Part shown: positions 1 to 64,000 of the stretch, one piece after another
Layout of the letters: the number at the start of each line of letters is the position of its first letter
How positions within the stretch are numbered: position 1 is the stretch's first letter
From: Octopus vulgaris
Lineage: Eukaryota
Direction of reading: 5' to 3'
Assembly (NCBI GenBank): GCA_951406725.2
Contig: OX597843.1
Coordinates: 13,702,001 to 13,766,000 of the forward strand
Length of the DNA stretch: 64,000 nt
Translations under genes and position numbers: made by a program
The notes under the pieces: generated by a model
Told to the model about the DNA's origin: nothing
The model's database searches: none
The model's input: only the letters and a program-made list of their open reading frames with translations

Positions 1-19
1 ACAGCCACTCCTGCGCCTA

Positions 20-420
20 TAATCTAGATGAATTTCAAAGGGCGGCATTGCTTGAAACTGCAGGCATATTGCATAAAGTACTGACTGTCTGGGGTCCTTG
101 TTGTGACTTGACAAGCAGTATAAACCCCCGATAGACACAATGTCTTTAACCCTTTTGTTACCATATTTCTGCTGAGATGCTCTGTGTTTCTTTCAATTAC
201 TTTAAATATAACAAAGAATTTAGTAAAATAACTTAGTTATCATTAAGCTGGTGTTAGGAACATAAATTGTGACTAAGGTTTGGTGGAAGGTTTTAATTCA
301 GAACTTTTGAAAACAAGACATTAATACTACAGAGCCAGAACCGGTTTTGGCCGGGTTGGTAACGAAAGGGTTAATCAACATCATGATATTGGATACTGTG
401 CGACGTCTATAATAATGATG
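20..420 (+). mobile_element. 3' end fragment of an R4/Dong-like LINE, interrupted by a piggyBac MITE
   Basis: Translates ...FQRAALLETAGILHKVL, similar to REL-LINE C-termini; ends in an (AAT/GAT)n tail at about 410-425. Confidence 0.45.
150..370. mobile_element. piggyBac-type MITE
   Basis: TTAA at 146-149 and 371-374 (TSD); TIRs CCCTTTTGTTACC / GGTAACGAAAGGG. Confidence 0.85.
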
Positions 421-648
421 ATGATGGATTCTGATACATCAAAGATGATGTATGAGTGTCCAGTTTTGGCTAAACAACCTGCACAGATGATCTGTTTAGA
501 GGGATCAAATGTTTGAGCTGTACATGAGCTCTCTCTGGCCCTTTTGTGCCATTTCTGTTTCTATATACCAAAAGCTTCTTCTTTGAGGGACATTTGGCTG
601 CTATTAACTGATTTCTGAAGATAAATGTTGAGTATTACAACAGCTTAC

Positions 649-710
649 CTTTCCTTCCGGTTGCTATGGCATCTCTGGAAAGGGTTACTTTTCCAATAAT
701 ATCATCTTCC
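649..710 (-). CDS. GAP1-family RasGAP (RASAL1/RASA4-like), C2A domain exon (62 nt, phase 2->1)
   Basis: cttttactaacag|G GAA GAT GAT ATT ATT GGA AAA...AAA G|gtaag translates EDDIIGKVTLSRDAIATGRK(G), the end of C2A (DDxIGKxxL). The gene continues beyond position 1. Confidence 0.9.
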
Positions 711-877
711 CTGTTAGTAAAAGAAAAGATGTGTACATAAACACATACATATACATATATATATATATATATATACACCCACACATACCATCATCAACAT
801 CGCATATATACATATGCATTCATACATAAGTATAAACATATACTTTTATTTTTATACATACATATATATATATATAC

Positions 878-1422
878 ATCATCATCATTTAATGTCCATT
901 TTCCATGCTAGCATGGGTTGGACGGTTCCACCGGGGTCCGGAAAACCAGGAGGCTGCACCAGGCTCCAGTCTGATCTGGCAGTGTTTCTAAAATTGGATG
1001 CCCTTCCTAATGCCAACCACTCCGTGAGTGTAGTGTGTGTATTTTACGTGCCACCGGCACAGGGGCCAGAGGAGTCTGGCAACAGCCACGATCTGTTGGT
1101 GCTTTTTACGTTCCACCGGCACGGACCCCACTCAAGACGGTGCTGGCATCGGCCAGGTACAGATGGTGCTTTTTACTTGCCACTGGCACGGGTATCACAA
1201 CTACAATTTGCATTTGATTTTTATTTTGATGTTGATGTACTTGACTCAATAGGTCTCCTCAAGAACAGCGGGTCACCCTACAATCCAAGGTAAACATAGC
1301 AGGCCATCCTGCTTACTTCATTTGTCGAGTCTTCACAGTCACAACATATCTCCAGAGGTCTCGGTCTTTTGTCATAGCCTCTGTGGGGCCCAATGTTCGA
1401 AGGTCATGCTTCACTACCTCAT
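878..1422 (-). mobile_element. 5'-truncated RTE LINE 3' end (abundant family)
   Basis: (CAT)n tail plus tttaacgtcc...catgctagcatgggttgg...ggatgcccttcctaacgccaaccac, the same sequence as the 3' UTR of the RTE ORF at 41390-42497. Further copies at about 3193-3610, 13890-14072, 16025-16385(+), 19252-19582, 20228-20830, 23212-23385(+), 26200-26590, 40805-41125, 46585-46870, 63440-63770 and 63775-63970(+). Confidence 0.8.
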
Positions 1423-1954
1423 ATATATACATACATGAGATATGCATTGTTGAAGTTTTGTAGTACGCTTATTCCAAGAACACATGCTTAAATCTTATGT
1501 ATCTTGCATGAAAAGTGGATGTATTTGCACTTCCAAAGGGGCTCTGTCCTGTGTTATAAACCCCATTAGGGGGTGGGGTTCAAATAACATTCTAAGATGG
1601 TGAAATTTTGTAAATCGTCTTTATTTGGTACCTAGTAGTTATGTCGTAATTTTCATTGAAATTGGAGGTATTTGAAATTTCCCAGGGGTTGTTTGCCCCC
1701 CTTTAAGCCCCCTAATCGCAATGGAAAGTAAATTTTATGTAGCTCATCCTCTTTCTCATAAAATTTTACATGAGAACACATACTTTGTTTTTATGACTCT
1801 TCTAGTCTCTTTCATCCCATAGACACACAGACACACAGACATTGAGCTTTATTAAATGGATATAACATTTTTGTGCTACGGGAAGAACAGAAGCAGGCAG
1901 CAGCAACTGAAATGTTCTCCTCGAATGGTAGAGTAGAGAAGATGTGTCACTCAC

Positions 1955-2068
1955 CCCAGTCGGTCCTCATCGTAGACATACAGGTTCAAATCATAGAAGT
2001 CACTGTGCAAATGCATCTTGTACTCCTCACCCCAGAATGGACACAACGTTTTATAGACGGTGGCTGTC
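1955..2068 (-). CDS. GAP1-family RasGAP (RASAL1/RASA4-like), C2A domain exon (114 nt, phase 2->2)
   Basis: ctttctcttacag|G ACA GCC ACC...CTG GG|gtgagt translates (R)TATVYKTLCPFWGEEYKMHLHSDFYDLNLYVYDEDRLG, with the RTATVxKTLCPFWGEEY signature of RASA4/RASAL1. Confidence 0.93.
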
Positions 2069-2154
2069 CTGTAAGAGAAAGAAAGAAAGAAAGAAAGATG
2101 GGTGACTAAGTCGGTTGTTGTGTGTGTGTATATATATATATAAAATAATTTCTT

Positions 2155-2537
2155 TGGGAAGCACTCTGTCGGTTACGACGACGAGGGTTCCGGTTGATCT
2201 GAATCAACGGAACAGCCTGCTCGTGAAATTAACGTGTAAGTGGCTGAGCACTCCACAGACACGTGTACCCTTAATGTAGTTCTCGGGGATATTCAGTGTG
2301 ACACAGAGAGTGACAAGGCCGGCCCTTTGAAATACAGGTACAACAGAAACAGGAAGTAAGAGTGAGAGAAAGTTGTGGTGAAAGAGTACAGCAGGGATCA
2401 CCACCATCCCCTGCCGGATCCTCGAGGAGCTTTAGGTGTTTTCGCTCAATAAACACTCACAACGCCCGGTCTGGGAATCGAAACCGCGATCCTATGACCG
2501 CGAGTCCGCTGCCCTAACCACTGGGCCATTGCGCCTC
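2155..2537 (-). mobile_element. tRNA-derived SINE (family D)
   Basis: Head GAGGCGCAATGGCCCAGTGGTTAGGGCAGCGGACTCGCGG...GGTTTCGATTCCC with A and B boxes; the same head occurs at 10217-10526(-) and 15286-15785(+). Confidence 0.8.
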
Positions 2538-2622
2538 ATATAAAATAATATTGGGGAATGATTCCAAACTTACAGGGAAAAATTCAATTTAGTGATACTT
2601 AATCAAATTTCACAATATATAA

Positions 2623-2929
2623 TCTTTATATATAAAACTAAAGTTGTGTGTGTGAGAGTCTGTCTCCTCCGATTTAGATTCCTAACTACTCCCACATTTT
2701 GCAGTGCAGTTTAACCAAAAGCGGGTATCTTATAGTCGTAATTCATATAGAGCCCTTCTGGGTATTAGCGTGTGTCTACGATGAGTCTACGATTTAAAAA
2801 AACATTTACAATCATTTTTCCGCATTTTTAATGATTTTTGCTTGGGTTATATAAGGGAAGTAACTCTCTAAAAATGCTTATATAGTTATTTCCCTTACAA
2901 ACCCGAGCAACGCCGGGCGATAATGCTAG
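2623..2929 (+). mobile_element. Non-autonomous Helitron
   Basis: A|TC 5' end (TCTTTATATATAAAACT), 3' hairpin CCCG-AGCAACGC-CGGG, CTAG|T 3' end, no TSD. Confidence 0.8.
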
Positions 2930-3150
2930 TATATGTATATAAATTAGAGAAGAACGACCATTAAGCCATTCAACAATGGTTTACTAAATCATAGAAAAAA
3001 ATTAAAGCTACGACAAAACAATTACCTAAAATAAATGCAGTACTAAATAATAAATAAATAGTTTATAATTTGTAAATAGACTACGCATGTTTCGTGGCTA
3101 TATTTTCAAATTGCTAACAATAAAATCAATTTGATTTTATTGTTTTATTG

Positions 3151-3195
<45 letters not shown>

Positions 3196-3602
3196 TCATC
3201 ATCATCGTTTAGCGTCCGCTTTCCATGCTAGCATGGGTTGGATGGTTCAACTGGGGTCTGGGAAGCCAGAAGGCTGCACCAAGCCCTGTCTGATCTGGTA
3301 ATGTTTCTACGGCTGGATGCCCTTCCTAACGCCAACCACTCTGTGAGTGTAGTGGGTGCTTTTTACGTGCCACCGACACAGGTGCCAGAGGAGGCTGGCA
3401 AATGGCCATGATTGGATGGTGCTTTTTACATATCACCCTCACAGGGGCCAGGCGAGGCTGGCAATGGCCATGATCGGATGGTGCTTTTTACGTGTCACCG
3501 GCATGAGGCCAGTCGGGGCGGCGCTGGCAACGGCCATGATTCGGATGGCTCTCTTACGTACCACCGGCACTGGTATCACAGCTGCAATTTCTATTGATGT
3601 TG

Positions 3603-3661
<59 letters not shown>

Positions 3662-3802
3662 AAGTTTTGGTCAGTTGGCATCCTAACTACACTACCTCAT
3701 GTTCCTGAGATTCATATCTACATCTTTATCTGTATATTTACCTTCCCTAAGATGTTACTAATTGATCTGAGAACTTTATATTATTGGAAAACCTATATGA
3801 AA

Positions 3803-3888
3803 TTAGCTGAAGATTACTTGACATATTAAATCTGCTGTAATATTTACAGCCTTTAATAAAATGTTGTAGTATGAAACAATTGTACTAA
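3803..3888 (+). ncRNA. Type I hammerhead ribozyme motif in a Penelope-like repeat (family B)
   Basis: TTAG-CTGAAGA-(long stem II)-GAAAC-AATT-GTA-CTAA; a second copy lies on the minus strand at 31012-31097. Confidence 0.6.
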
Positions 3889-3995
3889 ATTACCAGATTC
3901 ATTCTTGTTGCTTATTTTTATGGGTAACACCATAAAAATTCTGGTGCATCTAAATTAAGTACCATATTCATTTGAATCTAAATTGTTGCTGAACT

Positions 3996-4028
<33 letters not shown>

Positions 4029-4624
4029 GGGTTGGACAAAATAATGGAAACACCTAGCATCATAATTTTGAAATATCTATAAAACCGTCAAAAGCTTGTT
4101 TATTTTTATGCTTTTTGACTTATTATTAGTATTGCTTAATATGTTTTGCTAAAATTGCCATTTCTTTTCAGATATCATCAGAAAAAGGTAATTAAAATTC
4201 ATTAAAATGACAAATTTATCAGATTTTCAAAGAGGCCGTTATCTGTGTTATTGTGTATTCTTCACCAAACTCAGAACGTTCAATACGTTTGGATCTGGAG
4301 TCTGTACTTGAAGTGAATCTTATTCCCATGGAACTGGGATGACATGATGAGCAATCAGTCATTTACTTGTGAATGGATGGATGATTCGCTCCTCTGTATG
4401 AAACCTTGAGCAAGTCTTTTACTTTAGTGCCAGGCCAGCTAAAGCCTTGAGAGTGGATTTGGTAGATGGAAACTGAAAGAAGCCTGTTGTGTATATGTGT
4501 GTGTATGTAAAGGATAAAAGAGTCAAAAGGAAGAGTAAGTACAGTTAGGCAGCTTTTTAATGATCATTACAAATGTTTTGATACAAATAGATCTACAGGA
4601 TTTAAAGTTAGATTTAAATTAAAT

Positions 4625-5130
4625 TAAATTATAATAATAATAATGAAATTATTGTCTACAGTGCTCAGGTGCACCACAACTTGTCAGAAAGTGCGTATAA
4701 AGTGTATGCAGTAATGTACAAATGTCTGGAAAGTGAACAGTGTATGAGTCAGATACATGCTTGTGTGTGTATGGAGGGGAGAAAATCAGGTGTAGTGTTG
4801 GCGAATCTCAGGAAGCATGGAAGTTTTGAAGGATGCAGTGCTCCGACAACTAACAACTGATGCCGGCAGTTTGTTCCATGCTTCAGCAATTCTTAGCGTG
4901 AAAAAATGTTTCCGAAAGTCATGGGAGCTGTGTTGTATTCTGACTTTGTAAATATGTCCATGGGTGTTAGACGGGTGGAGTTTGAAAAGGTGCTCAGAGT
5001 TATTGTTTGTAAGATGGTTAATAATTTTATGGGTGTCTACCAAGTCAGCTGCCAGACGTCGGAGTTTCAATGTGTCCATATCCAGGGAAGTAAGGCGTTC
5101 AGAATATGGCAAATGCCTGATGGAGGGTAT
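4625..5130 (-). mobile_element. CR1-group LINE 3' fragment
   Basis: ORF 4786-5166(-): RHLPYSERL...LRRLAADL...FFTLRIAEAWNKLP...STASFK, a typical CR1/L2 RT C-terminus; (ATT)n tail at about 4629-4645. Confidence 0.8.
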
Positions 5131-5411
5131 TCTTATGTAATGATTTACCTGTATAAGAAGATCCATACATATCTTCTCAGGTGATAATTAATTGCTGTCT
5201 CTCTAAGTAAATCTAGATTCTTATGCTATAACATCCATGACTCTTTTACTTTTTATTTTCACTCGCAAGGAATACCTAAGACTAGAATTGGTAGCATACT
5301 ATAATAATGCTACTGGCTATTTGGGAATTCTAAGGGTGAATGAGCTCTATTTGTACTCTTATACGCTCTTAACAGAACACACTTTCAACTATATATATGC
5401 ATGTATATGTA

Positions 5412-6671
5412 CAGGGTGCATAAAGTATTTGAGGACAAAGGTTTTTGGGGGTCATTGCTGCATTTTGTGCTAACTCTGTATAATCTTTGGTCAGAAAATA
5501 GTAATGGCAGACCCTCAGCTTACTCAAGAAATGAAGAGGCATGCTCTTACTACTGTGGTTATAAAGGCTGAGCATAGCAATTTAGAAATATCTTGATTTT
5601 TAAAAGTTGCCAGATCTTTCGTCTACAAAGTTTGTAAGGAGTTAGAGACTGAAGATGGAAATGTATCACCAGTATCAAAGCATAAAAAGCATTCTAAATG
5701 CTCTGAAGTCTTAAGAACACCTGAATTTATCCAGCAAGTTCAACAGACCATTGATTACAATCTCAGAAAGTCCTTGAGGTCAATTGCAAAAGATCTTCAT
5801 GTGTCAGAAGGAACAGTCAGAAATGTTATCCACGTAGACATCAGATATAAGTCTTATAAGATGAGGAAAGGTCAATTGGTCAGAAAAAGCAAAAGAAAAT
5901 CACTACATCAGATGTAAAAGGCTCTGAAACAAACTGAAAAATCCAGCAGAAGAAGATTTGATTTGGTTTTTCTCAAATGAGAAAAACTTCGACCAAGATC
6001 GAAAAGTCAACAGAAGAAATGACAGACAGTTATGTGCAGACCCTTCTGAAGTTTCAAGTGTTATGCATACAAAATTTCCTGCAACTGTCATGGTTTTACG
6101 AGTTGTCAGCAATGAAGGACATGTGATGCCTCCTTACTTCTTCCCACAAGGACTTAGAGTTAACTCTGCTGTCTACATTGAGATCCTGGAAATAATTGCT
6201 AAGCCCTGGATAGACGGTGTATGCAGTGGAAGGCCATCTGTGTTTCAGTAAGACTCTGCACTATCACACATGGCTCTAGTAACACAAGAATGGATGGTTG
6301 AAAGTTTTCATGATCACACAACCCCTAACATTTGGCCTCCTAATTCCCCAGATCTTAATCCATGTGGAGCATTGTTGAGAGAGAGGTCAATGAACATGCC
6401 CATAACACCAAAGATTCTTTGAAAGCTGCCATAGTCAGAGTAATGTCCAAAATGAACCAGGACCACTTGATTCGAGCATGTAGATGATTTAGATCTCATA
6501 TAGAAGCAGTTGTTGAAGCTGAAGGTGGCTTTATTGAATAACATTTTAGAAAAGAAGGTTTATTTCTATCCTCAAAGCATTTTCTGATAAATAAGGTTAT
6601 TATCTGTTATTATATATCTGTTTTTTTTTTTTATAAACATAAATCTGTCCTCAAATATCTTACACACCCTG
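5412..6671 (+). mobile_element. Full-length decayed Tc1/mariner element (maT/DD37D-like)
   Basis: TA TSDs (5410-11, 6672-73); TIRs CAGGGTG..TATTTGAGGACA / TGTCCTCAAATA..CACCCTG; transposase remnants FSNEKNF, VMVL..VS, FQ*DSALSH and WPPNSPDLNP with stops and frameshifts. Confidence 0.88.
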
Positions 6672-8190
6672 TATATATATCTATGTGTGTGTATGTCTTT
6701 GTGTTTGTCCCTCCATCATCACTTGATAACTGTTGTTGGTGTGTTCACGTCCCCATAACTTAGCAGTTCAACAAAGAGAGACTGATGGAATACGTACTAG
6801 GCTTCAAAAAACAATCCTGGGGTCAATTTGTTTCACTAAAACCCTTGAAGGCAGTGCTCCAGCATGTCTGCATTCTGATGACAGTAAAACATTATATACA
6901 TATACATCCCCCTAAAAAGTGGGTTGGCCATGGCTGGAAAGTCTTTGGTTTGGCCTCAGCTTAATAAGGACTGACAGCAATAACAAAATGAATTCAAGAA
7001 GGGGGGGGGAGCCTCTTAGAGGTCTCCTGTGCAATTAGAAATAGCAGTCAAACTGCCTTCAAATCAATTTCAACCCTCATAAAATAGGGAAGAACACAGC
7101 TGACATTGTGTTTGGACTCCTCAGATAGGATGGTCATGGATGGCTGCAATGCTTCTGATAGCTCTGTTGGGTCTGGTCTGACCTAGGGCTAAACAGCGAC
7201 TCCTAGTAAGGGAGCAGCTCCTTTGTGGTATGGTCAACTGATCTGCTAGAAACAGCAGCCAAATGACTCTAAAACTGAAACACTATTTTGAAGGAAGAGA
7301 AGGAAGCACTGGGAATATATTTTGTAAGATAGGGAAAAGAGACAGGAGGGCCATGGATGGAAAGTTGTTGATGAGACCTTGAGAAGCTTTCTTGATCACC
7401 TCCCCCCCCCCCCGGATCTTTCATCCCCAGATCAACTTACCCCGTAACAATGTTCTCACCCTCACTGACAATTAGGGTGGAGAGAAGGAGAGGAAGAAGC
7501 AACAATTGAGACCCCCCCCACCTCTACTGCCCTTCCCCCTACTAATCAGACCACTGCCCCTCCCACACCAGATGCATGTTCCTCCCTCCACTCCTCTGAC
7601 CATCACACACCTGCCTCCCCATTTCAAATGTTACCCCCTCATTATCTAATCACTGCCCTGCCCTCCCCACTAGATACCCTCAGCCCATTGTACCCCCCAC
7701 CAATAATAACCTTCACCCACCCACGCCCACCACCAGATTACCATCTCTCCTCCTATTCCCCCCTCCATTTCACTGTTTCCCCCCTCATCAGATCACTGCA
7801 ATCATCCACCCCCTCCCTCACTTCAGGTCACTGCTCCCCCCACTGCTGCCAATATCCTTCCACCCTCCACCCACACACCCAATACAGCCCCCCACCCTGC
7901 TCCCAGTACCCCCTGCTCCTGGTGCTGCAGCAACCATAAACACAGGAAGTTGCCTGGCCAGTGTCAGAAACACATGTGGTAACACCCCCCATCCGCATAT
8001 ATGTTATGTATGTATATACACCTCCCCCCCACGGCTCCCCCCCCCCCGGGTGGTGAAGGGATGGGTACGGGGGGGGAAGGTGGAGACAGTAGGGAAAGGG
8101 TTTAAAGAGGGAATAACAGTACCCTCTCGTTCCCCACCCCACCCCAACCTGCTCCTTGTCCTAAATTCCTCCACAGTCACTCTACAAGCC

Positions 8191-8650
8191 ATCACCACCA
8201 CCACCACCACCACCACCACCACCACCACCACCACCACCACCACCACCACCACCACCGTCACCACCACCACCACCGTCACCACCACCACCACCGTCACCAC
8301 CACCACCACCACCACCGTCACCACCACCACCACCACCACCACCACCACCACCACCACCGTCACCACCGTCACCACCACCGTCACCACCGTCACCACCGTC
8401 ACCACCACCGTCACCACCGTCACCACCACCACCACCGTCACCACCACCACCACCACCACTGTCACCACCACCACCACCACCGTCACCACCACCACCACCG
8501 TCACCACCACCACCACCACCGTCACCACCACCACCACCGTCACCACCACCACCACCACCGTCACCACCACCACCACCACCACCACCGTCACCACCACCAC
8601 CACCACCACCACCACCACCACCACCACCACCACCACCACCACCACCACCA
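8191..8650. repeat. (ACC)n trinucleotide tract interrupted by GTC units
   Basis: About 460 bp of ACC with scattered in-register GTC triplets; preceded by a C-rich low-complexity region at about 7400-8190. Confidence 0.95.
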
Positions 8651-8686
8651 TGTTCTTTCTGTTGGAGTTCTGGGGTGATTGATGTA

Positions 8687-8752
<66 letters not shown>

Positions 8753-8795
8753 TGTCTGTCTGCCTGTGTGTGTATGTGCCTGTGTGTGTTTGCGC

Positions 8796-8842
<47 letters not shown>

Positions 8843-9092
8843 CACATACATACTGACAAGCATGTGTGTGTGTGTTTTATGAGAAGACAACCAACCCCAC
8901 AAAACACATTTTCTCTTTTTCTGGCTCCAAACGAATTAGAAAAAGTATTTTGTAATGGGAAGTTGGCATGGGTGGAGGTACGTATTTGTTGTTTAATAAA
9001 ACACACATTGAGACAAACTGCACTTTCAGGAATGATCCAACTCTGTCAAACTAAGATTCCATTATTTATACATACATACATACATACATACA

Positions 9093-9124
<32 letters not shown>

Positions 9125-9532
9125 CTATTTTACTTGTTTCAGTCATTTGACTGCGGCTGTGCTGGAGCACTGCCTTTAGTCGAGCAAATCGACTCCGGGT
9201 CTTATTCTTTGTAAGCCCAGTACTTATTCTATTGGTCTCTTGCCGAACCGCTAAGTGACAGGGACGTAAACACACCAGCATCGGTTGTCAAGCAATGCTA
9301 GGGGGACAAACACAGACACACACACATACATATGATGCCATGATAGATCATTAGCTCCTACACACATTTTTCCTCTCCTTGTTTCTCCTTGTTTTTTTTC
9401 TGTGAATCTTTCTGTCAAAGAGCGTAGGCTCGAAACGTAAAAGACTTGTTTTAGTTCTATTCCTGAGCGTCATACTAATACATTGTTTGTTTGTACTCCA
9501 CCTGCCTTCGTCTATTTTCTTAAACCTTCCCG

Positions 9533-9610
<78 letters not shown>

Positions 9611-9769
9611 GACAGCCTTCTTTCAGTTTCCGTCTACCAAATCCACTCACAAGGCATTGGTCGGCCCGGGGCTATAGAAGAAGACACTTGCCCAAGATGC
9701 CACGCAGTGGGACTGAACCCGGAACCATGTGGTTGGTTAGCAAGCTACTTACTACACAGCCACTCCTGC
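9125..9769 (-). mobile_element. tRNA-derived CORE-like SINE (family A) with a Penelope-like fragment inserted in its internal microsatellite
   Basis: Head at 9608-9769 and tail at 9125-9320 match the intact copy at 14089-14535; unrelated insert at about 9335-9535. Confidence 0.75.
9407..9444 (+). ncRNA. Minimal hammerhead-like motif lacking helix III (Penelope-like)
   Basis: TCTTT-CTGTCAAA-GAGC GTAG GCTC-GAAACGTA-AAAGA; related decayed copies on the minus strand near 31510-31550 and 51010-51045. Confidence 0.45.
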
Positions 9770-9876
9770 TGTGTATGTATATATATATATATATATATTG
9801 GTAAAAACAGTAAGATAACAAAAGAAAGAAAGAGACCCCAATATTATGTAAATAGAGGAAATTTATCTGTAAAATA

Positions 9877-10197
9877 ATATGTGACAATTATTCAATAGCC
9901 AAGATAAAACTCTGAGTTTTGGATGCCGAGGTGGAAATCCACACCACCATCTCTTTGGTTATCTGGCCATCTGAAAAATGCTATCTTAATTTTAATTATT
10001 TTAATTAGCGGTCATTTGAATTAGCGCTTTTGTATAAGTAGTGGACTATAACACAGTAATTTCCCTTTGTATAACGGTCTTTTTTCATAGCGTTTTTCAG
10101 ATGACCAGATAACCAAAGAGATGGTGTTGTGGATTTCCACCTCGGCATCCGAAACTCAGAGTTTTATATAGGCTACCAAATAATTGTCACATATATT
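9877..10197. repeat. Inverted duplication of Penelope-like repeat family C with hammerhead-like motifs
   Basis: Arms at about 9877-9983 and 10087-10197 are reverse complements; the same family occurs at 22736-22880. Confidence 0.75.
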
Positions 10198-10657
10198 ATA
10201 TATATATATATATATATCACCGTGATCACCGTGACCGACCAGACTATCAGATGTTGCTACACATCGCTGGTCACAATGCGCTTCACATTGCTTTAGCCTT
10301 CAAATGACGCCACCCCGCTGGCTAAGCGAGCAGGTCAACAGAAGAAAGAATGAGAGAAAGTTGTGGCAAAAGAGTACAGCAGGGATCGCCACCACCCCCT
10401 GCAGGGGCCTCGTGGAGCTTTAGGTGTTTTCGCTCAATAAACACTCACAACGCCCGGTCTGGGAATCAAAACCGCAATCCTACAACCGCGAGTCCGCTGC
10501 CCTAACCACTGGGCCATTGTGCCTCCACTTTAAAGAATGAAAGTCAAAGCTGACCTCAGCAGAATTCGAACTCAGAATGTAAAGACGGACGAAATGACGC
10601 TAAGCATTTGTCCGGCGTGCAAACGATTCCGCTAATTAGTCGCCTTATATATGTATA

Positions 10658-11940
10658 CTAGCAGAATTGCCTGGCGATGCTCGGGGCTGAATTGCTTGAA
10701 AGTACTGTTAATGATTGCACTGAATTATGATGATTATTCAGGTAAATATTGATATAAGTTTACGGTGGGAGATAAGGACTTAATGATCAAACGTGTGCCA
10801 TTGCATTGTTTTGGGGGAACCAAATTTCTGATGAGCATTATAGGGGCACCAACTTTAAGTTTGAGAATGTGTGGTGGTAGTCCGGGGTGCTCAAAGGAAT
10901 TGAGTACCTCTATTGGATAGTTGATGACGTCCTCTGGGTCAGGAGTTGTATCGATAGACTGATATACATAGACTTCCCCAGGAATGAGTTTTAGCATTTC
11001 ATCATTAATATGGTGAACTGTTTTATTCCTCGGGGCCAGAATAGCCCTTTGGCCAATCCGATCCATATTCTAATAATTAGCTTGTAGATCTGGGAACACT
11101 GCATCTCTGAGATCAGAAGGCGTTTTAACAATGGTACAAATGGAATCGATGGCAATATTACCATTTTCATCCCCTGGTATTTTGCCTTCGCCAAGTGCAA
11201 GGAGGGTGTGAGGAAATGCTGCTGATGTGATATTACGTCGCATATGAGCACGCATATTGGTGTGAAGTTTGAGAGTCTTCACCAGTGGCCACAATGTAGA
11301 TGACTTAAGACACGCACTTACTGCATCAGCTGTAGTCCCTTTGGGAATAACGGGAAGTGTTTGTCGGAAGTCCCCTGAAAGAAGAAGTGTTATGCCTCCC
11401 ATGGGAGGTGAAGAGTGTTTGATGTCTCTGAGAGATCTATCTAGTGCCTCAAGAGCACATCTGTGGGCCATCGTGCATTCATCCCAAACGATAAGCTTGC
11501 ATCGTCTGAAGACTTCTGCCTGATCGGAGCTGTTACTGATGTTGCAAGTTGGTGTCTCAGTCTTCGCTAAGTCAATCGGGAGCTTGAAAGTGGAGTGAGC
11601 TGTCCTGCCGCCTAGCAACAAAGTAGCCGCAATTCCAGATGATTCCACAGCTAGGGCAATGCCTTGTGTTCGCCTAATCTCAGCCAATATTAATTTGTTG
11701 ACAAAAGTTTTCCCAGTGCCCCCAGGAGCGTCCAGGAAAAAAATCCTCCCAGTTTTGTGTTCTGGAAGGAGCTTTGGCTCATTGTCGGCTATGTACTCGG
11801 CAAGCTCATCAACATTAAAACATGTCTCACACAGCAAATGTGAAGACAGAGTGTTTGTGCCTTCCCGGTTTGTTGAAGGTAGGCCATAGACCGGCAAGGC
11901 ACTACCGCCCATATCAAGTACAGTATCTTCGAACGTAGTT
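10658..11940 (-). mobile_element. Helitron 3' part with PIF1-family helicase pseudogene
   Basis: 3' terminus CTAG at 10658-10661 with a hairpin like the other Helitrons here. ORFs 11070-11912 and 10734-11066 are in the same frame, separated by one stop, and carry FFLDAPGGTGKT, GRTAHSTFKLP, IVWDECTM, LSGDFRQTLPV and LKLKVGAPIMLIRNL...CNGTRL. Confidence 0.92.
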
Positions 11941-12064
11941 TGTTACCACACAGCCACACCTGCCCTTATGCATGTGTGTGTGTGTGTGTGTGTGTGCATG
12001 TGTGTGTATGGGTAGATATATTATGCATGTATATATGTGTATATATATATGTGTACATATTACA

Positions 12065-12112
<48 letters not shown>

Positions 12113-12829
12113 TACACATAAAATACAAAATACAAAGTTATATCTTGATATCGCTAGTGATAACAATGCTCAAAATATATAACAGACTGGAATTGTAGGG
12201 CCGTCTCTTGCAATTTCGATCAATTGGATCTTGTATAGTAGTGTACGGCTGCAGCGAAATTCAATTTTGGACTTTCTTCTATGGAAGGCATTTTAACAAA
12301 AATGCTTCCGTAAAGACGGTGAAAATATTGTCAATTTCCCCAAACAGGGACACAATTCAATTTTTAAACAATAACCAAAGCCCCTTCTCCAAAAGGGGGA
12401 GGGTTACAGTTTACAATTATTTAACAAATGCTACACAACAACGTTTCCCTGGCGAGGAACCAACAAACGTGATTACAATATTCAAACAGTAATAATAATA
12501 ACAACAAACCTTTTTAATTTATCCCCATTTATGTGAAACCACTTATTCAAGTTCAAGTCAATGATGCAATTTTATACGAATTGCTAATACACATACACAT
12601 AATAAGGGTGAAAAATTGAATATTAATTTGATTAATATGAATTGAAAACCAGTGGTGTAGCATATAAGACCATAGCGGATCTTCCTCTAGCAAAAACGAT
12701 GACTACTATTAATGGCTCATCCCTGTCACACACACACACACACACACACGCACGCACACACACCTTAGCTTACAATTTTCTTTCAACAATTGACACTGTC
12801 ATATATGTATATGTTTGCGTGTCTATGTG

Positions 12830-13282
12830 TGTAAAGAGGAAGTGGGAGTAATAGGCGGAGTGAAGCCTTTGAAGTGAGAGAGGGAAATCATAAAATATTG
12901 AGTTTTCTCGAATTTTTGCTTAATTGGGGGTCAGATTGAAAGAAATTTATATGCGATGACCGAATGGAATGTACTTGGAAAAATCCTAGGTAAACTCTAA
13001 TTGAAGAAATTGTGTGAGGAGTAAATCGTTATGTATTTATTTGTTTCTGTTTGCTCTGTATTTTTTTTTAGTAGTGGTTTAAGGTACACTTGCAAAGAGA
13101 AAGTAGGAGTAATTATGGTAATAGCATGAATGAAGCAGTTGAAATTAGAGAGGGAAATCGTAAAATATTTACTTTTCTCGAATTTTTGCTTAATTGGGAG
13201 TCAAATAGAAAAAAACTTTACATGCCATGACCCAATCGAATCTACTTGGAAAAAGCATAGGTAAATTCCAATTAAAGAAATT
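12830..13282. repeat. Diverged direct duplication (about 180-190 bp units), probably transposon-internal
   Basis: gagagggaaatc.taaaatatt...ttttctcgaatttttgcttaattggg...tacttggaaaaa..taggtaaa occurs at about 12830-13010 and 13095-13282. Confidence 0.7.
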
Positions 13283-13639
13283 CTATATTGTACAATTGTA
13301 TAAAAAACAAACGGTTTGGGAAGCAGAGAAAATCTACTCCAAACCACTAATAGTTGTAATTCTGAAAGGGAAAGAGAAATAAAAACGTTTACCCTGGACT
13401 ATGCATAGTTTCGGCAATCTTTTGCAAATAAAATAAAATGATTTTACTTTACAATTGGCATTGCCATCTTCAGCAGGAAGCCAAGGCTAACATATAGGCA
13501 TGAGGCGATATGGATCATGCCTCGAGTCTATATGCTATAACTTTTCAAAGTCCACCATGCACGTGCGGTTTTTCCAGCAGTAAATATAATTGCCGATATT
13601 CTTTCAAAATTAGCCAAAAAACCTTTTATCATTAATTAA

Positions 13640-13889
13640 TAAATCTTAGGGTAGCAAAAGAAAAATTCTCTGCTACCAGTGGCCTAGCAAGAAGGAAAGA
13701 ATAGTCAATAGACTATATATTATTCATAGAAAAATACAGTGTGCATTTAAACACATAAGAGATGACCATAATAGGACATCTGACTCAATAGAAAGAGCAG
13801 TTAAACTCCAAACCACTATTCTTTCCTTCTCGCTAAACCACTGGTAGTGTAGAATTTTTCTAAAATCTTTTTTTGCTACCCTAAGATTT
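13640..13889. mobile_element. MITE-like inverted-repeat element
   Basis: aaatcttagggtagcaaaa...gaaggaaagaatagt (13640-13706) is inverted at 13815-13889. Confidence 0.6.
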
Positions 13890-14088
13890 CATCATCGTCG
13901 TTTAACGTCCGTTCTCCATGCTAGCATGGGTTGGACGGTTCGACCGGGGTTCTGGGAAGCCAGAAGGCTGCACCAGGCTCCAGTCTAATCTGGCAATGTT
14001 TCTACAGCTGGATGCCCTTCCTAACGCCAACCACTCCGTGAGTGTAGTGGGTGCTTTTTACGTGCCACCTGCATTTATTAATATATAT

Positions 14089-14256
14089 ATAGGTGCAGGA
14101 GTGGCTGTGTGGTAAGTAGCTTGTTTACCAACCACATGGTTCCGGGTTCAGTCCCACTGCGTGGCACCTTGGGCAAGTGTCTTCTACTATAGCCTCGGGT
14201 CGACTAAAGCCTTGTGAAGGGATTTGGTAGACGGAAACTGAAAGAAGCCCGTCGTA

Positions 14257-14307
<51 letters not shown>

Positions 14308-14535
14308 GTGTGTGTGTTCGTGTGTCTGTGTTTGTCCCCCTAGCATTGCTTGACAACCGATGCTGGTGTGTTTATGTCCCTGTTACTTAGCGGTTCGGCA
14401 AAAGAGACCGATAGAATAAGTACTGGTCTTACAAAAGAATAAATCCTGGGGTCGATTTGCTCGACTAAAAGCGGTGCTCCAGCATGGCCGCAGTCAAATG
14501 ACTGAAACAAGTAAAAGAGTAAAAGAGTAAAAGAG
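14089..14535 (+). mobile_element. tRNA-derived CORE-like SINE (family A), full-length example
   Basis: A box TGGCTGTGTGG, B box GGTTCAGTCCC, CORE-like accttgggcaagtgtctt, internal (TA)/(TG) tract, 3' tail ending (GTAAAAGA)n. Other copies at about 21810-22220(-), 22920-23085(-), 24694-25102(+), 28448-28850(-), 34590-35030(-), 36775-37340(+), 45385-45785(-), 53055-53268(+) and 55190-55600(-). Confidence 0.85.
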
Positions 14536-14901
14536 AATATATATATATATATATATATATCTCACTTAATGTACAGTGTATTAACATAAGAGCAACAAAA
14601 AGTTTCCTGCTATGGAGACAGGTGGTGAGGCAGAGTTTTATAATGTGCTTTGTGTCTCCAAGCAATCTCCAGGGTCTGAGCATGTTGTCTGTCCTATTTG
14701 AAAACCAAGATGTTTGTACATGAGAAACCATGAAAAGAAACAAGAAGGTTGATGCATGAGAAACTACATTTTGCCTGTTTTTCCCAATTACAGGGGTTTG
14801 CATGCCCTAATATCACACCACTTTCTTCCGTCAGAATGCAGTGAGAGTCGATAATTTTATTTACAACATTTCAATTGGCACCGTTTCCTGAATCCCCCAA
14901 A

Positions 14902-14953
<52 letters not shown>

Positions 14954-15990
14954 ATTTTTTAATGTCCTCCTGGCATGCGTTGGATGCTTTGACCGAAGCC
15001 AAGCAGAAGACCACACCAAACTTCTGTGCTTGTTTTGGCAGGGTTTTCATGGCTGGATGCCCTTCCTAACCCCAACCAGCCTGTAGAGTGAACTGAGTGC
15101 TTTTCATGTGGCACCAGCACAGGGGGAGGTCAGTTTTAGCATGGTTTTTACAGCTAAATGCCCTTCCAAATGCCAACCACTTTATAGTGTGGACTTAATG
15201 CTTTTTGCGGGGCATCAGTATTGACAGAGGGATATATGTATGTGTGTACGTGTGTGTATATATATATGTATGTGTGTGTGTGTGTGGAGGCACAATGGCC
15301 CAGTGGTTAGGGCAGCGAACTCGCGGTCGTAGGATCGCAGTTTCGATTCCCAGACCAGGCATTATGAGTGTTTATTGAGTGAAAATGTCTAAAGCTCCAC
15401 GCGTCTCCGGCAGGGGGTGGTGGTGAATCCTGCTGTACTCTTTCACCACAACCTTCTCTCACTCTTTCTTCCTGTTTCTGTTGTACCTGTATTTCAAAGG
15501 GTCAGCCTTGTCACACTGAATCTCCTCGAGAACTCCGTTAAGGGTACATGTGCCTGTGGAGTGCTCAGCCACTTGCACGTTAATAAATGAGCTGTGACGT
15601 CACTGGTACCAAGCTGTGTCGGCCCCTTTGCCTTTCCCTTGGATAACATCGGTGGCGTGGAGAGGGGAGGTCGGTATGTGTAGGCAACTGCTGGTCTTCC
15701 ATAAAACAACCTTGCCCAGACTGGTGCCTTGGAGGGGTAACTTTCTAGGTGCAATTCCATGGTCATTCATGACCAAAGGGGGTCACGACGACGATATCAT
15801 GTCAAGCTGGAGATGGGAACGAGGACTTCCGTTTGCAAATACTGATAGGACACAGATAGTGTATCAATAGTCAGCTGGAGGAGATGTCTCCCTGGGGCTA
15901 AAAGCTAACCTTAAGGGTTAGCCACATTTAGGTGGAAAAATATACTTCATAATGTTGTGCAGCTACTGTTTTATACCTCGTTCAGAGATT

Positions 15991-16027
<37 letters not shown>

Positions 16028-16442
16028 GAAATAAATATCAATGGAAATAGTAGTTGTGATACCTGTGCCGGTGGCACATAAAAAGCACCATACGAACGTG
16101 GCCAATGCCAGCGCCGCCTTGACTGGCTTCCATGCTGGTGGCATGTTAAAAGCTCCAACCGATCGTGGCCGATGCCAGACTCCCCTGCCACCTGTGCCGG
16201 TGGCACGTAAAAAGCACCCACTACACTCGCGGAGTGGTTGGCGTTAGGAAGGTCATCCACCTGTAGAAACACTGCCAGATCAGACTGAGCCTGGTGCAGC
16301 CCCTGGCTTCCCAGACCCCGGTCGAACCGTCCAACCCGTGCTAGCATGGAGAACGGACGTTAAATGATGATGATGATGATGATGATAGAGATGTACTTGC
16401 ATAGCAAGTGATTTGATCTGAGATCGTATGCTGAAACGAAAG

Positions 16443-16727
16443 CAATTGCAGTGTGGAAGGTGTTTATAAGCCATTTAAGAAACACACAAAAGCCGTTAGA
16501 TTCACTTCAACATTTAAGTTTAATTTGTCAAAATATTTTCGTCGCTTTAAGACCGCAACCTCTTCACTGACAAAAATCCGTGCTGCAACTCAGATTTTTG
16601 TCAGTGAACAGGTCGCGGTCTTAAATGACGAAAATATTTTGACGAATTAAACTTAAATGTTGAAGTGAATCGAATGGCTTTTGTGTGTTTCTTAAATGGC
16701 TTACAAACACCTTCCAAGCTGCAATTG
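16443..16727. repeat. Long palindrome of a Penelope-like repeat carrying a variant hammerhead
   Basis: Arms of about 135 bp with a short loop at about 16579-16592; a single non-inverted copy of the family lies at about 54415-54607. Confidence 0.85.
16597..16646 (+). ncRNA. Type I hammerhead variant with G3-C8 core (GUGAACA)
   Basis: Stem I TTTGTCA/TGACGAA, core GTGAACA, stem II GTCG/TGAC, GAAA, palindromic AAAATATTTT helix III; same core at 54422-54471. Confidence 0.6.
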
Positions 16728-17259
16728 TATATAATTATAATTATTAGGGATATATGAAGGGCGCTGAAAAGTTCCTGGCTTTGGGTAAAAGAGGATACAG
16801 GAGGATCAGTTCATTATGATTTTATTCAACATATTCCCCTCTCAGTTTCCCACTCCCTCCTATGTATATGTGTTGTTAAAATATGTTCACACACACACAC
16901 ACATCTGAGGCCCTCTATTCGGTACCACCACTACTGAACTAGTAATTATATCTCTCCCTTTTATTTCTGTTCCCTATTCCGACTCTCATGGCTTCCTTCA
17001 TCACCTATTTCATAATTACTGTGGGTGGTGATGCTGGTAGTGGTAGTGGTGGTGGTGGTGGTGGTGGGGGTGGGTGAATTTCAGCATGAAGTGTGTTGGT
17101 GTATAAAGAGAGTTGTCTGGAGGTATTGGTGGTGGTGTGTCGAAGGAGGGGTGGGTGTTTGGGGTTGTCATGAAGAGCCTCCCCACCCTGCAAGGTTGCT
17201 AAGTGTGTATGAAGGATATAAATTTTGAGGCAGCGAGTACTGAGACTGTGTTTTTGTGA

Positions 17260-17307
<48 letters not shown>

Positions 17308-17329
17308 GTGTTTGTATATATATATATAT

Positions 17330-17469
<140 letters not shown>

Positions 17470-17515
17470 TATATATGTATATATATGTATATGTATATAT
17501 ATGTATATGCATATG

Positions 17516-17571
<56 letters not shown>

Positions 17572-18984
17572 TAGACATATATATATATATATATATATCT
17601 GTCTGTCTGTGTATATATATACACACACACATACATATTTACATACATACACATCTATACATACAAATACATATACATAGATACACACACACACACACAC
17701 ATATATATATACTTATATACACATATAAATATGTGCATGTATGCACACATACGCATACATAAGAACGTATGCATGTATGACATTATTTTCTTTCTAGACC
17801 TTGTTACTTGGTGAACAACACTGAAACAGCAACACATGTACATATTTGAGTGTATGTATATATATATATATGTGTATATATGTATATGTGCATATATATA
17901 TGCATATATTTGTATTCATGCATGTCTGTGTGCGTGCATTATGTATACCGCATAGGCACACACATACACACACACACACGGGTGACTTGTAATTATGAGG
18001 AATAAATAAAAAAAATAAAATGACAAAAACAACATGAAAAACATGAAAAAAATGCAAGGAAAATGTGATTCAGGGAAATGGGATAATGGTGTTTTGTTTT
18101 AAGGCCAGATACAACATACACAAACATAGTTTTAGTATCAGATTTCCTTGTTTACTTCAATTGTACCCCTTTATTCATGTCCTTATATCTTTATTTTTTA
18201 AGTATATGACTCATTTTGCTAGTCAAAATATACTGCATTTTGGGCAAAACATGAAGCCTGCTGGATATAGTTACATTCGCAACACTGGAGACACAGTGGT
18301 TTTCCTGAAAAAACACATTTTTTTCCCTTTTCAGTTTGAATACATTATTGTTATCTTTTTATTACTGAAAATGTTTGTCTGGAATCTAAAGAAGAATAAT
18401 AATGAAAGAATCCTATTTGAGTTCAAATTCCACCAAAGTCAGCTTTGCCTATCATCCTTTTTGAGTTGATAAAATATCAGCTGATAGAATTGATTTGCTC
18501 CCTCCCCTAAAAGTCAAGGCCTTATGCCTATAGTAGAAAGGATTATTATTTATCATCATCATCATCGTTTAACATCTACCTTCCATGCTGGCATGGGTGG
18601 GATGGTTTGACAGGAGTTGGCCAGGCAAAAGACCATACCAGACTTCTGTGAATGTTTTGGCAGGATTTTTACAGCTGGATGCCCTTCCTAACACCAACCA
18701 CTCAGCAGAGTGGACTTGGTACTTTATTGTTATTATTATTATTATTTGTTACTACTACAGGCACAAGAACTGACATTTTAGAGTAGGAGGCTTGTTGACT
18801 ACATCAACCTCAGTGCGCAACTGGTACTTATTTTATTGACCCTGAAAGGATGACAAGTAATGTCAACCTTGGTGGAATTTGAACTCAGAATGTGACAATA
18901 GATGAAATGCTGCCAAGCATTTTGCCTGGCATGCTAACAATTCTGCCAGCTCACCGCATTAACATTAATGATAATAATGATGAT

Positions 18985-21240
18985 AATAATAACAGAGAGA
19001 AAGCAACCATACTTTGGGATGTGCCAATACACACAAATAGAGAAATCAAGGCTAATAGACCAGATATAGTTATCAGAGGACCCCAAGAAAAAAAAAAGTT
19101 TTCTAATCAATGTACCAATCCCAACAGATGACAATGTGTCTCTAAAAGACATACAGAAACTCTCAAAATACAAAAACCTGAAAATAGAGACAACCTGAGT
19201 GTGGAGCCTTGAAACAGAAGCAACCAATATAATGATCGGTGCATTAGGAATCATCATCATCATCATCATCATCGTTTAGCATCCGCTTTCCATGCTCGCA
19301 TGGGTTGGACGGTTCAACTGGGGTCTGGGAAGCCAGAAGGCTGTACCAGGCCCAGTCTGATCTGGCAATGTTTCTACGGCTGGATACCCTTCCTAATGCC
19401 AACCACTCCGTGAGTGTAGTGGGTGCTTTTTACGTGCCACTGGCATGGGGGCTAGGCGAGGCTAGCAACGGCCACGATTAGATGGTGCTTTTTACGTGCC
19501 ACCGGCACGAGGCCAGTCAGGGCGGAGCTGGCAACGGCCATGTTTGGATGGTTCTCTTACATGCCGCCGGCACTGGTATCACACAAAAAAAACATTCAAA
19601 TACATAGCAAAACCACCAGGACTTAGCAAAACCACCAGTATGTATAACATAGAGAAAATAGCACTACTAGGAATCACACACGTCCTACAACCATAAGAGC
19701 ACCACAACAAACCACAGCACATACCCAAGGCACACAGACCTGCGCTCGGTAGTGCAGTGAAAACACGTGATAAAAATAAGACTACTGAATAATAATGATG
19801 GAATAAAACATTCAATGACGAGGGAAAGGATTAGAAAAGAATGTTATTGCAGGTTAAGGGCAATACTCAAGACACAGAGCTGAATGCAAGAAACAGGATC
19901 GAAGTGATCAATATTTTAGCCATACCAGTCATAACTTACAGTTTCATTATCGTTAACTGGTCAGTTACTGAAAGATGTAATCTTGACAGAAAAATACAAA
20001 AACTGTTGACACTGCATAGGATGCACCACGCTAAGGCAGATATAGAACGACTTTATCTACCAAGAAAAGAGGGAGGCCATGGACTTTTACAACTGGCAAT
20101 AACAATGAAGATTGCCACAATTGACTTAAGCATCCACCTGAAAAAACTCTGAGGACTGGATGTTAAAATTTGTCTCAAAAAATGAAAACAAGAAAACATC
20201 ATACTCAGTAACAAAAGAGGCAAAGGAATCATCATCATCATCATCATCATCATCGTTTAACATCCGTTCTCCATGCTAGCATGGGTTGGACGGTTCGACC
20301 GGGGATCTGGGAAGCCAGAAGGCTGCACCAGGCTCCAGTCTTATCTGGCAATGTTTCTACAGCTGGATGCCCTTCCTAGCGCCAACCACTCCGTGAGTGT
20401 AGTGGGTGCTTTTTACGTGCCACCTGCACTGGTGCCAGGCGAGGCTGGCATCGGCCACAGTCGGATTGGTGCATTTTACGTGCCACCGGCACGGAAGCCA
20501 GTCGAGGCGGCACTGGCTTCGGCCACGATTCGGATGGTGCTTTTTATGTGCCAGTCGAGGCGGCGCTGGAAACCAGTCGAGGCGGCGCTGGCATCGGCCA
20601 CGATTTGGATAGTGCTTTTTACATACCACCAGTCCAGGGGTCCTGGCATCTGCTGGATGCCAGTCATAGGATTGGTTCAATTTCGATTCTGATTTCGATT
20701 TCAATTTCATTTGCCCCAACAGGTCTTCGCAAGCAGGCATGGGTGCCTGCCGTCGGATGAGGTTCGATATCGACTTCGCTTGCCTCAACAGGTCTTTGTG
20801 TGTCCAAGGGAGGAAAGGCATGCATAAGTGAATTCCGAATACAACAAATCCCAGAATTAGATGTACTGGAAACAAGCACAGAAAAAGCTAAGCATAAGAA
20901 AGCCCATGCTAAAACTGTTGCCTTAGATATTCTGACTGATAAATGGCAAGAAAAACCTCTCAATGGCAAATACCCAAAGAGAGCTAATAGTGCCAATGTT
21001 GACAAAGCCCTTACCCATCAGTGGCTAGTGTCTTCTGGCTTAAAATCAGAAACAGAAGGGTTTATCATAGCAGGCAAAGATCAATGCCTACCTATACAAG
21101 GATCTACCAGGCCAACATATTAAAGAACAGCAGTAGCTCAGCATGTCTCGTATGTAAACAGCAAAATGAAACCATTTATCATGCTGTCTCCATATGCAGT
21201 CTTCTTGCGCCGACAGAATATCTCAACAGGCATGATGGAG
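18985..21240 (+). mobile_element. R4/Dong-clade (REL-endonuclease) LINE fragments, interrupted by RTE 3' ends
   Basis: ILWDVPIHTNREIKANRPDIVI (REL PD motif, about 19010-19075); INILAIPVITYSF...RLYLPRKEGGHGL (19841-20152); WQEKPLNGKY...GLKSETEGFII and the CCHC knuckle CLVCKQQNETIYHAVSIC (20940-21240). Confidence 0.8.
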
Positions 21241-21244
21241 CACG

Positions 21245-21425
21245 TCTGCTGTTACGTTGTGAGTTCAAATTCCGCCGAGGTCAACTTTGCCTTTCATCCT
21301 TTCGGGGTCAATGAGTTAAGTACCAGTTACGCACTGGGGTCCATGTAATCGACTTAATACCTATGTCTGTCCTTGTTTGTCCCCTCTGTGTTTAGCCCCT
21401 TGTGGGTAATAAAGAAATAGGTATT
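21245..21425 (+). mobile_element. tRNA-derived SINE (family B)
   Basis: gagttcaaattccgccgaggtc.actttgcctttcatcctttcggggtc...ccccttgtgggtaataaagaaat. Copies at about 10530-10647(-), 18750-18960(-), 27950-28350(-), 35030-35262(-), 35830-36160(+), 38978-39207(-) and 53808-54040(-). Confidence 0.8.
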
Positions 21426-22026
21426 TATTCACTGGGTAATTTGCCGAAACTGCCCCGTGATAAAAACTGGAGGGAACACAAACAACTGCAGGGGCTTGAA
21501 AATGACCACATCTCACTCTTCTGAAACTTCAGAACTGACAGATGCAAATAGGTTTTCTTATGTGCCCCTTCAATCCCAGATGGACCTACAACCTTGTTTC
21601 AAACTGGACACATATTTTGTTTTGGTCTATGAAGGAGCAGTTCCCATAGGAGCCTTACTTTTGTCCCCTACCATGGGACCATGTGACTGTTCATGACTAA
21701 TTCAGCTTTTGATAAGAATTGCCTTTTATGGGCAACACTCGTGAAACCACCTTCAAAATCTCTAAGAAGTTGTCCCTGTTTTTGAATGAACCCATTTATT
21801 TTTTGCATACTCTCTTTTCTTTTACTCTTTTACTTGTTTCAGTCATTTGACTGCGGCTATGCTGGAGCACCGCCTTTAGTCAAGCAAATCGACCCCGGGA
21901 CTTATTCTTTGTAAGCCCAGTACTTATTCTATCGGTCTCTTTTGCTGAACCGCTAAGTTACGGGGACGTAAACACACCCACCAGCATCGGTTGTCAAGCG
22001 ATGTTGGGAGGACAAACACACACACT

Positions 22027-22064
<38 letters not shown>

Positions 22065-22357
22065 TACAACGGGCTTCTTTCAGTTTCCATCTACCAAATC
22101 CACTCATAAGGCTTTGGTCGGCCCGAGGCTATAGTAGAAGACACTTGCCCAAGGTGCCACGCAGTGGGACTGAACCCAGGACCATGTGGTTGGTAAGCAA
22201 GCTACTTACCACACAGCCATTCAAATGTTTCACAATCTTTCTTGGTTGGGCCATTCCACTTTGATTGATTCAAAGCAAGCATTTGCCAATCACACCCAGT
22301 TACTCCCCCCCCCTACCACCACATATACACAACAGATTGTAAGAAAACAGTACTTAC

Positions 22358-22414
22358 CTAGCAATAGGTTCATTGTCTATCTTTATCACACAGTAGGGAT
22401 CACTGACTCCTGAC
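22358..22414 (-). CDS. GAP1-family RasGAP (RASAL1/RASA4-like), C2A domain exon (57 nt, phase 2->2)
   Basis: ttttttaacag|G TCA GGA GTC AGT GAT CCC TAC TGT...GCT AG|gtaagt translates SGVSDPYCVIKIDNEPIAR, matching the SDPYCxVKVDNE motif of the RASAL1/RASA4 C2A domain. Canonical splice sites; joins the 1955-2068 exon in frame. Confidence 0.9.
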
Positions 22415-22793
22415 CTGTTAAAAAATTAAACACAAAACAATTGTAAAGAAAAGCTATATATGTGTGTGTGTGTATATATATATATAATAATAATAATATA
22501 TATATATATAATAATAATAATAATAATATATATATATATAATAATATATATATAATAATAACATGTGACTAAATTTCTGTTACATTTTTGGTCCCCTAAA
22601 GAAAACAGTAGAACATGCTTTCTATGTTATGACCCAAGAAGATTTTATATATTTTTATATATTTTTTATGTATTTTTATATAATTTTTATGACGAAAAAT
22701 GCGAGCGATGTATAAGTATGCAGGCAAGCAGAGTTATAACACAGTAATTTCCCTTTGTATAACGGTATTTTTTCATAGCGTTTTCAAATAGCC

Positions 22794-22856
22794 AGATAAC
22801 CGAAGAGATGGTGTTGTGGATTTCCACTTCGGCATCTGAAACTTAGAGTTTTATCT
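22794..22856 (+). ncRNA. Type I hammerhead-like motif (family C, CCGAAGA core)
   Basis: Stem I AGATAA/TTATCT, CCGAAGA, stem II GATG/CATC, GAAAC-TTAGA-GTT. Confidence 0.5.
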
Positions 22857-23856
22857 TGACTATCGAGTAATGTAACATATTATTGTATAGATATATATAT
22901 ATATATATATATACATATATACGACAGGCTTCTTTCAGTTTCCGTCTACCAAATCCACTCACAAGGCATTGGTCGGCCTGGGGCTATAGCAGAAGACACT
23001 TGCCCAAGATGCCACGCAGTGGGACTGAACCCGGACCCATGTGGTTGGTTAGCAAGCTACTTACCACACAGCCACTCCTGCGCCCATTTGTTTATGTTTT
23101 TATATGTTATAATATAAATAAATTATTGGATTGTCAGTTGAATCTCTATTTAATTTATTGTTTATATATAAAGAGAGGCAATAACAAGTGTCTAAGACCT
23201 ATGGAGATAAGCACCCACTACACTCTCGGAGTGGTTGGCATTAGGAAGGACATCCAGCTGTAGAAAATCTGCCAGATCAAGATTGGAGCCTGGTGCAGCC
23301 ATCTGGCTCGCCAGCCCTCAGTCAAATCGTCCAACCCATGCCAGCATGGAAAACGGACGTTAAACGATGATGATGATGATGATAGCTGAGTGTATGTCTT
23401 TGCACCTGTGTTTGTCCCCGACATCACCACTTGGTTTGTGTCCCATAACTTAGCGGTTCAGCAAAAGAGACTTAGAATAAGTACTAGGCTTACAAAGAAT
23501 AAGTGCTGGGGTCAATTTGCTCGCCTAAAGAGAGTGCTCCAGCATTGCTGCAGTCAAATGACTGTAAAAGTAAAAGAATAAAAGAATATATATGTGTGTA
23601 TATATATATAACTAATGTAGGATAAAATTTTTTTGGGGAAAAAAAAATTTTATCAATGGCCAGCATATCAAAAATACCTTTAAAGGTTAAATTTATAAAT
23701 AATTTATAAATAATTTACAATAATAGATTTTTTAGAAATTTCTATTGGCTTGTTTCGAGACGCATAAATTATAATGGTTATTGATAATTTTTGTCTTTTT
23801 TTCGGCATATTTGGCATTAGAATTTTTATTTTGCCCTTATTTTGTAAATTATTTAT

Positions 23857-23904
<48 letters not shown>

Positions 23905-24257
23905 TACAGACACATATATATGTATGTATATATGTATCATAGTACATATACATTTAAAGATGTGTGTATGTGTGCATTTGTGTGTGTGTCTGTGTGTGTT
24001 GCTGACAAGGTGTTTATAATGAATGACATACTTTTATAGGGTTTAAATAGGTCAGTGTATGTTGGGTTGCCTGCCTGTCTGTCTGTTCGTGTGTGTGTGT
24101 GTGTACATGCATGTATATGTGCCTGTATATGCATGTAGACATATATATACACACACAGACATACATATATATATATAAATATATATATATATGTGTGTGT
24201 GTGTGTGTATGTATTTATGTATGTATGTATATATATGTGTGTATATATATGTATGCT

Positions 24258-24303
<46 letters not shown>

Positions 24304-25155
24304 TATATGTACATGTGTAAGTATTTATATATATGTATATATATATGTATGCTTGTGTCTCTCTCTCTCTATATATATATACATACACGCATATACGCAT
24401 GCGTAAATGTATGTAAATATTTTTCTCTGCATGTATGTGAGTGTATATAAACATGTGTCTTTCTCAAAGAACCTCTTCTGAGACAATAAATATAAATATA
24501 GTGTGCCTGCTGTGTGTATGGGGGTATGTATAGCAAGAGAAGGAACCAAGTCAGGCGATTTTATTTATATACACCTCCCTTGGTTATTGGCGGCAACAGA
24601 CAGAAGTTCTAGGAATGGCAAGAATGGTAAAATGGAATGGTCTGTGGTAATATGTTATAGGAGGGGGTGCAATGGCAAAAAAACTGTACATACATAGGCG
24701 CATGAGTGGCTGTGTGGTAAGTAGCTTGCTTACCAACCACATGGTTCCAGGTTCAGTCCCACTATGTGGCACCTTGGACAAGTATCTTCTACTATAGCCT
24801 CGGGCCGACCAAAGCCTTGTGAGTGGATTCGGTAGACGGAAACTGAAAGAAGCCTGTCGTATATATGTATATATATATCTGTGTGTATGTTTGTGTGTCT
24901 GTGTTTGTCCCCCTAGCATCACTTGACAACCGATGCTGGTGTGTTTATGTCCCCGTCACTTAGCGGTTCGGCAAAAAGAGACCGATAGAATAAGTACTGG
25001 GCTTACAAAACGAATAAGTCCTGGGGTCAAGTTGCTCGATTAAAGGCAGTGCTCCAGCATGGCCACAGTCAAATGACTGAAACAAGTAAAAGAGTAAAGA
25101 GTAATATGTGTGTGTGTTTGTTTTACAAGATTCCTGATGTGAAATATATATATAT

Positions 25156-25191
<36 letters not shown>

Positions 25192-25312
25192 CTCACTAAA
25201 TGTGGTCAGGGTGGTAAAAAACACCTAAATTGCTAGAAATAAGAGCTGAAATACTCTAATGCTGTAGTTAAGGCTCAGGAGGGAAAACATATACACTAAC
25301 TGGGACGTGTGT

Positions 25313-25401
<89 letters not shown>

Positions 25402-26844
25402 TGTGTGTGTGTGTGTGTGAGTGTGTGAGAGTGTGAGTGTGTGAGTGTGTGTGTCTGAGTGAGTGTGTGTGTGAGTGTGTTTCTGTGTGTGTGTGTGTGA
25501 GTGTGTGTGTGAGTGTACGTGTGAGTGTGTGTGTGTGAGTGTGTGTGTGAGAGTGTGTGTGTGTGTGTGAGTGTGTTTGTGTGTGTGTGTGAGTGCGTGA
25601 GTGTGTGTGTGTGTGAGAGTATGTGTGTGAGTATGTATGTGTGAGTGTATATGTGTGAGAGTGTGTTTGAGTGTGTATGTGTGTGTTTATGTGTGAGTGT
25701 GTGTGTGTGTGTGCTGTAATGATTCTTCAATGTTGCTGCTGCCTGGCAAATTGTATTCAGGACCCTTTAAATACCCATCCACCTCCCTTTCACCTTTCAC
25801 TCGTTTCAGTCTTTCGACTGTGGCCATGCTGGGGCACTGCCTTGAAGAAGTTTTAATCAAACAAATTAACTTCATTTCTTGTAGTATTTTTTTTGTATAT
25901 GTTTCGACCTTCCTTTCTTGGTATATTTTGTTGCCATCAAGTGGTGGGGATGTAAACAAACCAGCACCAGTTGTCAAGCATGAGGGTGGAAGATAGAATG
26001 ACAAAGAGACCCGATGATACACACACATATACATATCTATATACGATGGGATTCATTCAGTTTCCATCTAACACTTCCTCTCACAAAGCTTTGGTCAGCT
26101 TGAGACCCTAGCAGAAGACACTTGCCCAAGGTACCATGCTGTGGGACTGAACCCAGAATCATTGGCTGGGGAAGCAAGCTTCTTAACCGATGCACATACA
26201 TCATCATCATCATCGTTTAACGTCCGTTTTCCGTGCTAGCAAGGGTGGGACGGTTCGACCGGGGTCTGGAAAGCCAGGGGCTGCACCAGGCTCCAGTCTG
26301 ATCTAGCAGTGTTTCTATAGCTGGATGCCCTTCCTCACGCCAACCACTCCGCGAGTGTAGTGGGTGCTTTTTACGTGCCACCTACACAGGTGCCAGGGGA
26401 GTCCGGCATCGGCCACGATCGGTTGGTGCTTTTAACGTGCCACCAGCATGGAAGCCAGCCAAGGCGGCGCTGGCATTGGCCACGTTCGGATGGTGGTTTT
26501 TATGTGCCACCGGCACAGGTATCACAACTACTATTTCCATTGATATTTATTTCGATGTTCATGTACTTGACTTAATAGGTCTCCTCAAGAAAACATTTAC
26601 AAACAAAGTTGACCATATTGAGACCGTTGGACCAAAAGAACATTGGTGGAACTCAAAAATGAAAACACGACCAACCAGGTAGCTTTATGTGAAAAAAGAT
26701 CAGTTCTGTGGGGGAAATCAGCTGACCCACCCCAACATGAATGGGGTTAGAAAACTACAAGAGAAAGAAGACGTCTACAGACCATTGACAAGGTGGTAGC
26801 GAATCCAGTACTCAAGATACACTTCCAGTTTCATACCCATTGTT

Positions 26845-27765
26845 ATTGGAGCTACGAGGCATCTTCGGAGGCTAGGTCATGTCAACAGAATGGATCCAGG
26901 ACGGATTCCAAAGGACCTGCTGTACGGACAGCTAGCGGAAGGCTCCAGAACAATGGGACGCCCCAAACTGCGCTTCAAGGATATCTGCAAGAAGGACCTA
27001 AAGCTTATGCCAGATCAACACCCAAACATGGGAATCCACTGCTGCCGACAGAAGTGCCTAGCGACACAGTGCCATAAATTCCACCCCTCAAACATGGGAA
27101 TCCGCTGCTGCCGACAGAAGCGCCTAGCGACACAGTGCCATAAATTCCACCCCCCAAACATGGGAATCCACTGCTGCCGACAGAAGCGCCTAGCGACACA
27201 GTGCCATAAATTCCACCCCCAAACATGGGAATCCACCGCTGCCGACAGAAGTGCCTAGCGACACAGTGCCATAAATTCCACTCCCAAACATGGGAATCCG
27301 CTGCTGCCGACAGAAGCGCCTAGCGACACAGTGCCATAAATTCCACTCCCAAACATGGGAATCTGCCACTGCCGACAGAAGTGCCTAGCGACACAGTGCC
27401 ATAAATTCCACCCCCCAAACATGGGAATCCACCGCTGGCGACACAGTGCCATAAATTCCACCCCCCAAACATGGGAATCCACTGCTGCTGACAGAAGTGC
27501 CTGGCGACCCAGTGTCAAGCACAGTGCCATGACAGCAGAGAACCCGAGGACCACAACTGCCAAACTAAAGAGAACCAGGCAAAAGGAGCAGCAGCAGCAG
27601 CAGCAGCAACCACAGCTCTCGTCCCCTTTTATTTGCACCAGATGTGGTAGAGACTGCCACTCGATGATTGGTCTGCACAGCCACACCAGGAAGGGCAGAT
27701 AAACTCACCACCTTTCCCGAGCTACACCATCGTCTCTCGAGATGGGCGGATGCCAAAGAAGAAGA
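26845..27765 (+). mobile_element. RTE-clade (BovB-like) LINE 3' fragment with an internal tandem expansion
   Basis: LGHVNRMDPGRIPKDLLYGQL..GRPKLRFKD..KKDLK, TWESTAADRSAWR and the C-terminal C2H2 finger CTRCGRDCHSMIGLHSH. Confidence 0.85.
27021..27507 (+). repeat. 65-66 bp minisatellite, about 7.5 copies
   Basis: Unit cccaaacatgggaatccactgctgccgacagaagtgcctagcgacacagtgccataaattccaccc. Confidence 0.92.
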
Positions 27766-28650
27766 TTTTTGGAGCAACAGGGTACATACTGACCCACCTG
27801 GAGCAAAATGTGGAGAGAACCTAAACCCTTAACCCATAACACTACAAATGATCACCAATATCTGGGATGAAAGAAGTCTACCAGAGCTTCTTCCTAAGTT
27901 TGAGACGAACAAAACAAGATACATTCCTTCATACACTTGCAACCATATATGTTTCTTTATTACCCACAAGGAGCTAAACATAGAGGGGACAAACAAGGAC
28001 AGACAAAGGGATTAAGTCGATTACATTGACCCCAGTGTGTAACTGGTACTTAATTTATCGACTCCGAAAGGATGAAAGGCAAAGTCAACCTAAAGACGTA
28101 AAGACAGACGAAATACCTATTTCTTTACTACCCACAAGGGGCTAAACATAGAGGGGACAAACAAGGACAGACAAAGGGATTAAGTCGATTACAATGACCC
28201 CAGTGCGTAACTGGTACTTAATTTATTGACTCCGAAAGGATGAAAGGCAAAGTCGACCCCGGCGGAATTTGAACTCAGAACATAGTGGCGAGTGAAATAC
28301 CGTGAAGCAATTCGCCCGGAGTGCTAATGTCTCTGCCAGCTCGCCACCAAATATGGTGGCTGGCCAAAATTTACTGTAAATTCAAAAGAGGACATCCATA
28401 CATGTGTGCATACATACTTATGCATACATATATGTGTACATACATATACTCTTTTACTCTTTTACTTGTTTCAGTCATTTGACTGCGGCCATGCTGGAGC
28501 ACTGCCTTTAGTCGAGCAAATTGACCCCAGGACTTATTCTTTGTAAGCCCAGTACTTATTCCATCGGTCTCTTTTTGCCGAACCGCTAAGTGACGGGGAC
28601 GTAAACACACCAGCATCTGTTGTCAAACAATGCTAGGGGGACAAACACAG

Positions 28651-28693
<43 letters not shown>

Positions 28694-29303
28694 TACGACA
28701 GGCTTCTTTCAGTTTCCGTCTACCAAATCCACTCACAAGGCCTTGGTCAGCCCGGGGCTATAGCAGAAGACACTTGCTCAAGATGCCACACAGTGGGACT
28801 GAACCTGGAACCATGTGGTTGGTAAGCAAGCTACTTACCACACAGCCACTATTTGTCTGTCTGTGTGTTTGGATACATTGGACAATGTAGCCATTGATGT
28901 ATTATGCTTGGAAAACACACAGGTGCTGGTCATGAGTGGATTGTCTTATGGACAAGAAGAAGAAGAACAACAACAACATCAATTGTTTTGAATCTGTTGA
29001 GTGATGTCATATACATCCTGTTACACTGGAATATCCCAGAGGTTGGTGGTGGTGGTGGTGGTCGAGGGGGGGGTTGTACGAGGGCTTCCTGTAGGTTGTT
29101 GTTATTGTTACGGGGCTATTTTCATCTTTCATTAACACTTAACACTTTTAAGTGGTACTTCTACATGAGTGCAAACACATGTATATGTGAACGCATGTAC
29201 ACACACACATATATACATACATAAATACATATACACATGTAGTACATATACATACACAAATATATTTATGTATATATATACAAATATATATTCATATATA
29301 TAA

Positions 29304-30197
<894 letters not shown>

Positions 30198-30533
30198 TGT
30201 GTGTGTCTGAATATACATTCACACACACACACACACATCGTCCATATATGTACAATCCCTTTGTCCTCGACCTCCAATTAAACACAGAGACTCAACACAC
30301 AAAATAAATAAATTCATTTGTTTCTTTCTTTATTTGTTTATGTAGTTATTTATTTATTTTGCCCAACAAAGGTCAGATGTCTACTGTTGTTTTTCTGTTC
30401 AGGGCACAATGGTCAACACACTCACACACACACACACACATACACACACACACTCACACACTTACACACACACATACACACACTCACACACACTTACACA
30501 CACTCACACACACACACACACACTCACACACAC

Positions 30534-30568
<35 letters not shown>

Positions 30569-31011
30569 CGTTGATGGAAGTTGACCTGTGACCAAGTAAG
30601 ACAACTTCGTAGATCCTTTCACTCTAAGAAACATTTGGTCTCCCTATCATAAATGCTGTCGCGTATGGCCCCTAAGGCCTGCAAGGGACCTACAAGTAAT
30701 TCCACATTGACCACGTACACCTATAGATGTCAAACAACATGAATGAATGCTCAACATCGCATTGGAGGATAAAAATCCTTTGTTAAGAGAACCACTGGTT
30801 TCATGTTCAGGAAATATCTTGTTTTGATCTGTTTTAAGCCTAAATGGAAACAAAACACCAATTTCTCCATATGATCAGCTGGAAAAATTGCAAAGATGTT
30901 TTCTTAACATGAAATCAATGGTAGCCTTAATACACACACAATATGTATGTATATATATATATATATATATATATAAAATCAAAAATAAGCAACAAGAATG
31001 AATCCGGTAAT

Positions 31012-31097
31012 TTAGTACAATTGTTTCATACTACAACATTTTATTAAAAGCTGTAAATATTACAGCAGATTTAAGATGCTGAGTAATCTTCAGCTAA
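31012..31097 (-). ncRNA. Type I hammerhead motif (family B, second copy)
   Basis: TTAG-CTGAAGA-TTACTCAGCAT...ATGTTGTAGTAT-GAAAC-AATT-GTA-CTAA; core intact. Confidence 0.6.
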
Positions 31098-31645
31098 TTT
31101 ATATAGGTTTTCCAATAATATAAAAGTTCTATTCATAAAAGTTCTAATTCTATTCATTTGAATCTATATATATATATATATACCCATACCAGAATGCAAG
31201 GCGGACATTAAACAATGATGATGATGATGATGGTAATGATATATATATATATATATATATATATATTTCATGTTAGGATTAAGTTTGCAAGTTGCAAGAC
31301 GCAACGAAAAATTTAGAAAAAAAAAAGACAAATAAGTAGAAATTTTACCAGTGAGTGTGTTAAATTATAAGGCACCAAAAGAGAATGCATCTCCCCAGAC
31401 ACAACAGAATATATATATAGGGAGAGTTTACGAAAAAAAAACAAAAGATGAAGACAGGTGATGTACAAAACAAACAGATGTATTAGTATAACGCTCAGGA
31501 ATAGAAAAAGTCTTTTATGTTTCGAGCCTATGCTCTTCTACATAAAGGGACACAGAAAAAAACAAGGAGAGAGAAAAAATATGTGTAGTGGCTAACAATC
31601 AATCATGGCGACTATATATATATATAAATATGGCATGGAGTAGAT

Positions 31646-31748
31646 AAGATCTGGGATACATATGTTTCATAGTGAGTGGAACCTCAGAAGTGGTGAATAT
31701 CCAGGCAAGTTGTCTACTGCAGGCTACTCGTCAGGCCGAGGGCATCTT
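31646..31748 (-). ncRNA. Type I hammerhead motif, degenerate stem I
   Basis: AAGAT..CTCGGC-CTGACGA-GTAG...CTAT-GAAAC-ATAT-GTA-TCCCAG-ATCTT. Confidence 0.5.
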
Positions 31749-32799
31749 GATTAAATCAGAGTTTACATTATTCCAAAGAGATATTCGTTAATGCATGGAA
31801 GGTTCAATCAAGAATCTAATTGAATTTTTCCATGTAATCCATGTTTTTTTCAGTCTATGCTAATGGTGTTGTTGATAATTTTTTCCTAACCCTAATTGAT
31901 GAAGTCCCCTTATAGAACCATATTCATAAAAAAGTATAGAATTATATTATCACCCTTAAAATTTGAGAAACAGACACTCATAACTTTTTCCTTTTAAAAC
32001 TTCTTTCTCATTTCAGATATTATGGGACTGTGTTTACATAATATAATTAATTACATTAATTAATACAGATGATGTAATTACACTAATTGCAAATTAGTAC
32101 TGTCGTTGATAATTTTTTCCTTACCTTAGTGACACCGGTAACAGATATTAAAAGTCCCTTTATAGAACTATATTTATAAAAAAGTTTAGAATTATATTAT
32201 CACCCTCAAATTTGAGAAACAAACACTCATAACTTTTTTCTTTTAAAACTTCATTGCATGAGATTGATACCATGACATTCCTTGAATTGAGCTCTATCAT
32301 TTAAGCTTAATTAAAATATAATTTGTTTTTAAAATAAAAAAAGTTAATTATACTTAAATCCAATTTCTTGCCTTATATTTTTTTCATATTTTACCTCACA
32401 AAATTTTTGATACAAATTTTTGTTGCAGGGAACCAAAAGTATAAAATTCTTCAAGCTTTCTTCTATCATTGAAGCTAAAATAAATACATTTTGCTTTTTA
32501 GGTAAAAGTTATTTAGATCTTAACATGACTGGTGGTATTACTTACTCTCCTATAATGTTGCTACAAATTTTGATGTAAACTTTTTTTTTCTACTGGATCA
32601 AATCTCAAATTTTTTTAATGCCAAAATGTAGCTAGGGACCAGTCCTCTTCAGAACTGTTAACAATTTTCAATATGGTTAAGAACTATATTAGTAACAAGC
32701 TCTGAAAGATGCTGCTTGTGAGTAAATTGCGACCTTAAGAATGATATTCAACTATTACCATAACTGAATGAAATATATATGTGTGTGTGTGTGTGTGTA

Positions 32800-33837
32800 T
32801 CTATATATATAAAACTAAGAATGTGTGTCTGTCTGTGTGAATTCCTAAAACTTGAGAACTACACAACCAATTTCATTCAAATTTTACACATGTCTTACTT
32901 ATGGTCCATGTAGTGTCATAGGCCCAAATTTTTTTTAACTCCTTGCCTAGTGCGAGCCCACAGCAATATCATATCTTCTACACTATTTCAGTATTACTGT
33001 CAAAAGTGAAACAAAAACATCCCTCTATTGTTATGTCAGATGCTTTCACTTTAATACTGGGTCACACATAGTCCCCAGATGGTAACATTGATTTCAAGGG
33101 CTTCCCAGATGAGTGACTGGTTATTCAAAGACATTTATAGATTGTAAATTTATTCCATTCAGTTATGTATCAGTATAGTGGTCATTTGCAAACTCCAATT
33201 TTCATTTCTCCTTAGCCCTCACATCACACAGTTGTTAATGTTTATTTCAGTTGGGTCACGCCCTTCCAATTGCTATAGATTCGTAATGCATCTTACGGTT
33301 GTGCCTGTCACCTGGATGGTGAGGAATCCTACATTGGGAGTGGTAACGACTAGTGTAGGGTAGCTGACTGCTTATTGTGATCATTCGTCTTTTGATTTCC
33401 TGTAGCTTTGCTCTCTTTTACAAACCCAGTGAACATATATTTCCTATTTCAAAGAAATTCAAACAATAGATATAAGACCCAAGTTAAAAAGATTCTCAAC
33501 AATTCAACTTCTCTGGTTGACATTAACACATCCACCCCCAATAGGGATGTTAACTCTCACATTTTAGAGCTCCATGACCTCCATTTTTCAGGAGCAAAAT
33601 CCTTTTAATAGGTTCCATAAGACTGGAATTTTGGAATAAGCGCATAAAAATCAGTAGTATGGGATACATGTGGCACGATTACAATTTTTTTAGGGTGTGT
33701 AAAGAGGGAAATAACCCTCATCTGCAATTTTGATGAAATTCAAATCATAGGTATTCCAGTTCAATACAGAAAATATTACAGAAAAGTCTAATTCTTCAAG
33801 TGCATGTGATACGGGCAACGCCAGGTATCTCTGCTAG
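32800..33837 (+). mobile_element. Non-autonomous Helitron
   Basis: 5' TCTATATATATAAAACT; 3' ACGGGCAACGCCAGG hairpin and CTAG (33834-33837); same termini as 2623-2929. Confidence 0.78.
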
Positions 33838-33844
33838 AATATAT

Positions 33845-34492
33845 AAATAGTGATCAATTTGGCTGCTACTTCTAATATTTTCGGTATGTGGTTTTGAGCA
33901 ACTTGTTGCAATTAACCCTTTATTATAATTAATATAATCCTTACCAAATATGGTCTTTTCCATACCGATAAATCTACTAGGTGAAATTTATTAATTTTAT
34001 TAAATTAATTATATTTCACCCTTTTTGCATATTGAATACTATTACTCCCTTACAAGAAACCTGTGAAACTTCGTTTCGTTGGTAATGTTTTTGTAACTCA
34101 CGTGGTAATTTTGGAGGGAAATATGAATTTGCATGTCTGTATAGATGTAGGGGTGCTAGCAATCTGTTAGATCGTTCGATGTCGCTGGTCGAGCTGGTGT
34201 AACGGGTGAGTTTTGTTCCCCTAGCATTTCTAGATTTATAGGAAATATTATATTGACAAGAAAATGAGCCTTCGGTTCTAATCCAGAAATGATTCGTCCA
34301 TAATTAATCCATAGGCTGGGATTTTGTTATTTTCTTTCTTTTTGCCATATACGGGTTACAAATTCTGTTTGTTTGTGGAGACTTTTTTTAATATTAGGAG
34401 AAATAGTGATCAATTTGGCTGCTATTTCTAATATTTTCGGTATGTGGTTTTGAGCAACTTGTTGCAATTAACCCTTTATTATAATTAATATA
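33845..34492. repeat. 92-bp direct repeats flanking a 464-bp unique core
   Basis: 33845-33936 and 34401-34492 differ at one base; flanked by TA-rich sequence. Confidence 0.85.
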
Positions 34493-35308
34493 TATATATA
34501 TATATATATAAATATAAGTAGAAAATAGTCCCAAGCTGAGGAAAAGCTGCCTCATATATTATCTCAGCATTTTTGTTCGTTTCTTTTATGTTCAACTTGT
34601 TTCAGTCATGAAAGTGTGGCCATGCTGGGGCACTGCTTTATAGAATTTCAGGTAAATGAATCAACCCTGGGACTTATTTTTGATTTTTTATGCTCGATTC
34701 TTTTTGTATCGTTTATTATTATTATTATTTTTTTTTTTTTTTTGCTGAATCACTAAGATACAGGGATGTAAACACACCAACTATACATACATAGATACAT
34801 ACACACATACCTACATATATACGCACACATACATATATGCACACACACATACGTACACACACATGCATAAATACATACATACACGACAGGCTTCTTTCAG
34901 TTTCCGTCTACCAAATCCACTCACAAGGCTTTGGTCAGCCTGAGCCGCTCACAAGGCTATTGTAGAAGACACTATGGTGCCATACCGTGGGACTGAACCT
35001 AGAGCTTTGTGGTTGGGAAGCAAGCTTCTTATTTCTTTATTGCCCACAACGGGCTAAACATAGAGGGAACAAACAAGGACAGACAAAGGGATTAAGTCGA
35101 TTACATCGACCCCAGTGCGAAACTGGTACTTAATTTATCGACCCTGAATGGATGAAAGGCAAAGTTGACCTCGGCGGAATTTGAACTCAGAACGTAGCGG
35201 TAGATGAAATACCTCTAAGCATTTCGCCCGGCATGCTAACGTTTCTGCCAGCTCGCTGCCTTCTTACCACACAACCAAGCCTGTGCCCTGTATATGGGAG
35301 GGAGTCAC

Positions 35309-35344
<36 letters not shown>

Positions 35345-38062
35345 GGAATGGTAGTTTGTTGTTAAATGTGTGAGACTGAAATACTTTTAATGAATTTGGG
35401 AGAATAATTGTGTTTTGGAAGTGAGAGCTTTGACCGACATCTTGTGTGTGTTTACATACATCTATATGTATGTGTGTACATGTATAGATATGTGTGTGTG
35501 TGTAAGTGTTTATAAGTGTGTGTGTGTGTGTATGTATGTTAACCTCTGTGTGTGTGTGTGTGTGTGGTAAGTGTTTAAACAATAGACAAAGAGGGAAGTT
35601 GTTATTTTGAAGTGGTCCGTGTGACATCTTTGTGTAAAAAGACCAGCTGTTTATTGAACTAATTGTCTGTAAAGAAATCCCAGCTGCCTGTTGAGGAATA
35701 AAACAAAGGACAAAGAATTTCTGGGATGGTTCTTTGAATGCCTTGCTTGTCCAGCAATGCCTGACTGTTTGATGTTTGCTTTGAATCTTCGGAAATCCTT
35801 GAACATTTGACTGAATTTTATTGGACGAAATGTTTAGGTATTTCATCTGAGTTCAAATTCCGCTGAGGTCGATTTTGCCTTTCATTCTTACCAGTCGATG
35901 CAATCGACTTAATCCCTTTGTCTGTCCTTGTTTATCCTCTCTGTGTTTAGCCCCTTGTGGGTAATAAAGAAATAGGTATTTCGTCTGCCGTTACGTTCTG
36001 AGTTCAAATTCTGCCGAGGTCGATTTTGCCTTTCATCCTTTCGGGGTCAATAAATTAAGTACCACTTGCACACTGGTGTCGATGTAATCGACTTAATCCC
36101 TTTGTCTGTCCTTGTTTGTCCTCTCTGTGTTTAGCCCCTTGTGGGTAGTAAAGAAATTGATATAGGCACAGTTGTGGATGTGTTGTGGTAAGAACTTTGC
36201 TTCTGAACCACAAGGTACTGGGTTCAGTCCACTGTGTGGAACTTTGGGCAAATATAAGGTCTTGGGGGTAGATTTGGTTGACAGAAACTGTATATACATA
36301 TGTGTGTGTGTGTGTGCATGCACGAGCGCACACACACACACACACTCACTCACACACACACACTCACACACACGCACTCACTCACACACACTCACACACA
36401 CACACACACACACACTCACTCACACACACACACACTCACACACACGCACTCACACACACACACTCACTCACACACACACACACACACACACTCACACACA
36501 CACACTCACACACACACACACAGGCGCAAGAGTGTGGCTGTGTGGTAGGAAGTTTACTTCTCAGCCGGACGCTTGAGTTGACCATACTGCTATGTTGTGG
36601 CACCTTGAGTTGACCAGAGCCTTGTGAGTGGATTTAGCTGATGGAAACTGAAGGAAGCCCATTGTGTGCGTGTTTGTGTGACTGTGCTTGTGTCTGCGTT
36701 TGTCCCCACCACTTGGAAACTGGTGTTGGTTTGTTTATGTCCCTAACTTGGTGGTTTTGCAAAAGAGACTGATAGCCACAGGAGTGGCTGTGTGGTAAGT
36801 AGCTTGCTAACCAACCACATGGTTCCGGGTTCAGTCCCACTGCGCGCCATCTTAGGCAAGTGTCTTCTGCTATAGCCCCGGGCTGACCAATGCCTTGTGA
36901 GTGGATTTGGTAGACGGAAACTGAAAGAAGCCTGTCGTATATATATATATATAGGCGCAGGAGTGGCTGTGTGGTAAGTAGCTTGCTTACCAACCACATG
37001 GTTCCGAGTTCAGTCCCACTGCGTGGCATCTTGGGCAAGTGTCTTCTGCTATAGCCCCGGGCCGACCAAAGCCTTGTGAGTAGATTTGGTAGATGGAAAC
37101 TGAAAGAAGACTGTCGTATATATGTATATATATGTGTATGTGTTTGTCCCCCTAGCATTGCTTGACAACCGATGCTGGTGTGTTTACATTGCCGTCACTT
37201 AGCGGTTCGGCAAAAGAGACCAATAGAATAAGTACTGGGCTTACAAAGAATAAGTCCTGGCGTCGAGTTGCTTGACTAAAGGCGGTGCTCCAGCATGGCC
37301 ACAGTCAAATGACAGAAACAAGTAAAAAAAAAAAAAAAAGAATGAGCGCCAGGTTTAAGAAGAGAAAAGACTCTTCAAGGTGCTGCCCCAGCTTGGCCAC
37401 CGTCTAATGACTGAAACAAGTATAAGGATAAAAGATACAGTTGCAAGGTTCAGAGACAACAGTTGGACCCATGCAGTTTCCACGTGGTCCTCAAGGGATC
37501 AGAAAAGGCCACTTGGAAAGGTTCCGTGATGGTGTGAAGACAACATAGTTAAGTGATATGGGTCAATCAGGACAGAATTGGAAGCACATTGTGACCAGTG
37601 GTGTCTAACAGCATTTGATGGCCTGGTCGATACTGCCATACAGTGATATACACACGTAGGGTAACAAAGAGGTTGTAATCTAAGGTGTGACTTTGTTATA
37701 GTTGACCAAAAATTTGTGAATATATACACATGCATATATATATATATATGTGTATATATATATATATATAAATTGAATCAGAGATAAAGCCACTATTAGG
37801 CAAATCAAACAATGAAAAACAAACCAAAACATAAAAATAAAAATAATTAATATAATATACAAAATATATAAAATATAAAATTTAAAAATTTAAATTATTT
37901 ACATTTTAAATTAATTTTAAATTATTTTAAATTATTAATTTATATTTATAAATTTTCATTTTTTAATTTTTTTATTTTTTAATTAATTAATTATTTTTTT
38001 ATTTATTTTATTTTTTAAATTAAATATATATAATTATCAAAAAGTTTAATTTAATATAAGAT

Positions 38063-38094
<32 letters not shown>

Positions 38095-38259
38095 GTATGT
38101 ATATATATGTATATATATGTATGTATATGTATATATATGTATGTGTATGTATATATATGTATGTATGTATATATATATGTATATATATATATATGTATGT
38201 GTATGTATATATATGTATATATATATATATGTATGTGTATGTATATATATGTATATATG

Positions 38260-38309
<50 letters not shown>

Positions 38310-38457
38310 ATTGTGTATAGAAGAATATATTAATAAAAGAATAACCTTGTGTATTTTCACGTTTTATTTACAATCTTATAATGATATATTATAAGATAAT
38401 ATATTATAATTGAATAAAATAAAATGAAATAGTAGAATGTTAAATATTCATTCTGAT

Positions 38458-38502
38458 TGAACTAGTACTTTCATGCATTGAATTCTGCAATCTTCGGGTT
38501 CA
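38458..38502 (-). ncRNA. Compact type I hammerhead-like motif (CCGAAGA core)
   Basis: TGAAC-CCGAAGA-T TGCA GAATTCAA TGCA T-GAAAGTACTA-GTTCA; palindromic AGTACT helix III. Confidence 0.55.
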
Positions 38503-38532
38503 TGTAGTAGTGTTGACAGTCATGCTTCGCAT

Positions 38533-38699
<167 letters not shown>

Positions 38700-38704
38700 A
38701 TATA

Positions 38705-38739
<35 letters not shown>

Positions 38740-38740
38740 A

Positions 38741-38936
<196 letters not shown>

Positions 38937-38937
38937 G

Positions 38938-38978
<41 letters not shown>

Positions 38979-39240
38979 TTCTTTACTACCCACAAGGGGC
39001 TAAACATAGAGGGGACAAACAAGGACAGACAAAGGGATTAAGTCGATTACATCGACCCCAGTGCGAAACTGGTACTTAATTTATCGACCTCGAAAGGATG
39101 AAAGCAAAGTCGACCTCGGCGGAATTTGAACTCAGAGCGTAACGACAGACGAAATACGGCTACGCATTTCGCCCGTGTGCTAACGTGTCTGCCAGCTCGC
39201 CGCCTTAATATATATATATGTATATATATATATATGTATA

Positions 39241-39312
<72 letters not shown>

Positions 39313-39363
39313 GTATATATATATGTATATATATGTATATATATATATATGTATATGTATATA

Positions 39364-39452
<89 letters not shown>

Positions 39453-39934
39453 GTATGTATGTATATATATGTATGTATGTATATATATGTATGTATGTAT
39501 ATATATGTATGTATGTATGTATATGTATGTATGTATATGTATGTATGTATGTATATGTATGTATGTATGTATATGTATGTATGTATGTATATGTATGTAT
39601 GTATGTGTATGTATGTATGTATGTATGTATATGTATGTATGTATATGTATGTATGTATGTATATGTATATATATGTATATATATATATGTATGTATATAT
39701 GTATGTATGTATATATATGTATGTATGTATATATATGTATGTATGTATATGTATGTATGTATGTATGTGTATGTATGTATGTATGTGTATGTATGTATGT
39801 GTATGTATGTATGTATGTGTATGTATGTATATATATATGTATGTATATATGTATGTATGTATATATGTATATATGTATGTATATATATATGTATGTATAT
39901 ATATATGTATGTATATATGTATGTATGTATATAT

Positions 39935-39967
<33 letters not shown>

Positions 39968-39974
<7 letters not shown>

Positions 39975-40405
39975 TAAGTATAGGAAAGAATGGAGCTGAA
40001 CGAAGATTTAACAAAATTCCTTTATTTTATTTTCGACATATGTTTCGAAGTCTGCAAAGTCCCTAATTCCGATTGAATAAGGAGTCCATTTTGCAGCTTT
40101 CTCTTCAAGAAAATCCAGGAACTTAATTCTCCAACAAAATGCACAACAAGCTTTTCGACAAACGCTCACGAGGAGCCCATGAGATTAATTTCATGGGCTC
40201 CTCGTGAGCGTTTGTCGAAAAGCTTGTTGTGCATTTTGTTGGAGAATTAAGTTCCTGGATTTTCCTGAAGAGAAAGCTGCAAAATGGACTCCTTATTCAA
40301 TCGGAATTAGGGACTTTGCAGACTTCGAAACATATGTCGAAAATAAAATAAAGGAATTTTGTTAAATCTTCGTTCAGCTCCATTCTTTCCTATACTTAAT
40401 ATATA
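39968..40405. repeat. Near-perfect palindrome (219-bp arms, no spacer) of a Penelope-like repeat
   Basis: Centre at 40186/40187. The arms differ only at 40108/40265 and at 40183/40190 next to the apex. Confidence 0.95.
40259..40344 (+). ncRNA. Type I hammerhead ribozyme with canonical core
   Basis: Stem I ATTTTC/GAAAAT, CTGAAGA (40265-71), stem II GAA-AG-CTGCAAA/TTTGCAG-AC-TTC, GAAA, C-ATAT-G helix III, GUC cleavage triplet (after 40338). Confidence 0.75.
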
Positions 40406-40695
40406 AAACTTCAAATTTCCGCACTAAGGCATGGATTTTATGCCCCATGTTCGTAACTTCAACCGTGCTCTTTCTGTTGGGATTTTTGCTACCCAGGTAT
40501 CGGTTATCATTTGAATTATCCGTAATAAGATAATTCATTTATCTACTTCAATAATTATGTATGTATATATATATATATATATATGTATGTATATATATAT
40601 GTATGTATATATATATATGTATGTATATATATATGTATATATATATATATGTATATATATATATACATGTATGTATATATATATGTATGTATATA

Positions 40696-40734
<39 letters not shown>

Positions 40735-41389
40735 ATATGTATGTATATATATATATGTATGTATATATATATGTATGTATAAATACACACACACACACAC
40801 ATATTATCATCATCATTCAACTTCCACTTTCCATGCTGGCATGGGTTGGATGGTTTGACTGAAACCTGGAAAGCTGGGGAGCTGCACCAGGTTCCAATCT
40901 GATTTGGTACGGTTTCTACAGCTGGATGTCTTTCCTAATGCCAACCACTCCAAGAGTGTAGTGAGTGCTCTTTAATGTGTCACTGGCACAGGTGCCAGTT
41001 ACGTAATGCCAGCACCACCCACGACCCGGATCTCACTTGGCTTCACAGGTCTTCTCAAGCATTGTATATTGCCAAAGGTCTCGGTCACTTGTCACTGTCT
41101 CTGTGAGGCCCAATGTTCAAAGGGTGCCATACACACATATTTATCAATTCGTTTTGGAAGATTCCTGATGTGAAACTGTGTGTTGAAACAGATATTGTTG
41201 TATTTCAGGATGACCATTTTTTTGTTTTTCTTTTCTGCAAATAAACACTTCTAAGGAAACTGATCTTAGAAGAACAGAATGGAGTAAGTGGAGAAAGATG
41301 AAAATGAAAAGTGTTGCTGAAGAGGTCACAGATGTGTATGAAAGATTTCCAGGCAATGGACAAGAGTTCAAATAAGAACAGTAATAAAC

Positions 41390-42497
41390 ATCATCATCGT
41401 TTAACGTCCGCTTTCCATGCTAGCATGGGTTGGACGATTTGACTGAGGACTGGCAAACCAGATGGCTGCACCAGGCTCCAATCTGATCTGGCAGAGTTTC
41501 TACTGCTTGATGCCCTTCCTAACGCCAACCACTCTGAGAGTGTAGTGGGTACTTTAATATGCCACCGGCATGAGGGCCAGTCAGGCGGTACTTTTAACGT
41601 GTCACCTGCACAGGGGGTACTTTTTATGTGCCACCTGCACAGGAGCCAGTCCAGTGGCACTGGCAACGACCTCGCTTGAATGTTTTTTCACGTGCCCCCA
41701 GCACAAGTGCTAGTAAAATGACGCAGGTAACGATCATGCTTGAATGGTGTTTTTAACTTGCCATCAGAATGGAGGCCAGCTTGTTGCTCTGGCAACGATC
41801 TCACTCGTATGGTACTCTTAGCGCTCAACTAGCAATGGATGCCAGTCACCAAATTTGTTGCCTCAACAGGTCTTCACAAACAGAGTTTAGTGTCCAGTGA
41901 AGGAAAGGCAGACATAAGTGGGCTGGGTACACCCCTGGCATAGGCCACAAGGTTATGGTTTCACTTGCGCTTGCCAAGTCTTCTCAAGCACAGCATATTT
42001 CCAGAGGTCCCGGTCACTAGGCATGGCCTCGGTGAGGCCCAATGTTCGAAGGTCATGCTTCACCACCTCATCCAAGGTCTTCCTGGGTCTACCTCTTCCA
42101 CAGGTTCCCTCAACCGCTAGGGTGTGGCACTTTTTCACACAGCTATCCACATCCATTCTCACCACATGGCTATACCAGCGCTGTTGTCTCTTTTGCACAC
42201 CACATCCGATGCTTCTTAGGTCCAACTTTTCTTTCAAGGTACTAACACTCTGTCGAGTATGCACACTGACATTACACATCCATCAGAGCATGCTGGCTTT
42301 ATTCCTTGCGAGCTTACGCATGTCCTCAGCTGTCATAGCCCATGTTTCACTACCATGTAGCATGGCTGTTCGTACACATACGTCGTACAGTCTACCTTTT
42401 GCTCTGAGCAAGAGGCCCTTTGTCACCAGCAGAGGTAAGAGCTCTCTGAACTTAGCCCAGGCTATTCTTATTCTAGCAGCTACACTTTCAGTGCACC
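41390..42497 (-). mobile_element. RTE-clade LINE, 5'-truncated, with RT C-terminal ORF remnants
   Basis: ARIRIAWAKFRELLPLL...MLHGSETW; RWYSHVVRM...GRGRPRKT...DRDLWK. Its 3' UTR matches the abundant (CAT)n-tailed repeat. A more decayed relative lies at about 52160-52370(+). Confidence 0.88.
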
Positions 42498-42545
42498 CAA
42501 AAACATATATGGGGGGAAAAAAAAAGACCATCCCAAAATACAATA

Positions 42546-42680
42546 TAGCAGTGCTACATGTAGCTTAAATTCTGATTATTAAGCATAAAATACAAAATAT
42601 CTTATGTTTTTGTAGATTAGGTAGGCATAATTCTCCCCTGCCTTTCAATCTCAGTATTTAAGCTACATGTAGCACTGCTG
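42546..42680. mobile_element. Short MITE-like inverted repeat
   Basis: agcagtgctacatgtagcttaaat ... atttaagctacatgtagcactgct. Confidence 0.6.
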
Positions 42681-43464
42681 TAGTACACATGCTGCGTACA
42701 CTCCTACAACAACATTTTCTTTACACACTATAAAGGCAAAAGTAAATCTGCCATCAACTCAGTCACACGTCCGTGTTTTGCTTATTTTTTTGTGTTTTAC
42801 TACATAAAGGTCACCAACTACTGATCCTGAGTAATATCTGATGGCTCGTGCCAGATATATATATATATATATATACACATTAAATCATTTTTTAAGTAAA
42901 CTAAAGCTTCTCCAGCAAATCTACATAAGAAATTTTCCGATTTTTGTAAATTGCACCTAAAATTTATTTCTCTTCCTCTTTGTATCCTTTTCTCCACAGT
43001 TATCTTAAAAAGGAAAGGGCCATGTATCCCATCAAAGTCCTTCTCCAGGTGAACAAATGGCCGATAGGGGGGCTGGCCCTTTCTTAAATTCTACTGTAGT
43101 TGTCTCATTAGTAAAAAGGCCATCAATGCAACCCTGACTGCATTTTAATTAATTCTCTCTTTAATTAGTGCTGCAGGAACTCTTTCGGTTGCTTTCATAA
43201 ATTATCAGAGATCAACATTGTTGTAACAACAACAACAACAACAGCAGCAGCAGCAGCAGCAGAAAAGGTGACAACAATGGTGATAATTACAGCAATATTA
43301 AGATATATCTTTGTTAAGACATGTCTTTATTAAGACATATATTTACTAAGAAGAGGAGCCATTAACAGCATTTCATATAGCTAAAACCTGTCCTTTTAGC
43401 GAACCACATCTCACTAATGAACTAATTATTGGCAATGAAGTAGGTGTGTATACTATGCTTGCAC

Positions 43465-43495
<31 letters not shown>

Positions 43496-43694
43496 CATAT
43501 ATGTATGTATATGTATGTACATATACATAGGTATATATACATATAGGTAGGTATATATGCATATACGTATGTATATATACATATACGTATGTATATATAC
43601 ATATATATATATATATACACATATATATACATACACATATATATATATATATATACACATATATACATATACATACACACACACACATATACAT

Positions 43695-43738
<44 letters not shown>

Positions 43739-44418
43739 ATATATACATACACATACACACACACACACATATATATATACACATACACACACACACACAT
43801 ATATATATACACATATATACATATACATACACACACATATATATATATATACACATATATACATATACATACATACATACATATATATATATATACATAT
43901 ATACATATACATACATACATACATATATATATATACACATATATACATATACATACATACATACATATATATATACACATATATACATATACATACATAC
44001 ATACATATATATATATACACATATATACACATATATACATATACATACATACATATATATATATACACATATATACATATACATACATACACATATATAC
44101 ATATACATATATATATGTATATGTATATATATGTATATATATATACATATACATATATATACATATACATATATATACATATATATATACATATACATAT
44201 ATATATATATATACATATATATACACATATATATATATATACATATATATACATATATATATATATACATATATATACATATATATATATACATATACAT
44301 ATATATATATACATATATATTTATTTATTATATAGAAGGAGCTTTACAGGACTAGTACTATTTCATAAGATAAACATATAGGATACATATATATATATAC
44401 ATATATATACATATATAC

Positions 44419-44477
<59 letters not shown>

Positions 44478-44529
44478 ATATATATATATATACATATATA
44501 TATACATATATATATACATATATATATAC

Positions 44530-44574
<45 letters not shown>

Positions 44575-47500
44575 TATACATATATATACATATATATACA
44601 TATATATATATACAGCACATACTACACACATACTGTTTAGAATGGCTGAGTGTATATAGAAATATACGTATATATATGTATATATATATATATATATAAT
44701 AAACATACAAGTGGTGAGAGAGAGAGAGAGAGATAGAACATACAATGCAGAAAAACCTCCACGCATCTTTCCGTCTACCTATCTTTCTCTCAATGTATAT
44801 CTTACTATCTGTGTGTGTGTGTGTGTGCATGGATGCATAAGCTCACCCACCCACACACCCGTAATGAGCAAAGAGCATCAAATAATCAACACAACTAAAT
44901 CACCTACAGTAATGACCAACTTTTCTCTAACAATGGACTTCATTTAATAGTATCTGTCTGTGTGTCTCTTTGTGTATCAAACACTGCTCTCCCCCCTCAC
45001 GCCCCTCCCCCCGTGCAAGATTTTCATTTATGGAAATTCTATCAACCCCCCCCACCAACCTTCTCCCTCTCTTTTTTAACCACCACCACCACCATCATCA
45101 CCATGAATACACTTGGATAAAATATCTCAGTGTGTGGGTGTCTGTACACACACACACACATATAACTAGGCACAGGTGCGGCTGTGTGGTAAGAAGTTTG
45201 CTTCCAAATCACATGATTCTGGGTTCAAGTCCTACTGCATCGCATCTTGGGCAAGTATCTCCTACAATAACCCAAGCCAACTAAACCCTTGTGAGTAGAT
45301 TTGGTAGACGGAAACTGAAAGAAGCCCATCAAATTATATATAATAGATTGATAGATAGAGAGAGATTGATATATAGATATATACTCTACTCTTTTACTTG
45401 TTTCAGTCATTTGACTGCGGCCATGCTGGAGCACCACCTTTAATCGAGCAACTCGACCCCGGGACTTATTCTTTTGTTAGCCCAGTACTTATTCTATCAG
45501 TCTCTTTTGCCGAACCGCTAAGTAACGGGGACATAAACACACCAGCATCGGTTGTCAAGCAATGCTAGGGGGACAAACACACACACACACATACACGCAC
45601 ACATATATATATATATATATACGACAGGCTTCTTTCAGTTTCCGTCTACCAAATCCACTCACAAGGCTTTGGTCGGTCCAAGGCTATAGTAGAAGACACT
45701 TGCCCAAGGTGCCACGCAGTGGGACTGAACCCGGAACCATGTGGTTGGTAAACAAGCTACTTACCACACAGCCACTCCTATGCGATATATATATATATAT
45801 ATATATATATGTGTACATATTTAAGAGAAAGATCTAAGGATCAAAGTGTTGGAAGCTAGTAAGCTTCTATAAAAAACAACTTTAAGGGACAATAGGGGTT
45901 TATTTATGCAGAAGGTTGTAAATGTTTTCCAAAATCAGGGAACAGAAGAGATAAAATCCAGACGTCATATGTTTCATCACCAGCAGAGCCTCACAAATAG
46001 TAATTACCCTAACGAGGGGTACTCCACTAGCTACTGATAAGGGTGAATATACCTTAGTTAAATGAAGGTTACATTGTTGTCAAGATATCTCAAGTTAACA
46101 TGCAAGAGAATAAGGTTCTGCTAGCTGGGAAATGAGATTAGATTTATCAAGAATAAAACATAGACTTAGATTTGTCTTGGGCCACAGGAATCATAAGGTT
46201 GGAGTTTAACCCTGGTCCCCATCATATGTAAGTGGTTGAAATGACAACTCTCCCTTCGGAAAGGGATACCAGTCTCTTCTTCCAGGGTTAATTTCCCGGC
46301 TATTATTGGAACACATTTACAGCTGAGTGGACTGGAGCAAAATGTAATGAAATCTTTTGCTCAAGAAAACAACACATCATCTGACCCAGGGATTGAAACC
46401 ACAATCTTACAATTGAAAATGCAACACACCAGCCGTGAGCTGATGCACTTTCATTATATCTAAACTGTAATGGACAAATCTGTGCATTAAATACTTTGGA
46501 GTATGTAACTAATCAAAAGCAAACTTTAACTATTAGAAAACCCTCGCTCTAGAAAATTCTTTAAAATTCCCATTTTAACGTTTAATCATCATTTAACGTC
46601 TGCTTTCCATGTTAGCATGGGTTGGACCAATGACTGAGGGCTGGCGAACCAGATGGCTGCACCAGGCTTCAATCTTGATCTGGTAGAGTTTCTACAGCTG
46701 GATGCCCTTCCTAACGCCAACCACTCCGAGAGTGTAGTGGGTGCTTTTTACATGCCACCGGAACGGGGCCAGTCAGGCAGTACTGGCAACGACCTCGCTC
46801 AAATCTTTTACACATGTCACTGGCACAGGTGCCAGTAAGGCGATGCTGGTAACGATCAGTAAGGCAACGTATTTTAATTATAATGTGGTTTTCTAGAGCC
46901 TTTTATTATTGAAGATTTCACCTTCCCAATTCCGTCTTAATTCACTGCAAGACATACATGTGAGGACAGTATTTCTTAATGTCTCTGTCCATCCGTCAGC
47001 AGCAAACCCACAGAACGGTACCCCAGCACCATAACTTTGTTTCCTCATAGCTGCATGCTACAAACACGAATATTTTCAGATAAAATTCATTACAAATTCT
47101 TTTCAGTTGGAGTAGATTACAATTGCATCTGAATTTGTTGTGAAAAAAGTTTTGAAGGAGGGTGAAGAGAGGAGTTTCAGATAAATCACCAGAGCTGTGA
47201 ATAAAAATAGGGAAACAAAATACTTTGAGAGAAAATCCCCACCCTTTTTTTTTTTTTTTGTTTAAGCTAATTTCAATAACGGAAACCCCATCTGTGTCAT
47301 AAACAGATTTACTGTAGACACAATAAACATATGGTCCTGTGATATTGGACTGGGGTGGAACAGTACCCCAGTATCTACTTGAAACTCTTATAAAGGCAGT
47401 CTACTAAAAATAGCAGCCCTTTATATTCTTAAGGTAGTGATATACAAAAAAAAAAGATAATTTTTAATCTATCATACAGACAAAGAGATGACTGTGTGGG

Positions 47501-47617
47501 AAAGAAAGTAATTTTGCAATCACATGGCTTCAAGTTCAGTCCCACTACATGGCACCTTGGGAAAGTATACATACATACATACATACATATATATATATTT
47601 ATATATATCTGTATATG

Positions 47618-47659
<42 letters not shown>

Positions 47660-47660
<1 letters not shown>

Positions 47661-49120
47661 TTTTTACTCTTTTACTTGTTTCAGCCATCCGGCTGAGGCC
47701 ATGCTGGGGCACCGCCCTTGTTGCTACCCTCTCTAAGTCCAGTTTGCCGTGGCTGGCCACTGATCTAAGAGAGAGTTTGTAGCTGCTGCCCTTAGGTTAC
47801 CTTCGTACTTTGCAGTGGGTTCATCTGGGATCCCGGAAAGCAGCTTGTCTAGATGTTTTTTGAAAATGTCCACATCCGCATCATGTAGATCTCTTAGTTT
47901 TCTTGGCAGTTTGTTGAAAAGCTGAGGGCCCCTGAACCCCAGGCTATTACAGTATCTGCTCCTTACCCTGGATGTGGAAGACGGGACCTTTGGCACCACA
48001 CAGTGACGTCCTGTACGGGGATTGGAACAGCTCTCAATTCCAAAATTTGGTGCTAGTCCCTCCAGGATTTTCCATATGTATATCACTGCATATCTCTCTC
48101 GTCTTCGTTCCAAGGAGTACAAATTGAGTTCCCTAAGCCTCTCCCAATAGTTCTTTTCTTTCATGGTGGAAATCCTCTTGGTGAAATGTCTTTGGATTGT
48201 CTCAAGCTCTGTGGTTAGTTTGACACTATGCGGTGACCACAGTTGGGAGCAGTAGTCCAGGCGGCTTAGGACAAATGTCCTCCATAGTGTCAACATGGTC
48301 TCGCAGTCTCTTGTCCGGAATGTCCTCAGGATCCAGCCAGTGAGTCGTCTGCACATTGTCGCCACCTTCGCGATGTGTGAAGAAAAAGATGCATCGTCAC
48401 TCATGTCTATCCCCAGGTCCCGTATTGATTTCGATACTGGGATTTCGATCCCTCCTGGACCAGTATAGTTGTGTTGTAATGTATATGTGTTTACAGCTTG
48501 ATATTGTAAGGCTTGAAATTTGCCAGCATTAAATTGCATGTTGTTGTCTTCAGCCCATTTGTATATGGCATCCAGATCTTGTTGTAAAAGGTCAGCATCA
48601 GCTGGGTTTTTGATTGCCTGTGCTACCTTTGTGTCATCAGCATAGCTAGTGAGGGATGTTGTTTGTGCTACCAAGGGCATGTCAGAGAGCGCCACCAAAA
48701 ACAGCAAGGGTCCCAAGACTGTGCCCTGTGGCACCCCGCTTGCTATTGGTGTCTTTCCCGAGAGGGCTCCATTGGCTGCAACCATCTGGCTTCTGTCCTT
48801 CAGGAAGTCATGTATCCACTCACCTACTTTTCCTGTTATGCCGAGTCTGAGTAATTTGTGACATATCACTCCGTGGTCGACTTTGTCAAAGGCCTTCGCA
48901 AAGTCGAGATATACCACATCCACCTGTGAGCGATCCAGTAGTTGTTTCAGTACCCAGTCGTAGTGTTGTAACAGCTGCGTAAGGCAGCTTCTTCCTGGGC
49001 GAAAGCCATGCTGTGTGTCAGTGAGACGGTTAGTTTCTTCGAGGAACGTGATCAGTTTTTTTCTGATGATTCGTTCCATGACCTTACTTATGTGTGACGT
49101 CAGGGAGACTGGCCTGTAGT
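47660..49120 (-). mobile_element. Young 5'-truncated CR1-group LINE with an uninterrupted RT ORF
   Basis: About 460 codons without a stop: NYRPVSLTS, QHGFRPGRSCLTQLL, YLDFAKAFDKVDH, SGVPQGTVLGPLLF, YADD. Short 3' UTR with a stem-loop and (GTAAAAGA)n tail; the 5' end is truncated in (TA)n. Confidence 0.93.
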
Positions 49121-49220
49121 TATATATATACAACTAATGTAGGATAAAATTTTTTTCGGAAAAAAAAATTTTATCAAAGGCCAGCATATCAAAAAGTGCC
49201 TTTAAAGGTTAAATTTATAA

Positions 49221-49628
49221 ATACCATATAAAATAAGGGCAAAAGAAAAATTCTAATGCTAAATATGCCGAAAAAAACAAAACTGTCAATAACCATTATA
49301 ATTTATGTGTCTCAAAACAAGCCAATAGAAATTTCTAAAAAATCCGTTATTACCATATTGGTCCCAATTTTGGGGTTATTTCATAAGAATTTTCCCCTCC
49401 TCAGCGATAAATACGTAAGACTTCATTTATGTCTTATGTATTTATCGCTGAGGAGGGGAAAATTCTTATGAATTAACCCCGAAATTGGGACCAATACGGT
49501 AATAACGGATTTTTTAGAAATTTCTATTGGCTTGTTTTGAGACACATAAATTATAATGGTTATTGACAGTTTTGTTTTTTTCGGCATATTTAGCATTAGA
49601 ATTTTTCTTTTGATCTTATTTTATATGA

Positions 49629-49632
<4 letters not shown>
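49221..49632. repeat. Long palindrome (about 200-bp arms, 9-nt loop) of a Penelope-like repeat
   Basis: Loop at 49422-49430; fragments of the same family at 23610-23860. Confidence 0.9.
49442..49502 (+). ncRNA. Type I hammerhead ribozyme with canonical core and full helix III
   Basis: Stem I TTATCG/CGGTAA, CTGAGGA (49448-54), stem II GGGG/CCCC, GAAA, helix III ATTGG-GA-CCAAT, AUA triplet (cleavage after 49496). Confidence 0.78.
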
Positions 49633-49666
<34 letters not shown>

Positions 49667-49681
49667 CACACATGCACACAC

Positions 49682-50279
49682 ATATATACTTATGAGTAGC
49701 ATAACACACTGTGTCAGGGGACCATGTGTCTATCACAGAAAGCCTTTCTACCAGACTTGGCTAGAAAACTACATGGTAATCCAATACGGAGAAGTGCAAT
49801 ATGGAGTGTCCATGCAACTGAAATGCAGAAGATGCAATCTATGAGAAACGTTATTTCATGAGGAGCAGATAAACCTTAGAAAAGGTCAGGAGATGCGCGG
49901 GGAGGTGAATATATATATATTCATACCAACATATACAAAAAACACAAATGGCTAGTGTATTTGCCACTTGGATGTGATGTGGTGTGGATGAAGATTACTC
50001 TCTGAAGGCGACAGGTGCTAAAACACCTGAACGTCATCTTTTAACACTTGGTGCTTTGTGATAGCATTCTCCTGACTTTTTTTAAGGTTTATCTGCTCCT
50101 CATGAAATAATGTTTCTCATAGATTGCATCTTCTGCATTTCAGTTGCATGGACACTTCATATTGCACTTCTCCGTATTGGATTACTAAGTAGTTTGCTAG
50201 CCGAGTCTGGTAGAGAGGCTTTCTGTGATAGACACATGGTCCCCTGACACAGTGTGTTATGCTACTCATAAGTATATAT
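49682..50279. repeat. Inverted repeat with about 215-bp arms and a 165-bp spacer
   Basis: 49682-49896 versus 50063-50279. Contains the hammerhead-like TGAAATG-CAGAAGA-...-GAAACGTT-ATTTCA at 49819-49858. Confidence 0.88.
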
Positions 50280-51130
50280 GTGTGTATGTGTTTATATATA
50301 TGTATAATTATATATATATGTATGTATGTATGTGTACACACATATGTATTTGTAAGCCAAATTGCAGTTTCCTAGCAACAACATGTAGCATGTATGTTAC
50401 GTGTATGTGTTTGATAATGTTTATTACAATACTGCTGTTTCTATTTACTATTTAAATCTATTCATCTGTATTCATTTAACCACATGACATCCTTTGGGTT
50501 ACAGCAGTTTCGCAACATTTCTTCATATAATTTGAGGGTGGAAGAAATCGTGCTTACATGTTTGCATGAATATGAATGCTTGTGATATCCTAATGATATC
50601 ACATGCTTAAATAGATGCATATTCACCTCTCGTTTGAACTCAGAATGTAAAGATGGACAAACTGCTCTTAGCAATTTGTCCCAAGACCAACAATTCTGTC
50701 AGCTTGCTGCCTTATATGTACACACACACACACACACACACACATGGGGTTCTTCCATTTTCCATCTACCAAATCCACTCACAAGACTGTAGTAGAAGAC
50801 GCCTGCCCAAGGTGCCACACGGTGGAACTGAACCCAGAACTACGTGGTTGTGTATGTATGTGTGTGTGTGTGTGTGCATGTGTGTGTATACATATGTATA
50901 TATATATAAAGTTAATCAAAACAAGAAAGCACAAAAAAAACACAACAACGCGAGGACGTGGAACAAATATAGTATTATTGGACGCTCAGGAAAGAAAGAA
51001 AGAAGGAGGGCTTAATGTTTCGAGTGGAGCTCTTTGTCGGAAACATAGGAGAAGGAAAGATCCAGAGAAGGGAAGACAGAGGAAAAAAAATCGCCAACGG
51101 TACACACGAGGTCACATTTTGAAACATATG

Positions 51131-51176
<46 letters not shown>

Positions 51177-51292
51177 TATATAGAAGGAGCTTCTATATAT
51201 ATAGAAGCTCCTTCTATATAATAAATTAATTTTACTCTGCTATGTATTGAGTACCTTATTTACTGTGGTTAACCCCAAATCAACCCGGGACC

Positions 51293-51363
<71 letters not shown>

Positions 51364-51364
51364 C

Positions 51365-51438
<74 letters not shown>

Positions 51439-52009
51439 ATGTAAGTGTATAATGAAAAAAACTGAGTGGTTGGGATAATGTTTTGAAAGAGAGAGAGATG
51501 AGGATTGGATGGGTGGAGCTGATAGGCCAGTTAAGTGATTGCTTTGTTTCTATGGTAACGCTATCTTCATGATGGAAAGTTTCTCACATCTGGAAATGAT
51601 GGCTAACGAAAACAACAACAACAATAACAGAAACATCAATAGCAACAGCGACAAAAACCTGTACGATGTGTGTGTGTATATATATATCTGTATATATATA
51701 TATATGTGTGTGTGTATGTATCTATGACTTATGTATGTATATATATAATATGTGTGTACATATATATATACACATACATACATTTATATAAATACATACA
51801 TATATGTATATATATATATATATATATACACGCATACATACATATATATACATACATTTATATACATATATATATATATACACACACACATATGCATACA
51901 TGCATAACTTATATACATATATATACATACACATATATACACATACATATATGAGTTTATGTATGCATGTGTATATGTAAATATATATATGTGCATGTAT
52001 ATGTGTGTG

Positions 52010-52043
<34 letters not shown>

Positions 52044-52532
52044 TATATATATATGTACGCCCATATGTATATATGTATGTGTGTGTGTGTGTGTATATAT
52101 ATGTGTACGTTTGTATGCATTGTCCATGAACCTGCATACACAGAAAACCATGATCTGAAAGAGAATCCGGTGGACATGGAAGGAATCCGATGGTGTGTGC
52201 CAAGAGAGAGAAGATTCCGTTGCTATGGAGATGTGACGAACACAGAGAAGGGGAGCCGTTGTATGAAGAGATGTCTTATGGCCAAAGTAATTGGAAACAG
52301 TTGAAGACAAGAGACCAAGAAAGACTCGGGACACAATGTGGTGGAGGCTGACCTTAAGATGACGCTTCTGATGGAGGGGATGCGAGCGGAACGGGGGTGG
52401 TGGTGGTGATGGTGATGGTGACTGGTGGTGTTGGAGAAGTCCTGAATAGAAAAGACCCTCACCAGAATAGCAAGTAGGCCAACTTCAATGATATCACAAG
52501 AATGAATGTAAGGATGTATACTGAGAGGTATA

Positions 52533-52948
<416 letters not shown>

Positions 52949-53298
52949 TTCTTCCATTTTCCTGAGCGCCTAATAATAATAATACTGTAATTGTTCCACG
53001 TGTTGTTGTATATTCTGTTTTCCCGTTTGGATTAACCTTATATATATATATATATGTGTTTGTGTGTCTGTGTTTGTCCCCCTAGCATTGTTTGATAACT
53101 GATGCTGGTGTGTTTATGTCTCCGTAACTTAGTGGTTCGGCAAAAGAGACTGATAGAATAAGTACTGGGCTTAGAAAGAATAAGTCCCGGGGTCGAGTTG
53201 CTCGACTAAAGGTGGTGCTCCAGCATGGCCGCAGTCAAATGACTGAAACAAGTAAAAGAGTAAAAGAGTGCTCAGGTGCACCACAAAAAACGAGTATA

Positions 53299-53389
53299 CG
53301 TCTGCAGAGAACTCGAACCCGCGACCCTCAGATAACCTCCAAGGTCAGTATATAAAAGTCTAATGCTCTACCGACTGAGCTATGTGGTC
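53299..53389 (-). pseudogene. Decayed intron-containing tRNA-Lys(UUU)
   Basis: GACCACA-TAGCTCAGTCGGTAGAGCA-TTAGA-CT TTT A-[19-nt intron 53352-53334]-A-TCTGA-GGGTC-GCGGG-TTCGAGT-TCTC-TGCAGAC-G. D and anticodon arms are intact; acceptor and T stems carry mismatches; followed by a trailer and T6. Confidence 0.8.
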
Positions 53390-54421
53390 GGACCTCTTTA
53401 TCTACCTCTTTAGAAATTCGACTTTCAAATGATTTTTAATTAAATTAATTTTCTGAGAGCCTGATTTGAAACAGTTGTAAGGGGTGTTTGTTAATTTTTT
53501 AGTTAATAAATAATAATTTATTAATTATCTTTCTATTCTTTCATCTCATTTATTATAACAAATAAATATATATAAATCACGGCTTATATAGTTACCTTGC
53601 AGTGGAGTATTGAATCTAATGTTCACTGCTCCTTGTAAAGTTACTTAACCAGAACTTTCATTGGATTTTGCTATCTCTCATTCAGTATGCCTTTCCTAAT
53701 GCCAACCACTCCAGGAGTGTAATGGGTGCTTTTATGTGCCACCAGCATGGGTGCCTTTTACCTGGCACCAGCAACAACCACAATTTGCAGGTGTCATTTA
53801 CATGATACCTATTTCCTTACTACCCACAAGGGCTAAACATAGAGGGGACAAACAAGGACAGACAAAGGGATTAAGTCAATTACATCGACCCCAGTGCGCA
53901 ACTGGTACTTATTTGATTGACCCCGAAAGGATGAAAGGCAAAGTTGACCTCGGCCAAATTTGAACTCAGAACGTAACGGCAAACGAAATACCACTAAGCA
54001 TTTCGCCCGGCGTTCTAACCATTCTGCCAGCTGCCGCCTTATTTACATGATACCATCAACGACCATGACTCACAGGTGCCATTTATATGGCACCACCAAT
54101 GACCATGACTACAACTCCGGGTGCCATTTACCTGGCACCAGCAACAACTACAACTATGATGCATACGTGCCACTGGCACTGTGTGTCGTGTACATGTGCA
54201 TCAAACGTTTTCTCTCAGCATCAGGTGAGAGATAAATATTGTTTCCCCTAAACAGTAAATAGTTCTTTTGGTCATTCTACATCTATCTATCACTACAGGT
54301 TTATTCATACACACATACATACACACAGACGTACATGTATACATGCATGTATACATACATACATACATACGTACATATATAGAACAAACTAACTGTTACT
54401 TTCTCAGATGCAGAACGGATT

Positions 54422-54471
54422 TTTGTCAGTGAACAGGTCGCGGATTTTAGCAACGAAAATATTTTGACAAA
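54422..54471 (+). ncRNA. G3-C8 hammerhead variant, second copy
   Basis: TTTGTCA-GTGAACA-G GTCGC..GCAAC-GAAAATATTT-TGACAAA. Confidence 0.55.
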
Positions 54472-55003
54472 TTAAACTTAAATGTTGAAGTGAATCGAAC
54501 GGCTTTTGTGTGTTTCTTAAATGGCTTACAAACACCTTCCACACTGCAATTGTTTTCGTTTCAGCACACCATCTCAGATCAAGTCACTTGCTATGCAAGT
54601 AGATCTCCGTAATAGTTTTTTTATTTTGAAGAAACCCGTCCAGGCAGGGTTTCGAACACAAATTGTGTCTCCAAGTAATCCTCAAACTCTCCGTTTGTGG
54701 CCTGGAAGTATATGCTGTTTGTACATTAAACAATATTCTTTCACTTGTTTCAGTCATTTGACTGTGGCCATGCTGGAGCACCGCCTTTCGTCAAACAAAT
54801 AAACCCCAGGACTTGTTCTTTGTAAGCCTAGTACTTATTCTATCGGTCTCTGTTTCCAGACTGCTAAGTTACAGGGGACGTAAACACACCAACACTGGTT
54901 GTCAAGTGATGGTAGGAGGGGACAAAAAACACACATACACACACACACACATAACAAATGAATGGGTGGCTTATTAGCAATTTGAACCCAAAGCCAAATT
55001 TAA

Positions 55004-55180
55004 TAGAGGTCAGAAAAGTGACAGAGGGTAGTGACCAGCATCAGCTATTGCTAGAAACAACAGTTAAAACAACTCAAAAGCCACAAAAGCACTGAGCTTT
55101 TGAGGTTTTTAAGTTGTTTTAACTGTTGTTTCTAGCAATAGCTGATGCTGGTCACTACCCTCTGTCACTTTTCTGACCTC
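55004..55180. repeat. Palindrome with about 70-bp arms
   Basis: agaggtcagaaaagtgacagagggtagtgaccagcatcagctattgctagaaacaacagttaaaacaact is inverted at 55111-55180. Confidence 0.85.
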
Positions 55181-55998
55181 TGTTTATATATACTCTTTAC
55201 TCTTTTTCTCTTTTATTTGTTTCAGTCATTTGACTGCGGCCATGCTGGAGCACCGCCTTTAATTGAGCAACTCGACCCTGGCACTTATTCTTTGTAAGTC
55301 CAGTACTTATTCTATCTGTCTCTTTTGCCAAACCGCTAAGTGACGGGGACATAAACACACCAGCATCGGTTCTCAAGCAATGCTAGGGGGACAAACACAG
55401 ACACACAAACACACACACATACATATATATATATATACATATATATGACGGGCTTCTTTCAGTTTCCATTTGTCAAATTCACTCATAAGGCTTTGGTCAG
55501 CCCGAGGCTATAGTAGAAGACACTTGCCCAAGGTGCCATGCAGTGGGACTGAACCCGGAACCATGTGGTTGGTAAACAAGCTACTCACCACTCCTGTACC
55601 TATATATATATATATATATTTATGTAATGGAGAAATTGTACAAAATGGATGATGAGTAAAGCACCGGCACATTTTTGATTACCTGTTGTTAGCTGTAGGT
55701 TTACTGCAGGAACTTTGTAGGGGCAGTTAGGGTAACAGTATTGATAAAATAGGAGATGGAATGTGTAATAGACTTTATTGTGTACATGTTTCAACCTGTT
55801 TTGGGTCTCTTCAAGTACCTCAATAAAAAGTCTCACAAGAGATTTCCTCAGTCGGCCTGAGTACCGTTATATGTCCATCAAATTCGAGAATTAGTAAAAA
55901 TCAGAGTAAAATTATTGAAACACAAAAGATTCAAATATGAAGGTTGAAAGAAATACAGTCTAGTTTAGAGAAAATGATGGAATCAGCTTTTGCTGATA

Positions 55999-58417
55999 TA
56001 CATGGTAGCTAGACCTAGTAGAAATAGCAGCCAAATCTCTCTCAAATCACACCCTACTCTCTTATGTATGTATATATGTATGTATGAGCCAATGAGGGAG
56101 ACCTCTACATGGTAGCTAGACCTGGTAGAAATAGCAGCCAAATCTCTCTCAAATCACACCCTACTCTCTTATGTATGTATATATGTATGTATGAGCCAAA
56201 GAGGGAGACCTCTACATGGTAGCTAGACCTGGTAGAAATAGCAGCCAAATCTCTCTCAAATCACACCCTACTCTCTTATGTATGTATATATGTATGTATG
56301 AGCCAATGAGGGAGACCTCTACATGGTAGCTAGACCTGGTAGAAATAGCAGCCAAATCTCCCTCAAATCACACCCTACTCTCTTATGTATGTATATATGT
56401 ATGTATGAGCCAATGAGGGAGACCTCTACATGGTAGCTAGACCTAGTAGAAATAGCAGCCAAATATCCCTCAAATCACACCCTACTCTCTTATGTATGTA
56501 TATATGTATGTATGAGTCAATGAGGGAGACCTCTACATGGTAGCTAGATCTGGTAGAAATAGCAGCCAAATCTCCCTCAAATCACTCCCTACTCTCTTAT
56601 GTATGTATATATGTATGTATGAGCCAATGAGGGAGACCTCTACATGGTAGCTATACCTGTTAGAAATAGCAGCCAAATCTCCCTCAAATCACACCCTACT
56701 CTCTTATGTATGTATATATGTATGTATGAGCCAATGAGGGAGACCTCTACATGGTAGCTAGACCTAGTAGAAATAGCAGCCAAATCTCCCTCAAATCACA
56801 CCCTACTCTCTTATGTATGTATATATGTATGTATGAGCCAATGAGGGAGACCTCTACATGGTAGCTAGATCTGGTAGAAATAGCAGCCAAATCTCCCTCA
56901 AATCACTCCCTACTCTCTTATGTATGTATATATGTATGTATGAGCCAATGAGGGAGACCTTTACATGGTAGCTATACCTAGTAGAAATAGCAGCCAAATC
57001 TCCCTCAAATCACACCCTACTCTCTTATGTATGTATATATGTATGTATGAGCCAATGAGGGAGACCTCTACATGGTAGCTAGATCTGGTAGAAATAGCAG
57101 CCAAATCTCCCTCAAATCACACCCTACTCTCTTATGTATGTATATATGTATGTATGAGTCAATGAGGGAGACCTCTACATGGTAGCTAGATCTGGTAGAA
57201 ATAGCAGCCAAATCTTCCTCAAATCACACCCTACTCTATATATGTATGTATGAGCCAATGAGGGAGACCTCTACATGGTAGCTATACCTGTTAGAAATAG
57301 CAGCCAAATCTCCCTCAAATCACACCCTACTCTCTTATGTATGTATATATGTATGTATGAGCCAATGAGGGAGACCTCTACATGGTAGCTAGACCTGGTA
57401 GAAATAGCGGGCAAATCTCCCTCAAATCACACCCTACTCTCTTATTTGTGTATATATGTATGTATGAGCCAATGAGGGAGACCTCTACATGGTAGCTATA
57501 CCTGTTAGAAATAGCAGCCAAATCTCCCTCAAATCACACCCTACTCTCTTATGTATGTATATATGTATGTATGAGCCAATGAGGGAGACCTCTACATGGT
57601 AGCTATACCTGTTAGAAATAGCAGCCAAATCTCCCTCAAACAACACCCTACTCTCTTATGTATGTATATATGTATGTATGAGCCAATGAGGGAGACCTCT
57701 ACATGGTAGCTAGACCTGGTAGAAATAGCGGGCAAATCTCCCTCAAATCACACCCTACTCTCTTATTTATGTATATATGTATGAGCCAATGAGGGAGACC
57801 TCTACATTGTAGCTAGACCTGGTAGAAATAGCAGCCAAATCTCACTCAAATCACACCCTACTCTCTTATTTATGTATATATGTATGTATGAGCCAATGAG
57901 GGAGACCTCTACATGGTAGCTATACCTGATAGAAATAGCAGCCAAATCTCCCTCAAATCACACCCTACTCTCTTATGTATGTATATATGTATGTATGAGC
58001 CAATGAGGGAGACCTCTACATGGTAGCTAGATCTGGTAGAAATAGCAGCCAAATCTTCCTCAAATCACACCCTACTCTCTTATGTATGTATATATGTATG
58101 TATGAGCCAATGAGGGAGACCCCAACATGGTAGCTAGACCTGGTAGAAATAGCAGGCAAATCTCCCTCAAACCACACCCTACTCTCTTATTTATGTATAT
58201 ATGTATGTATGAGCCAATGATTGAGACCTCTACATGGTAGCTAGACCTGGTAGAAATAGCAGCCAAATCTCCCTCAAACCACCCCCTACTCTCTTATTTA
58301 TGTATATATGTATGTATGAGCCAATAAGGGAGACCTCTACATGGTAGCTAGACCTGGTAGAAATAGCAGCCAAATCTCACTCAAATCACACCCTACTGTC
58401 TTATGTATGTGTATATG
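55999..58417 (+). repeat. 107-bp tandem array (about 22 units)
   Basis: Unit tacatggtagctagacctggtagaaatagcagccaaatctccctcaaatcacaccctactctcttatgtatgtatatatgtatgtatgagccaatgagggagacctc; period measured 56106->56213. Confidence 0.97.
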
Positions 58418-58419
58418 TA

Positions 58420-59682
58420 CGAGGGGCGTTCAATAAGTAATGCCCCTGACCCACTTGCAGTTGTTTGATCTAGCTGAAATTTTGCATGTGCGCCTACTTA
58501 TACCCCTATAAATTAAGTGGCGAATTACATCTCTGAACTAATTGTGGTTTCTGATTTACAGGTGTTTGAACTGAGTCAAGTGTGAAATTGAACCTGTTGA
58601 GTGTCGAGCAGTGATCTGGTTTTTGTATTTGAAAGGACGCACACCACGGGAGACTTTTGATGAAATGAAAGTAACTTATGGTGATGATGCCCCATCATAT
58701 GACCTCGTAAAACGCTGGCATTGTGAATTCAAACATGGTCGGAACCCTGTGGAAACAGCTCCCAGATCTGGTCGCCCCCTTCTGCCGTTGATGAGACGTC
58801 TGTCCGTCAAGTTGAGGCTGCCATTTTGGAAGGTCACCGCATAACTATTCGCCAAACAGCCCATAAGGTCAAGATTAGTACTGGGTCTGTGGAAACTATC
58901 ATTCATGACCATTTGCATATGCAAAAGGTGTCTGCCAGATGGATTTCCAGGTTGCTCACACCTTTCCAGAAGCAAGAACGCGTTGAGTGCTCGAGGATGA
59001 ATTTGGAGATGTGCCAAGAAGATGAGTCAAAATTTTTCAAAAGACACAGGATAAAACCTGGGTCCATCACTATGATCCATAGACCAAAGCCCAGTCAATG
59101 CAGTGAAAGCACCGTGACTCACCTCCTCCAAAGAAGGCAAGGGTGCAGCCTTCTGCTGACAAGGTTATGCTCACAGTCTTCTGGGACCAGGACGGAGTAG
59201 TGATGACAGATTTTCTGGCAAAGGGTACCACAATTACAGGAGCCTATTATGCTTCACTTTTGAGGAAATTAAGAGAAGCTATCAAAATCAAGAGGCGGGG
59301 CAAGATCAGCAAAGGCATCCTCCTCCTGCAGGACAACGCTCCGGTCCACAACTCGCGTGTCGCCAGATCAGAAGCACAGGCGTGCAGCTATGAACTCCTC
59401 CCCTTGCACCCTCTGATTTTCACCTCTTCCCAGTCATGAAGTTGATTTTGAAAGGAAAGCGTTTCCCAGATGATGCAGCCTTGATTTTTGAAGTCACGTC
59501 ATGGTTGGAGGACCAAGCTGGGGTCTCCTACAAAAACGGTCTCCAGAGCTGCATCAAACGATGGGAGAAATGCATAACTCTGGGTAGTTCCTATGTAGGA
59601 AAAGACTAATAACTGTGCCAAGTGTCGTTGCTCTACTGCTATGGGAAGTGGGTCAGGGGCATTACTTATTGAACGCCCCTCG
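58420..59682 (+). mobile_element. Full-length decayed mariner (DD34D) element
   Basis: TA TSDs; TIRs CGAGGGGCGTTCAATAAGTAATGCCCCTGACCCACTT; transposase remnants RSGRP, KVSARWISRLLT, KVMLTVFWD, LLQDNAPVH and LAPSDFHLFP with frameshifts. Confidence 0.93.
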
Positions 59683-60286
59683 TATGTATGAGTCAATGAG
59701 GGAGATTCTCTTAACAGATTCAACAGCAAAACCTGATTCCATCAGAAAAGGAAGTTGAAAGGAAGATAATTCTTTGATGAAAATTATATATATACACTGT
59801 CTAGGAGAATTTTAGTTGAATGAATCAACCCCTAGTTCTTATTTTTCAAAGTATGGTAATTATTCTATCAGTCTCTTTTGCTGGACCACTAATTTACAGG
59901 AATATAAACACTGTCAAGCAGTGGTGGGAATAAACACAGACACACACAAACACACACACATACATACATTCATACATACATACATACACATATATACACA
60001 CATGCATACATACATACATACACACATACATACATACACACATACATACATACATACACACACATACATACATACATACATACATACATAAATCTGTTAT
60101 CTTTTACTTGTTACAGTCATTAGCCTGTGGCCATGCTGTGGCCACTTTGGACAACTCCTTTTAGTCGAATGAGCTGGTCCCAGTATTTATGTTTGTGTTA
60201 AGCCTGGTATATATTCTATCAGTCTCTTTTACCAAACTGCTAAGTTATGGAGACGTAAACACACATATATACAAGCATATATACAC

Positions 60287-61015
60287 AAGCCAATGAGGGA
60301 GACCTCTGCATGGTGGCTACACCTGTTAGAAATAGCAGCCAGATCTCCCTCAAATCACACCCTACTCTCTTATGTATGTATATATGTATGTATGAGCCAA
60401 TGAGGGAGACCTCTACATGGTAGCTAGACCTGGTAGAAATAGCAGTCAAATCCCCCTCAAATCACACGCTACTGTCTTATCTATGTATATATGTATATAT
60501 GAGCCAATGAGGGAGACCTCTACATGGTAGCTAGACCTGGTAGAAATAGCAGCCAAATCTCCCTCAAACAACACCCTACTCTCTTATGTATGTATATATG
60601 TATGTATGAGCCAATGAGGGAGACCTCTACATGGTAGCTAGACCTGGTAGAAATAGCAGTCAAATCCCCCTCAAATCACACGCTACTGTCTTATCTATGT
60701 ATATATGTATATATGAGCCAATGAGGGAGACCACTACATGGTAGCTAGACCTGCTAGAAATTACAGCCAAATCTCCCTCAAATCACACCCTACTCTCTTA
60801 TGTATGTATATATGTATGTATGAGCCAATGAGGGAGACCTCTACATGGTAGCTAGACCTGGTAGAAATAGCAGTCAAATCCCCCTCAAATCACACGCTAC
60901 TGTCTTATCTATGTATATATGTATATATGAGCCAATGAGGGTGTCCTCAACATGGTAGCTAGATCTGGTAGAAATAGCAGCCAAATCTCCCTCAAATCAC
61001 ACCCTACTGTCTTAT
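60287..61015 (+). repeat. Second block of the 107-bp tandem array (about 7 units)
   Basis: Same unit as 55999-58417; variant cagtc recurs at 60443, 60657 and 60871 (214-bp period). Confidence 0.95.
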
Positions 61016-61932
61016 ATATTTCAGTTGATGAAAGTATTTGAAAATCCCAGGAGATTCTTGTGGTAGTGGTGTTGTGATCCGGTGTATAGGACAATCATTG
61101 CTGAGGGGAAGGGCCTGCAGAACTGTCACTGAATACTTAAGGGATTATGTGGAGATACAACCAATCCAGGGAGTGGGGGGATTGCAATGTTGTGTGAATG
61201 TAGTTCCTTGTTTTTGTGTGTTGACTGTGACCTTGAGCATGATAAGAGGGTCTACCATGTTGTTTAACCCTAGGTCAATACTGATCCACTAGACTTATGA
61301 TGGCGGCTGTTAAAACTATGATTGTCTTGATTTCAATTCAGCCCTAGTCTACCTTGGACTATATAATTTAATGGGTCCTTCCAACTTTAAGACAGCTAAG
61401 CAATGATTTCAGGGAGATTTAGCTGCTATTTCTTGTGAAGTAAGGTACCACATAAAAGTTACTCACCAAATTTTGATGATGATGATGATGACAATGGCAA
61501 AGATAGCAACAATTACGATGATGATGGTAATGATAGTGGTGGTAGTACTGGGGGTGGTGGTGATGATGGTAATGATAGTGGTGGTAGTACTGGGGGTGGT
61601 GGTGATGATGGTAATAGTGACAATGATGGTGGTAGTAGTTGGTGGTGGTGATGACAATGATGATAGCAGTGATGCTGGTGACAGTGATGATGATGATGAT
61701 GATGATGGTGATGGTGAATGTGATGGTTGTGGTGGTTGTGGAGGCGGTGGTGGTGGTGTTAAGTAGAACACAACGAATCGCCCCCAGAGGCTCTGTGTGA
61801 AGGAAGTAAAACAGCAGACTATTTTCTTAGGACACCCAAGAGAGAGAGAGGAGGGGGGTGCAACGGGGGGGGGGGTCGGGGAGAGGGGGAGAGAGAAGAT
61901 AACATTTCACTGTTGTCATGTTGACGTGGGTG

Positions 61933-61979
<47 letters not shown>

Positions 61980-62386
61980 ATATAACCTCATATATACATA
62001 GATATATTCCCCCCCTCACACCCTCTCCACCCCTATATGACTCCTTTTTTCCTTTTTCTTTTTGAAGTGTCTTGAAGTGCACAGATGAAGCTATAAATAA
62101 TGCCGTGTAAATATTGAGCTGAGAAAACTATTTTGGACCAAAAAAACAAATCGGTTTCTAAAATGGATTGAGAAATTCAAAGGATTGCTTTGGTCCGATG
62201 GTAGAACATCTGTCATGTTCAAAGAAGATGTAGGTTTGAGCCTCACTTGTAGCCTCTTTCACTTTTACTCTCCAAATGGTTTTCCAACCCAACATTTCCA
62301 TGGTTCTATTTATTAGCTTCATGTGTGTGCTTCAAAATCCACCATTTCCAAAAAAATGATTTTTTTACATTCTTTGAAGAATTTAT

Positions 62387-62809
62387 GGATCTTTTCAGTT
62401 TGAACGGCAGTTTTTTCTAGCGGTGTCATATGAAATTATCACCCATAATTATGACCCTAGTATCGATTTATTGCATTTCAATCTGTTTTAGGGTCAGGGT
62501 TAGGGTTAGGGGTAGGGGGAAGGGTATCTTTTTTTCTTCAGAAATGTAAATAAACCCAATCTGTTTCTTAAACAAGGGACATATTCATACGGCACGGAAT
62601 GTTTTCACCTCAATAGACGTCATTGATTGGTTGAAATTGCAGACATGGAAGAAAAACAACAACAAATATCTTACAAACTATAGAATTTTCTCAATAAAAC
62701 CTAGAGAAAAAGATGTTTTATAAACACATTCTACCAGTATACGAAGTTTAAAAGTGTTTAGTTACGTGGAAATTATTTTAAAAAACTGCCGGTCAAACCG
62801 AAAAGATCC
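62387..62809. mobile_element. MITE with GG-initiated TIRs and an about 8-bp TSD (Merlin- or hAT-like), containing TTAGGG repeats
   Basis: TIRs GGATCTTTTCAGTTTGAACGGCAGTTTTTT / AAAAAACTGCCGGTCAAACCGAAAAGATCC; flanks gaatttat / aaatttat. Confidence 0.75.
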
Positions 62810-64000
62810 AAATTTATTATAAAAAGGCATAGCTGTGTGGTCAGGAAGCCCACTTTGCAGCCAGTTGGTTTTGGGTTCAGTCCCACTGTGTGGTACCTTG
62901 GGGATACTATACTGTCAGACTAATCAATGCCCTAGACATGGAAACTGAAAGGAAGCCTGTTCTACTGGGCTGTCCCTGTGATTCAGATACCAAGTAACCA
63001 GCTCCAAAAGATGATCCTCTTCAGCAAGACTGAGACGGAAAGTTGGCCTCTTCATCTTGCATAAGCTTGTTTTGCTGCTGGCCTCAAGTGGCCTCTCATT
63101 TTGTGTAGGGTCCTTCCCATTTGGGGTGAGGGTCCCTGGCTATTAATAGGAAGGCATGGAGGTCTGTGTGTGATGCTGGAGTAGAACTCCTTTCACACTG
63201 AATGAAGGAGGCTGCATGAAGAGATCGGGGGTGAGGGGGGTGTTGAGACATCATCATCAACCCCTTGTGGCTGTCATCCGGGATCACTTTCAGTGCCCAC
63301 AGCAACACAGGATCTGGCTGCCTCGGATCAGCCTGGTCAGCCACGTCCCCTCTGCTGCCATGTACCTGACAATGGATGTCATGGGTCAACGCTATCATCT
63401 TTGATGGGTCGACATAAGCCATGTAAGCACAAACACACATATCACCATCACCATCATCATCATCATCTTTTAGCATCTGCTTTTCTTGCTGGCATGGGTT
63501 GGTCTGTTTGACTGAAAACTGGTTAACCGGGTGGCTGCACCAGGTTCCAATCTGATTTGGCATGGTTCCTATGGTTGGATGCCCTTCCTAATGCCAACCA
63601 CTCCAAGAGTATAGTGGGTGCTTTTTATGCGCCACCAACATAGGTTATGCAGCATTAGCATCGGCCCCAACTCTGCCCTCATTTGGCTTGACAGGTCTTC
63701 CCAATCACAGTGTATCACCAAAGGGGTCGGTCACTTGTCACTGCCTCCATGAGGCCCAACATTTGAATGGTGCCTGACTGGCTCCTGTGCCAGTAGCACG
63801 TAAAAAGCACCCACTACACTCTTGGAGTGGTTGGTGTTAGGAAGGGCATCCAGCTGTAGAAACACTGCCAGATCAGATTCGAACCTGGTGCAGCCTTCTG
63901 GCTTGCCAGTCCTTAGGCAAACTGTCCAACTCATGCCAACAGGGAAAATGGACGTTAAGTGATGATGATGATATATATATATATATATAAGGCGGCGAGC

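What the first reader, a model, noticed from the sequence alone, without database searches (positions are those of the whole stretch)
55999..61015. 107-bp tandem array whose monomer folds like an HDV/CPEB3-type ribozyme (retrozyme-like satellite)
Seen in each unit, in the order required for the nested double pseudoknot: P1 5' GAGCC(A); P2 5' GAGGGAG(A); P3 ACC, 7-nt L3 TCTACAT, GGT; P1 3' (T)AGCT, which is TGGCT in the 60287 unit; P4 CTGNTA-GAAA-TAGCAG, perfect at about 60750; J4/2 C-CAA(A); P2 3' TCTCCCTC. Established: antigenomic HDV has P3 ACC/GGU and J4/2 CUAA, and CPEB3 L3 is UUCACGU. Array TCTACAT and the dispersed copy TTTATGT (about 61445, minus strand) both fit CpG decay of TCTACGT. 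Decayed dispersed relatives occur near 585, 7010, 7210, 25225, 55040 and 61405. Inference: an abundant ribozyme-derived repeat amplified into about 29 tandem copies, which if active would cut multimeric transcripts into 107-nt units. Caveats: P1 is short and mismatched and the G25 equivalent is A, so array copies may be dead.
Basis: partly seen in the sequence, partly recalled or inferred. Interest (0 to 1): 0.72.

Follow-up and report, generated by a model that had tools for sequence, protein, structure and literature searches.

The report
SINE-derived satellite hopping along chromosomes
This 107-base repeat is the front half of an old jumping element, turned into a small satellite that sits in dozens of short arrays, mostly on the three smallest chromosomes; it likely spread by local DNA copying, and its resemblance to a self-cutting RNA is partial and likely a dead relic.

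Summary
The array is real (22.8 + 6.8 units, split by a mariner transposon). It is one locus of a genome-wide family: 551 exact junction matches, only 27 of them on C1-C27. The unit is the first ~86 bases of an old, dispersed ~230-base SINE-like element plus a TATG spacer; that element's other half forms its own arrays. The HDV-like resemblance is partial: P2, P3, a 7-base loop and a C-A-A-A joiner are there, but P1 and P1.1 do not form, the G25 position is A and P4 is broken. 0 of 30 window units, 0 of 581 array units and 0 of 69 old copies pass a canonical descriptor; no covariation, no Rfam hit. Arrays start and end at scattered points, lack target-site duplications, sit preferentially next to old parent copies in the same orientation, and carry chromosome-specific subtypes with variant units shared between neighbouring arrays. 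This fits DNA-level local spread, as for Drosophila Rsp-like/1.688, better than a diffusible retrozyme. The parent may once have carried an HDV-like ribozyme (about 40%). The scan noted hammerhead retrozymes in this genome and an HDV-type one in an amphibian (unchecked), not this family.

The parts
55999..58419 (+). 107-nt tandem array, first block (22.8 units; begins at unit position 21)
58420..59682 (+). broken mariner/Tc1 transposon inserted at a TA in the array's microsatellite spacer (later event)
59683..59705 (+). array remnant after the mariner, ending at unit position 16
59724..59744 (+). 21-nt inverted copy (20 of 21 identical) of the sequence just before the array (55975-55995): templated insertion or a pre-existing hairpin at the landing site
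   Evidence: no other copy among the fetched loci
60288..61019 (+). 107-nt tandem array, second block (6.8 units, with a 214-nt higher-order alternation)
56300..56406 (+). representative unit (equal to the family consensus except position 81); positions 1-86 come from the parent element, 87-107 are a TATG spacer
56307..56365 (+). HDV-like nested part: P2 (56307-56315 with 56357-56365), P3 and loop (56315-56327), broken P4 (56336-56351), joiner (56352-56356); only P2 is predicted to form
56341..56357 (+). core (unit 42-58) with about half the variation of the adjoining part; kept in all related tandem families seen
61258..61475 (-). old full-length copy of the ~230-nt parent element (head plus tail), 240 nt after the array, facing it
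   Evidence: E 4e-39
6914..7372 (+). old head-to-tail tandem of the parent element (tail, full copy, second copy)
567..605 (-). old fragment of the parent head
55006..55180 (.). near-perfect inverted pair (85-nt arms) holding a weak parent-head fragment, tail-to-tail

Best explanation
The array is one locus of a dispersed satellite made from the front half of an old ~230-base SINE-like element, and it likely spreads by DNA-level copying between nearby sites rather than through a self-cleaving RNA. Shown: origin from the parent's head, many loci, scattered end points, no duplication of target sites, association with old parent copies, chromosome-specific subtypes, shared variant units between neighbouring arrays, and some arrays duplicated together with their flanks. 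Inferred: a head unit once joined its own end through a TATG tract; breaks in or near old parent copies are repaired by copying from an array close by in the nucleus (strand invasion, template switching, or re-insertion of excised DNA circles); unequal exchange then lengthens and mixes arrays. The HDV-like layout is inferred to be inherited from the parent and inactive in the arrays.
For: Many loci: 551 exact junction matches, 27 on C1-C27 (C28-C30 are 3% of the genome, lengths). Start and end positions scattered over the unit in 88 non-edge arrays or copies. No excess of target-site duplications in 61 non-redundant arrays (12/4/2/0 words of 6/7/8/10 nt against 9.1/3.2/0.7/0.07 shuffled). Parent tail within 300 nt downstream on the same strand in 14 of 61 arrays, opposite strand 3; upstream 6 against 0; background 56.5 tails per Mb. 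Same subtype in 78% of locus pairs under 2 Mb apart, 49% further on the same chromosome, 12% on different chromosomes; 0 of 5,000 permutations. Genome-wide: the window's subtype 146 matches, 6 before C30; a second 267, 7 before C29; a third 23, 19 within C28:13.3-16.2 Mb. Compound variants shared among C30 arrays including the window. Arrays duplicated with their flanks (L133, L214-L216, L218; L043/L080/L222). A>G and T>C changes equal per site, so no RNA-editing mark (read). The tail half also forms 125-155-nt arrays, in 8 of 40 array loci against 1 of 60 unselected loci. Precedent: Rsp-like inserting into 1.688 clusters (PMC7403614, passages) and Tribolium Cast satellites (PMC11610590, passages).
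Against: No circle DNA or empty-site comparison was possible, so the repair route is inferred. Inversions are 7 tail-to-tail against 1 head-to-head; plain DNA fold-back predicts no bias, and twin priming by a reverse transcriptase on the minus-strand RNA would give this. Array consensuses differ from the family consensus by a median 2.3% while units within arrays differ by 10.5% (59 arrays), and positions 42-58 vary about half as much as 29-41: this hints at a sequence-dependent step that neutral DNA turnover does not explain. Most variants are private to one array (1,070 singletons against 411 shared). Subtypes are not absolute: about 18 of 92 units of the large C30 array carry the C29-type letter and one C30 variant array lies on C7. 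Most arrays (about two thirds) have no detected parent tail beside them. The unit and its tandem joint are in RNA-type contigs.
Confidence: 0.65

Rival explanations
1. Ribozyme-independent RNA route: array transcripts are reverse transcribed in cis by a LINE or Penelope enzyme at breaks near the source locus, primed by homology with old parent copies; the template would be the minus strand.
For: Inversion bias 7 to 1, plus L144 and L172 seen by eye; Penelope insertions often carry an inverted 5'-truncated copy and lack clear target-site duplications (PMC8557442, passages); star-like divergence from one master; tandem joints in RNA-type contigs.
Against: No fixed end on either strand; inversions are a minority; no editing asymmetry; subtype confinement to chromosomes; shared variant units and flank-carrying duplications.
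Confidence: 0.18
2. Active HDV-type retrozyme: each unit cleaves just before its first G, monomers circularise and are copied round by a reverse transcriptase into new arrays.
For: Many short arrays with scattered ends, as for non-LTR retrozymes (PMC7229834, part 2 of 6); P2, P3, loop U...C and C-A-A-A joiner in the right order; 4 of 581 array units pass a relaxed register with a 6-pair P1 and one P1.1 pair; the parent also occurs in head-to-tail tandems (19 of 106 complete tails followed by a head on the same strand, 2 opposite).
Against: 0 of 30, 0 of 581 and 0 of 69 pass the canonical descriptor; the consensus that spread has A at G25, no P1 or P1.1; predicted pairing probability of P3 and P4 is 0.00; no covariation; no Rfam ribozyme hit; circular monomer only 54% paired; tail half forms arrays without the fold; local spread.
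Confidence: 0.08
3. The arrays travel mainly as passengers of Helitron-like or other DNA elements.
For: Sub-groups share flanks (L053-L055, L075-L078, L132; L067-L074; L043/L080/L222); a Helitron-like family holds two inverted pieces of the head (L184-L202; class recalled from its 3' hairpin and CTAG end).
Against: Most arrays have unrelated flanks (61 non-redundant of 88); the window's array has no shared flank.
Confidence: 0.07

Closest known systems
Drosophila euchromatic satellites Rsp-like and 1.688 (Sproul et al. 2020, PMC7403614; passages read)
   Same: Short arrays spread along a chromosome, landing in clusters of an older abundant repeat, with variable junctions; inter-locus conversion and circle re-insertion proposed.
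   Different: Here the newcomer is a derivative of the old repeat itself (a SINE-like element), both halves of which form arrays, and each small chromosome carries its own subtype.
Tribolium Cast satellites in gene-rich regions (PMC11610590; passages read)
   Same: Dispersed short arrays, irregular ends, burst-like spread, some carried by transposon-like elements.
   Different: Cast satellites mostly exchange between chromosomes; this family is strongly intrachromosomal. Circle DNA was shown there, not here.
Metazoan non-LTR retrozymes (PMC7229834 part 2 of 6; PMC7761336 passages; bioRxiv 10.64898/2026.07.22.740005 parts 1-2 of 5)
   Same: Non-coding, dispersed tandem arrays of a short unit with few to dozens of copies.
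   Different: Those carry a type I hammerhead in each unit and give abundant, highly paired circular RNA; here no hammerhead core on either strand, no complete ribozyme, weak circular fold.
HDV-like ribozymes at the 5' end of LINEs and their bipartite non-autonomous derivatives (L1Tc/NARTc, SIDER, RTE, R2; PMC3185411, PMC4035085, PMC5786205; passages read)
   Same: Position at the front of a short non-coding element ending in a microsatellite-like (AAC)n run; P2, P3, 7-nt loop with U, C, G at the conserved places in the parent, C-A-A-A joiner.
   Different: No P1.1 pair in the canonical register even in the parent, no G1, P1 at best 6 of 7 pairs, no partner LINE found, no covariation.

Membership tests
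HDV-like ribozyme | P2 stem and 3-pair P3 closing a 7-nt loop | tested here: met
   26 of 29 and 27 of 29 window units by pairing; P3 not predicted to form in the ensemble
HDV-like ribozyme | 7-pair P1 starting with G1-Y | tested here: not met
   array consensus gives about 4 of 7; 0 of 581 units pass with G25; parent at best 6 of 7 with a U-A first pair (read); descriptor from PMC6326823 passages
HDV-like ribozyme | P1.1 (1-2 pairs between loop and the joiner after P1) | tested here: not met
   no pair in the canonical register in arrays or parent consensus; one U-A pair only if P1 is shortened to 6
HDV-like ribozyme | U20-G25 reverse wobble (loop U...CG) | tested here: not met
   0 of 29 window units; present in three other arrays' consensus and in old copies
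HDV-like ribozyme | catalytic C in a C-R-R-A joiner after P4 | tested here: met
   C-A-A-A present; P4 itself broken in most units
HDV-like ribozyme | covariation of stems | tested here: inconclusive
   none above column-shuffle null in 37 old copies for P3, P4 and 7 copies for P1, P2; decayed copies make the test weak
HDV-like ribozyme | C-dependent self-cleavage | not testable with these tools
   needs an assay
non-LTR retrozyme | dispersed tandem arrays of a non-coding unit | tested here: met
non-LTR retrozyme | complete self-cleaving ribozyme in consecutive units | tested here: not met
   no hammerhead core on either strand; no HDV pass; no Rfam hit
non-LTR retrozyme | monomeric linear and circular RNA | not testable with these tools
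   only assembled contigs available
non-LTR retrozyme | Penelope-type insertion marks (inverted 5' copy, fixed ends) | tested here: not met
dispersed euchromatic satellite DNA | many short head-to-tail arrays with internal turnover and inter-locus exchange | tested here: met
dispersed euchromatic satellite DNA | presence on extrachromosomal circular DNA | not testable with these tools
   needs circle sequencing or 2D gels
5S rRNA-derived SINE (parent) | similarity to 5S rRNA | tested here: not met
   no HMM hit, best shuffle p 0.066 against the genome's own 5S
bipartite non-autonomous LINE (parent) | 5' and 3' ends shared with an autonomous LINE | tested here: inconclusive
   no coding partner next to head or tail in about 1.3 Mb fetched; the RT frame in L133 is a later insertion

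The most novel reading that the evidence does not exclude
The ~230-base parent is a cephalopod retroelement headed by an atypical HDV-like ribozyme (six-pair P1, single U-A P1.1), and its two halves became minimal circles that are copied in cis into old homologous copies on the same chromosome: a homing, chromosome-restricted retrozyme lineage in which CG-bearing units still cleave.
Probability: 0.1. Interest if true: 0.75.

Novelty: new member of a known kind. Interest (0 to 1): 0.32.

Why it matters
As read here it is a clean case of a retroposon half turning into a satellite and spreading in cis: two marker bases label chromosome-specific lineages, and old parent copies appear to act as landing sites. 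That makes the open question of how short satellite arrays move (circles, conversion or transposition) testable in one family. It is also a caution for ribozyme scans: a partial HDV layout in a tandem repeat need not be a retrozyme. If the parent or the few CG-bearing units did cleave, it would be an HDV-type ribozyme in a cephalopod retroelement, which my searches did not find in print.

Tried and rejected
Rfam: nothing at gathering score in the window; at loose E-values only microRNA-type matches to microsatellites and hairpins. Hammerhead core: none on either strand. Twister: compared by eye with a recalled consensus, no fit; no Rfam hit. 5S origin: rejected. Target-site duplications: no excess. 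In-phase homology just outside array ends: slight at the 5' side (0.377 against null 0.348, sd 0.011), none at the 3' side; the local alignment absorbs diverged end units. Partner LINE: none. Two exact patterns for an undecayed parent found 0 matches and one found 1. One profile iteration drifted into flanks and was dropped. RNA evidence: 20 of 24 listed runs hold the sampled words but there were only 4 words; the 8 runs laid are contigs, one on record as RNA, so strand, ends and level are unknown; the unique flank had no cover, which shows nothing. Before counts I dropped edge-touching arrays (5 of 93), shared-flank groups, diverged subfamilies, duplicates and arrays under 2 units (88 to 61). 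Ruminski et al. 2011 was not held. Literature searches: octopus + HDV-like ribozyme 0 papers; searches listed no paper on this repeat by title or abstract start; Repbase and Dfam could not be searched, so the parent may already be catalogued. No supplements were read.
Full report
Observation. The window holds two blocks of a 107-nt repeat, 55999-58419 and 60288-61019, with 29 near-full units and a remnant. A broken mariner (58420-59682) sits in a TA of the spacer. The window lies on C30 of a 2.8-Gb genome; that it is octopus-like is recalled from its repeats and from earlier scan notes, not from a call of mine.

A family, not a locus. A 27-letter junction occurs 551 times on both strands, 27 times on C1-C27. 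In the fetched loci 88 arrays or single copies had both ends in view; start and end positions are scattered over the unit, with some excess in the microsatellite. These loci were chosen from search hits, so they are not a random sample. Much larger arrays lie near the window: at least 92 units about 8 kb before it and over 100 units near 14.52 Mb. The unit and its tandem joint also occur in contigs of coded organisms A to E and a metagenome run.

Origin. Positions 1-86 of the unit are the head of an old dispersed element of about 230 bases: head, A-rich linker, tail ending in (AAC)n. It occurs at roughly 60-100 hits per Mb in 655 kb of unselected sequence. 29 of 69 old heads have a tail downstream; 19 of 106 complete tails are followed by a head on the same strand and 2 on the other, so the parent also forms short tandems. 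The tail half makes its own 125-155-nt arrays, in 8 of 40 array loci and 1 of 60 unselected loci. Related head arrays of 96, 101, 115 and 124 nt exist. A 5S origin was tested and rejected; no partner LINE was found.

Ribozyme test. The descriptor (G1-Y P1 of 7 pairs, C-G pairs in P1.1, loop U, C, G, joiner C-R-R-A) is from passages of PMC6326823; P1.1 may be a single pair in L1Tc (PMC3185411, passages). P2 and P3 can pair in most window units, but G25 is absent in 29 of 29 and no P4 is all Watson-Crick; the unit called perfect has two mismatches. With one P1 mismatch and one P1.1 pair allowed, 0 of 30 window starts, 0 of 581 distinct array units and 0 of 69 old copies pass; 4 of 581 pass if P1 is cut to 6 pairs. 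Folding gives P2 probability 0.98 and P3, P4 0.00 for the consensus; for a parent reconstruction P2 0.97, P4 0.84, P3 0.11. Covariation does not exceed shuffles, a weak test on decayed copies. Rfam finds no ribozyme. The parent fits better: loop U-C-U-A-C-G-U, perfect P4, P1 at best 6 of 7, still no canonical P1.1 (a relative's contigs show the same CG-rich joiner). Its place at the front of a short element matches bipartite LINE derivatives with 5' ribozymes (PMC5786205, passages). I put the chance that the parent head was an HDV-like ribozyme at about 40%, and that the array consensus cleaves at under 10%. Importantly, 59 arrays share nearly one consensus (median 2.3% from the family consensus) while their units differ by a median 10.5%: the broken fold is the form that spread, not a product of decay after insertion.

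How it moved. No target-site duplications beyond chance. 14 of 61 arrays have a parent tail just downstream on the same strand against 3 on the other; upstream 6 against 0. Two spacer-side bases define subtypes that sort by place: 78% identity of subtype within 2 Mb, 12% between chromosomes, borne out by genome-wide patterns (only the first 100 places are listed, so 46 and 167 matches are unplaced, all after the last listed position). Compound variants are shared among C30 arrays, the window included, and some arrays were duplicated with their flanks. The window's first block has a 21-nt inverted copy of its left flank just past its right end. A>G and T>C changes are equal per site. Together this points to copying between neighbouring DNA sites, seeded by homology, as proposed for Rsp-like in 1.688 clusters (PMC7403614, passages) and Cast satellites (PMC11610590, passages). 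The repair pathway itself is inferred.

Against this reading. Inversions are 7 tail-to-tail to 1, which a reverse transcriptase priming twice on the minus-strand RNA would produce (geometry inferred; Penelope structure from PMC8557442, passages). The slow-changing consensus and the conserved core at 42-58 suggest a sequence-dependent step, although the largest C30 array has four changes, one in the core, and some singleton changes may be assembly error. Subtype confinement is not absolute. RNA-type contigs hold the unit but cannot show strand or ends.

Comparison and verdict. It works like a dispersed euchromatic satellite and meets that description; it resembles non-LTR retrozymes in layout (PMC7229834, part 2 of 6; bioRxiv 10.64898/2026.07.22.740005, parts 1-2 of 5) but fails their defining ribozyme test. 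Searches listed no paper on this repeat; repeat databases were not available. Earlier scan notes (unchecked) describe hammerhead retrozymes in this genome with back-to-back arms and fixed ends, which prompted my geometry test, and an HDV-type family in an amphibian; none matched this sequence. New member of a known kind; interest 0.32.

Noticed in passing
L184-L202 (for example G000:C2:47843969-47844154): A young family (1,362 first-look candidates) with a 3' hairpin and CTAG end, Helitron-like by recalled features, carries two inverted pieces of the parent head as an internal palindrome.
   Followed up: partly
L159, L158, L149, L160, L011: The parent's tail half forms its own 125-155-nt tandem arrays, often within a few kb of head arrays.
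   Followed up: partly
L034 (G000:C29:29868601-29871655): A separate 96-nt tandem family of the same head, at least 30 units; others of 101, 115 and 124 nt in L125, L052, L144.
   Followed up: partly
L133:5944-8352: An RTE-type LINE (clade recalled; Pfam RVT_1) inserted into an array with a duplication of about 14 nt; the array with its flanks is repeated several times on C29.
   Followed up: partly
window 56301-56310 and every unit: The unit opens with a perfect match to the recalled NF-Y CCAAT-box consensus, with TATA-like letters in the spacer; possibly a promoter module, possibly chance.
   Followed up: no
window 55006-55180: Near-perfect 85-nt inverted pair, the first 69 nt identical, though the sequence itself is a heavily decayed repeat: a recent fold-back duplication.
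   Followed up: partly
window 3355-3499, 20405-20630, 27021-27514, 27952-28258, 36772-37132: Short tandem arrays (63-179-nt units) of other common repeats; tandem formation from SINE pieces seems general here.
   Followed up: no
window 59691-59705 and 60288-60302: The end of the first block and the start of the second overlap by 15 nt (14 identical), which could be a target-site duplication around a 580-nt insert.
   Followed up: no
window 33842-33899 and 34402-34442: Two copies of another repeat that shares only the conserved core of the head (also in L119).
   Followed up: no
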